Shown: positions 1 to 64,000 of the stretch, piece by piece
How positions within the stretch are numbered: position 1 is the stretch's first letter
Layout of the letters: every line of letters begins with the position of its first letter
DNA from: Eledone cirrhosa
Taxonomy: Eukaryota
Length of the DNA stretch: 64,000 nucleotides
Assembly (NCBI GenBank): GCA_964016885.1
Contig: OZ024740.1
Span: 101,866,001-101,930,000, forward strand
Direction: 5' to 3'
Notes under the pieces: generated by a model
Told to the model about the DNA's origin: nothing
Database searches by the model: none
Seen by the model: the letters and a program-made list of their open reading frames with translations, nothing else
Position numbers and translations under genes: made by a program

Positions 1-332
1 ATCTGAGTGAAAATAAATATGACAAAGAGATCTAACAGGAAATGATGACAGAATATGACAGCCTTAAACCAATAGCAACTGTAATAAAGTTTATTCATTG
101 CAAATATAGATAGCTCGGTGTATCCAGTTTAGAATTGATACACTGTACCCCTGCATACTGCAATAGGTAACTAAATGGGTTGACACCAGACAGGTCAACT
201 AACTATAAGACATTGCCTCAGAAATGACCTTATAATGAGTATGAAATCTGGAATGGGGCCATGCAAGACTAACTCTTTCATTAGTAAGGCAAAAAGACTT
301 AAAATGTTTATTGTATATATATATATGTATGT

Positions 333-770
333 GAAGGCACATAGCTTAGTGGTTAGAGAATTGGGCTTGCAATCGAAAAGTTGTGAGTTCAATTCTCGGA
401 CCGGGTGATGTGTTGTTTCCTTGAGCAAGACACTTTATTTCACATTGCTCCAGTTTACTCAGCTGTAGAAATGAGATGATAGGGACTGGGGTCCCTATCA
501 TTCCACTGCAAAGTGGTCGTGGAGGTGCAACGGCAAAAAAGCACCCAGCCGACACTCTAAAGTGGACGTGTAGGCGCCACAGAAAAAAAAGCACCCAGCA
601 CTCACTGTAAATGAGGTTGGTGTTAGGAAGGGCATCCAGCTGTAGAAATCACGCCAAAATCAGTTCCCGTATGAGCAAGACAAGGTCAGCCGATCGGACA
701 CTGCCGACAACAGGACAAACCGTCTAACCCATGCTAGCATGGAAGAACGGACATAAAACGGTAATGATGA
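333..770 (+). mobile_element. tRNA-derived SINE, family A (RTE-type 3' tail)
   Basis: A-box-like TAGCTTAGTGGTTAGAG and B-box GAGTTCAATTC. The body recurs at 5101, 16078 and 36720. The tail GGTTGGTGTTAGGAAGGGCATCCAGCTGTAGAAA...CCATGCTAGCATGG...(GAT)n matches the RTE 3'UTR. Flanked by (TA)n. Confidence 0.85.
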
Positions 771-846
771 TATATATATATATATATCATCTCATTGTCG
801 TTTAACGTCTATCTTCCACACTAGCATGGGTTTAGAATATATATAT

Positions 847-1253
847 ATCATCATCATCATCATCATCGTTTAACGTCCATCTTCCACGCTAGCATGGGTT
901 TGGATGGGAATTTTCCCACTTGAGGCAAGATTGGTTGTCTTGCTCGTATAGGACTGTCTGGCGGGTTTTCTACGGCTGGATGCCCTTCCTAACACCAACC
1001 ATGTTTACAGTGTGGACTAGGAGGTTTTTACCATGTTACCTACACGGCCACATTACAGCGTGGATTGTGTGTTTTTTTGTCTTGACACCTATGCAACCTC
1101 ATTTATTTAGGACTGGATGTTGTGGTACCAACATAAATTTACATCGAAAAGTGTGGATGGGGTGGGAGTAGTGGGACAGGGTGTATTTTTGTTAAGAGGT
1201 GCCTACTGACTGTAGGTTTCGCTTTGCATTTAGGCAAGACGGGTGTTCTGTAT

Positions 1254-1257
<4 letters not shown>
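847..1257 (-). mobile_element. RTE LINE 3' fragment (3'UTR plus last codons)
   Basis: Colinear with the 3'UTR of the 1288-3146 and 35027-36443 copies. (CAT)n tail on the + strand, (TA)n on both sides. Confidence 0.9.
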
Positions 1258-1287
<30 letters not shown>

Positions 1288-1291
<4 letters not shown>

Positions 1292-3146
1292 TCATCATCA
1301 TCATCATCAACGTTTAACGTCCGTGTTCCACGCTTGCATGGGTTTGGACGGGGGTAGTCCCACTTGAGGCAAGAGTGATTGTCTTGCTCGCATAGGACTG
1401 TCTGGCAGGTTTTCTACAGTTGGATGCCCTTCCTAACACCAACCACATTTACAGTGTGGGTCTGGGAGGTTTTTACCGTGTTGCCTACACGGCCACATTA
1501 CAGCGTGGACTGTGTGTTTTTTTGTCGTGACACCTACACGATCTCATTTGTTTCGGCCTCGATGGCGCGGCACCAACATAACTTTACATAGAACGGGGTG
1601 GTGTGGATCGGGTGGGGGTGGGGGGGGTGGGACGGGGTGTATTTTGTTAGAGATGCCTACTGGCTGGAGTAGGTTTTACTATATATTTAGGTAAGGCGGG
1701 TCTTCTCTGTTACTGAGTACCGCCAAAGGTCTCGGTCCAGTGACATTGTCTTGGAGAGGTGTAAGTGTGTGATGTCGGAGTTTATCAGCTCGTCCCAGGT
1801 TTTTCTAGGTCTGCCTATTCCGTGACTACCGTCTATCTTTATTGCCCTGCACTTTGTTATACAGCTATCGACTTTCATGCGCATCACGTGTCCATACCAA
1901 CGTAGCCTTCTCTCGAGTAAACAACATCTGATCCCTCTTATCTCTAATTTATTCCTTAGTTCGTTTATGCTTTGCCGTTCACGTATATTACTGTTACACA
2001 TCCAGCGGAGCATGCAAGCTTCGTTCCTCTCTAGTCTGCGTATATCCTCTGCACACAATGCCCAGGTCTCACTGCCATGCAGCATTGCTGTTCGTATGCA
2101 GGCATCGTACAACCTGCCTTTCATTTTTAGTGAGAACCCTTTAGCAGCTAATAGTGGTATAAGCTCTCTGAACTTTTTCCAACCAGTTCTGACTCTAGCT
2201 ACAGTACTTTCAGAGCACCCTCCCCCACTGCTGATTTTATCGCCCAGGTAACGGAAGCTGTCCACTATTTCTATAGAACCCTCTGCGCAATTGAAAGAGC
2301 TAGTAGTTTGTGGGCACTTGCTGCTACTTATTGCACCAGAGCACCGGCCACATGTAAAATCTATGTTCTTAGTTAGCTTACCTGTGATCCCACTACATCT
2401 TTTATGCACCCATACTTTGCATTTAGGACATAAAATGGAGTTTCTACCTACGCCTTTCCTACACACCGAGCACGACCATTTCCCAGAAGGGACCGCCGCC
2501 TTGTTTTCTTTCCTACAAACTAGTACTTTGGTCTTAGCCAGGTTAATTTTAAGTCCTTTTGACTCTAGGCCGTGCTTCCATGTTTGGAATTTCTTCTCTA
2601 GCTCGGCCATTGATTCCGCTATGAGTGTCAGGTCGTCTGCGTATAGGAGTTCCCATGGGCAGCCTGTCTTGAACTCCTCTGTTATAGCCTGAAGGGCAAT
2701 AATAAATAGTAGTGGACTGAGAACAGAGCCCTGATGGACGCCGACTTTTACGCTAAACTCTTCACTATATTCGTTGTTAATTCTAACCTTGCTGACTGTT
2801 TCTTTATACATGGCTTGTATAGCCCTCACAAGCCATTCGTCAACGCCTAGTTTTCTAAGAGCCCACCAGATAATGGAGCGGGGGACTCTGTCGAAGGCTT
2901 TCTCCAAGTCGACAAAAGCTAAGTAGAGGGGTTTACCTTTAGCTAGGTACTTCTCCTGTAGTTGTCGTACTATGAAAAGAGCGTCTGTGGTACTTTTGCC
3001 TGACACAAACCCGAACTGCATTTCATCTAGGTCAATTCTCTCTCTGATTAGTTGCGCTATTACTCTTTCCGTGACCTTCATGACCTGGTCGATTAATTTA
3101 ATGCCTCTATAGTTACTCCTATCTAGGGCGTCTCCTTTACCCTTAT
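1288..3146 (-). mobile_element. 5'-truncated RTE-clade LINE inserted in (TA)n
   Basis: Open RT ORF, about 400-bp 3'UTR, (GAT)n tail. Both ends abut (TA)n. Confidence 0.95.
1687..3146 (-). CDS. RTE reverse transcriptase, C-terminal part, with an inserted PHD-type Zn finger; 5'-truncated
   Basis: Motifs NYRGIKL, QFGF, FVDLEKAFD, GVHQGSVLSPLLF, LLYADD, FRYLG, HGSETW, RRLRWYGHV, GRPRKTW. The track's N-terminal MVLLYIYIY comes from (TA)n. Confidence 0.9.
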
Positions 3147-3780
3147 ATATATATATATACAAAAGTACCAATGGAAACTTAATCTTCTTTCATCAAATAA
3201 TTGTTTTTAATCTCTTACAAATGTTTCTAATGAACTGTGATCTCGAATTATTCAACTGTTGTTGGAAAATACATCTGACATCTTCTGCAATATAATAGAT
3301 ATGAATTTTAGAACACAACTTCACCCTCTTCAGAGAGAAAAAGAAAGTCAATCATGATGATTAATCACTGAAAATATTTTTTACCTTTAGCATGGGATAT
3401 CTTAAATAATTTATAAGGATCAAGAAAATATATACTGAATTGATTTTTTTTTTCTTTTCCGGTTTTGTTAAATTCACAAATATCAAGTGTTGCCATTCTG
3501 TATTAAAAAGTATCAACAGCTGAAGTGTGTAAGGGAGATAATTTATGGAAATTTAATTTCAGAGATAAATAAACTTGTTTTAGAAAGGACAATATCCACC
3601 TCCCTAAATTACAATTAATTATTTGGGACACTATTATTTAGAACCAGAGGTGGACCTATTCTACCAGTTCTTTGAGAAAACAACACCAAATTTCAGCACT
3701 AAACATATAAAAAAATTGAAATAACAGAATAAGCTTTATTCCATCGTTATGTTTTTCTATTTTTTTCTATTCAAATTCTA

Positions 3781-3839
3781 GCTGTCTCATGAGGTCATAG
3801 CTATTGCATAATGGTTATCACCAAAATATATATAACAGC
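3781..3839 (+). ncRNA. Degenerate minimal type I hammerhead-like motif
   Basis: gctgt-CTCATGA-ggt(hairpin)acc-AAAA-tatata-TA-acagc. Stems I and II are intact; two core positions are mutated. Confidence 0.5.
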
Positions 3840-4543
3840 AACTATGAATAAACGAAGTTAATTTTAACCTGTTGACTTACACTTCTTATTTATAAATATA
3901 CACCGGAGTAAACAGACCCACCTGCTCTACCCTGCATACTGAAGTGTCGGTAATTAACACATACTTGAAATAATATATATCAATCTATATACTACTAAAA
4001 CTCTGTGATTACTTGCTTGCTTGTCTGTGATGTAATACAGCCAAAAGGGTGCATAATGGGAAAATACTTTGAAAGGAAGTTGCCCCAGAAATGGGAATAC
4101 AAATGGAATAAAACAAGTTTTGAGTAAATCGGAGCACATGTTCCTGAGATATGGGGTTTTTTCGGGTACCTTCATAAACAGAGAGAGAGAGAGAAGGATA
4201 GAGAGAAATAGATAGTGGTTGTGAGAGAGTAGATTGAAAGAGAGACATAGAGAGAGGGAGAGGAGAAGGAGAATGGAAGAGAGAGAGATCTGGTGGTGTT
4301 GTCTGTATATATATATGTGTGTGTCTATGACCAGTGTATATAGATCGTATATATACACAAACACATACATATATATATATATGTATACACACACAGACAC
4401 ATTTATATATATACATAAACACACGTATATATATGGGCCTTCCAGTTTCATTTCACATTATATACATGTCTGTGTATATTTTAATTATTTAAAAATTATT
4501 TTTAAATGAACATGATTTTTTTAAAATATTTTGAAGTGAACAA

Positions 4544-4570
4544 GATCCAACGGGTCATGGTTGGTCTAGT
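4544..4570 (+). mobile_element. Helitron-like 3' terminus
   Basis: Small hairpin gatcc-aac-gggtc, then CTAGT 9 nt downstream, then (TA)n. Same layout as at 15258 and 41169. Confidence 0.4.
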
Positions 4571-4662
4571 ATATATATATAAAAATTAGTCAGTGATATA
4601 CTTTACATCTCAACAAAAAATATCACTTTGAATATACTTTAGAGAACCTTATAAATATAGAA

Positions 4663-5085
4663 ATATCTCAAATAATGCTCGGATTAACCAAAGGGTACTT
4701 TCGAATAAAAAAACTTTATAAGCTTCCCACCCTAGGGGAAGATTCCTTAAGTGACCTAAAGCTAGAGGACTCAATATTTGTTGTTCCCCTTACTGCAGTT
4801 TCATGAGCTAATGAACAGAATTGACTATCTCAATTAATTAAGATAGTTCATTCTGCCAGAATTTGCTCAATATTCAGAGAATATTTATGTTCCATACTAT
4901 AAGAGATAAGATATATTTACATGTTTCTAGACATTATGTTCATCCGGGAAACTGCAGTAAGGGGATACTTGTTGAGCTCTATAACTTTAGGTCACTTAAC
5001 AAGAATCTACTCTTAGGGTGAGATGCTTATAAGGTTACTTTATTTAAAGAACTTTCCTTTGGTTAATCTGAGCCTTATTTGATAT
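4663..5085. mobile_element. MITE/foldback element with about 140-bp imperfect terminal inverted repeats
   Basis: Arm pairs ggattaaccaaagg/cctttggttaatct, ttaagtgacctaaag/ctttaggtcacttaa and ccccttactgcagtttc/gaaactgcagtaagggg. Confidence 0.7.
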
Positions 5086-5100
5086 ATATATATATATATA

Positions 5101-5483
5101 TCATCATCATCATGTTTACGTCCGCTTTTCCCTGCTTGCAAGGGTGGGGTGGGAACTGATTCTGGCTTGAGTTCTACAGCTGGATGCCCTTCCTAACACC
5201 AGCCTCATTTTATAGTGAGTGCTGGGTGCTTTTTTTCCGTGGCGCCTACACGTCCACTTTACAGTGTGGGCTGGGTGCTTTTTTACCATGGCATCTCCAC
5301 GACCACTTTGCAGTGGAATGATATGGACCCCAGTCCTATCATCTCATTTCTACAGCTGAGTAAACTGGAGCAATGTGAAATAAAGTGTCTTGCTCAAGGA
5401 AACAACGCATCACCTGGTCTGAGAATTGAACTCACAACCATTCGATTGCAAGTCCAATGCTCTAACCACTAAGCTATGTGCCT
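5101..5483 (-). mobile_element. tRNA-derived SINE, family A (tail variant B)
   Basis: Reverse complement of the 333-770 head and body. Tail CCCTTGCAAGCAGGGAAAAGCGGACG(GAT)n. (TA)n flanks. Confidence 0.85.
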
Positions 5484-7279
5484 ATATATATATGGAAAAA
5501 GTTTGTGGGGGTGAGACTCATATGCGATAGTTAAAGAATAAGAGAAATATATGTAAACAGTATAAAATTGTTGCACTAGAATGTGGCATGTGATAGTGGT
5601 TTTGAAATAAGTTTGTGGAATAGGTACATAATATAAAATCATGATTAGGAAGAGATAAAGTAGCAATAAAAGAAAGAATGACAAAGATGGAGTACTGAAT
5701 AAAGATAGAAAACAGTTTAATATTTGATTTGATTGTGTAATGAAGTTTTGAAGAAAAGAAATAGGTTTTTCTTGTATTTGCCTAAAGTCAACCAAACTTG
5801 TGATTCTTGCAGAGATATTTATCATTTGCTAGAATTTGGCAAATGTTCATTTTTCAGGAAGAAAATGTGAACAACATAATACAATGAATGTATGAAATAT
5901 ACTAGTCTGAAGGGGTTAGAAATCTCAGTATAACAAATTATGTTTTAATATAGACATATAAGATATGGCTTTCATAATATATATTTGCTACATACAGAAC
6001 TATGTTGAAAACTAAATACTTCATGCAGCCAACATAAAATACTCCTGGTATTTATTTTTCAATCTTTTTTTTTTTTTTATATAATTTATTCGGAGATACA
6101 GACCAGAGATATTAGTGTCCAAGCAGAATTTCACAAGTTAGTATCAGCAGGAAAATCATGTATAAATTCTTGAAATATAAAGGATTCTTCTAAAGTTACC
6201 CAAGGACCAGGTGGTGGTATTAACTGGGGTGTAGCACCCAAGTATATGTATGCATAATTTTACATTGATATTGGACTTCTTGCCTCAGTACAAGGAACCG
6301 AAAATCCAAAATTTATGAAGATGTTCATCTTAGCATTTCTGAAACATGGTTCTGGATGGAATGTCTTACCCACACAGCCATTCCTCCACCTCTCTATTAT
6401 AATTCATAAATTGTTTGACTATGCCAACATGTATTCCTTATATCAGTGCATGGTAAAAAAGATGACTTTTTGGTGATTATGTGATCCTAGTTTTTATCCA
6501 ACTACATGGTACCTTTGGCAGTAGCATAGCTGGGGACAGTAAGGGGACGCCATATACTCCAGATAACACTTTAATGGGAGTGTCATTTTTTACTCTGCTG
6601 TATATATTTGAGTAGATGGGGTGCCGATGTGGATGTCAAACTGAAGAGCTGCCATGACCTTCAGAAAATGGCAGTTAGCATCAGCTCATGCTGAATGAAG
6701 CCATGTAAAGGGAAATTGCGTAGATAGAAACTATCTGCAAGCCTCCCAGATGGACAGTGTCATGTTAATTCTACTTAATGGTTATGTTAAGGATACAAAA
6801 GTTAACAAAATACTCAAACACTTACTCTATCATACACTGCAGAGTTAGTTGCATTGATTTGACAACTGCAATACACTGAAATTAATACAAGATTCCATTC
6901 ATTACAACATATAGCAATGCACAAGTTAGGTAGGTGTTCAAAATAATACAAAGAAGCAGAACATTTCTGAAGTGAACAGCATTGGAGGATTCTGTTCGCT
7001 CAACAGATGATTGCTCCAATAATTACACTTAAATTCAAATATCACAAAATTATAAAATTATGTTATAAATTCAAATCCTGAGGAAACTAGCTAAGTTATT
7101 TTGTTATGTTTATTTTAAGTACTTAAAAGCCTATAATGATGAAAAGGGAATGTAAAAAAAAAGAAAACAAGGCAGCACTTAGATTTTACACTTACATATA
7201 TGTAAGTCCAAATCTAGCCTGTTGGGGACAACAGCTGCTAAATGTTGATATTGGTGATATATATATATATATATATATG

Positions 7280-7837
7280 TAAAAGGTAAACAGAAATAAC
7301 AACACAATCGGTACAGTATATGGAAGGGATATATTAGGTTAACGCTTGATATAGCAGGAAGAGAGTCTTAACATTTCAGATGCTAGTCCTTCATCGGAAG
7401 AAAGAATGAGAAATAAAATAGATTGAGGGGACGGGCGGGATGGAATTGGAAAAAATGTCTTTAGATAAAAATAACAGGTCCATTCATGTTGACATCTTGG
7501 CAATATACGGTATGTTTAATTAAAACACCTGTGAATAGAGGGACCCTCTATCCACAGGTGCTTCAGGTCAGTTACTATAGTTATCTTTAGTAGTGGGGAC
7601 AATATCAGCTTGAGCACTTGCTGATGATCCAAGAGCTGAGTTTGAGCCCACGTATAAGGTGAAACAATCTTTTAGTGAATTTGTATAAGTGCGATTTAGT
7701 TATGAGGTCTTTCATTTTAATTTATCCTTTTAATTATTATGTTTCTCATATACCTCCCTTAGCTTATATTCTCTTCACGCTGGTGGTTAAAATCCTGTAA
7801 ATGAAAACATACTCTCCTGTGTTTTCCTCTCTATATT
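7280..7837. mobile_element. Probable Penelope pLTR-derived element with two opposed hammerhead-like motifs
   Basis: Minus-strand ctt-CCGATGA-agga..tct-GAAA-tgtt-aag (7368-7400) and plus-strand CTGATGA..GAAA (7621-7664). Central 35-bp palindrome. (TA)n on both sides. Confidence 0.45.
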
Positions 7838-7849
7838 GTATATATATAT

Positions 7850-8179
7850 ATAAATTAATAAAAGCAGTGAGTGGGAGCAAGGAGCAGGTTCCTTGTGTTG
7901 GAAAATTCATCGTTTTACGATCGTTTCTAGGATGTGTGTGTGTGTTGGTATGTGTATCATGCGGATCTGTGTAAAAATATTTTACAAACTATCAGAGGAA
8001 ATATACATACCTTCACATATATATGCGTGTCTTCAGAAATAATGTAAAATATTTTTACATGGATCTGTATGATGTGCATGCCAACACTCATATGTGTCCT
8101 GGAAATGATCCTAAAGTGATGAATTTTTTAATGTGGGGAACTTGTTCTTTGTTTTTGTTCATTGTTTTTATTAATTTAT
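7850..8179 (+). repeat. Long G.T-rich inverted repeat (137-bp arms, 56-nt loop)
   Basis: 7850-7986 pairs with 8043-8179 without indels: 100 Watson-Crick, 35 G.T, 2 other mismatches, 0 A.C (hand count). Confidence 0.95.
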
Positions 8180-8327
8180 CTTGACTCTGTTTTCCTGGGA
8201 TTTTCATCGAAAATTTTTGAATGCATCTTCTCTTTTCATGATATTTGGATTACATTGAGTTCTTCATACGGATTGGACACTACCGTATATTTTGGTAGAT
8301 TTTTCTACATATATGTGTATATGTGTG

Positions 8328-8411
<84 letters not shown>

Positions 8412-8542
8412 TATATATATGTATATGTGTGGAAGGGTCTACCAAAATATACGGTCTGAACAACGATCCAGACGTATATTTTATTATCGTCTCTGATCCA
8501 GAAACATTTGGTAATGGAGTAGTTATATTTTGTGTTGTTCAC

Positions 8543-8582
<40 letters not shown>

Positions 8583-8587
<5 letters not shown>

Positions 8588-9137
8588 TGCAGGGCAATAA
8601 AAATAGACGGTAGCCACAGAGTAGTCAGACCCAGAAAAACCTGGGACGACTTGATAAATTCCGACCTCACACACTTACACCTCTCCAAGACAATGTCACT
8701 GGACCGAGATCTTTGGCGCTACACAGTCATACAGAAGACTCGCCTTGCCTAAGTACAAAGCGAAACCTACAGTCAGTAGGCACCTCTAATAAAATACACC
8801 CCCGTCCCACTACCCCCACCCCATCCACACCACCCCCTTAAATATGAAGTTATGTTGGTGCCACAACATCCAGGCCGAAACAAATGAGGTCGTGTAGGTG
8901 CCACGACAAAAAAACACACAGTCCATGCTGTAATGTGGCCATGTAGGTAACACGGTAAAAACCTCCCAGTCCACACTGTAAACGTGGTTGGTGTTAGGAA
9001 GGGCATCCAGCCGTAGAAAACCTGCCAGACAGTCCTATACGAGCAGGACAACAAAACTTGCCTCAAGTAGGAAACCTCCCGTCCAAACCCATGCAAGCTT
9101 GGAAGATGGACGTTAAACGATGATGATGATGATGATG
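8583..9137 (+). mobile_element. RTE LINE 3' fragment
   Basis: Encodes the KCRAIKIDG...KTRLA end, then 3'UTR and (GAT)n. The 5' end abuts (TA)n. Confidence 0.9.
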
Positions 9138-10199
9138 ACATATATATACACACACATACATACATATATATTAAAAAAAACTGAAAGGAGCTAACAGAAA
9201 TTACTCAAATGATCAGTGGCATGAATTGAGATGAGAAATTTGAAAGCTGAGTGTGTCCTAGTGTCATTATTTGCTGCCCACAAAGAAAATGTTAATATGT
9301 TAAGAAAAACATCATCACCGTCATTAAATGATGAGGATGATGAAATGTTCTTGTGGATAACAAAAGGTAAGAGGTAATTGTTAGCACCTGAATGAGAAGG
9401 GGAGATTATTTCAAATAACGGTTGAATACATAGAAAAAAGAACAATCTGGTCTTTGATTCCAAGTGAAGGACTGTATATGTATGTGTTCTAACCTGAATT
9501 TGGTTTCATCGACATAGCATTGTCTTTCGTGCCTCTTCTGTATATATTAAAATGCTTATGTCTGTTCAGAGGTGAGGAGAACAATGAAGCCAAATTGAAG
9601 CAGAAGCACAGACCCATATCTGTCTTTCATCTTCAAAACAACGTTTAAATTGTTCGTTTTTCTTAAGTGTGTTGATTCAACAGTGAAATTATTATTAATG
9701 TCTTTAAAATATCTCACATTCTCATTTCTGTTAGGAAGTAATCCATAATAACAAAATAACTGTAAATAATGTAGTTACTTTCAGATAGATGTTAGAACTT
9801 GTCTCATCAGTAAATAGTCAAGAAATTATGTATATATATGTGTGTGTATATATATATATTATTATCATCATCATAATATTTTTAGATCCATTTTCTTATG
9901 CTGGAATGATCCAAGATTAGATGGATCAGAGACCCACATCTTGCTCATATATTCCATTTTTTGTATGGTATTTAGAGCAGCAAAGAGTTGTTACAATGTC
10001 AGATAGAATGATTTGTGGTGTTGTGTCTGGCTCTCTGCTCTATGAGTTCAAATCCCAGCAAGGTCAACTTTGCCTTTCATTGGTTTGAAAGTGATAAAAA
10101 AAAGTACCAGTCTAGTATTGAGTCGATTTTTCATGCCTGCTTGTACTGCAAGTGCCTGAGATGTTAAAAGCCTTAAATTCTCTGGCTAACTCATGTGTG

Positions 10200-11760
10200 T
10201 CAGGGGGCCTGGATCTCTGGAAGGGCACCTAAGCAATGGCAATCGTGAGAGATAATCCCAATTTTCAAAAAGAAAGACAAGAGTGATTGTTCCATTTACA
10301 GAGGGATCTCCTTGTTAAGCCTCCCTGGTAAAGTCTATGCTAAGTGTCTGGCAAAGAGATGCAGGGATATTGTCAAGTCAAAACTAGCTGATAAACTGTG
10401 CGTTTTTCACCCAAGCCACAGCACAACCAACCAAATATTCACACTGCGGCATGTATTCGAGAAATCGTGGGAATATTGCCAAGATGTATATTCTTGTTTT
10501 GTCGACCTTGAAAATGACCATATTCATCAGGACCTGCTGTGGAAAGTTGTGCAGGAATATGGGATTGATGGTGAACTTCTTGAATGCCTGAGTATTTGTG
10601 TTCAGATAAATGATGCTAAATCGAAACCATTCAGTGTGGGAGTTGAACTCTGCCAAGGGTGCATACTGTCACCTCACCTGTTCATTATTTACATGAATAT
10701 GGGTGGAGTATCGGTAGAGGGTCGGACGCCATGCTTTGATGCATAGAGTTACGGCCCTTTCCAATCTGAGTTCAAATCCCGCCGAGGTTAACTTTGCCTT
10801 TCATCCTTACGGTGTCGATATAATAAAGTACCAGTAATGTACTGGGTAATTGCTGGCCTTGTGCCAAAAGTAGAAACAATTATTTACATGAATAGGATTG
10901 ACATGTGCAGCTGAGTTGGAAGTGGTGTCATGACTGGTGGGTGTAAAATTAGTCAGCTGGAATTTACAAACAACATGGTGTTACTTAACTCAAAAGAAGG
11001 TGATGTCCATCTTGCACCAATAGGTTTGATGCTGAGGGCTGCATGGCTGAAATGAAAATTAGTACCGTGAAAACAGAGACATTTGTCCTCTCAAGGAAGC
11101 CTGCACAGTGCATTCTACATGTGAATGGAGTTCCACTGAAGCAAATAGAGAAGTTCAAGTATCTCTGGACTGTGTTCACAAGTGATGGAAGGCAGGGGAC
11201 AGAATTAAGTGCAAGAATTGCAGGAGCTGGTGCAGTAATATGTCAACTTCAACATTTGGTAATCAGAAGGAGGGAGGTAGGCATTAAAGCCAAACTCACT
11301 ATCTTCAATTTGGTATTCATGCCAATCCTTACCTATGGTCACGAATCTTGGGTAATGACCAAAAGAGTACAATTGCGAATACAAGCGGCCAAAAAGGGGT
11401 TCCTCTGAAGGGTCTTTAGAGTAACACTATTCGATAGAGTGCATAGCTCAGAGATCAGAATGTCACTTCAGGTAGAACTGCTACTTCTCCGAATTGAGAG
11501 ATCACAGTTCCGATACTATGGGCATGTGGTTAGAATGTCTCAGGAAAGAATCGCTGGACAGATTTTATGGGCAAAATCAACTGGCAGGAGACCCAGGGGT
11601 AGACCCCGAGCAAGATGGTTGGATAACATCCATGAGCTTGGCTAGTCTCGCTTGGGGATCCAGCCAGATTATTTGGAGACGATTACTTCTGATAGGGCCT
11701 GCTGGAAGGAATATTTGAGGGCTCTGTCCCCATGACCCTCTCAGTAATACATAGGCAAAG
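10200..11760 (+). mobile_element. Degraded RTE-clade LINE of a second, older family, interrupted by a SINE
   Basis: Broken RT motifs LLSLPGKVYAK, FVDLE, QGCILSP, KFKYL, LTYGHESW, RYYGHVVRM, GRPRARW. No Cys-rich insert before KFKYL. Confidence 0.8.
10700..10878 (+). mobile_element. tRNA-derived SINE, family B, with 16-bp TSD
   Basis: GTATCGGTAGAG...GAGTTCAAATCCC...GCCTTTCATCCTTACGG..GATA..AAGTACCAG. TSD attatttacatgaata at 10684-10699 and 10879-10894. Confidence 0.9.
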
Positions 11761-13285
11761 AAGATTTTAATTTAAATATAACCCCCCCCCCCCTTAAATG
11801 AGTTTTTTGTTTTATAAAACCAGAGGCTAGTTTAGAAGTTGGTATCAAAAGGTTTACATTGAGTAGAGAAATGTGGTCCCTAATTAGGTGAAAAATATAG
11901 CTGGCTATATGGCACAGTTGCCATACTACTAATACATAATATAAATACAAGACGAGTGTGCAACAGAAAATACAATAGATACAAGAAGGTTGTACAACAT
12001 AAGATAACTTCATTCAAGTGTAGAAAGTAGCATAAAAACAGGATATGCAGTTTTTATGTAAAACTACCAATGACATGAATTTTAGTGGGACATTTCAAGA
12101 GTTGTATTTAGCAAAGAGCAAATAACTCTTCATTTAATTTTTGATTAAGCCCTGAGATCGATAGTCTAAAGTACAATGAGCATGTTAGATTTGGATGAAT
12201 TGTTCAAGAGCTACTTAAATCATATATAGTGTGTTTCAATGTTCTGGTAAAGTCTGTTCTCAGTTCTTTCATCTTCAAGGATAATTAATAGAATCTCAAG
12301 AGATTAGTTGTGATCAGTATCAATAAGAATTGATTCAGTAAAAATGCAAAAAGTAGTGTATGTTGTTGTGCTCTGATAAGAAGTACTTAACAAAGTCTGA
12401 ATAATTTTTTTTTAATGCTATACCAATGTTTCTTTTCGTCACTCTAGTCTTTAAAGTTATTATAACGCAATTCAAAATTGAATGTCTTTCTGGAATTTCA
12501 ATATGTTAAAAACTTAAATGACATTACAATAGTAATTCAATAAACATACAAAGGAAATTTAAAATCTAGGAGAGTGGGCTTCAATTGAGATAAATAGACA
12601 AGTTTCTAAAACTGCATCATACTCATTTTTTTGCTGTTGCATCTAGGGAGAGTGTTACCTAAGAAACAAGTATGCTATCAGAACTAGTAATTGCATGTTT
12701 AATGTGTGAATTATAGGGAAACTATCTATAAAAAAAAAACTATTGCTTCTGTTGGTAACAAAAAGTAGATTATCTTATGCATGTATATCCCAGATGTGTG
12801 ATGCTGTATAGAAGTAAAATGAAGCAAAATAAAAAAAGAATTCTGGGACAATTTGAGAAAAATAAGTTAATAGTGTTCCATCAATTGTTTTAAGAAAGGT
12901 TGAATGCAAGTGAGTTTTAAAATAGTTAGAGGCTTTAGTTGATGACTTTTGGGGAGAAACCTTAGAAAGATAGGTATTGAAAATTTGCTGATGTAGCATA
13001 GAAACACATGAAAATATGTTTTAGTTGAGGGGCAGGCATATAGTTAAACTTGGAAAAATGGATACGACACAAAACACTTCTGAAAATAGACATTACACAA
13101 ATAAAGTGGATGATGATGGTGATTATGGTTTTAATATCAGTGATTGCTGTTAGTGTCAACTTCTTCGGGAGATATTTTAAAATGAAAACTGTATCATGGC
13201 ATCAAGTTATATCTCATTTAGAATGAAACAGTAAATTTTATCAGCATATCTTTAATAAATTACAATAAGCATTAATTTACATTCA

Positions 13286-13529
13286 TTAACACTTTTGTTA
13301 CCATATCCTTAATGAAATTGGTAGTGTTTCAATTAATTAATGAAGAATTTGGAGGGATTTACAAAAATTATTAATCATTTCATGATTAGAATGACATTTG
13401 TAACATCAACAGATTCTTAAGTCAATTTATGTTAGAAGGTTTTAATTTAAATAGAAACTCTGTAAGGTGGGTGGTTTTGTTTTACAGAACCAAAGGCAGT
13501 TTATGGTGTGTTGGTATCAAAAGGGTTAA
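13286..13529. mobile_element. piggyBac-type MITE (degenerate)
   Basis: TTAA-cacttttgttacca ... tggtatcaaaaggg-TTAA. Confidence 0.55.
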
Positions 13530-14319
13530 GCAATTTGGAAAATCCAGAAATAGAACCAAAGTGGATTTTAACTCACAGTCAATTCAAAGATAAGCTTATA
13601 CTAGTGGTTCTCAAACCTTTTATACTTGTAGCACATTTTAGTGCAAACAGAATTTTTTTTACATATTTTGTCCATTAAGCTAAAAAGGGCATTATATATT
13701 TTAGGCTATAAGTATAAAAAAAATTAAACTACAGATAATTATTCGGTGCTTAAAAAATGAAGGATTGTTTTGAAGACTTTCTTATCATCATTTAACACAC
13801 AATTCCTTTGCTGGTATGGGTTGAACAGGTTGTTACAGTTGGGTCTTTTAACTTAGGGTTACTGCCCTCTTAGATGAGTCACATGATGTTTGATTTGACA
13901 GAATCAGAATCACAAGAACATTAGATATTTGATCCAACTCTCTACACTCTGATTTCAAATCCTGCTTATAGGGATTATGTATAGCCACAGGTACAAGCCG
14001 AAGCTGAACCATATAGACAGTAAGCCCCCACCCCCACTCCACTGTAAAGTGGTCGTGTAGGCACCACAATAAAAAGCACCCAGTACTCACTGTAAATGAG
14101 ATTGGTGTTAGGAAGGACATCCAGCTGTAAAAACCAATCCCAAATCAGTTTTGCATGCACAATGTCACGATCACCTGACCTAGCATTGCCCACAACAGGA
14201 CAACTCATCCATGCTAGCCTGGAAGAATGGATGTAAAACAATGATGATGATGATGATGATAGTCATTTGCATTAGATCAACTACATTTCAGATAGCAAAT
14301 TTTCCCAAGTTAGCTCATT

Positions 14320-14371
<52 letters not shown>

Positions 14372-14383
<12 letters not shown>

Positions 14384-15286
14384 GTATGTGCGTGTGTCTG
14401 TGTGTCTGTGTGTCTGTGTATTACCTATAGGGGTCTACATCTTACGACCGATTTTCATGAAACTTTACAGGCTCATAGATTAGTCATCGGGGAGTGTTTT
14501 CTATATATAAGCGTATCGTTTTTTTTTTATTTCGGGGTCATTCTGCAGATAAAAATCGATAGGGGATCATCTTTTTTAGGTATCAAAAAATAAGAATTTT
14601 GGCTCTAGCTCCCACATTTTGCCACCGATTTCGTTCAAATTTTAAAGCAAAATAGAATTTATCATTGCACATCCTGTAATGGCTTTATATTTTGCATTTG
14701 TTGTTCAGGGACGGCGTGGCGGCCGCTTAAATATTCAAAAATACCACTTTTAGACTCAAATTTCCATTTTTTCGGCTCTAGCTCCCACATTAATCAACCT
14801 ACTTTGTTCAAATTTTACACTACGCTAGATCTGATTATTTCACGTCTTAAAGTGGCTTTACATTTTGGATTTTTTCTTCAGGAACGGCGTGGCAGCCGCT
14901 TAAATATTCGAAAATACCACCATTTCGGGTCTAGCTACCACATTTTTCAACCGATTTCGTTCAAATTCGAAACTTCAGCTCCACCTCACACATAAATCAA
15001 TTTATTTGGTTCAACTTTTATACTATTATAGAACCTATCATTGCACATCTTATAGTAGCTTTACACTTTGCATTTTTTGTTCAGGGACGGCGTGGCAGCC
15101 GTTTAACTCGTCAAAATACGATTTTTTCCACCTCTCACATATTCCATACGATTTCACTCTTCATTTCGCCATTTGCTACACTTTACGACCGATTTTCAAG
15201 AAACTCGCAGTCGCTAAGATCAACACCTTTTCATCAAAGCAGATATTATTTGACCTACCCAGGCAACGCTGGGTACTGCTGCTAGT
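14372..15286 (+). mobile_element. Non-autonomous Helitron-like element
   Basis: 5' (GTGTGTCT)n microsatellite, three internal ~170-bp subrepeats (cagggacggcgtggc.gccg), 3' hairpin acccag-gcaacg-ctgggt followed by CTAGT. Inserted in (TA)n. Confidence 0.7.
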
Positions 15287-15855
15287 ATATATATATATAT
15301 ATACTAGCAGTAGTGCATATATTTTTTTACTCACTTCAATTTAGATTCTAACTTATAATTTTTTTAATTTTTGATTTCTGATTTTTGATTTTCAATTTTT
15401 AGTTTTAATTTCCAACTCTCATTCATAATTTCCACTGTGAAACCATAATACCTAGAAATAAGTATATATTCTCTTAGAGGTTGATGGTCAATTCTACTGT
15501 CCATGCTTAATTTAGGGTAGTATTGAGACCTATTGATACTCATACTGTCCCAACCCCACTAGCTTTCGGCCGGCTGCCACTAACAGGGTGGTTAGCAATA
15601 AGCTATAACCGTGTCATATTACAGGCCTGGATGGGGTCATTGTTTGGTTGAGAGGGGGAACTGCCTAGGCGAGTTTCGTAGAACTCTGCGGTAGTTGATG
15701 GTCAACTTCCTTCAGACCTGTGCCTGCGCAGACCGATGGGGGTGAATTGGGGCTCACAAGGGAACGGGCGAAGAACTCAAGAGCACACGCTTTGTCCATT
15801 CCCATGTCGATTCAATTTGGATTGCCTCGGAAACATAACCTTATTATGTAACAAA

Positions 15856-15927
15856 CTGTCTGACGATGTCGCGACACTGGCGCATGGAACCGTGTGGCCA
15901 CTGCCGCCATTGAAATATGTATCACAG
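15856..15927 (+). ncRNA. Type I hammerhead-like motif with extended stem II
   Basis: ctgt-CTGACGA-(45-nt hairpin)-GAAA-tatgta-TC-acag. Canonical core, stem I ctgt/acag. Confidence 0.6.
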
Positions 15928-16077
15928 CATTATCATTAAAGGACTTTAACATCTGAAACTACTTCACTTTTTCTTATTCGATATGTACTCCATCATTCCT
16001 ATGTGGAAAAAGTACGTTGAGTGCTTGAATTGAATTGCATCAATGTTTACCTTAAGTATATATATATATATATATAT

Positions 16078-16440
16078 ACACATGGCTTAGTGGTTAGAGC
16101 ATTGGCCTTGCAATCGAAAGGTTGTGAGTTCAATTCTCAGACCAGGTGATGTGTTGTTTCTTTGAGCAAGACACTTTATTTCACATTGCTCCAGTTTACT
16201 CAGCTGTAACTGTAAAATGGTCATGGAGGTGCCACGACAAAAAAGCACCCAGCCCACACTGTAAAGTGTACATGTGGGTGCCATGGAAAAAAAGCACCCA
16301 GAACTCACTGTAAATGAGGTTGGTGTTAGGAAGGGCATCCAGCTGTAGAAATTAAGCCAGAATCAGTTCCCGTCCCACCCTTGCAAGCAGGGAAAAGCGG
16401 ACGTCAAATGAAATGATGAATGATGATGATGATGATGATA
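16078..16440 (+). mobile_element. tRNA-derived SINE, family A (tail variant B)
   Basis: TGGCTTAGTGGTTAGAGCATTGGCCTTGCAATCG...GAGTTCAATTC head and (GAT)n tail. (TA)n flanks. Confidence 0.85.
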
Positions 16441-16459
16441 TATATATATATATATGGAA

Positions 16460-16800
16460 TTCTACTGGGATTTTCTGGCACTTTCTACATTTTGAGCAGG
16501 TCCACTTCCCTGAATAAATCAGGGTGTTATCTTCTTTTCTACTTATTAGCACTTTAGATTTGGCTAAGTTTACACTCACCCCTTTTGATTCCAAATTCTG
16601 TTTCCATAGTCAGAACTTATGTTTCAGTTTTTCTATGGATTCAACTATAAGGACCAAAACCTCTGCGTAGAGAAGTTTCCATGGACAGCCAGTCTTAAAC
16701 TGCTCTATTGTTGCCTGCAGGACTTTAATGAACAGCAGTGGGCTGAGAACTGAACCCTATTGGACTCCTACCTGCACCTTGAATTCCTCACTAAAATCAT
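16460..16800 (-). pseudogene. Old RTE RT fragment of the PHD-bearing lineage
   Basis: ESKGVSVNLAKSKVLISRKEDNTLIYSGKWTCSKCRK aligns with the young family. Confidence 0.75.
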
Positions 16801-18657
16801 TTTTTATTGTGTATCAACCTGTGACGAGTGTTTCACAGTAGATTGGTACAAGGTCACCCATAAAAGTTATAGATCCAACTCCATTATCGATCTGCTCTTT
16901 AGACTGGTGATTCAACAAAAAATACGCTGTCCATCAATTCTTTCTGGTTGGGGGATTGGGATTACAATCATCTGGTAATGAGTTCCATTTCTGGTAGCAA
17001 GTTGTGTTTTTCAGCAAGTCACTTTATTCCATATTGCTCCAGTCCACTCAGCTGGCAAAAATCAATTGTACTTCTATTTTAAAGGGGCCAGGCGTGCCAT
17101 ACACTGTGTTATGCTGAGTCTCTGTGAAAATTGCATTAATGAGTCACCATGAGAATGCTCAGCCCTTTGCATATTAATTTCATGAGCAGGTGGTTTTATT
17201 TTTCAAACAATTGGAACACTCATTGTCAGAACCAATTTAATACAAACACACATTTATACACAAAAGACTCATTCATCTTGTCAAACTAAATAGATATATT
17301 TATTAGTAGGTATGTAATATATTTGAATAATTTGTGCCTGTTTTTAAATTGATTCAATATACAACATACTGAAAATCAAATCAGTATGGAAAATCAGTTG
17401 TATAAATGATGTTAATGATGTATATATACATATGTATGTGTGTCTTCATTCAAGTGGAGAATGTACTTTTAATGGAGGGGTTCTTAAAGGTCTTATGCAT
17501 ACTTGAGTTTTGAAGATCTTAATTTTCAAGTGTTGTTTAAAGAATACTGAGAAAAAAAGAAGAAAGAGTTACAAATTGTCATTTTCTTTTTTTGTTAAAC
17601 TGTGATGGAGTTAATAAGTATCTTAGACTGTTAAATGGTAAAGAATTTCCTGATATTAAAATGTTATGTCAGAATGACAGATTAGTTTGTTGATATGTAT
17701 CAAAAGCTATAGCACCAAGATATTTTGTCTGTTAAGGGAGATTGATGTATTTGAATCATCAATCATACACTTGCCATATTTGTTAGCAGGGAAAACTAGG
17801 ACATCTGCTTTCATCCTATGTGGTTTGAGGTAGCAATTATTGTCCTTTTGTTGATAATGATTATGGTTGTTGTTTAACACTTGGTCAATACTGTTCTAGG
17901 AGATCTATGATCACAAGTAATCCAGCTTTGACCATTTTCCCTATGTTTTGGAATACATTGTTCATTGTGTTTTGATGATAATAGAGTGTGATTTAATAGA
18001 ATTTGGTTGCTATATCTAGCAAATCAAACAACTGTATAGAAACTCCCTCATTATGATGATATTGGTCATAATGTCTAGTGGAAGTATTATAGTTGCTTAT
18101 ATTTTCAAGAGATGTGTTATTCATTCATAAAACCTGTGGCTTTTACTTATTCATTCAGTTGATTACCTGCATGCTATGGATTTTCTTGATCACAGCTGAC
18201 CCAGGGCCACAACAACAACAACATTGATAAAAACCTTAAGTTTTAACCCACACAGTGAAAAACTAAGAAAGGTCTTAGGGTTTCAATTCATTTATATTAA
18301 AAAGCATTACTGTAATCAGTACAGCCCATTTTGGGTTGTTCTCTTTCAGAAATGATGGATGTGTCATGAGCAGTTATCTATCCAAGGGCCCTGAACTCCT
18401 ATTGTAGCTGTAGGGCACTTTAATGGCATATAGTGTGTCTTGAGCATTTAAACTTGGCAATGACCATTCCTCCAGATAAAAGAGGTACTGTGACAAACTG
18501 GGAAAAGGGGTGGGGAAATCGACCCCAATACTGGACTCATACTTTATTTACGAGCCCTGAAGGATGAAGGTAAAGTAGGCCTTGGTGAGATTTGAACACA
18601 AAGCATTGAAAGCCAGAGAGAATATTGTAAAGCATTCTACCTGACATTATAATGTAT

Positions 18658-19035
18658 TGTCAGTATCGGTAGAGAGTCGGACGCCATGCTTTGACACATA
18701 GAGTTACGACCCTTGCCATTCTGAGTTCAAATCCTGCCAAGGTTAACTTTGCCTTTCATCCTTACGGGGGTCGATAAAATAAAGTACCAGTAATACACTG
18801 GGTAATTGCTGGCCTTGTGCCAAAAGTAGAAACAATTATAATGTATCAGTAGAGCATCAGATATTGTTTAGCGACATGGAGTTGTGGCCCTTTACGTCCT
18901 GAGTCAAATCCCACCAATGTTAGCTTTTCCTTTCATCCTTATGGGGTTGATAAAATAAAGTACCAGTAATGCACTGGGATTAATTTAATCGACTTTCCAA
19001 AATTGTTCGCCTTGTGTCTTAATCAGAAACCATTC
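18658..19035 (+). mobile_element. Two adjacent family B SINEs
   Basis: First copy has TSD attataatgtat (18646-18657 and 18835-18846); a second copy follows directly. Confidence 0.85.
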
Positions 19036-20304
19036 TAATGACTCTTCCAATTGTCAGAGTGGCAGAAAATGTTTCTCAGTTTGATGGTATAATAAATGAG
19101 CATAGCAGAATAGGCTGCAATACAATAACTGTATTTCAAAAATCGCCATAAAGTGCTGTAAAGGTATTTTAAAAAAAACAGCTTATTTCAATTGAGATAT
19201 GTCTCTGGTATGATACCTACACTAACACCTTCAAGCTGAGAAAGTCTGTATGTGATCACCTGACTTGCTAAAAATAGCAGCTAAATCTCTCTCAAGTCAA
19301 GCCGTAGGGAAAGAACATATTGGATAATGATGAGGTGGTCATGGCTGATCATAGGTCTGCTTTATCAGACTTGATCTGGGGCTAAACAGCCGCACCAAAA
19401 AAAGCAACAACTGGACAGTCGAGAAAACAGAATATATCCAGATTGTCATGTTGTACCTCATATGCTTCATCTCTGTATAGTAGAATGTGGAGTGGTAACC
19501 CACAGTAAGGTGGAGCATTGGTGTTTCCAGAGCAACAGATCTGTGTACCATGTCTGTTTTGTTTGACTGACTGCCTGCTTTGCCATAGATTTGTTGGATC
19601 AGAGCTGAACTGTGGCTGTACAACAACATGGCCATCACCACAATGACAGCAAAGGATCCTCAGTGTGTTCACTCAATCTGCTAGAAGTAGAAGCTAAATC
19701 TTATTCAAATTACATCCTACATTCTTAAAAAGCAAAGTATACTTTTAACAATTCTAGGTTCAGTGTCTACAAAAAGATAGAACAAAAACACAAATGGAAT
19801 TTCATTGCTCAGTGAAATCTGTCTTCTGGTTAAATGACAATGACAACAACAACATCAATATCTTTGCATGCCAACATTAAAGTAAGGAGGATTGCAATAT
19901 AGTTTTGAAATGACCTAACATTCCAGCAGAGCATACAGATTTTAACATCTTGGTTAGATGTTGCAGCTTTAGAAGTGTTTATCTTTATATATCAGACATT
20001 CAAATGATGTTATCATCTGTGATTGACATCCTGTGACTTCTTACATAGATTATATATTGGCTAGGTGGATGTCAGCTTTACAATTTTCTTCTTTGTTTTA
20101 TATATGTGTGTATGTGTGTGTGTGTCTATATATATATGTGTGTGTATATATATATATATATGTGTGTATCTATATATATATATATATGTGTGTGTATCTA
20201 TATATATATATGTGTATGTGTGTGTGTGTATCTATGTGTGTGTGTGTATATATATATATATATGTGTGTATCTATATATATGTGTATGTGTGTGTGTGTA
20301 TCTA

Positions 20305-20337
<33 letters not shown>

Positions 20338-20923
20338 CGTCAACATCATCATTTAACGTCCATTTTTCCATGCTAGCATGGATGTATATGAATATGTGTG
20401 TGTGTATGCATACATATATATATATATATATATATGTACATCCATCTATATATATGTGTGTGTGTGTGCATTTAGACAGTTTGATAGATATACAGGGAAA
20501 CACAAAGAGAGACAAACAGACACACAGATATCATTAACATCATCATTTTATATTCGACTTGTCACAAGTTTCAATTTTTCTTTGTGCAACTTTGCACTTT
20601 ATTACTACTATAACACTACATAATCTTTTTACTAACTACCTGTTTACTTACCAATGCAACAACACTTTTCTTTTATCTCTCTTCTTCTTCTCTCTCTTTT
20701 GCTTGCTGATATATGCTCGGTTACTAGTCTCCTGTTTCCAAACCTTTCCTTCACTAACTGCTTTCAAAGAGACAACATGTTTATCTGCTCGTCTCTACAT
20801 TTACATTTTTGACAAAAAGTCTATGTATATTTCTTTCCTTCCTGTGTTACTGTTTACACAACTTGCCTCTACCACATCCATTTCAGTTTCCAGTCATAAG
20901 ACCTTTTATTATTTGTTGACATG

Positions 20924-21368
20924 GGGAGTGGATTGGCAGTATCAGTAGAGGGTCGCGCGCCATGCTTTGCAGGATAGTTACGGCCCTTTACGGTCGGTGT
21001 TCAAATCCCGTTGCGGTTAACTTTGCCTTTCATCCTCACGGGGTCGATAAAATAAAGTACCAGTAATGTACTGGAGTCAATTTAATTGACTTTCTCCTCC
21101 CCTTCAAATTGTTGGCCTTGTGCTTCAAGTAGAAACAATTATTTGTTGACATGAGGGTGGTGGATTGGCTGTATCGGTAGAGCATCAGACACCCTGCTTT
21201 GCTGCAGAGACTTACGGCCCTTTACATTCTAAGTTCAATCCCGCCGAGGTTAGCTTTGCCTTTCATCCTTACATGGTCAATAAAATAAAATACCAGAAAG
21301 CACTGGGGTTGATTTAATTGACTTTCTCCTTCCTCAAAATTATTGGCCTTGTGCCTAAAGTAGAAACA
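20924..21368 (+). mobile_element. Two tandem family B SINEs sharing one target sequence
   Basis: attatttgttgacat at 20908 and 21138, and with one mismatch at 21369. Confidence 0.9.
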
Positions 21369-23454
21369 ATTATTTGTTTACATATATTGCTATCTTAGTT
21401 GAAAATTTTCCTGTCTCTGTTGTTGTGTTGTCTCATATGCATCTTTCCAGTGGCTTTATCAAGATGGCATACATCATGGGCTCAATATTATGCAATCCCA
21501 CACTTATGCATGAAATTGCATTGTCCATTGAGTGGTTGATGAGGAAGCTAAGATGCCTTTGTTCACACATCACATATATTTTGTTTTTTTCCATGTGCAA
21601 CTTTGCTATATCTATTTATCTATATATATATCTCTGTCTGTCTGATCATGTCTGATCATCCATCTGGCAGTCTGTCTGTAGTGCAACTTAAAAGTAGTGG
21701 AAGGGAGCTGCATGCATCAAAGACCAAAGATAACATTGCAAAATTGGCAACTGGTGAACAAATTGTGGTCATCAGCCATTGAAATGGAGGTAAATCGTCA
21801 TCATCACCGTTTTTTGTCCATTTTCCACACTAGCATGGGTTAGAAGAGTTGTTCTGTTGTGGGCAATGCTACGCCAGGTGACCATGTCTTGCTCATACAA
21901 AACTGATTTTGGCTTAGTACAAAGTTTTAAAAAACTTATGATGGTACTGCTAGTCCCTTCAAGGTCACAGCACTGAACAAGGCAGCCAAACAGTGTCCTA
22001 GAATGTTTTATCAAGACAAAAACAAAAGAGAACTTACATGAAATTACATGTTCAATGTATGACATTGAAGTTGAATATGTGATGAAGAAGGACAGTTAGA
22101 CCGATGGAGACAAAATCAAATATAGTAAATGATGTACAAACAGGAAAATGGGAGCTAGTAGCCATAACTAGAGGGTGTGAAAAACAACTATATAAAACTA
22201 TGTGACAATAGTTATGTGATGGGAGGAAGATGATTGCAGTAAAATATTGTAACTTAATAACGGAAGAGGAGGGAAACTGTGGAGTTTTTTCACCTGTTTT
22301 CACATGCCACTTTTGCTATAAATATGTATATATATATTTTGGAAAACCAACATTCACCCTTGCATGCCAGTCTCCCCTCTCCATGCCACTGATGTTGTCA
22401 TATGGTGCCGATATAGCTTTGCACCAGTGACATCACAATTCATTTCTGAGTGAACTGGAGCAATGTGAAATAAAGAACACAACACACAGCCCAGTCCAGG
22501 ATTCAAACTCACAATCTTATGATTGTGAACACTAAGCCTTCACACATATATCTATATATATGGCAGGCTTAAATAGTTTTCATCTGTCAAATTCCACTCA
22601 CAAGGCATTGGTCAACCCGAGACTATAGTAGGTGCTGGCCTAGGGTGCTGCACAACAGGACTGAAACTAGAACCATGGTAACAAAATCAAACCTCAGAAT
22701 TCTTTTTGTCATATCTGATGAAATCATCATCATTATCATTATCATAATAGATGAAAAGCAAAGTTTATCTTGATAGTGTTTGATCTCCAAGAACAGAAAG
22801 ATGGAACAAATGCTATAAACCATTCTATACTATAGTCTCATAACTCTGCTTGTTTGCTGCCTATTTTTTACTTTCACATAGAAATTAATTAGCCAAATTA
22901 ATCTGTATTATCATTAACTCTTTCATCAGTATTGGTATATATTTAATTCCATACTATAATCAGCTTTATACGTTGTGATCAGACATGTGTGAAAATAACT
23001 GAAACACTTATGTTATTATTCTCTTTTATTTTTGATTTGATTATTTTTTACAGAATACTTTAAAATTTTTGAATTTTAAGGATCTATTTCACACCTTCCC
23101 CCCTTTTCTATTCATGCAGAAAAGCTCACAAACACTCTCACACATATATGTACATTACATCCATCACACATTAGTCATTTGTGTTTATATCCATACAAAC
23201 ATACATACGTTCTCTCTGCCCATGAATACACAGGTATGTATGTGTATATACACAAAGTTTATTAAATAGAGGGGGAGACACACACATGTATCTATACATA
23301 CAAAAGCACATCAACACATAAATGTATGTATACTGGTATCATCATCATCATCACTGTTTTCTGTCCATTTTTCCATTCTACACACACACACACACATGCA
23401 TACATTATATATATATATATATATATATAATGTATGCATGTGTGTGTGTGTGTG

Positions 23455-23634
23455 TTGGATTGGCAGTATCGGTAGAGGGTCGGACGTCATGCTTTGACGC
23501 ATAGAGTTACGGCCCTTGCTATTCTGAGTTCAAATCCCGCCAAAGTTAACTTTGCCTTTCATCCTTACGGGGTCGATAAAATAAAGTACCAGTAATACAC
23601 TGGTAATTGCTGGCCTTGTGCCTAACGTAGAAAC

Positions 23635-23638
<4 letters not shown>
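23455..23638 (+). mobile_element. Family B SINE
   Basis: GGATTGGCAGTATCGGTAGAG head, B box, core, and ACAATT end. Confidence 0.85.
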
Positions 23639-23691
<53 letters not shown>

Positions 23692-25912
23692 AAATTCTGA
23701 CCGTGGCATCAACCACTTTCGGCTTATATATACATACATTCATACGTACACATACATACACAAATGTATATATACATACACACACATGCAGGCACACATA
23801 TATGCACACATACATGCACACACACATACACACACACACACATACACACACACACACACATACACACACATACATATACACATATGTACGTACGTATGTA
23901 TATAGCCTCTCCTTGATATTTTACACTGTTATACTAAAATAGAAATATCCCCAAGTGAAAGATCGTAACATTTTATTTTTATGTATTTGTTATCAACATT
24001 ATTATTTGTATTATTATTATTTTCATTATTTTTATTTTTATGTATTTATCTCATTTTATATTTTTCAATATGCTAATTAATTGAAAAAAAAAAAGGAATA
24101 TTTGTCTAATGGAGTAAATTTTGTTGTATGTTTCTAAAATATCAGCTAAAGTCTTGACAATTAATATAAAACTGTTGATTGTTCTTCAAAATACAAAAAC
24201 AAAACAAAAAAGCTTTGTATCTGATATGTGTGCATCACTCATTATGCTAATAGCTCTGCTAAACTTCACTTATTTTGATGAGATGTTAATTAGTCCAATT
24301 AAACTATGACATTATTATCCTGCGGAGGTTAACTTTGCCTTTCATTCTTACGGGGTCGATGAAATAAAGTACCAGTAATGCACTGGGATAATTCCTGGCC
24401 TTGTGCCAAAAGTAGAAACAATTATTACATAGAATTTTTATTGAGGTTTGGGGGGGGGGGGGGTTTAATGCATATTTCTTGGGTTTTTCATCACGTGCTG
24501 CTCTTTCATTCAACATCTACCTGAAAATTAAAATTAAGTAATAACGATATGGTTTTGTTTGTTTTTTAAATTCACATGGTTGATTGGTTAACAAGAAGGC
24601 ATCCAACCATAAAAATAAATGTTTGAACAAAGGGAAAGTAAATAAAATTCAAAACTTCAGTTTGGTAGAGTTATTAAAATGGATTAAATGCTTGCTCTAT
24701 TTGTTCTGGCTCTGCACACTCTATGCTCAAATCCATTCAAAGTCTACTTTGCCTTTCATCCTTTTATCATCATCATCATCACCATCATCATCATTCTATG
24801 TTAACCTGGTTTAGACAGGTTGTCCTGTTCAGTGGCTAGACAGGTCAGATATCTCACATACATTCTTTTCTGGCATGGTTTCTATGGATGGATGTCCTTC
24901 TCACTGCCAACCAGTTTATGTTATGTACTGGATGTGTTTTATGATGGCATCAGAACTACCAGCTGACAGGGTGGACTGTGTGCATTTTATCCTGACAGCA
25001 ACGCTACCCCTTTATTAAGCACTTGAGTGCTTGTGTCATTCTCATCCAAGCCAGGAAGGCAGTGATGTGAGGGAGAGCCAAGGATGAGGGGAAGAAGCTA
25101 TATATTGTTTGCCAAGGAGGAGGGGAAAAAAGCTACATATTGTTTGTCAAGGGAAGAGGAGTGATTGTCCAGGGCAGGGCATTAGTGAAATTGATTGTTA
25201 ATGCATTGGACAGGTACCTTGCATTATCTCTTTTGGTTCTTTGCATTTTGAGTTCCCCTGTGTTAACACTGGTCCCACACTATATTGACCCATACAATAT
25301 GAATGGTATGGAGAAAGAGGACATGCATGTATGGGTGACTGCTGGTCTTACACAAAACCCTTGTCCAGGCCTGCATCTTGAACTTTACCAGTTGCAGAAC
25401 CATAGTCTCACAAGATATATGGAGGTACTGAATGTTTCAAGGATGATAAAATAGATATATACCATTTTGTGATTTAGAAGTCAACAAGGAAACTGTATTT
25501 TGTTGTTCAACCTGTTAGAAATAGCAGCCAAATCTTCGTCAAATTACACCTTTCCATCTTAAAAAGGGAAGAACACATTAGATACTGAGATACTAAAAGC
25601 ACCATCTGAAAAATAACAAAGATGTGAGTGTCTTTGATTTAATCAAATGTGTGTTCAATCAGGCTTTACTTGAAACTAAAACAACAACAGTAAAACATGA
25701 TTTGGGGCACTTAATGATTCTTTTAATAAATTAATTCATTCTTGTACATTACCTCCTGCTACTTCCTTTTACTCATACCTTCTTCTTCTTCCATCTTTGT
25801 TCCGCCAACTACATATTTTCATTCCCATAATTTCTTCTCCCTACTCATCAACATCCTTGCCTCCTCCTCTTCTGTGTTTGAGAGAGTTCTTTCATAGAAT
25901 TTCCAAACCCCT

Positions 25913-26119
25913 TTAACCCGTTAGCATTTAAACCTGCTGTACCTGGCCAGACATCTCTCACCTCTTTCTGTTCAAATTGGCTGTAACTGGCCACTCATAC
26001 TGATGTTAAGGCATTGTTCTCAAAATAAATAATATCAAAATCTCATAGATTCGATGTGAGATCTTTACCGTGAAAATATAAATAGTTGATATAGAATAAT
26101 GTAAATAATTAAGGGTTAA
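25913..26119. mobile_element. piggyBac-type MITE
   Basis: TTAA-CCC...GGG-TTAA. The body is the reverse orientation of the 30062 and 58736 copies. Confidence 0.7.
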
Positions 26120-27887
26120 ACAATTTGTCTAATCCAAACCATTTATTAGACACACCATAATTACAAAAATGTTTGCCCTTTCCTAAAACACATTTATGTA
26201 GCCACAGGTTGTACCTAATTCAATAGGCCTATAATCACAAAGCATTCCACCCGTGATTATCTTCTCTATATTCAGGGGATTAACTACAGCCATCATTGTC
26301 ATTTCAGTTCCGAGGCAACATTTGGATGCAGAATGAAAAATGCTAGAACAGATGCTGTGAGTTCTCATTTGACAGTAACAATTCTAACATTCCACCAATA
26401 TAAACTGGTACTTTATTTTATTGATCCCTGATGTATGAACAGCAAAGCTAATCTCAGAGGGATTTGAACTTAGAGTACAGAGCACCAAAATGAATACCAC
26501 AATATAGTCTATCAGATCCTTAAATCACTCTCTCAGTTTGCCTAGCTAGAACTACATTCTATAATGTGTTTTGTATTGTTTTCTATAATGATACTACACT
26601 TTCATCTCAGCCAAGAGGCCGAGACATTTTTTTCTACAATGTCATGATAGGATTTCAGAAAGATTTATTTGCTATATCTAGCAGTTTGAGTGACCATATA
26701 AAAGCTTCCTTGTTGACATGCACAAAACTGTAATTAGTTCAGTAGTTGAAATCTGAATGGATAGTGAAGTAGATACATAACTGTTGCTTATTATTTGATA
26801 TGAAAATATAGAAATGATTGATATATTGACGTATCTATATTTACATATTAAATCTTGTCTTAGAATGAAAACCATTCATTGTACTAGCTTTGAGATAATT
26901 CAAAAGTTCATATGTAAATAACAAAATTTTCAGAGAGAAGCTGGAAAAAGGAAGAAAAAAATAAACGATTTTATTTATGCATTGCTCTAATTTTTTAATG
27001 GTCTATGTGTGCAAAATTTTATGATGCACTTTTTCTTCTGCTGACAGAAAAAAATGTTTGCCCGAAATTGTTGAGTGCATATACGCCAGAAAATATTAAG
27101 GAAATTTCGGCCTGTATGTTATAGCTAGCTATATTACAAAAAAAATTATATCTGGATTTAAAAAAAAAAAGAAATAAGTTATGATTGAATAATATGAAGT
27201 ACTATTTTGTTTTAAAGAAGAATGGAGCATACAGCATGTATCTTTTTTCAAACAAATATATTCAATAATTCTCATGCACAATTTAATTTCCTTTATGCAC
27301 TAGTTGCATAAAACATGATTAGATAGATATGCTGCATAACATGAAATGTGCATTGCACTGATGCTGACATGGGAAAACTGAAGTAGAAATGTTAAAAAAA
27401 TAGAAACTATAGAGGGAGAAGTATATCCAAATGATTTTGAGTTATGGATCTATGTTTGGTTGTCAGAATTCTGATTGGCTGTATGAGCTTACTGTAGCTG
27501 GTAGTGGATTTTGTTGTTGTTATTGTTGCTGCTGCTGTCGTATTAGCACCAGGTGATCCCTGATTTGAACAGACCTATAAATCAAAACGTTCCAACTAGA
27601 TGATGCCTAATTTTAATCATAGTGAGTAAATCTAGAAGCAAATTATTCAATATACCCTTCATGATTAAGAAGGTCATGTGTTATTTGAGGGATATTTGAT
27701 TCCTATTTTTAGCTGGTAGAGTGACAATGTAGAAATTCCCTCATATCTTGCAATAGGCATCATGATGAAGAGCATGACTAGCTAAATCAACAATGATTAA
27801 ATACTTGACAACCAATTAAGAAAGCAGTCTCTGTTGCTATGATGAGATATTGTAAGACAATCCTATACAATTGCTAGTATGTTTCTG

Positions 27888-28005
27888 AGTGGTATAATTC
27901 CACACTTGTATATAATTCCACAGTGATATAAGTCTACAGTTGCATAATTCCAATCCACAGTGGTATAACTCCACAATGCTATACAATTCCACAGTGATAT
28001 AATTT
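27888..28005. repeat. Degenerate ~16-20-bp tandem repeat (cagtggtataattcca)
   Basis: About six to seven diverged units. Confidence 0.6.
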
Positions 28006-28279
28006 GCCATTTTTAGCAGCAACTGTAGGATTGTAAAACTAATTGTAGAATATGTGGAATAGATTAATTTTCTTTCTCAAAGTGAGATCTGGTCTCTTTT
28101 TATGAATATGTGTGTATGTGATAGGAAAAATAATAACTATGATAAAACATCTACATAATTACAACTATAACTTACAAAACTAAATGGATAATGTGAAGGT
28201 CTACCATCTGATAGATTATGAAATCAATTCTACTGAAAGGATTTTAGAAGTAGTAATTATGTCAGGGCCCTAATTTCAT

Positions 28280-29035
28280 CAAGGAAATGACCATGCTCAA
28301 TATGCAAAGTAGGAGCTAGTAGAAACTCCATAAAGTGTACAAATTAAAAACTATGGGTGCACAAGCAATGTTACAGGGTAACAAAGAATGTAAGCTGTTT
28401 ATGTACAGATGCACAGGAACAGTAAACAGAAAATCTTCACATAAATTAGACTTGATTAAATACTCTAATGACTCCTTGGAAATGGTTGACAACTTCTGCT
28501 ATCTATGTGATTTAATTATCAGTGGGGTGGATGTTCTGGAGATATAGTATCTAGAATGAGAATCTGGAGAAAGTTCAGGGAGCTACTACTTCTGCAGGCT
28601 ACAAAGGGTTTCTCCTTTAGAACAAAAGACAGGTTGTAGGATGCCTATGTGAAAACTGCAATTCTGCATGGAAGTGAGATGTCCTTGACTGCAGAAAATC
28701 TGCAAATATTGGAAAGAAAGGAGGAAAGCTTGTTGCGTTAATATAACTGAGGGATGAAGCATAAATGAACTAAGAGAAAAGTTGAGCTTAAGAGGGATTA
28801 GGTGCAATACACAAGAGAGAGGAATGTGATGGTTTGAACATGTGATGCTTATAAAGTATGATAGCTGCATATAAAAGCATAGGCTGCTCAAAGCTGACGG
28901 AAACCGTGGAATAGGTAGGCTTAGAAAAACTTTGGATGATGCAGTCAAGGCTGATCTCACAAAGCTGAAAGTCTTGAAAGAGATGGCAAAAGACTTATTC
29001 AACTGGTGATATGCTGTACGGCAGAACACCGACCC
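28280..29035 (+). pseudogene. Heavily degraded RTE RT/thumb region, PHD-bearing lineage
   Basis: LEMVDNFCYL..IISG. Nucleotide similarity to 52840-53630 with many stops and frameshifts. Confidence 0.75.
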
Positions 29036-30061
29036 CACCTCCTCTAATCCGAATGGAATGAAGCAAAACTAGTCTCTTCCCCTCCACATAGTTTTCTCCT
29101 CCCGTTCACATCCCCAATTCCTCCTCACTCTGCCAACCCATACAAACATTGAAAGACTGATGAACCTTTGGCAAGGCACAGTGGCACACCACCCACTCAC
29201 CACCTGCCTATGTCGCCACCCTCTCTGTGTTACATCCCACTTCTTTCCTCTCACACCATGCCATTAAGTTGTTTCCACTAGGAAATGTACCCAGCCATAG
29301 AGGCCTAGAAATATAATGTATAACTAATACACAGTCATCTGCTCTACCTAGTCTGAGAATATGATAAATCTGTCTAATCAATGAAAGTGTAGATAATAAA
29401 TGTTAAATGATATATATATATAGATCATCGTCCTCATCATTTTATGTCCGCTTTTCCCTGCTTGCAAGGGTGGGATGGGTCCTATTCAGCACAGCATCTC
29501 GCCACTTGTCACGGTCCTTCGTCACCTCCTCTAGGTTGACCTAGAGAAGGCCTCACTCCTCAACAGATCTCTCACAGAACTGGTGCCATGATAAAAAGCA
29601 ATGCAACCAATCCATCCTGTAAGGTGTTCATTCTGGTTACATGAAAATAAGCAGCCAATCTACCCTGTAAAGGGGTTGACATTAGGAAGGGCATCTAGCT
29701 GTAGAAAACCAACCTGAAAATAGATCATACAAGCAAGACATGATCACCTGACCTGTCTTGCCACATAAAATAATAGTTCATCTAACATATGCAGGCATGG
29801 GAAATAGACATTAAATGCTGGTGATGATGTATATCAAAATGTGTGTATCCATATATCTATGTGTTTCTGAACATAGATTAGTATGAGGCATGGTTGCATC
29901 TATGTATGTAAGTATATTTCTTTCTCTCTATATATGATTGTGGGTAATTGAGTGAGTATATGTGTATGCATATGGCTGATATATATTGAAGAAAGGTGTA
30001 AACATTCATAAGAAAACTGTTTTAAAATTTCTGCTTGTATATGTGTGTGTATAAGTGTGTG

Positions 30062-30291
30062 TTAACCCTTTACTCTTTACATTTCTGTATATATACTAGT
30101 GTATTTTCACGGTAAAGGCTTTACCTCACATGATTATCTCACATAATGTTGAATCTATGAGATTTTGTTATTATTTATTTTGAGAACAATATCTTAACAT
30201 AAGTATGAGTGACCAGTTACGGCCGGTTTGAACAAAAGCAGATTAAAGAATTCTGACTATATATGACTGGTTAAAAATACTAAAGGGTTAA
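30062..30291. mobile_element. piggyBac-type MITE
   Basis: TTAA-cccttta...taaaggg-TTAA. Body homologous to 58736-58973. Confidence 0.75.
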
Positions 30292-30351
30292 ACAAACTTC
30301 TTAACCACACACCTGCTTATAAATAATAATGTCATTCTTTTTATGATTGTT

Positions 30352-32402
30352 TCATGGTTTTGTCAAAGAAGAATGGGTGGCTCTCATGGTTTTGTCAAAG
30401 AAGTAGGGGTGGCTCTCATGGTTTTGTCAAAGAAGAATGGGTGGCTCTCATGGTTTTGTCAAAGAAGAATGGGTGGTTCTCATGGTTTTGTCAAAGAAGA
30501 ATGGGTAGCTCTCATGGTTTTGTCAAAGAAGTAGGGGTGGCTCTCATGGTTTTGTCAAAGAAGAATGGGTGGCTCTCGTGGTTTTGTCAAAGAAGAATGG
30601 GTAGCTCTCATGGTTTTGTCAAAGAAGAATGGGTGGCTCTCATGGTTTTGTCAAAGAAGAATGGGTGGCTCTCATGGTTTTGTCAAAGAAGTAGGGGTGG
30701 CTCTCATGGTTTTGTCAAAGAAGAATGGGTGGCTCTCGTGGTTTTGTCAAAGAAGAATGGGTAGCTCTCATGGTTTTGTCAAAGAAGAATGGGTGGCTCT
30801 CATGGTTTTGTCAAAGAAGAATGGGTGGCTCTCATGGTTTTGTCAAAGAAGTAGGGGTGGCTCTCATGGTTTTGTCAAAGAAGAATGGGTAGCTCTCATG
30901 GTTTTGTCAAAGAAGTAGGGGTGGCTCTCATGGTTTTGTCAAAGAAGAATGGGTGGCTCTCATGGTTTTGTCAAAGAAGAATGGGTAGCTCTCATGGTTT
31001 TGTCAAAGAAGTAGGGGTGGCTCTCATGGTTTTGTCAAAGAAGTAGGGGTGGCTCTCATGGTTTTGTCAAAGAAGAATGGGTGGCTCTCATGGTTTTGTC
31101 AAAGAAGAATGGGTGGCTCTCATGGTTTTGTCAAAGAAGAATGGGTGGCTCTCATGGTTTTGTCAAAGAAGAATGGGTGGCTCTCATGGTTTTGTCAAAG
31201 AAGTAGGGGTGGCTCTCATGGTTTTGTCAAAGAAGAATGGGTGGCTCTCATGGTTTTGTCAAAGAAGAATGGGTGGCTCTCATGGTTTTGTCAAAGAAGT
31301 AGGGGTGGCTCTCATGGTTTTGTCAAAGAAGAATGGGTGGCTCTCATGGTTTTGTCAAAGAAGAATGGGTGGCTCTCATGGTTTTGTCAAAGAAGAATGG
31401 GAAGCTCTCATGGTTTTGTCAAAGAAGTAGGGGTGGCTCTCATGGTTTTGTCAAAGAAGTAGGGGTGGCTCTCATGGTTTTGTCAAAGAAGAATGGGTAG
31501 CTCTCATGGTTTTGTCAAAGAAGAATGGGAAGCTCTCATGGTTTTGTCAAAGAAGTAGGGGTGGCTCTCATGGTTTTGTCAAAGAAGAATGGGTGGCTCT
31601 CATGTTTTTTTTTGTCAAAGAAGAATGGGTGGCTCTCATGGTTTTGTCAAAGAAGAATGGGTGGCTCTCATGGTTTTGTCAAAGAAGTAGGGGTGGCTCT
31701 CATGGTTTTGTCAAAGAAGAATGGGTGGCTCTCATGGTTTTGTCAAAGAAGAATGGGTAGCTCTCATGGTTTTGTCAAAGAAGAATGGGTAGCTCTCATG
31801 GTTTTGTCAAAGAAGAATGGGTGGCTCTCATGGTTTTGTCAAAGAAGTAGGGGTGGCTCTCATGGTTTTGTCAAAGAAGAATGGGTGGCTCTCATGGTTT
31901 TGTCAAAGAAGTAGGGGTGGCTCTCATGGTTTTGTCAAAGAAGAATGGGTGGCTCTCATGGTTTTGTCAAAGAAGAATGGGTGGCTCTCATGGTTTTGTC
32001 AAAGAAGAATGGGTGGCTCTCATGGTTTTGTCAAAGAAGAATGTGTGGCTCTCATGGTTTTGTCAAAGAAGAATGGGTAGCTCTCATGGTTTTGTCAAAG
32101 AAGAATGGGTGGCTCTCATGGTTTTGTCAAAGAAGTAGGGGTGGCTCTCATGGTTTTGTCAAAGAAGAATGGGTGGCTCTCAAGGTTTTGTCAAAGAAGT
32201 AGGGGTGGCTCTCATGGTTTTGTCAAAGAAGAATGGGTGGCTCTCATGGTTTTGTCAAAGAAGAATGGGTGGCTCTCATGGTTTTGTCAAAGAAGAATGG
32301 GTGGCTCTCATGGTTTTGTCAAAGAAGTAGGGGTGGCTCTCATGGTTGTGTCAAAGAAGTAGGGGTGGCTCTCATGGTTTTGTCAAAGAAGTAGGGGTGG
32401 TT
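30352..32402. repeat. 32-bp minisatellite, about 64 units
   Basis: Unit ctcatggttttgtcaaagaag(aat/tag)gggt(g/a)gct repeated head to tail. Confidence 0.98.
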
Positions 32403-32657
32403 CCAAAGTTGGGGGGGAGGAAATATAAAGTTATCATCAGTCAAGAGGTCTGACAGAAATATCTGCTACAAAGTTGTTATAGGTGACACCTGCATAAATT
32501 TAGCTGACCTCTTATGGGGTTGCATTCTATAGGAGTGTTTTGATAGATCTAAGTACTATCATGTCACTATTTTTCTTATGACAGGATCTGGGATTTGAAT
32601 TCAGAATATATAGAGCTGGAACAAATATCAAAATTCTACCAATTCATCACTCTAAAT

Positions 32658-32785
32658 TTTTGGTAGAGTCTACTTTAATGTAAAATGAAGTGTTTTCAAC
32701 CTTTCAGGGTTGATAAATTAAAAAAATTATCGAGCCTGAAAGGTTGAAAATACTTCATTTTACAATAAAGCAGACTCTACCAAAA
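32658..32785. repeat. 59-bp-arm near-perfect hairpin
   Basis: ttttggtagagtct...gataa / ttatc...agactctaccaaaa, 10-nt loop, 5 non-Watson-Crick positions. Confidence 0.9.
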
Positions 32786-32829
32786 GCACCTATGGGTCAT
32801 GGACTGATATTCACCCAATCAATAGTTAA

Positions 32830-33030
32830 TGGTTCAGACATAAGGCCAACAATTTGGGGAAGAGAGAAAGGTGACTAAATCGACCCCAGTGAATTACTGG
32901 TACTTTATTTGAACAACCTTATAAGAATGAAAGGCAAAGCTAACCTCTGCAGGATTTGAACTCAGAACGAAAATAACTATATACTGCAAAGCACATTGTC
33001 CAACACTCTACCAATACTGTCAATTCACTC
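32830..33030 (-). mobile_element. Family B SINE (diverged)
   Basis: ctggtactttatt..atgaaaggcaaagctaacctc..ggatttgaactcag. Confidence 0.75.
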
Positions 33031-34483
33031 AAACAATACTATTTGTATGCAGCTCTCCTCATAAATGCATGACTACCTTGCAATCTCATTATGTTTCATT
33101 CAACTGTTAAATCTGAGGTTATAAGACAATGTAAGAAATCAGGATGTTGATGATATTATAAAAAGAAATGTTACAGTTAGATATTGAAAAGATGAGTTTT
33201 ATCTTCACACCCACCTACTCATTGTTGTTTCAACAGTTATAAGTCATCAACTAAAATGTCCTTCGGTTTTTGACATTTACTCAATGCACATGTAAATGCA
33301 TGCACATTTATATACATTCATTAATGCATATGTATATTTACACACACACACACATATATATATCAATAAACATATATATTGACACACACAGTCACACACA
33401 TATGTATCAATAAACTTATATATTGATGCATACACATATACCTTTGCACATTCTCATGCACAACTTCACAAACACACTTTTGGATATTCCACACATAACC
33501 CCACAAACACTCTCATTTATATGGACATACTCACAGTCACAAACACACACACACATTTACACATGCAATGTCATTGACATTTACACTTTACACATGTTCT
33601 GAGACAGACAGAGATACTTGTGCATAAACATGTATGTATGTATGTGTGTCTGTGTCTGTATGAGCAAACACATATACACAACAAAAAACACATTCACCCA
33701 TACATTTGTATAGTTAAATTCACACATAAATAGACATCTTTACACACCTATCTAATCACTCTTACACATAGCTACACAGACAGATAAATGCAAGAACTGT
33801 CAAACCAAAAAAAGTAGATAAATAAATCTTAAAAGTACACTAAACTAGTTATATTGGCATAGCTTTGTGGTTAAGACATTTGTTTGGTAACCAGATGGTC
33901 TGGGTTTGATCCTATTGCATAACACCTTGGGTTTACCAATGCCCATGTGAGTAGAATTTAGTCTAAAGAAACTGTTATATGTGTGTGTATCTTACTCTCT
34001 CTCTCTCTCTCTTTCTCTTTCTTTCATTCACTCTCTTACCTTCTCTCCCACTCTCCATTTTTTATTTACTCTCTCACTAACAGCTAGGGCAGGATAGGAT
34101 GGGGTAGATAAGATATGTTGTGGAAATGTGACAATAAATAATTGGAAGGAAGAGTGACAAGTTTGGGGTTCAAATTGGGATGTGGAAGGGGGAGAAGGAA
34201 TGAGAAATATATTATGGGTGTAAGACAAGTGTAGTGGAGTTTGCCAGGGTTAGAAGAGGATGGAGTTTAAGATAAGGGAGCAGTGATCCAAGCTATAATA
34301 ATTTCTAAAGAGTAATAAATATCAGTGGGGTGAACGTTTCATACATTTGTCATGAGTTTCAGCTTTCTAAAGTCAATCTTAACTAGTTCATAGCATGTCT
34401 TCTAGGTCTACCTCTTCTGCACATTCCATTCATTAAGGTTTCTCTGCACTACTTCCATTGCATATAAATGTGTGTGTGTATAT

Positions 34484-34531
<48 letters not shown>

Positions 34532-34768
34532 TAGAAAAAAGGAAAAGAAAATGCTAACAAATTTTTCCCAGTTGAAAATAGTTTAATTAGGAATAAGTAT
34601 AAATTACTAATAAGTATTGGTTAGTATTCAGTTTTAGTTTAAGATTTTACCTGTTGCGCATTTCTAATGCTTTTCAAAAATAATTTTGAGATAGAGCGCT
34701 CGTGATTTTTGCTCTAATCAATATATATATATACACACATACATATATATATATATATACACACATAC

Positions 34769-34799
<31 letters not shown>

Positions 34800-34808
34800 C
34801 ACACATAC

Positions 34809-34839
<31 letters not shown>

Positions 34840-35026
34840 CACACATACATATATATATATACATATATATATACACACATACATATCATCATCATCATCA
34901 TCGTTTAACGTCCATATATATATATACATATATCTATATATATAAAATTGATGTTGTCTGTGTGTGTGTCCTCATTTTTGCAAAGTCTATACAAATCCAC
35001 ATTTCTACTCCGATTGACTTCAAACT

Positions 35027-36443
35027 TCATCATCATCATCATCGTCATCGTTTAACGTCCATCTTCCACGTTAGCATGGGTTTGGACAGGAGTTTTCCCA
35101 CTTGAGGCAAGATTGGTTGTCTTGCTCATATAGGAACGTCTGGCGGGTTTTCTACAACTGGATGCCCTTCTTAACACCAACCACGTTTACAGTGTGGACT
35201 GGGAGGTTTTTACTGTGTTACCTACACGGCTACATTACAGCGTGGATTGTGTTTTTTTTTGTCGTGACACCTACACAACCTCATTTATTTCGGACTGGAT
35301 GTTGTGGTACCAACATAACTTTACATCGAAAGGGGTGGTGTGGATGGGGTGGGGGTAGTGGGACGGGGTGGGGGTAGTGGGACGGGGTGTATTTTGTTAA
35401 GAGGTGCCTACTGACTGTAGGTTTCACTTTATACTTAGGCAAGGCGGGTCTTCTGTATTACTACGTAGCGCCAAAGATCTCGGTCCAGTGACATTGTTTT
35501 GGAGAGGTGTAAGTGTGTGAGGTCGGAATTTATCAAGTCATTCCAGGTTTTTCTGGGTCTGCCTACTCCGTGGCTACTGTCTATTTTTATCGCCCTGCAC
35601 TTTTTTATACAGCTGTCGTCATTCATGCGCATCACGTGTCGATACCAACGTAGTCTTCTCTCGAGTAAACAACAACTGATCCCTCTTAATTCTAATTTCT
35701 CCCTTAGTTCATTTATGCTTTGCCGTTCACGTATATTACTATTACACATCCAACGGAGCATGCAAGCTTCGTTCCTCTCCAGTCTGCCTATATCCTCTGC
35801 ACACAATGCCCAGGTCTCACTGCCATGTAACATTGCTGTTCGTATGCAGGCATCATACAACCTGCCTTTCATTTTTAGGAGAACCCTTTAGCGGCTAATA
35901 GTGGTATAAGCTCTCTGAACTTTTTCCATCGCGTTCTGACTCTAGCTACTGTACTTTCAGAGCACCCCTCCACCACTGCTGATTTTGTCACCCAGGTAAC
36001 GGAAGGTGTCCACTATTTCTATAGAACTATCTGTGGAATGGAATGAGCTAGTATTCTGCTGCTACTTATTGTACCAGAGCACCGGCCACATATAAAATCT
36101 ATATTCTTAGTTAGCTTACCTATGATCCCACTACATCTTTTATGCACCCATACTTTGCATTTGGGACATAAAATGGAGTTTCTGCCTACTCCTTTCCTAC
36201 ACACTGAGCATGGCCATTTCCCAGATGGGACCAGTGCCCTATTTTCCTTCCTACAAACTAGAACTTTAGTCTTAGCCAGGTTAATTTTAAGGCCTTTTGA
36301 TTCTAGGCCATGCTTCCATGTTTGGAATTTCTTCTCTAGTTCAGCCATTGATTCAGCTATGAGCGTTAGATCATCTGCATATAGGAGTTCCCAAGGGCAG
36401 CCGGTCTTGAACTCCTCTGTTATAGCCTGAAGTGCAATAATAA
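35027..36443 (-). mobile_element. 5'-truncated RTE LINE with frameshifts
   Basis: ORF pieces 36019-36348 and 35435-35872 match the family, including the PHD insert. (GAT)n tail. Confidence 0.93.
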
Positions 36444-36719
36444 TTTATATACTCCTTGTGGTCTAAAGATACTAAGTGCCACTTTTATTTTTCAATTTTC
36501 TGTTGTTAAAGGGGTGTTAGGTGCCGGTTATCCATCGCCATCGAGCCCTTATAATATTTGCCTGTATGTCTGGCTGTCTGCAAAACGATATTCTGACGAA
36601 CACGTCATTGCTGACGTATTATCTTCGCTACATTCACACACACACACACACATATATACATATATACTTATATATACATATATATATACACATATATAAA
36701 CACATATACATTTATTCAT

Positions 36720-37030
36720 TCATTCATTTCATTTTACGTCCGCTTTTTCCCTGCTTGCAAGGGTGGGACGGGAACTGATTTTGGCTTGATTTCTACAGCT
36801 GGATGCCCTTCCTAACACCAACCTCATTTACAGTGAGTGCTGGGTGCTTTTTTGCCGTGGCACCTGCACGACCCCAGTCCCTATCATCTCATTTCTACAG
36901 TTGAGTAAACTGGAGCAATGTGAAATAAAGTGTCTTGCTCAAGGAAACAACACATCACCCGGTCTGAGAATTGAACTCACAACCTTTCGATTGCAAGGCC
37001 AATGCTCTAACCACTAAGCCATGTGCCTCC
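36720..37030 (-). mobile_element. Family A SINE (tail variant B)
   Basis: Homologous to 5101-5483. Confidence 0.85.
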
Positions 37031-37109
37031 ATTATATATACATATACAAACATATACTCATATTTAGATATACACATATATAAATATACACATAAAAATA
37101 TATGTATAT

Positions 37110-37160
<51 letters not shown>

Positions 37161-37193
37161 CATACACACATATATATATATATATGCTTACAT

Positions 37194-37718
<525 letters not shown>

Positions 37719-38300
37719 CACGATCTATACGTGGATATTTTACGTCTTGATGTGGGAGCTAAGTATATGTTTTGTTTATTCCTTTACGTATTTGCATAGG
37801 TAAGTATATATTACCCGTATGTTTTGTGAAGGTATGTATACCTTCTCGTACGTATATTTGACTGTTATAGCGTATAATTTTTACATATTCTGGTATTTAG
37901 GGTTTGGCTATGTGTATACGGGAGTTTTGCGTCCGCGTGAGTGTGCAGGTTCGTACGTATGGTGGGTGTGTGTATATGTGTACTTCTTGTTTTAGTTGAC
38001 TTACGTCTCCGAACATTCGTGTATTTATATGTAGGTATGCGTGTGCGCTTGTTATATACGTATTTATTTACTTATATACGTTTATATAATTATTTATTTA
38101 TTTGTACACAAGCATACACACACACACATATTTATATGTGCGTGGTTTTGTATACCCATGGTAAGGTTTTGCGTATGCTTGTGTATGTACGTATCTGTTT
38201 GCGTGTATGTATTTATTTGTTCCTATTACTTCTGTATTGTATTTATTTACTTTGTTCTTAACTCTGTAGCGGAGATTCATTTGGTCTCCTAGTTAGAATT

Positions 38301-38570
38301 TTAGTCTACGATTTCTGCTATACCATTTACGTGGTTTTGTCTTTGCGTGCTATTGTTCTCCACGCTCCACATATGACTTATTATCTTCGTTTTTTCGTTC
38401 ATTGCCAGAGAACGTCTCTATGCACCACCTAAGAGAATATTAGTCTACGACCTCTTTTATACCATAAACGTGGTTTTGTCTTTGCGCGTAATTGTTTTTC
38501 ACCGCTCCTATTAATGACGTATTATTCGTTTTTTCCCGTTCTTTGCCAGCGAACGTTACCACGAACCAAA
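38301..38570 (+). repeat. Diverged ~139-bp tandem duplication inside the Penelope UTR
   Basis: ttagtctacga..acgtggttttgtctttgcg..ttgccag.gaacgt occurs at 38301 and 38440. Confidence 0.85.
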
Positions 38571-38646
38571 GTATCGTCTTCCTGTCTTCCTCCGGTTGCA
38601 ACGTTTTTTGAAATATCCAGTTCTGCGTTTACAGATTGACTTTGTT

Positions 38647-38697
38647 AGTTTCAGAAAATCCCGTTAAGGGTGAAAGCAACGATTCTTTGCTTAAACT
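38647..38697 (+). ncRNA. Hammerhead-like motif of the Penelope pLTR (variant core)
   Basis: agttt-CAGAAAA-tccc-gttaa-gggt-GAAA-gcaa-cgattct-ttgc-TT-aaact. All three stems form. Confidence 0.5.
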
Positions 38698-38850
38698 TTA
38701 ATCTGTTATTTTAATAAATATTTGCTCTACGGTTCTTATATATTTGATATATATTTTCCTTATCGAGCCCTCTTTGGATTTTAGTCTTCAATTTTATTAT
38801 TATTACTATTTGGCTCCTTCGGTTGAGCACTCTACTGACTTATATTCATC

Positions 38851-40806
38851 ATGCAGAAACAACATCTGAATATTTCTACAAAGAACATACCCGTACCAAG
38901 CAGGAAAACATACCTAAAACTCCTGATACAGAAAACAGACGCGTTCATTAAAAGGTTGCGTTGGCGTACCTTTTATTTCGATAATCCGCGAAAAGCAGAC
39001 AACAAACAGGATAAATTTGGATTTAAAACTTATAATAACCCTCCGTGGAACCCAGCATTGCTACCCTTCGAAAATGATGTCTTGGAACTCATTCGGAATA
39101 TCAAATTTCGGAATAGGAGCAATTCCTTCCAGCAAGACCTGAAGAATAGAATTCGTTCTATTAAGGATTCTAACGCCGTGCACGTCCATTCCGACAAAAC
39201 TGGCAACCTATATCAAGTGGAGCGCAGTACTTACCATCAACTACCACATAATGCTGTAACTAAGGATTACCGTAAAACTAATCGGTGCGTCATCAATGAA
39301 ATCAAAGATGCTGGGTTTAAAATCACATCTGATCTCAACATCCTGGACCGGACCGAACCTCTGGACCCTATCTCTCCCCACTTTACCATGAAGGTTCACA
39401 AATCCAATTTTCCGAACAACCCCTCTATTCGGCTTATTAACCCTACGAAGTCCGATTTAGGTAGACTTAGTAAAACGATTCTTGATAGAATTATACCTGA
39501 AATTAGAAGTTTGGCCCCTCTCGCACTGTGGAACAATTCTTTCGCAGTGATTGATTGGTTCAACGGCATATGTAACAAGGAATATTGCCGTTTTATCCAA
39601 TTCGACATCAACAATTACTATTCCTCCATCACTTTACCACTTCTCCTTAGAGCTATCAATTTCGCTAAAACACTTACAGTGGTTAAGGATTTTGAAGTTG
39701 ATGTCATCCTTAATGCCCGAAAGTCGGTGATTAATTTCGACGACTCTATTTGGATTAAAAAATCCAATAGTACCCCATTCGACGTGAGTATGGGCGCCAG
39801 TGACTCTGCGGAGGTTACTGATCTTATTGGCCTTTTCCTTCTTTTCTCTATCAAGGACGAATTCCCCAACGCGGGCGGTGGTTTGTACCGTGACGATGGT
39901 CTTTTGACCATGACTAAGTGCGGACCTCGTGCTTGCGACAGGTTCAGAAAAGAACTCACAGCCTTCTTTAAAGGCTTCAACCTCTCTATACAGGTTGAGG
40001 CCAATCTCTCGGTCGTTAATTACCTCGACGTTACCCTCAATTTATTGAATGGGTTGTATTACCCGTATAGAAAGCCGAATGATACGCTTAATTACATAAG
40101 TAAGCATTCCAACCATCCTGCCAGCATAACCAAGAACCTGGTAAGAAACGTTTCGTTGAGGCTTTCCCGTCTTTCCACCAACGAGCGCATTTTCAACGAC
40201 CATTCCACTTATTACAATGAAGCTCTTGCTCGAAGTGGATTTGTCGATAAGGTAGCATATACAGAGTACGAAAATAGACCTAGAAGAAATAGATCCCGTC
40301 GCATTTGTTGGTTTAACCCACCATATAATATGGAGGTGGCCACACCATTAGTTAAGATCTTTCTTTCCCTTATTACGAAGCATTTTCCCCCTACACATAA
40401 ATATAGTAAAATTTTTAATAGAAATACTATTAAAATTTCTTACTCTACGACTCCTAACCTTGCACATAACATCACAGCTTCAAATTTAGCTAAACTACCT
40501 AGCCGTAGGAACACGTGCAACCCTGTAGGTAGTACTAACTGTAATTGTAGGAATCGGGCTGATTGCCCCCTATCCGGGAAATGCCTCTCTAGTAACATTG
40601 TCTACAAATGTAAGGTTGTAACACCCACGTCCCGTAGGGCCTACATAGGGTTAACCGCCAATAGTTTCAAGCAGCGTCTTTACATGCATACCCATTCTTT
40701 TCGTTACCCTCTAAGAAGGAATATGACGTCACTTTCAGCTTATATCTGGAGTCTAAAAGACAACCACACCCAATATAAGTTACACGATTCTTTGCTTAAA
40801 CTTTAA
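38851..40806 (+). CDS. Penelope-like RT plus GIY-YIG polyprotein (651 aa; last 64 aa lost by deletion)
   Basis: SDKTGNLY, RLINPTKSDLG, FIQFDINNYYSSI, FDVSMGASDSAEV, GLYRDDGL, NYLDVTLNL, SNHP, WFNPPY, CNCR..CPL.G.C, then IVY..YIG. Confidence 0.92.
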   Translation: MQKQHLNISTKNIPVPSRKTYLKLLIQKTDAFIKRLRWRTFYFDNPRKADNKQDKFGFKTYNNPPWNPALLPFENDVLELIRNIKFRNRSNSFQQDLKNRIRSIKDSNAVHVHSDKTGNLYQVERSTYHQLPHNAVTKDYRKTNRCVINEIKDAGFKITSDLNILDRTEPLDPISPHFTMKVHKSNFPNNPSIRLINPTKSDLGRLSKTILDRIIPEIRSLAPLALWNNSFAVIDWFNGICNKEYCRFIQFDINNYYSSITLPLLLRAINFAKTLTVVKDFEVDVILNARKSVINFDDSIWIKKSNSTPFDVSMGASDSAEVTDLIGLFLLFSIKDEFPNAGGGLYRDDGLLTMTKCGPRACDRFRKELTAFFKGFNLSIQVEANLSVVNYLDVTLNLLNGLYYPYRKPNDTLNYISKHSNHPASITKNLVRNVSLRLSRLSTNERIFNDHSTYYNEALARSGFVDKVAYTEYENRPRRNRSRRICWFNPPYNMEVATPLVKIFLSLITKHFPPTHKYSKIFNRNTIKISYSTTPNLAHNITASNLAKLPSRRNTCNPVGSTNCNCRNRADCPLSGKCLSSNIVYKCKVVTPTSRRAYIGLTANSFKQRLYMHTHSFRYPLRRNMTSLSAYIWSLKDNHTQYKLHDSLLKL

Positions 40807-41258
40807 TCTGTTATTTTAATAAATATATATATATATATATATACAGATGCATTGTAGGTTGCTTTAACCCGTCTTTTATTATTAAAAAAACTTCTTGCCA
40901 ATAAACATTAACCCTTTGCGCATCATTCATCTAACTGTAGACCAACAAATACTAAAAAACGCAGCGTTGACAAGAACGATGGTGAATGAATGTTCGAGAT
41001 AAGCAGTTTCCTCTCGAGCTATTAGTTCACGCGGGATTCTCTGCTACACCTTTTCGTAATAATACCAAACAACGTACTTCTGGTCACTTCTTATGATTTT
41101 GTAAAAGTATAGTTTTCGAAGCAGCACTGAAGTATTGACAAAAATGATATACATAACTGCTGTTTAATACCTGAGCAACGCCGGGTACCTCTGCTAGTAT
41201 ATATATAAAAGAAATGAAAAAAAAGGAGTATATACCGTTAAAACATTTATATAACATG

Positions 41259-41300
<42 letters not shown>

Positions 41301-41392
41301 GACATACATATCATCATCATCATCATCGTTTAACGTCCATCTTCCACGCTTGCATGGGTTTGGACGGGATATATATATATATACATACATAC

Positions 41393-41477
<85 letters not shown>

Positions 41478-41494
41478 CACACATATATATATAC

Positions 41495-41550
<56 letters not shown>

Positions 41551-41587
41551 GTATATATATATACACACATATATATATATATATATA

Positions 41588-43634
41588 TCATCATCATCAT
41601 CATCATCATCATCAGGTTTAGCGTCCGTGTTCCACGCTTGCATGGGTCTGGACGGGGGTTTTCCCACTTGAGACAAGAGTGGTTGTCTTGCTCGCATAGG
41701 ACTGTCTGGCGGGTTTTCTACAGTTGCATGCCCTTCCTAACACCAACCACATTTACAGTGTGGGGCTGGGAGGTTTTTACCGTGTTGCCTACACGGCCAC
41801 ATTACAGCGTGGACTGTCTGGTGGGTTTTCTACAGCTGGATGCCCTTCCTAACACCAACCACATTTACAGTGTGGGGCTGGGAGGTTTTTACCGTGTTGC
41901 CTACACGGCCACATTTACAGCGTGGACTGTGTGTTTTTTGTCGTGACACCTACACGATCTCATTTGTTTCGGCCTGGATGATGTGGGACCAACATAACTT
42001 TACATTGAAAGGGGCGGTGTGGATGGGGTGGAGGTGGTGGGACGGGGGGGGGGGGGGGGGGGGTGTTTTGATAGAGATGCCTACTGACTGTAGTAGGTTT
42101 TTACTTTGTATTTAGGTAAGGCGGGTCTTCTCTATTACTGAGTACCGCCAAAGGTCTCGGTCCAGTGACATTGTCTTGGAGAGGTGTAAGCATGTGAGGT
42201 CAGAATTTATCAGCTCGTCCCATGTTTTTCTGGGTCTGCCTACTCCGTGGCTACCGTCTATCTTTATTGCCCTGCACTTTGTTATACAGCTGTCGTCTTT
42301 CATGCGCATCACGTGACTGTACCAACGTAGCCTTCTCTCGAGTAAACAACATCTGATCCCTCTTATTTCTAATTTTTTCCTTAGTTCGTTTATGCTTTGC
42401 CGTTCACGTATATTACTATTGCACATCCAGCGGAGCATGCAAGCTTTGTTCCTCTCTAGTCTGCGTATATCCTCTGCACACAATGCCCAGGTCTCACTGC
42501 CATGCAGCATTGCTGTTCGTATGCAGGCATCGTATAACCTGCCTTTCATTTTTAGGGAGAACCCTCTAGCGGCTAATAGTGGTATAAGCTCTCTGAACTT
42601 TTTCCATCCAGTTCTGACTCTAGCTACTGTACTTTCAGAGCACCCTCCCCCACTGCTGATTTTGTCACCCAGGTAACGGAAGCTGTCCACTATTTCTATA
42701 GAACCCTCTGCGCAGTTGAAGGAGCTAGTATTTTGTGGGCACTTGCTGCTACTTATTGCACCAGAGCACCGGCCACATGTAAAATCTATGTTCTTAGTTA
42801 GCTTACCTGTGATCCCACTACATCTTTATGCACCCATACTTTGCATTTGGGACATAAAATGGAGTTTCTACCTACGCCTTTCCTACACACTGAGCATGGC
42901 CATTTCCCAGATGGGACCGCCACCTTATTTTCTTTCCTACAAACTAGAACTTTAGTCTTAGCCAGGTTAATTTTAAGGCCTTTTGATTCTAGGCCGTGCT
43001 TCCATGTTTGGAATTTCTTTTCTAGTTCGGTCATTGATTCAGCTATGAGCGTTAGATCATCTGCGTATAGGAGTTCCCATGGGCAGCCGGTCTTGAACTC
43101 CTCTGTTATAGCCTGAAGGGCAATAATAAATAGTAGGGGGCTAAGAACAGAGCCCTGATGGACACCAACTTTTACGCTAAACTCTTCACTATATTCGTTG
43201 TTAATTCTAACCTTACTGACTGTTTCTTCATACATGGCTTGTATAGCTCTCACAAGCCATTCGTCATCACCTAGTTTTCTAAGAGACCACCAGATAATGG
43301 AACGGGGGACTCTGTCGAAGGCTTTCTCCAAGTCGACGAAAGCTAAGTATAGGGGTTTACTTTTAGCTAGGTACTTCTCCTGTAGTTGTCGTACAATGAA
43401 AAGAGTGTCTGTGGTACTTTTGCCTGACACAAACCCGAACTGCATTTCATCTAGATCAATTCTCTCTCTGATTAGTTGCGCTATTACTTTTTCCGTGACC
43501 TTCATGACCTGGTCGATTAATTTAATGCCTCTATAGTTACTCCTATCTAGGGCATCTCCTTTTCCCTTATAGCAGTTAACGATGATGCTGCTACGCCAGT
43601 CCTTCGGAACAACCCCATTCTGTACGACTTGGTT
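41588..43634 (-). mobile_element. 5'-truncated RTE LINE with a 112-bp 3'UTR duplication and one frameshift
   Basis: ORFs 42798-43634 and 42112-42690. Both ends in (TA)n. Confidence 0.95.
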
Positions 43635-43658
43635 AATATATATATACGTATATATATA

Positions 43659-43703
<45 letters not shown>

Positions 43704-43751
43704 ATATATATATATATGTATATATATAATATATATATATGTATATATATA

Positions 43752-43782
<31 letters not shown>

Positions 43783-43822
43783 TACACACACACATACATA
43801 TAATACATACTTATATATATAT

Positions 43823-45119
43823 GTATTGCAACACTGTAAGATTGGACCACTCTTTCATAAAAATGGTTCATTAAATGAGGATCCCAAAGAGATAAGTGGA
43901 ATACTGAATGAACATTTGCACATGCAAATTACAAAGCCAAAGGATTTCTTTGATGCCACAACACTCCATGAAGAAATGGCAACCATCAACCACATAGCCA
44001 TAATGGAGGAAGATGTGATATCCACCAAAGAAGAAATTAGAACAAACTCAGCTACTGGACCTGGTGTATTCCCAGCAGTCCTCCTTAAAACATGTAAGCG
44101 TGCCTTAGCAAGACCACTAAAGACCCTCTCCAGAAGTTCTTTGGCTAGCGATAAACTACCCAGAGAGCTAAAAGAAGGCTCTATCCATAAAGGAGGAAGC
44201 AGAGCAGAGGCCAAAAATTACAGACCAGTCTCCCTGACGTCAAATATCAGTAAGGTCATGGAACGAAACATCAGAAAGAAACTAATCATATTCCTCGAGG
44301 AAAATGACTGCCTAACTAGCACGCAGAATGGCTTTCACCCAGGAAGAAGCTGCTCTATGCAGCTGTTACAACACTATGACTGGGTACTGAAGCAACTGCT
44401 GGAAAGCTCACATATGGACATGATATATCTTGACTTTGCGAAGACTTTGACAAGGTCGACCGTGGAATGATATGTCACAAACTACACAGACTCAGCATGT
44501 TGATACTATGGAGGACATTTGTCTTAAGCTAACTGGACTACTGCTCCCAACTGTTGTCACCCCATAGTATCAAACTAACCACAGAGCTTGAGGCAATCCA
44601 ATGAAGCTTCACCAACTGGATTGCCACGATGAAGGATATGAGCTACTGGGAGAGGCTAAAAGAACTAAAACTCTACTCCTTGGAACGAAGACGGGAGAGA
44701 TATTCAGTGATATACATATAGAAAATCCTGGAGGGACTAGCAACAATCTTTGGCATTGAGAGCTGAACCAACCCTCAAACAGGATGTCACTGTGTAGTGC
44801 CAAAGGTCCCGTTTTTTACATCTAGAATAAGGAGCAGATATTACAATAGCCTGGGGTTCAAAGGCCCTCAACTCTTCAACAAGCTGCCAAGAAAATTGAG
44901 AGATCTGCATGGTCAGGACATGGATGTTTTCAAGAAACATCTTGACACTGCTATCTAGGATCCCACATGAGCTCACAGCACAGTAGGAAGGTAACCTAAG
45001 GGTTACAAACTCCCTCTTATACCAATGGTCAGCCAACAAAGGCTGGAGATAGAATGTGTAGTAACAAGTGCAGTGCCCCAGCATGGCCTCAGCCGGATGG
45101 CTGGAACAGGTAAAAGAAT
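43823..45119 (+). mobile_element. Degraded CR1-like LINE with an internal deletion
   Basis: NYRPVSLTSNISKVMER, QNGFHPGRSC, DMIYLDFAK, then C-terminal LDYCSQL..SYWERLKELKLYSLERRRER. Confidence 0.8.
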
Positions 45120-46280
45120 AATATATATATATACATATCGTTTTGAGGAAACAACAAACAGAGGTACAAAAGTCTTTTGACAGAGCAGACTAAAAGAAGA
45201 TGGGTGGGGAATTAAGTTTAGAGAGATGAAAGCATTCTAAGGAAAAAAATAAGTTGCTATTCTCTACGCCAGCGCGAGTCAGTGGGTCTGGCATAATGTG
45301 CAAAGACACTGAGGCTGCATGTGGAGTGGCCGGTGGATTGAAAATATATATATACACACACACATACACAGATATATATATATATATATGCCTCACATAT
45401 CCATACCAGTGCAGTCTTCTCTTTTGCAAACTGCATGGGATCCCCCTTGAAAAATTTAATGTAGATATAACTACAGTTTTTGAATTATTAGGATCATTAC
45501 TGTGAAAAGTAAGAAGAGTAAACACTTTTCACTATTACTTTTGTATACACAAAAAAAGAAATAGAAGAGATCATCTTTATGCATTTTTCAGATTATTCTC
45601 TCCAATTCTAATAACCACTCCCACGATTTTCTCTACGGGGAAAACTTTTTAGAGTATTGCTATATATGTTAAGCAGAATGTAGATTATAGCTGAAATGGT
45701 CAGGGTAACTTGCAGGATGTGCATTTGTTTGGCAACACATAAAGGTAATTTTATATGTATCTTTTCTGTATACAGAGGAAAGAGTGGAAAGTGTTTATAT
45801 TTCATTCTTTTCACAGGAAGACTTTTAAGTTCAAAATTTCAGTTGAATTAAATTTATCTTAATCTTCTAATATATGCTGTGTTCTAACATAAAACACACA
45901 CACACACACACACACATATAACAAACACATACAAATGTATACCTGCAATGACATGTGTATAGAATACATAGATATAAAATAGCAAGCAAAGAAATACACA
46001 TTTATAAGAAGAGAACAAAGCCAATTTTAGTAATGATAGTATTAACGTAATACTGTCCATCAAACCCTGAATTTCAAAGTCTTAGCAAGTAAGTCTTCTT
46101 TCTTATGTGCAGTGAGAGGTTGGGTATAAACTGGTTTGGGTAGCTTTAGGTGTACGTCGATAAACAGAGTAACATAAATATAGATGCAGCAAATCTGTGG
46201 AAAATTACATATATATGTATATATATACACATGTTTGTATGTATATATATATATATATATATATACACATGTATGTATGT

Positions 46281-46741
46281 ATCATCATCATCATCATCAT
46301 CAACGTTTAACGTCCGTGTTCCACGCTTGCATGGGTTTGGACGGGGGTAGTCCCACTTGAAGCAAGAGTGATTGTCTTGCTCGCATAGGACTGTCTGGCA
46401 GGTTTTCTACAGTTGGATGCCCTTCCTAACACCAACCACATTTACAGTGTGGGTCTGGGAGGTTTTTACCGTGTTGCCTACACGGCCACATTACAGCGTG
46501 GACTGTGTGTTTTTTTGTCGTGACACCTACACGATCTCATTTGTTTCGGCCTGGATGGCGCGGCACCAACATAACTTTACATAGAACGGGGTGGTGTGGA
46601 TGGGGTGGGGGTGGTGGTGGTGGGACGGGGTGTATTTTGTTAGAGATGCCTACTGGCTGGAGTAGGTTTTACTATATATTTAGGTAAGGCGGGTCTTCTC
46701 TGTTACTGAGTACCGCCAAAGGTCTCGGTCCAGTGACATTG

Positions 46742-46743
<2 letters not shown>
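46281..46743 (-). mobile_element. RTE LINE 3' fragment
   Basis: Nearly identical to 1288-1750. The 5' truncation abuts (TA)n. Confidence 0.93.
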
Positions 46744-46777
<34 letters not shown>

Positions 46778-46812
46778 GTATGTATATATATATATATATA
46801 TATATACACATG

Positions 46813-46862
<50 letters not shown>

Positions 46863-47093
46863 CAAAGCATGGTGTCAGACCCTCTATCGATACTGCCAAT
46901 CCACTACCAATCGACTATAATAATAGCCAATTTATAAATACTAGTTGAGGAAATAAGGTAGCATACCCCAGAAGATGTGGATTAACTTCCTCACAGGTGC
47001 CTCTGTCTATATTGGGTATTTTACTAGATTTCCTCTACTGTTATTTACAGGAATCAACTCTTATGATTATTTGCATTGGGATGACTACATTCC

Positions 47094-47132
<39 letters not shown>

Positions 47133-48849
47133 ATTGTATAGTTATAAGCTATAGGGGTAAATATATGTAATTATATATATGCATACATACACATGTGTGT
47201 GCATGTGTGTATATATATATATATATACACACACACACATACATATACATATGTGTGCAAGTATACGTGTAAGTTTATACACATACACAGAAAGACACAC
47301 TCACACAAACATGTTAAAATTACTAGTTGTCTCCAGAAATAGACATAGTAACCATATATCTAATCTCTTTGGAATTTCTATCTCCAGCTAGACTAGAGCT
47401 ATATATTTTTTTTCTTCTTTTTAATATTTTTTTCTTCAATTTTTCTCTCTTTTTATAAAAAAAAAAATACATACTGACATTTTATGTGTTTTTTTATCTA
47501 CACTTTCTCTATTTTCTCTGCTTATATTTTGTATATGTTTGTTGTTGTTATTATTGTTTTCTGTTTATGGCTAAGCTGAGTCTGTTCAATCAGTTCACTT
47601 TATTGACTTATATTTATTTCTTAAGGGTAAAATTAGTAATGTTCTTTTTGTTTTTCTCATTCTTCATCACTTTGACCATTTGACCCGCAAACAAATAATT
47701 GTTTGAATTGCATTCCAATACATGTAACATGAAAAAAGGGCAGTGAATTGGCAAAGTCATTAGAGCATCAGATAAAATGCTTTGCTGCATTTGTTTCAGC
47801 TCACTGCTCTCTGAGTTCAAATTCCGCTGAGGTCAACTTTGCCTTTCATTCATTCGAGGTCGATAAAAAAATTACCAGTCTAGTACTGGGGCCGAATCTT
47901 TCTCTATATCTTTATCTCACTTCCATTTCTATACTCTCTATCCTTCTCTGGAAGAAATCTGCTGCATTCAGACCTGGAGAGGGATGAGCTCCACCAGGTT
48001 TTTAAATGCTCTAGAAACACTGTATGTCATTGCGGTACCCTACAACTTCCTCAGGAGTTACAGATCCATACATACATGTAACGTGAAGTGAAGACACATA
48101 GCCTTGTACTTAAAGCATTGGCACTCAGGATCATAAAATGATGGGTTTGATTTCCAGGCCAGATGAAGCACTGTCTTTGAACAAGGAATTTCTTTTCACA
48201 GTGTCCCAGTTCAGCTGAAATAAATCAGTAGCAGCAGCAGGGGTTTTGTTCTTAAACTGAATGGTGCCCCAACTAATTGGAAGTCTTGTGCTCTCAGTCA
48301 TGTTCTGCCCTTGAAACCAGGATAAGCTCTGTGTTTCATCCAGCCTGAACAAATATGGAAAGCAGATATAAAATGGTAATTCTTACTCTAGCATGTAACA
48401 TGAACAAAACCTTCACTGCCTTCTTTCAAACTAACCTATCATTTCTTGATTTTAAAAAAAAATGGAACATAATCAACTGCACCTTAATACTGTTGAACAT
48501 TTTGTACACTGCTCAAAAGAATTCTGCCAAATAATCATAGAATACAGTAAACATTATAAAAATAGGGGTTAAAATGCATGTGAGGATGGATAGACAAAAT
48601 TATATAAAAATGATGAACGTTATACAATAGACAAATTAATTTGATAAAATATGAAATAAGTATAAAATTATTATAAAACACACAATGTTTAACCCAAGAT
48701 ATATAAAATTGAAAACATTTAGGATTACCCACTTACACACAGGTAGAAACTTACTAGTTAAGTTGAGTAAGAACATCCCACATTTCTGCTTGCCCACTGT
48801 GAATTATATAGTTCTCAAGGATCACTGAAATCCCCATAAGCATTTATTT

Positions 48850-49330
48850 GGTGAATGCATCAACAAAAATACCCACATCTGGACAGAAGTAGTTTATCTC
48901 TTTGAATACATATTTTGTTATTAGAAGTAGTGGTCTATCATCCAAGAACTCTCAATAACAATCCTTTATTTCTGAGTCTATCCACATATTGCATGGGATT
49001 GCCTTCTCTAATTCAGGAATGTTGTTAAGAAATCCATTGTTGTGGGTTCTGATAAGCGAATTGCAGGGAATCTGTTTCAAGAAATCACCACTGAAAAAGC
49101 TGTTTTTGTTTGATTTCTGTTTTTTTCTCCTTTTTTCTACTGTTGTGACAGTCTGCCAGCCTTCCTCAAGTTCTATTTCACCCTCCTTATCACCAATGGA
49201 TTAGGTTATACTCTTAGGAGGAGAATTCCAGCATCTTTTTCCTCTGCAGCTGTGTGTGATGTAGATTTTTCTTTCCCAAGACTCATCATTGTCTATTTGA
49301 GTAACTGAGAAGAAAGTAGATTTTATAATC
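48850..49330 (-). pseudogene. Possible degraded LINE ORF1-like remnant
   Basis: Minus frame reads ..EIELEEGWQTVTTVEKRRKKQK.., a WQTV-basic motif common in LINE ORF1, with stops. Confidence 0.25.
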
Positions 49331-50329
49331 ACCTTTGGAAATTGAACTGATGGTATGACTGATGGGTGCTAGAGGAAAATAGCTCCAGGAATTTGTTCAT
49401 TACTTGATCTTGTTTTCAGCCTCTCGAGGCAGAAAGCCAGGTGGCTTTTGCTGCCTCTAGTGTAACAACTTGGCATTCTGCTAATCACCATTTAAAAGCA
49501 CTCTTTTAACTCTGTACCCATAACGAGGCAATGTTCTGGAATGGCTTTGTGATGTTGAGAGGTCCTCAATTTATCATTAATTTGGCACTTATTACATACT
49601 GTTTAACAAATGCAACTATGACCTAAGGGTCAATGTCATTATCTATCATTTCATGTACAGTTTACTGCTTCAGCTGTACTCAGTAACAGTAAAGAACCTT
49701 TACACTCTGAGCTAAAATCCTGCTGAAGTTGACACTACTTTTTGTCTTTCTGGGTTGATAAAATAAGTAGTCAAACATTTGGTCAATTTTAATTGACTTC
49801 TGTCCTTGAATGATTCTTCCCTTCCTAAAATCTGGCCTTTTATTATTAAAACTGACCAACAATAGATAGGAGAATCAATAATCAGTGAGACAAAATTCCT
49901 TATGGTATTTAATCATGTCTCTTTATGTTTTGAGTTCAAATCCAACTTCATCTTTTATCCTTCAGTGATTAATAAAGTAAAGCAGCAGTCAAGTTACATC
50001 CTCTTACATTTTAACTTCAAATATTACTGAACTGACATGACTTCACTTTCCATCATCTCCAGTATGAAATAAAGCTCTCATTGGCTTCAGTTAACAAAGG
50101 AGTTTATACTGGGTCACCCATACTTTTAGAAATAACAGCCAAATCTCACTCAAATCCTATATATTTTTTTTAAATGTCTCTCCCAAGCTTAAAGGCTGGT
50201 TTATCCTGGTTTCATTGTTGTTAAGTGACTGAGCAGCTGAAGATGATGTCAACCATTTCATTGTGTTAGGTGCACATTATGCATTTGGTGTTAAGATCCA
50301 TTTTCATTAATTTATTTTCATAGCTGACA

Positions 50330-50550
50330 GTGGATTGGTAGAGTCATTGGAGTGTCAAACAACATACTTTGTGGCATTGAATTACAGCCCTTTCCGCCGT
50401 TCTGAGTTCAAATCCTGCCACGGTTAACTTTACCTTTCATCCTGGGGGGGGGGGGTGATAAAATAAAGTACCAGTCATACACTGGGTCAATTTAATCTAC
50501 TTTCCCTCTCCCAAAATTGCTGGCCTTGTGCCTAAATCAGAAACCATTAC
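50330..50550 (+). mobile_element. Family B SINE
   Basis: gtggattggtagagtc..ctgagttcaaatcc..tttcatcct..aagtaccag. Confidence 0.8.
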
Positions 50551-51454
50551 TATTATTATTGTCGTCAATAGTAATATATTGTAGACATTGTGAATAATAC
50601 TCGAAGCTATGGATCTGGAATATTTAATTCATTAACAAGAGAATTTTACAATTACCGTAGTTACACACATGCTCTCGCACTAATATATACGCACAGGCTA
50701 ATGTATTCTTTTTCTTATATCATAGCTATGATGTTTCAGCAAAGCATGTGTTTATAGCTGTTACAAGTAAATGAATAAATCAACCTATATAACTATTCTA
50801 TTATAAATATTGAGTATGTGATTTTATGTGCTGTGAACTTAAAGATGCTGGAGAAAAAATATCAAAACAAACAGACACAAAAAATGAAGGCAGGAAAGAA
50901 AGAAAGAGAAAATAAGAAAAAAATTGCTTAGATTGGAATTTTAAACTAATTATACACTTGTAATTAATCAATTCTCTTGCAACATTAAAAAGTAAGACAA
51001 GTAAAAGTAGATAAAAATATATTTCTTGTATATTTCCCAGATATCTAGAAAAGATTGTGGAAATGGCACAGGTGACAAAACTGCAAAGTTGATATTTCCT
51101 GATATTTTCAAGCTTCTACATTTTTTACTTTTTTTGTTACAAACATTTGACATTCTTTTGTTTCTCTCTTAAGTTGAAGTAAAAGATAACATTATTTATT
51201 GTATTTGGTCTAATAAAGAGACCTACAGAAATCGGGCAGCATCACCATCATAATCATCATCATCTTTCAATGCCTGTTAGCAAGGTTTTTTAGTTGGATC
51301 ATTATAGATCAAAATAGTACTTAATCATCAGAGCTACTGACGTTACAGATGGCCGAGGGAGCAGCATCTTATAATAATGATAATGAAAATTGTGTACAGT
51401 GCTCAGGTGCACTACAGCTCATCAAAGGTGAATGTATAGTACATTCATGTATAG

Positions 51455-53631
51455 AGCAATTAGAGTCGTACATGGTAGAGGAACAGTGGGAATTCCTGAA
51501 AGCAAACCTGCTGATGGCGGCAGACGAAGTCTGTGGCTGGAGCAGGCCTGTAGGCAGGAGGAGAGTAACATGGTTGTGGAACAGTAAGGTGGAGGGGTCA
51601 ATCAAGGCCAAAAAGCAGGCTTGGAAAGCATGGCAGGATGGGGGAAGTAGAGAAGACTATCAAGTGGCCAGGAGGGAAGCTAGGAGACAAGTGTACTTCG
51701 CAAGAAGGGAAGCAGAGGAAAGAAAGTTCAAGCATGTTCTACAACGAGAGGACCAAAAACGTGAGGTGTTCAGGATTGCTAGGCAATGTGTCAAGGAAAA
51801 CCGTGATATTGTCGGGGAGAAGTGTGTACTTAACGATGATGGTGTACTTGCCATCACTGATGCTGATAAGAAGGTAGCTTGGAAGTGTCACTACGAAAGG
51901 CTACTAAATGAGGAGAATAAATGGGAGAAAGACAGTCTCCCCCACATCGACCCAATAGAGGGACCAGCAGTGTTAGTCGAAGATAGTATAATAAGTAAGG
52001 CAATCAAAGATATGAAGACGGGTAAGGCGGCTGGGCCTTCGGAAATAGTTGCTGAGATGCTGAAAGCCTCCGGTACGGTGGGACACACCATGGTCACCCG
52101 GATAGTAAACCAAGTCATACAGAATGGGGTTGTTCCGAAGGACTGGCGTAGCAGCATCATTGTTAACTGTTACAAGGGTAAAGGAGACGCCCTAGATAGG
52201 AGTAACTATAGAGGCATTAAATTAATCGACCAGGTCATGAAGGTCACGGAAAAAGTAATAGCGCAACTAATCAGAGAGAGAATTGATCTAGATGAAATGC
52301 AGTTCAGGTTTGTGTCAGGCAAAAGTACCACAGACGCTCTTTTCATTGTACGACAACTACAGGAGAAGTACCTAGCTAAAAGTAAACCCCTATACTTAGC
52401 TTTTGTCGACTTGGAGAAAGCCTTCGACAGAGTCCCCCGTTCCATTATCTGGTGGGCTCTTAGAAAACTAGGTGTTGACGAATGGCTTGTGAGAGCCATA
52501 CAAGCCATGTATAAAGAAACAGTCAGCAAGGTTAGAATTAACAACGAATATAGTGAAGAGTTTAGCATAAAAGTTGGTGTCCATCAGGGCTCTGTTCTTA
52601 GCCCCCTACTATTTATTATTGCCCTTCAGGCTATAACAGAGGAGTTCAAGACCGGCTGCCCATGGGAACTCCTATACGCAGATGATCTAACGCTCATAGC
52701 TGAATCAATGGCCGAGCTAGAGAAGAAATTCCAAACATGGAAGCACGGCCTAGAATCAAAAGGCCTTAAAATTAACCTGGCTAAGACTAAAGTTCTAGTT
52801 TGTAGGAAAGAAAATAAGGCGCCTGTCCCCTCCTGGAAATAGCCATGCTCAGTGTGTAGGAAAGGCGTAGGTAGAAACTCCATTTTATGTCCCAAATGCA
52901 AAGTATGGGTGCATAAAAGATGTAGTGGGATCACAGGTAAGCTAACTAAGAACACAAATTTTACATTTAGCCGGTGCTCTGGTGCAATAAGTAGCAGCAA
53001 GTGCCCACAAAATACTAACTCTTTCAATTGCGCAGAGGGTTCTATAGAAATAGTGGACAGCTTCCGTTACCTGGGTGACAAAATCAGCAGTGGGGGAGGG
53101 TGCTCTGAAAGTACAGTAGCTAGAGTCAGAACTGGATGGAAAAAGTTCAGAGAGCTTATACCACTATTAGCCGCTAAAGGATTCTCCCTAAAAATGAAAG
53201 GCAGGTTGTATGATGCCTGCTTACGAACATCAATGTTGCATGGCAGTGAGACCTGGACATTGTGTGCAGAGGATATACGCAGACTAGAGAGGAACGAAGC
53301 TTGCATGCTCCGCTGGATGTGTAATAGTAACATACGTGAACGGCAAAGCATAAACGAACTAAGGAAAAAATTAGAAATAAGAGGGATCAGATGTTGTTTA
53401 CTCGAGAGAAGGCTACGTTGGTATGGTCACGTGATGCGCATGAAAGACGACAGCTGTATAACAAAGTGCAGGGCAATAAAGATAGATGGTAACCACGGAG
53501 TAGGCAGACCCAGGAAAACCTGGGACGAGCTGATAAATTCCGACCTCACACACTTACACCTCTCCAAGACAATGTCACTGGACCGAGACCTTTGGCGGTA
53601 CTCATTAACAGAGAAGACCCGTCTTACCTAA
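51455..53631 (+). pseudogene. RTE ORF with a single in-frame nonsense codon (TGG>TAG at 52840-52842)
   Basis: ORFs 51349-52842 and 52852-53631 are in the same frame. Other copies have Trp at the stop. Confidence 0.9.
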
Positions 53632-54015
53632 ATACAAAGTAAAACCTACTAGACAGTAGGCATCTCTAACAAAATACACCCCCATCCCACCCCATCCACA
53701 CCGCCCCCTTCAATGCAAAGTTATGTTGGTGCCACAACATCCAAGCCAAAACAAATGAGATCGTGTAGGTGTCACTACAAAAAAAACACACAGTCCACGC
53801 TGTAATGTGGCCGTGTAGGTAACATGGTAAAAACCTCCCAGTCCCACACTGTAAATGTGGTTGGTGTTAGGAAGGGCATCCAGCTGTAGAAAACCCGCCA
53901 GACAGTCCCATGCGAGCAAGACAACCACTCTTGCCTCAAGTGGGAAAACTCCCGTCCAAACCCATGCAAGCGTGGAACATGGACGTTAAACGATGATGAT
54001 GATGATGATGATGAT
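51455..54015 (+). mobile_element. Longest RTE LINE copy (linker plus RT plus 3'UTR; endonuclease absent)
   Basis: Linker QWEFLK..EVCG..WLWN through the whole RT, then (GAT)n tail. The 5' boundary is approximate. Confidence 0.93.
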
Positions 54016-54023
54016 ATAATAAT

Positions 54024-54210
54024 TGTTTCTACTTTTGGCACAAGGCCATCAATTACCCAGTACATTACTGGTACTTTATTTTATCGACCCCCGTAAGGAT
54101 GAAAGGCAAAGTTAACCTCGGCGGGTTTTGAACTCTGAATGGCAAGGGCCGTAACTCTATGCAGCAAGGCATGATGTTCGACCCTCTACCGATACTGCCA
54201 ATCCACATAT
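54024..54210 (-). mobile_element. Family B SINE directly after the RTE tail
   Basis: Full reverse-complement copy; atataataat lies on both sides (54014 and 54220). Confidence 0.88.
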
Positions 54211-54359
54211 TTATAGTACATATAATAATGTACAAATGTCAGGAAAGTGAACAGTGTATGAGTCAAGATATACTCACACATACATGCATGTGTGTGTATG
54301 GAAGGGGAATATCAGGTGTAGGTGAGTTTCAGAAAGCATGGACTATTTACAGGACTTGC

Positions 54360-54935
54360 GTAGATTAGAAAGAAATGAAGATTACATGCTTTGATGGATG
54401 TGTAATTGTAATACACATGAATGGAAAAGCATAAATGAACTGAGAGAGAAACTGGGCATAAGAGGGATCAGATGTGTCAGGAGAGAAGATTGTGATGGTA
54501 TGGACATGTGATGTGAATGAAGGATAAAAAGGTACAGTGCACTCAAACTTAAAGGAAATGATGGAGTAAGCAGAGCTAGGAAGACTGTAGATGAGGTGAT
54601 AAATCTGACCACGTACAATTGCACCTGTCTTCCCATGGGCAAGGGTTGAAGTATACATCTAGTATGCACCACCTTTCCCTACCATCTTTTCTCCATACAC
54701 CAGCCCTAAAACTCCATCCATGCCCTAACACTCCAGCCTTTGCCAGATAAGTCCCCCCCTCCCCCCGCCTCATTACACACTGTAAAGTTGTCATTTTGTG
54801 CTATGACAAAAAGGACCCCATTCCATACAGTTCTGTATGAGCAAGACACTGTCATCTGGTCTGGCATGTCCCGCAATCGGACAACTCATCTAACCCTTGC
54901 TAGCATGGATAAATGGATGTTAAACAGTGATGATA
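54360..54935 (+). mobile_element. Old RTE 3' remnant
   Basis: Degraded SINELREKLGIRGIRC-like region and ccttgctagcatgg..gatgat tail. Confidence 0.7.
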
Positions 54936-57154
54936 TATATATATATCAAATACAAAAAGGATGATGATATATATATATATCATCATCATTCTATTCTTCT
55001 TTATGTCCATTTTTCTATGCTGGCATAGGTTGGATCTGGATGAAACATTTTTATACTAGAATTCTACTTCCTCATGCCAACCCCTGCTAGATTGTAAACT
55101 ATTTTTAACTATTGTATGGATCATTCCACAACTAACCAGTGACCTATGAGATTTCTGTTTATGCAGGACATAAACAAATATGTGCATGTGCTAATGATAT
55201 TAAATGCAAAGTGACAAAAGATAACCACACACACAGACACACACACACACACACATATATGTATATATATATATATATTTCCAACAAGCTTTGTACAAGT
55301 TATATCTACCAAAATCCCTCACATGATTTTAGTAGAAGACACATACCCAAAGTGTCTCACAATAAGATAGAACCCAAAATTACATAATTGTAAAGCATAC
55401 CACCTTGCCTGAAACACTAATATTTGGCTTAACGTTTTACATTCTGACCTCACCAATTGTTCCCATGGCTGCCTCATTTTCCCCTCTTTCATCAGTATAT
55501 TTCCCCTATCAGCATAGAGCAAATTTTCATCCAATCATTTGTCCTGCACATGATACTTAAAATACTCAGCTATTTTCTCAGAATACTTGTGTTCTAACTG
55601 GTTTTGGCTAGTTTGGATATTTGCATATTGTCTGAGTAATTGCATCTGTGTGTTGCTGTTGTTATTGTCATTGTTTTGTTTCAATATTACCACAATTTGA
55701 TGCCTTTTCTATAACTAACCAGTCAACATATATATCTCTGTTAATCAGTGAAGCATATTGGAAAAGGAAAGACAAGTGGAATTAAATGGAGATGACATAA
55801 CATTAGTAATTTAAGAAGAGCTGAGGCCATTATATTTGTGATAGAAGAGATAGATGATATATTTTAACAATCATCCAGTGTGTTGTGAGATAGTGTGTTA
55901 GTAATAGCCAACTAGACTATCTGGCAGACATTTTACATCTTGTATTGCATAGTCTAGAATATCTGGAGCTAAGGATGAAAAAGTTGGTAAAGCATCTGAC
56001 TGTATGTTTCATAGAATCTACTTTTGTCCTTTTAAAATCCTGGTTCAAATCTTGTCAGTGTTGATTTTACATTTTCCAACCAAAGTTTATAGAATAGTAA
56101 ATACATATAGATTGGCCTGATGATTAAGAAGTCCATTTCATTATCGTGAGTGAATGTATGTAGTTTAGTAGTTAAGTAGTTTGCAGCTCACAATCCTTAG
56201 ATTGTGGGATTCATTCTCAGACTGGGAGGTGCATTTGTCCTTGAGTGAGACACTTTATTTGATGTTGCTCCAGTCTACTCAGCTGATAAAAATAAGTACT
56301 AACTGTAGCTATAGGTTAACCCTATGATGGACAATCATCTCTTCTTGCCTCTTCAGTTGCTTAACATCAATAGAACCAAGATACATTCCAGTTTGATGTT
56401 CCTCTGGGCTTTTGACAGACTTTAACTCTCAATATCCTGTACTGATTTAGCAGAAAATATTTAAAAACAGGTTTTTTAGTGCAAATCTGCATAGTATCTT
56501 TACCAGTAGATATATTGTTTTGACAATTCACAGTAAACTAAAATAAAGACTTCAATGTTTTATGTGGTATAATCATAGTGCTGTTTTGTACTTCTTAAGA
56601 ATATTTTGCTGGTGTGGTTTAATCATGCATCTTTTTTTTATTCTCACACTGACAATGAATGCAAATATAACACAGAAAGTAGAAGGAAGAGGAAAAGCCA
56701 TGGGAGAAAGGGGTTGGGTGTTTGAAAGAGAGAGATGAGGTGGATAAAGAGAGAAAGATGTGGAAGAGGGAAAGAGAACATTTAGATACCAATAAATAAT
56801 AAAACTTCAGTTGGACACAAAAAAATCTTTTAAAAAATGGAAAAAATTTAAGCTGGAGGTGAAATTATATTTTTTTTTAATCTTTTCTTATAAGAATTTT
56901 TCCACCCGTGTTTTATATATATATCTACATATATCTACATATATATATACAAATGGAAGTTCAGCATAATCGAAGCTCTGGCTGCAGCTAAGCTAACGAA
57001 TACAATCGGAATGTGCAGCTAAGCACTCAATAAGGTATTTTACCTTAGAGTAATAACATTACTTTGCAAATATATATATATATATATATCATCATCATCA
57101 TCATCATAGATTAATGTCCATCTTCCACGCTACCATGGGTTAGACGGGTACTAT

Positions 57155-57180
<26 letters not shown>

Positions 57181-57185
<5 letters not shown>

Positions 57186-58156
57186 CCACTATTAGCCGCT
57201 AGAGGGTTCTCCCTAAAAATGAAAGGCAGGTTATACGATGCCTGCATACGAACAGCAATGCTGCATGGCAGTGAGACCTGGGCATTGTGTGCAGAGGATA
57301 TACGCAGACTAGAGAGAAACGAAGCTTGCATGCTCCGCTGGATGTGTAATAGTAATATACGTGAACAGCAAAGCATAAACGAACTAAGGAAAAAATTAGA
57401 AATAAGAGGGATCAGATGTTGTTTACTCGAGAGAAGGCTACGTTGGTACGGTCACGTGATGCGCATGAAAGACGACAGCTGTATAACAAAGTGCAGGGCA
57501 ATAAAGATAGACGGTAGCCACGGAGTAGGCAGACCCAGAAAAACATGGGACGAGCTGATAAATTCTGACCTCACACGCTTACACCTCTCCAAGACAATGT
57601 CACTGGACCGAGACCTTTGGCGGTACTCAGTAATAGAGAAGACCCGCCTTACCTAAATACAAAGTAAAAACCTACTACAGTCAGTAGGCATCTCTATCAA
57701 AACACACCCCCGTCCCACCACCTCCACCCCATCCACACCGCCCCTTTCAATGTAAAGTTATGTTGGTCCCACAACATCCAGGCCGAAACAAATGAGATCG
57801 TGTAGGTGTCACAACAAAAAAACACACAGTCCACGCTGTAAATGTGGCCGTGTAGGCAACACGGTAAAAACCTCCCAGCCCCACACTGTAAATGTGGTTG
57901 GTGTTAGGAAGGGCATCCAGCTGTAGAAAACCCGCCAGACAGTCCACGCTGTAATGTGGCCGTGTAGGCAACACGGTAAAAACCTCCCAGCCCCACACTG
58001 TAAATGTGGTTGGTGTTAGGAAGGGCATCCAACTGTAGAAAACCCGCCAGACAGTCCTATGCGAGCAAGACAACCACTCTTGCCTCAAGTGGGAAAACCC
58101 CCGTCCAAACCCATGCAAGCGTGGAACACGGACGCTAAACCTGATGATGATGATGA

Positions 58157-58160
<4 letters not shown>
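57181..58160 (+). mobile_element. RTE LINE 3' fragment with the 112-bp 3'UTR duplication
   Basis: ORF 57219-57656. Both ends in (TA)n. Confidence 0.95.
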
Positions 58161-58217
<57 letters not shown>

Positions 58218-58469
58218 GTGTTTTTATTTTCATTTGTTTATTGCTAATGTTAATATTTAAGAAGTTTGTTTCCCAGGTTCGATTCCACAATTTGGAGTCT
58301 TCCGAGTGAAATTGGATAAACAGAAAATGTTTAGAAAGTTTTCCGATGGACTCAACCTCTAATTCAAGAGGCCAGTCTTGTCATATTTTGGGGTTACACT
58401 GATTTTGCTGTGAATTACATTATGGGTTCACATACAAGTGGAATACTCAGTCACTTGCATGTTAATTTA

Positions 58470-59338
58470 ACAAGTATCGGTAGAGTATTGGACAGCATGC
58501 TGTGTGGCATACGTCGTGTTAGAGACCTTTACATTCTGAGTTCAAATCCTGCCGAGGCTAGTTTTGCCTTTCATCCTTACGGGGTTGGTTGATAAAATGA
58601 AGTATCAGTAACGCACTTGGGTTGATTTAATTGACTTTCCTCTCCCTAAAATTGTTGTTCTTGTGCCTAAATCAAAAACCATTTTTATTTGGATAGGTGG
58701 ATTGGCAGAATCATTAGAGTGCCAGACAAAATAGTTTAACCCTTTAGCATTCACATTACTCTATATTTACTATAGTAATTTTCACATTAAATGTTTTACC
58801 TCATATAATTATCTCACATAATATCAAATCTATGAAATTAATATTATTTATTCTGAGAGCAATACCTTAAAGTCAGTATGGGGGGGGGGGGGGGGGCAGT
58901 TATAGCCTGTTTGAACAGAAAGGAGTGAGAGAATTCTGGCCAGATATGGCCGGTTTAAATGCTAAAGGGTTAAAGTATTTATTTCAACACTTTAATGTTT
59001 TGAGTTCAAATCTTGCCAAGATCAACTTTGCCTGTCATCCTTGATTAACACTACTGCTCAAATTTCTGGCCTTGAGCCTAAATTAGAAAACATTATTATT
59101 ATTCTTGTTACTTTTATTATTTAACAATGAGAAGTGGATTGGTAGTATCAGTAGAGTGATGGACAACATGCTTTGTGGCACCTTTACGTTCTGAGTTCAA
59201 ATCCCACTGAGGTTAACTTTGCCTTTCATCCTTTCAGGATCAATAAAATAACGTACCAATATAAGGCACTGGGGCTGATTTAATCAACTTTCCCCTTGCC
59301 CTCAAATTGCTGGCATTGTGCCTAAAGTAGAAACAGTT
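58470..59338 (+). mobile_element. Cluster of three family B SINEs
   Basis: B-box and core motifs near 58538, 59002 and 59192. Confidence 0.8.
58736..58973. mobile_element. piggyBac-type MITE inserted in a SINE
   Basis: TTAA-ccctttagcatt...aatgctaaaggg-TTAA, perfect 12-bp TIR. Confidence 0.85.
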
Positions 59339-60435
59339 ATTTAACAATGGGATGACAGAAACAGTGTTGTACTAAATACTTTAAAATATTTGGTTTAGTC
59401 CCTTCATGTTTCAAGTTAAAATCCTTCCACGGTTAACGTTGTCTTTCATATTTCTAGAGGTCAATGAAAGACCTGCCAATGATGTACAAGATCATTAAAT
59501 AAATTCGTTCTGAGCTTACATCCTCCAAAATGTCTCATGTTCTGCCATTATTCAAGTTGGTAGATGGTAAATGTTTTAAAGTATTTAATCATATGTTCTG
59601 AGGTCAGTTCCTACTGGAATCAACTTTACTTTTTTTCCCCTGTTGGGTGATCATCGTCATCATTTTTATATTTACTTTTCCATACTGACATTGGCTGGAC
59701 AAGACTTTTTAAGGTAGTTTTTTTATGGCTAGATGCACTTCCTGTTGTCATCTCATACATTTTTTTATAAGTATGATATACACCACTCATCTTCATTGTT
59801 ATCTGCAAACATAAACAAACGTCAACACTCACTTTGAATAGTGTTGATATGAAGACTTATGAAGACAGCCACACATATACACTCACAGACATGTATTTAT
59901 ATACGATTTTCTTCCTCACGGTATCCATCTATAAAATTTCCTCACAAGGTATTGATTAGCTTGAGGCTGTATCAAAAAACGCTTACCTAAAGTGATGCAG
60001 AATGTGATCAATTACGAATCTAAATGATTGCAAAGTTAACTTTCTAAACAGACAACCATGCCTGCACCTCAATAGTATAAAACCAGTGATGTCCTAGAAT
60101 CAATTTAAACAACTATATCCACCTCATAGAATGTTTGCCCTCCTCTATCAGTGTTAGACTATGTGGATTTGGTTTAGAATCAATACACTATATCCTTACA
60201 TATCGTAAGAGGTGATTACAATGGTTGACACTAGGAAAAACATCCAAGTGTAAAAGCTCCTTAAAAATGGGCCTTATGGAGTCCCCAAGGATAACCACTA
60301 TATTAGCAGGGGGAATTTGCCTTGAAATGCTTGTGTTGTTTGCCTATAAAGTATTAGAAGTTATTCTTTCTACCACCCTTGTGGCAAATAAATTTTAAAA
60401 AGTATTCTTATTCTTCTTCTTCTTCTCATTTATGG

Positions 60436-60575
60436 TCTGAGTTCAAATCCCGCCACGGTTAACTTTGCCTTTCATCCTTACGGGGTCGATAAAATAAAGT
60501 ACCAGTAATACACTGCGATAATTGCTGGCCTTGTGCCAAAAGTAGAAACAATTATTATTATTATTATTATTATTA
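60436..60575 (+). mobile_element. 5'-truncated family B SINE with (ATT)n tail
   Basis: Runs from the B box to ACAATT(ATT)n. Confidence 0.85.
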
Positions 60576-60733
60576 CGATGGAAAAGCAGGGTGTAATTTG
60601 AGGAATACTTGACTGCTATTTCTAACAAGTCAAGCCAACATGTAAAGATTTCCTTATTGGTGCATTAATATCCATGCTTGAATATGATGATGTTAGTGAT
60701 AGTTTTGATTTATTGTTAAAATACTCACGCAAA

Positions 60734-61026
60734 CATCATCATCATCATCATCCTCATCGTTTAACGTCCATATTCCACGCTCGCATGGGTTTGGACGGAA
60801 TTTTCCCACTTGAGGCAAGAGTGGTTGTCTTGCTTGCATAGGACTGTCTGGCGGGTTTTCTATGGCTGGATGCCCTTCCTAACACCAACCACATTTACAG
60901 TGTGGAGCTGGGAGGTTTTTACCGTGTTACCTACATGGCCACATTACAGTGTGGACTGTGTGTTTTTTTGTCGTGACACCTACACGACCTCATTTGTTTC
61001 GGGCTGGATGTTGTGGTACCAACATA
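60734..61026 (-). mobile_element. RTE 3'UTR-only fragment
   Basis: Matches the family 3'UTR; (CAT)n on the + strand. Confidence 0.9.
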
Positions 61027-63189
61027 CATTATAATACAGACGTACACATGCATACCTTTTAAAGACATCTACATGAGCTAGAGTTAACATTTTACATTAA
61101 TTTTCCGATGTTTGCACAGATTCGATAAAAGCTAGAGCTTATTCCAAATTAATGAGCATTAAACATTTCATTATATTTCTAATAAAAGATACTGCCTACG
61201 GTTTTCAAATAATTTGGACAAACCTGGAACTTATCATAGTTTAATGCACATTAACCCTTTTATTACCATATTCCTAATAAGAGATGCTGCTTATAGTTTT
61301 CAAATAATTTTGAAAATAATCAAGAATTTGGAGGTTTTATTAATATAACTAACTTTTTCATTATCTTATGTTTGGAACATAACTTAATTTTTTAGATTGC
61401 CACAACAAAAATATCTCAGTCCATACTGTAAAGGGGTAGTGCTGATGCCACGATAAAAAGCACTCAGTCGATTCTGTAAGGTGGCAGTGTTGGTGCCATG
61501 ATAAAATGCTCCCAGTACATGCTGTAAGGTAGTTAGGGTTAGGATGAGCATCTGGCTGTAAAAACCATTCTAAAAACAGAATGTATGAGCAAGGGATAGT
61601 CACCTTACTTGTCTAGCTACAGGACATGAACCCATCAAACCCATGCAAGTATGGAAAGTAAATGTTAAATGTGAAAATAAATGTACAATGATGATAAACA
61701 CTTTCAAATAAACAGTTTTATAACATAGATCTAGGGGCAATTTCAGGAGGTTTGGTTAACACAAGCGTTAAACCATTGATTGTACATGACACCACCCTGG
61801 ATAAGGTGCTAGTCAGCTACTGCTACTACTTATTTTCAGATGAGTGAGCTAGAGCAATGTGAAATGAAGTAATTTGCTCAAGGACACAACATGTCATCTG
61901 GTCAGGGAATTGAACTCCCAAATATATGATCATGAACCAAACAACCTATCCAATTGGCCATGCACCTTCAACACATATTTACTGACACGTACACAGTCAT
62001 TTGCAAAAACATATATCTTCTTATAACATAAATGAGGCAGAGTTGGTTTGCTGTGTTCATTCCAGTTTTCTGTATTCGGAGATCAAATTTGCCCTTCATT
62101 CTTCCAATCTAGGACTGGGGTCAATTTTTCCTCTATATCTCTTTCTCACTTCCTCTCTATCACTCAGGAAGAAATCAGTGGTATTCAGACATAGCGAGGT
62201 TTAAAATGCCCCCAAAACACCATATATAATTACAGTGTCCCTACATCTCAACTAGGTGATACAGGTACATACATATATACCTACATACCTACATACATAC
62301 CTATATACATATATACATACATGATGGCTGCAAACTCTGCTAAGAGTATTGCAATCACTTGTCAGATTATAGAGTTTGGTGCACTTCTAGGCTACGGCCA
62401 GCCACACGAACCTGTAACATATCCTGAACAAGCAATGCCTCTGCTTTGAAGGATTCTTAAGTGGGGAAAGGCCTTGCACTCGACCAATCCCACTCTTTGA
62501 GCATCAAAAACACTACCCGAAAAGGAGAACTGTTCAACATCTTCGGATGCTTCCGAAGCCGCAGGTTTTTTTTCAGAGTTTCCCTCTCCTAGAAAGGTGT
62601 TGTGACAACAACTGAGAGCCTTTCACTCCCAGGTGAAAAAAAAAAAATACTATTTGGATGGCCATTGACTCTTGAGTTCCTCTGCCTACATACATACAAA
62701 CTCAAATATTTATCTTCAAATGCATACAAACTGACACAAACAATCTATCTCTGTCCCTCACTCTCTCTCTCTCTCTCACATTATCTCGCACACTCGCATA
62801 CATACATATTCTCATGTACATACAAACACACGCTCTCAAACGAACACATTCACATACATGAACAAACTTTCCCATACACATTCATATAACATGAATATTC
62901 ACAAATACAAATACAAATTTTCTTTTAACATACACACAGAACACACACACAGACACACACATATATGTATATTCCTCTAACACAAATATATTTTCTATGT
63001 AACACACACACTTACACACATGTACACACATATTCACACATATTCACACATATACACATGGATACATACTCACTTACACACGCGCACACACACATTTTAT
63101 GTTCCTTTTGTTATATTTGTTTTGGGGAAATATATCATTAATACAAATATTGAAAATATTCAACTTTAAAAATCTCTTCTGAGAGTGTT

Positions 63190-63326
63190 TGTTTATATGT
63201 GCCTGTGCGTGTTTATTTTTGTATATGCGTGCATATGTGTGTGTGCATGTGTGAATATATATATATATATATATAAGTGCGTGTGTGTGTGAATATATAT
63301 ATATATATATATATATGTGGGTGTGT

Positions 63327-63360
<34 letters not shown>

Positions 63361-63535
63361 ATGTGTGTGTGAATATATATGTGCGTATGTGTGTGAATAT
63401 ATATATATGTGCATGTGTGTGTGAATATGTGTGTGCGTGTGTGTGTGAATATATATATATGTGTGTGCGTGTGTGTGTGAATATATATATATGTATGTGT
63501 GTGTGTGTGCGTGTGTGCATTTTTGTGTATGTGCA
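63190..63535. repeat. Compound (TG)n/(TA)n microsatellite; similar tracts at 8310-8430, 20100-20470, 37030-37320, 41370-41587 and 43635-43820
   Basis: Direct inspection. Confidence 0.95.
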
Positions 63536-64000
63536 AACGATTTTGTTTGTTTTTTTAGTGCCAGCGTCTCCACCATTACTTTGAGAGAGTGTCTCTATGA
63601 GATTGCTCAACCTGCTTGAGATGGCAGCCAAATCTCCCTCGAATTGTATGCCCAACTGTCATAAAAAGAAAAGACACATTCAACAATTAGGTTAATCATC
63701 CATCATCATTTTTACATCTGATTTTCCATTCTTGCATGGGTTGGATGGATCCTTTCAAGCACAGCTTCTCTCCATGCTGCTTTCCTTTGTCATCTCCTAT
63801 GTGAGGCTCAGCAATTTGAGATCAGCTCTCACCACCTCTGCCAAGGTCTTCCTTGGTCTACTTCTACTGCGGCTTACTACTACTTGGATTTCCTGGCACT
63901 TCTACATCCAGCAATCATCATCTATTCACATCACAAGTCCCTACCAATACAGTCTTCTCTTTTGCAGATTCCTCTTAAACCTAGTTTCTCTTTCAGTTCA

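Follow-up and report, generated by a model that had tools for sequence, protein, structure and literature searches.

We have analysed a stretch of 64,000 nucleotides (the window) on C1 of the 3.0-Gb Eledone cirrhosa genome, centring on the inverted repeat at 7850-8179 and the elements around it (Table 1). The two arms, 7850-7986 and 8043-8179, pair without gaps over 137 positions, with 100 Watson-Crick, 35 G.T, one C.C and one T.T pair and no A.C pair, a recount that reproduced the original prediction exactly. The G.T to A.C ratio of 35:0 has a binomial p of 6e-11. The wobble Gs lie on both arms (23 on arm 1 and 12 on arm 2) and, as first described, their 5' neighbours are T or A in 28 cases (20 and 8), C in 3 and another wobble G in 4, and never a paired G. 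The + strand folded with -213.7 kcal/mol (z = -17.7) and the - strand with z = -8.2. When the whole window was scanned for hairpins with a span of up to 1.5 kb, simple repeats being removed, this was the only skewed one among the six rows that passed.

Table 1. Features of the hairpin locus (window positions) and further edited copies of the same family
Feature	Position	Strand	Remarks
Left (TA)n tract	7838..7849		Likely insertion target or copied flank; sibling copies also begin after (TA)n
Arm 1	7850..7986	-	Inverted, tail-less copy of Penelope-like end; 22/60 pre-edit A now G on the + strand
Loop with copy-specific junction	7987..8042		A changed 0/23; junction unique in the genome at <=2 mismatches
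Arm 2	8043..8179	+	Element-sense end; 13/48 pre-edit A now G (8067 counted); one CpG C>T at 8106
SphI site	8076..8081		In this copy owed to A>G at 8076 and 8080; enzyme inferred from sequence
Optional element tail, 131 nt	8180..8310	+	Unpaired stretch 8180-8281 with 0/22 A changed
Second hairpin	8282..8455	+	Tail end, (TA)n and 29-nt inverted tail end; 7 A>G vs unedited sibling L068
End of second Penelope-like family (family X)	8456..8548	+	0 substitutions vs L068
RTE-like LINE 3' piece	8578..9138	+	Three-base repeat at its end, candidate priming end; no A>G excess
Edited copy L115			23 + 33 edits; self-pairing 155 WC, 56 G.T, 0 A.C
Edited copy L123			24 + 13 edits; self-pairing 111 WC, 35 G.T, 1 A.C
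Edited copy L118			22 + 5 edits; partner arm only 46 nt
Edited copy L125			20 edits; no partner arm
Edited copy L124			10 edits; no partner arm

The hairpin and its element family

A search with 7850-8310 returned 2301 candidates, the best 40 of which were scored, and a tolerant 24-place motif found 10,890 family arms genome-wide. In 29 sibling hairpins the ends adjoin (TA)n, the arms are near-perfect and A-T-rich, and G.T pairs are about as frequent as A.C pairs; such a more perfect A-T consensus was what the editing model had predicted. The junction between the arms differs from sibling to sibling, some copies begin at the tail end and others at the 7850 boundary, and the insertions sit in AT-rich or (TA)n DNA. 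These two start points match the two initiation sites demonstrated in vitro for a Penelope enzyme, as given in the accessible part of PMC11167929.

Longer copies run on, with the window + strand as reading strand, into the end of an ORF with a cysteine cluster and GIY-YIG-like motifs. The 200-aa ORF end of one of them (L050) was linked by the Atlas, with a score of 0.95, to a cluster in which 31% of the members have GIY-YIG; it had no match in Pfam, which also returned none, RT included, for the element's ORF pieces. We have moderate confidence in a predicted C-terminal GIY-YIG endonuclease in the element ORF. The family copies reached were truncated, with no intact reverse transcriptase among them. 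The ORF end shares 37% identity with a 655-aa ORF at 38839-40806, and one other relative has 706 aa; the 655-aa ORF appears Penelope-like, of another family, and has no Pfam match. Visual inspection suggested a partial hammerhead core near 8030-8036 of the reverse strand, and Rfam gave no hammerhead match at E <= 5.

Judged from these sequence features, the hairpin is the end of a mobile Penelope-like retroelement, with an inverted pLTR contributed by a 5'-truncated copy and a tail on one side. It had been placed among Penelope-like remnants; the context is indeed Penelope-like, but the hairpin is itself a Penelope end and not only a neighbour. Similarly, the proposed TA-flanked unit ending at about 8310 does have (TA)n at its left, but the edited unit extends past 8310, to at least 8455. 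A MITE or DNA transposon was excluded by the per-copy junctions, the one-sided tail and the run into a retroelement-type ORF.

Upstream, 7621-7665 and 7523-7563 hold a hammerhead-like core and a short palindrome, with no Rfam match; the element at 7523-7665 is probably another Penelope end and could supply read-through transcription. The window also contains a 32-nt unit repeated about 65 times in tandem (30198-32362).

Direction and context of the changes

Compared with the majority of the 29 siblings, the hairpin copy carries 36 A>G, 1 T>C, 2 G>A and 1 C>T changes, private to it, while cleanly aligned siblings show 0-7 A>G each (L022 and L028, with 13 A>G apiece from misaligned flanks, were left out). 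On the + strand, all wobbles but one are A>G (34 of 35), the exception (7923/8106) being a CpG C>T; T>C at 7962 masks one more A>G opposite it, at 8067, and the edit total was taken as 35. The initial reading of the wobbles as A>G editing thus held for all but one of them and had overlooked a hidden site, and the predominance of C>T that it had set against ADAR was not obtained. Shared G.U sites arising from both A>G and C>T, expected under the alternative of selection, were not seen. Besides the edits, the copy shows only about 5 point changes.

Of 108 A in the stem 35 were edited, whereas none of the 45 A outside it, in the loop and the unpaired tail, was (p = 1e-6). By 5' neighbour, the rates were 22/43 for T, 12/40 for A, 1/13 for C and 0/12 for G (depletion p = 0.008); by 3' neighbour, they were 6/7 for G, 5/12 for C, 18/48 for T and 6/41 for A. 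The helix-end zones were also without edits (0/30 A), and as they were delimited post hoc they stand outside the evidence. Both arms carry A>G on one strand, and therefore the template already contained both arms; an edited sense RNA inserted the ordinary way would show T>C in its inverted arm.

One-strand A>G clusters, confinement to duplex and 5' G depletion are the marks of ADAR hyper-editing, and all three were seen in the hairpin copy. The genome encodes an ADAR2-like deaminase: PF02137 matched at four places on C1, C6 and C25, and the C6 ORF aligned to human ADAR2 with E = 3e-101. An APOBEC-edited retroelement was rejected, since it needs sense-strand G>A (2 G>A vs 36 A>G).

We have then looked for the edited letters in raw RAD reads from another sample and study (run X21). 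Ten molecules start at 8080, within the edit-made SphI site. Read ends were also seen at 7444 and 8173, both on sites of a four-base cutter, and one such site at 7904 predicts a 177-bp fragment (both enzymes being inferred). Ten pairs on 7904-8080 would give depths of 9.07 and 6.48 in two bins that unedited copies cannot fill, and the observed depths were 9.33 and 5.96; these pairs may derive from few original molecules. Some subfamily-B copies have the SphI site natively, so that the site alone is no proof and the letters of X21 at 7961-7963 carry the argument. G>A differences occurred at 3 places in these reads, all outside the stem. The presence of the edited letters in raw reads makes an assembly error unlikely.

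At 7962, all 19 reads have T where the assembly has C. The 7962/8067 pair is thus G-C in the assembly and G.T in X21, compatible with a later T>C on the wobble partner, possibly by hairpin-guided repair. It follows from the T in X21 that 8067 was a wobble too, and that the two alleles diverged afterwards. The flank 6700-7247 is present without difference in X1-X3, but these have no contig at 7962 (absent allele, low depth or filter). Among the contigs of X1-X4, which show presence and not absence, none had the edited form and none bridged the site.

Probable edited copies elsewhere in the genome

With a motif in which one favoured site had to be G, 23 matches were obtained, and these included five other heavily changed copies (on C4, C5, C12, C25 and C27). 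Their edits (L115, L123, L118, L125 and L124; Table 1) were counted against unedited members of their subfamily, B. A second motif gave 25 matches and no new heavily edited locus. Of the three matches to a one-G motif placed at the start of the arm, the two besides the hairpin copy were singly changed; two-G motifs matched the hairpin copy alone. The mirror control requiring G>A had 29 matches, none with two further changes and no G>A cluster, and a motif requiring T>C had 14 matches and no cluster. Two further motifs, with 451 and 490 matches, recognise a variant of a subfamily and, having no diagnostic value, were discarded as edit probes.

Altogether 217 arms at 158 loci were scored, in a sample chosen in part through the G-requiring motifs. 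Eleven arms at 7 loci carry 9-33 same-strand A>G, compared with at most 7 in the other 206; G>A or C>T never exceeded 6 in an arm. Relative to about 10,900 arms, the 7 loci correspond to a frequency of at least roughly one in a thousand. Among the best 40 scored of 475 candidates, there was no near-identical sibling of the edited arm of the hairpin copy. A generic inverted-repeat scan over 320 kb of loci was swamped by the L100 satellite, and its result was left out.

In the further edited copies, the pooled rates by 5' neighbour were 75/189 for T, 59/148 for A, 12/75 for C and 4/55 for G (G depletion p = 5e-6), and two tails had 0/54 and 0/31 A edited. The accessible text of PMC5625713 describes upstream G depletion as a shared ADAR feature and the 3' preference as A in invertebrates and G in mammals and reptiles; neighbour preferences were confirmed in squid, according to the part of PMC4384741 available. 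In contrast to the A of invertebrate hyper-editing in PMC5625713, G is the favoured 3' neighbour here (6/7 in the hairpin copy and 19/29 pooled), our values being rates per available A and the published ones shares of sites.

The edit sets of the different copies overlap without nesting, and their junctions differ. The partner arm is only 46 nt long in L118 and is missing from L124 and L125; the duplex on which these copies were edited was therefore not at the present locus. The sixth further locus of the family, L112 (866-1729), is a perfect hairpin of 335 Watson-Crick pairs with an identical set of 9 A>G in each arm, and a copy of this type could give rise to an edited lineage. Family X, probed with one motif only, gave three matches. 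One of them, L226, pairs over 63 nt with 38 Watson-Crick, 21 G.T, 0 A.C and 4 other pairs and has wobble Gs on both arms, its polarisation being weaker owing to a microsatellite and a diverged subfamily. The edited loci are thus 8 in two families: the hairpin copy, six of the same family and L226.

Two further observations concern the letters A and G in this material. Several sub-lineage differences of subfamily B (L104, L106 and L109 vs L119) are A/G in element sense, and some may be old fixed edits. The (TA)n at window 8311-8426 has 8 G and 0 C interruptions, and that beside the edited copy L115 (900-1035 and 1598-1850) has 13 and 19 G and 0 C per 120 nt each, as if flanking repeats had sat in the edited RNA.

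The second hairpin of the window pairs over 8281-8368 with 74 Watson-Crick, 11 G.T, 0 A.C and 3 other pairs. Its 3' junction is carried by only two loci, the window and L068, which lies 314 Mb off on C1 and has 8358-8789 in the unedited state. The window differs from L068 by 7 A>G, all inside the second hairpin, with none in 8456-8700. The two loci have 8578-8789 of the LINE piece in common at 96%, and they are mutually closest among 8 aligned copies of that piece (96%; next 93%). The shared sequence stops at 8789 and L068 has no large hairpin; it is therefore a sibling and not the donor.

The LINE piece, which we take to be RTE from its ORF text, has no A>G excess over 8578-9174 relative to the young RTE-like LINE copies of the window. 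The latter (1668-3147, 42039-43634, 51325-54018 and 57181-58160) are 93-97% alike and lie in both orientations. In L068, an inverted LINE ORF piece (1311-1437, reverse strand; 96% to window 51920-52046) abuts the shared unit beside a long tandem satellite (L100), an arrangement that resembles a twin-primed insertion.

Probable origin of the edited copy and known systems

Based on these data, an RNA-editing origin of the hairpin copy, be it through a new insertion or through overwriting of its own locus, is very probable. Within it, the likely course in our view is that ADAR hyper-edited the hairpin RNA of an earlier copy, and that reverse transcription of this RNA then placed a copy at a new site in the germline. 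The original prediction had likewise proposed an edited dsRNA written back by retrotransposition, and this is supported by copy-specific, one-strand A>G changes that avoid 5' G and unpaired RNA, in a family that is a mobile Penelope-like element. Ordinary insertions, as seen in the family, leave sense and inverted ends back to back between (TA)n and so build a near-perfect hairpin. Read-through transcription of the + strand of such a locus would yield an RNA spanning at least 7850-8455, in which ADAR may have deaminated about one third of the A in paired parts, the loop, tail and downstream sequence being spared. A retroelement reverse transcriptase would then take inosine as G and the copy be inserted, to be inherited with the few ordinary mutations that it appears to have gained since.

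The enzyme at the hairpin locus would most likely be that of an RTE LINE, priming at 9138. Because the LINE piece is common to L068, a composite RNA ending at the LINE 3' end is the simplest template. For the remaining edited copies, whose ends coincide with Penelope boundaries, the Penelope enzyme is indicated. The hairpin copy itself is probably without function. In the RNA runs compared, which bear other organism labels, only 0.05-0.06 of the words were present.

No unedited donor with the same loop junction was found in the assembly at up to 2 mismatches, nor did any of the loci compared match as donor of the five edited copies of subfamily B. The target-site duplication is unreadable inside (TA)n, which we count against a new-site origin. 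An account in which the same ADAR editing was followed by overwriting of the transcript's own locus, by element-primed or repair-linked reverse transcription, with L068 as a daughter from before the overwrite, has to be considered because no donor was found. It needs no third locus, the 3' junction being carried by only two loci and the loop junction by one, and a Penelope enzyme can cut within its own repeat in vitro (accessible part of PMC11167929). We nevertheless regard it as unlikely, given that one haploid assembly can miss a donor, that the inverted LINE piece left of L068 is unexplained by the flank of the window locus, and that the partner-less L118, L124 and L125 and the symmetric L112 show edited RNA reaching new sites in the family. 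Indeed, the copies without a partner arm and the symmetry of L112 fit copying from RNA edited elsewhere.

The remaining explanations place no editing in RNA. Polymerases of the pol-eta type have an A>G bias after A/T, and the 5' T/A preference also fits such a WA-type signature. An A>G-biased error-prone polymerase copying the hairpin, or a deaminase whose substrate was single-stranded DNA in a folded state or the DNA within an RNA:DNA hybrid, which ADARs can edit in vitro (accessible text of PMC12925331), might therefore have produced the changes in DNA. Such an origin is improbable, however: the loop and tail would be duplex in a hybrid, yet they were spared (0/45, 0/54, 0/31), about 32% of A changed with other change classes almost nil, and edits are present where the DNA holds no partner arm. 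Although the X1-X4 contigs read A at the wobble sites, an assembly or sequencing artefact is highly improbable and largely refuted by the G letters in the raw X21 reads; moreover, 29 sibling hairpins of the same assembly lack the skew, and the changes spare loop and tail and obey neighbour rules. We give the least credence to selection for a + strand hairpin, as a small-RNA precursor, during which G.U pairs accumulated. The + strand still folds strongly, and Rfam returned for the hairpin weak miRNA matches alone, every one far under its gathering score. On the other hand, A>G accounts for 34/35 wobbles and is private to this copy, about 5 other point changes leave no time for 35 neutral ones, and other edited copies have different sites; as the source of the wobbles, selection is refuted.

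Hyper-editing of a hairpin RNA followed by its reverse transcription into DNA hence remains the reading we prefer. RNA editing is normally not inherited, and the 8 loci in two families make the passage of ADAR-type edits into chromosomal DNA countable. The edited copies show which RNAs the Penelope and LINE enzymes can copy in trans, and a scan for G.T in excess of A.C needs no more than an assembly to reveal germline editing. They also carry a warning, as edited copies appear far older than their true age. More tentatively, ADAR might be a recurring germline mutator of this genome: Penelope insertions would build perfect hairpins, ADAR would loosen their RNA, and the loosened RNA could be read and reinserted by reverse transcriptases. 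If so, RNA edits become inherited DNA across many families and seed new element lineages of the L112 type, leaving a datable record of germline ADAR specificity.

With Penelope-like elements, as described in the accessible parts of PMC3846280, PMC8557442 and PMC11167929, the present family shares the inverted 5' copy, the tail at one end only, the (TA)n targets, the C-terminal GIY-YIG-like ORF in longer copies and the in-trans capture of other sequence. It differs in the length of the tail (131 nt vs the published 30-40 nt), in that a complete hammerhead was not detected here, and in its edited genomic copies, which those parts of the three papers do not describe. A preprint (10.64898/2026.07.22.740005) presents retrozymes as non-autonomous Penelope passengers, and its accessible text does not mention ADAR. 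In the literature searched, with most subscription papers outside its scope, we found no report of genomic ADAR-edited Penelope copies. Long duplexes, clustered A>G and upstream G depletion likewise characterise the RNA hyper-editing of repeats in lizard Penelope and octopus transcripts (PMC5625713), where the edits, in the text available, are in RNA reads only, whereas here they are in DNA.

The present scars are an A>G counterpart to the APOBEC scars of vertebrate LTR retrotransposons, which are likewise clustered, strand-biased marks of a host deaminase with an unedited source for comparison (PMC4866542, accessible part). Those are, however, G>A through C deamination of cDNA and have no tie to RNA stems, whereas here A>G is confined to paired regions; the available parts of PMC4866542 and PMC2873906 report them as absent from 19 invertebrate genomes. 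The closest precedent appears to be the ADAR-type A-to-G hyperediting of avian retroviruses, covered for the U3 of Rous-associated virus and an inverted repeat of avian leukosis virus in the accessible part of a review (PMC12925331). There, as in the hairpin copy, dense A>G changes, in the avian case of up to about half of the A, lie in an inverted repeat of a reverse-transcribed element. Unlike in the avian cases, the edited retroelement here is Penelope-like and resides in the host chromosome; the pattern recurs at 8 loci in two families, and the hairpin copy was seen in two samples.
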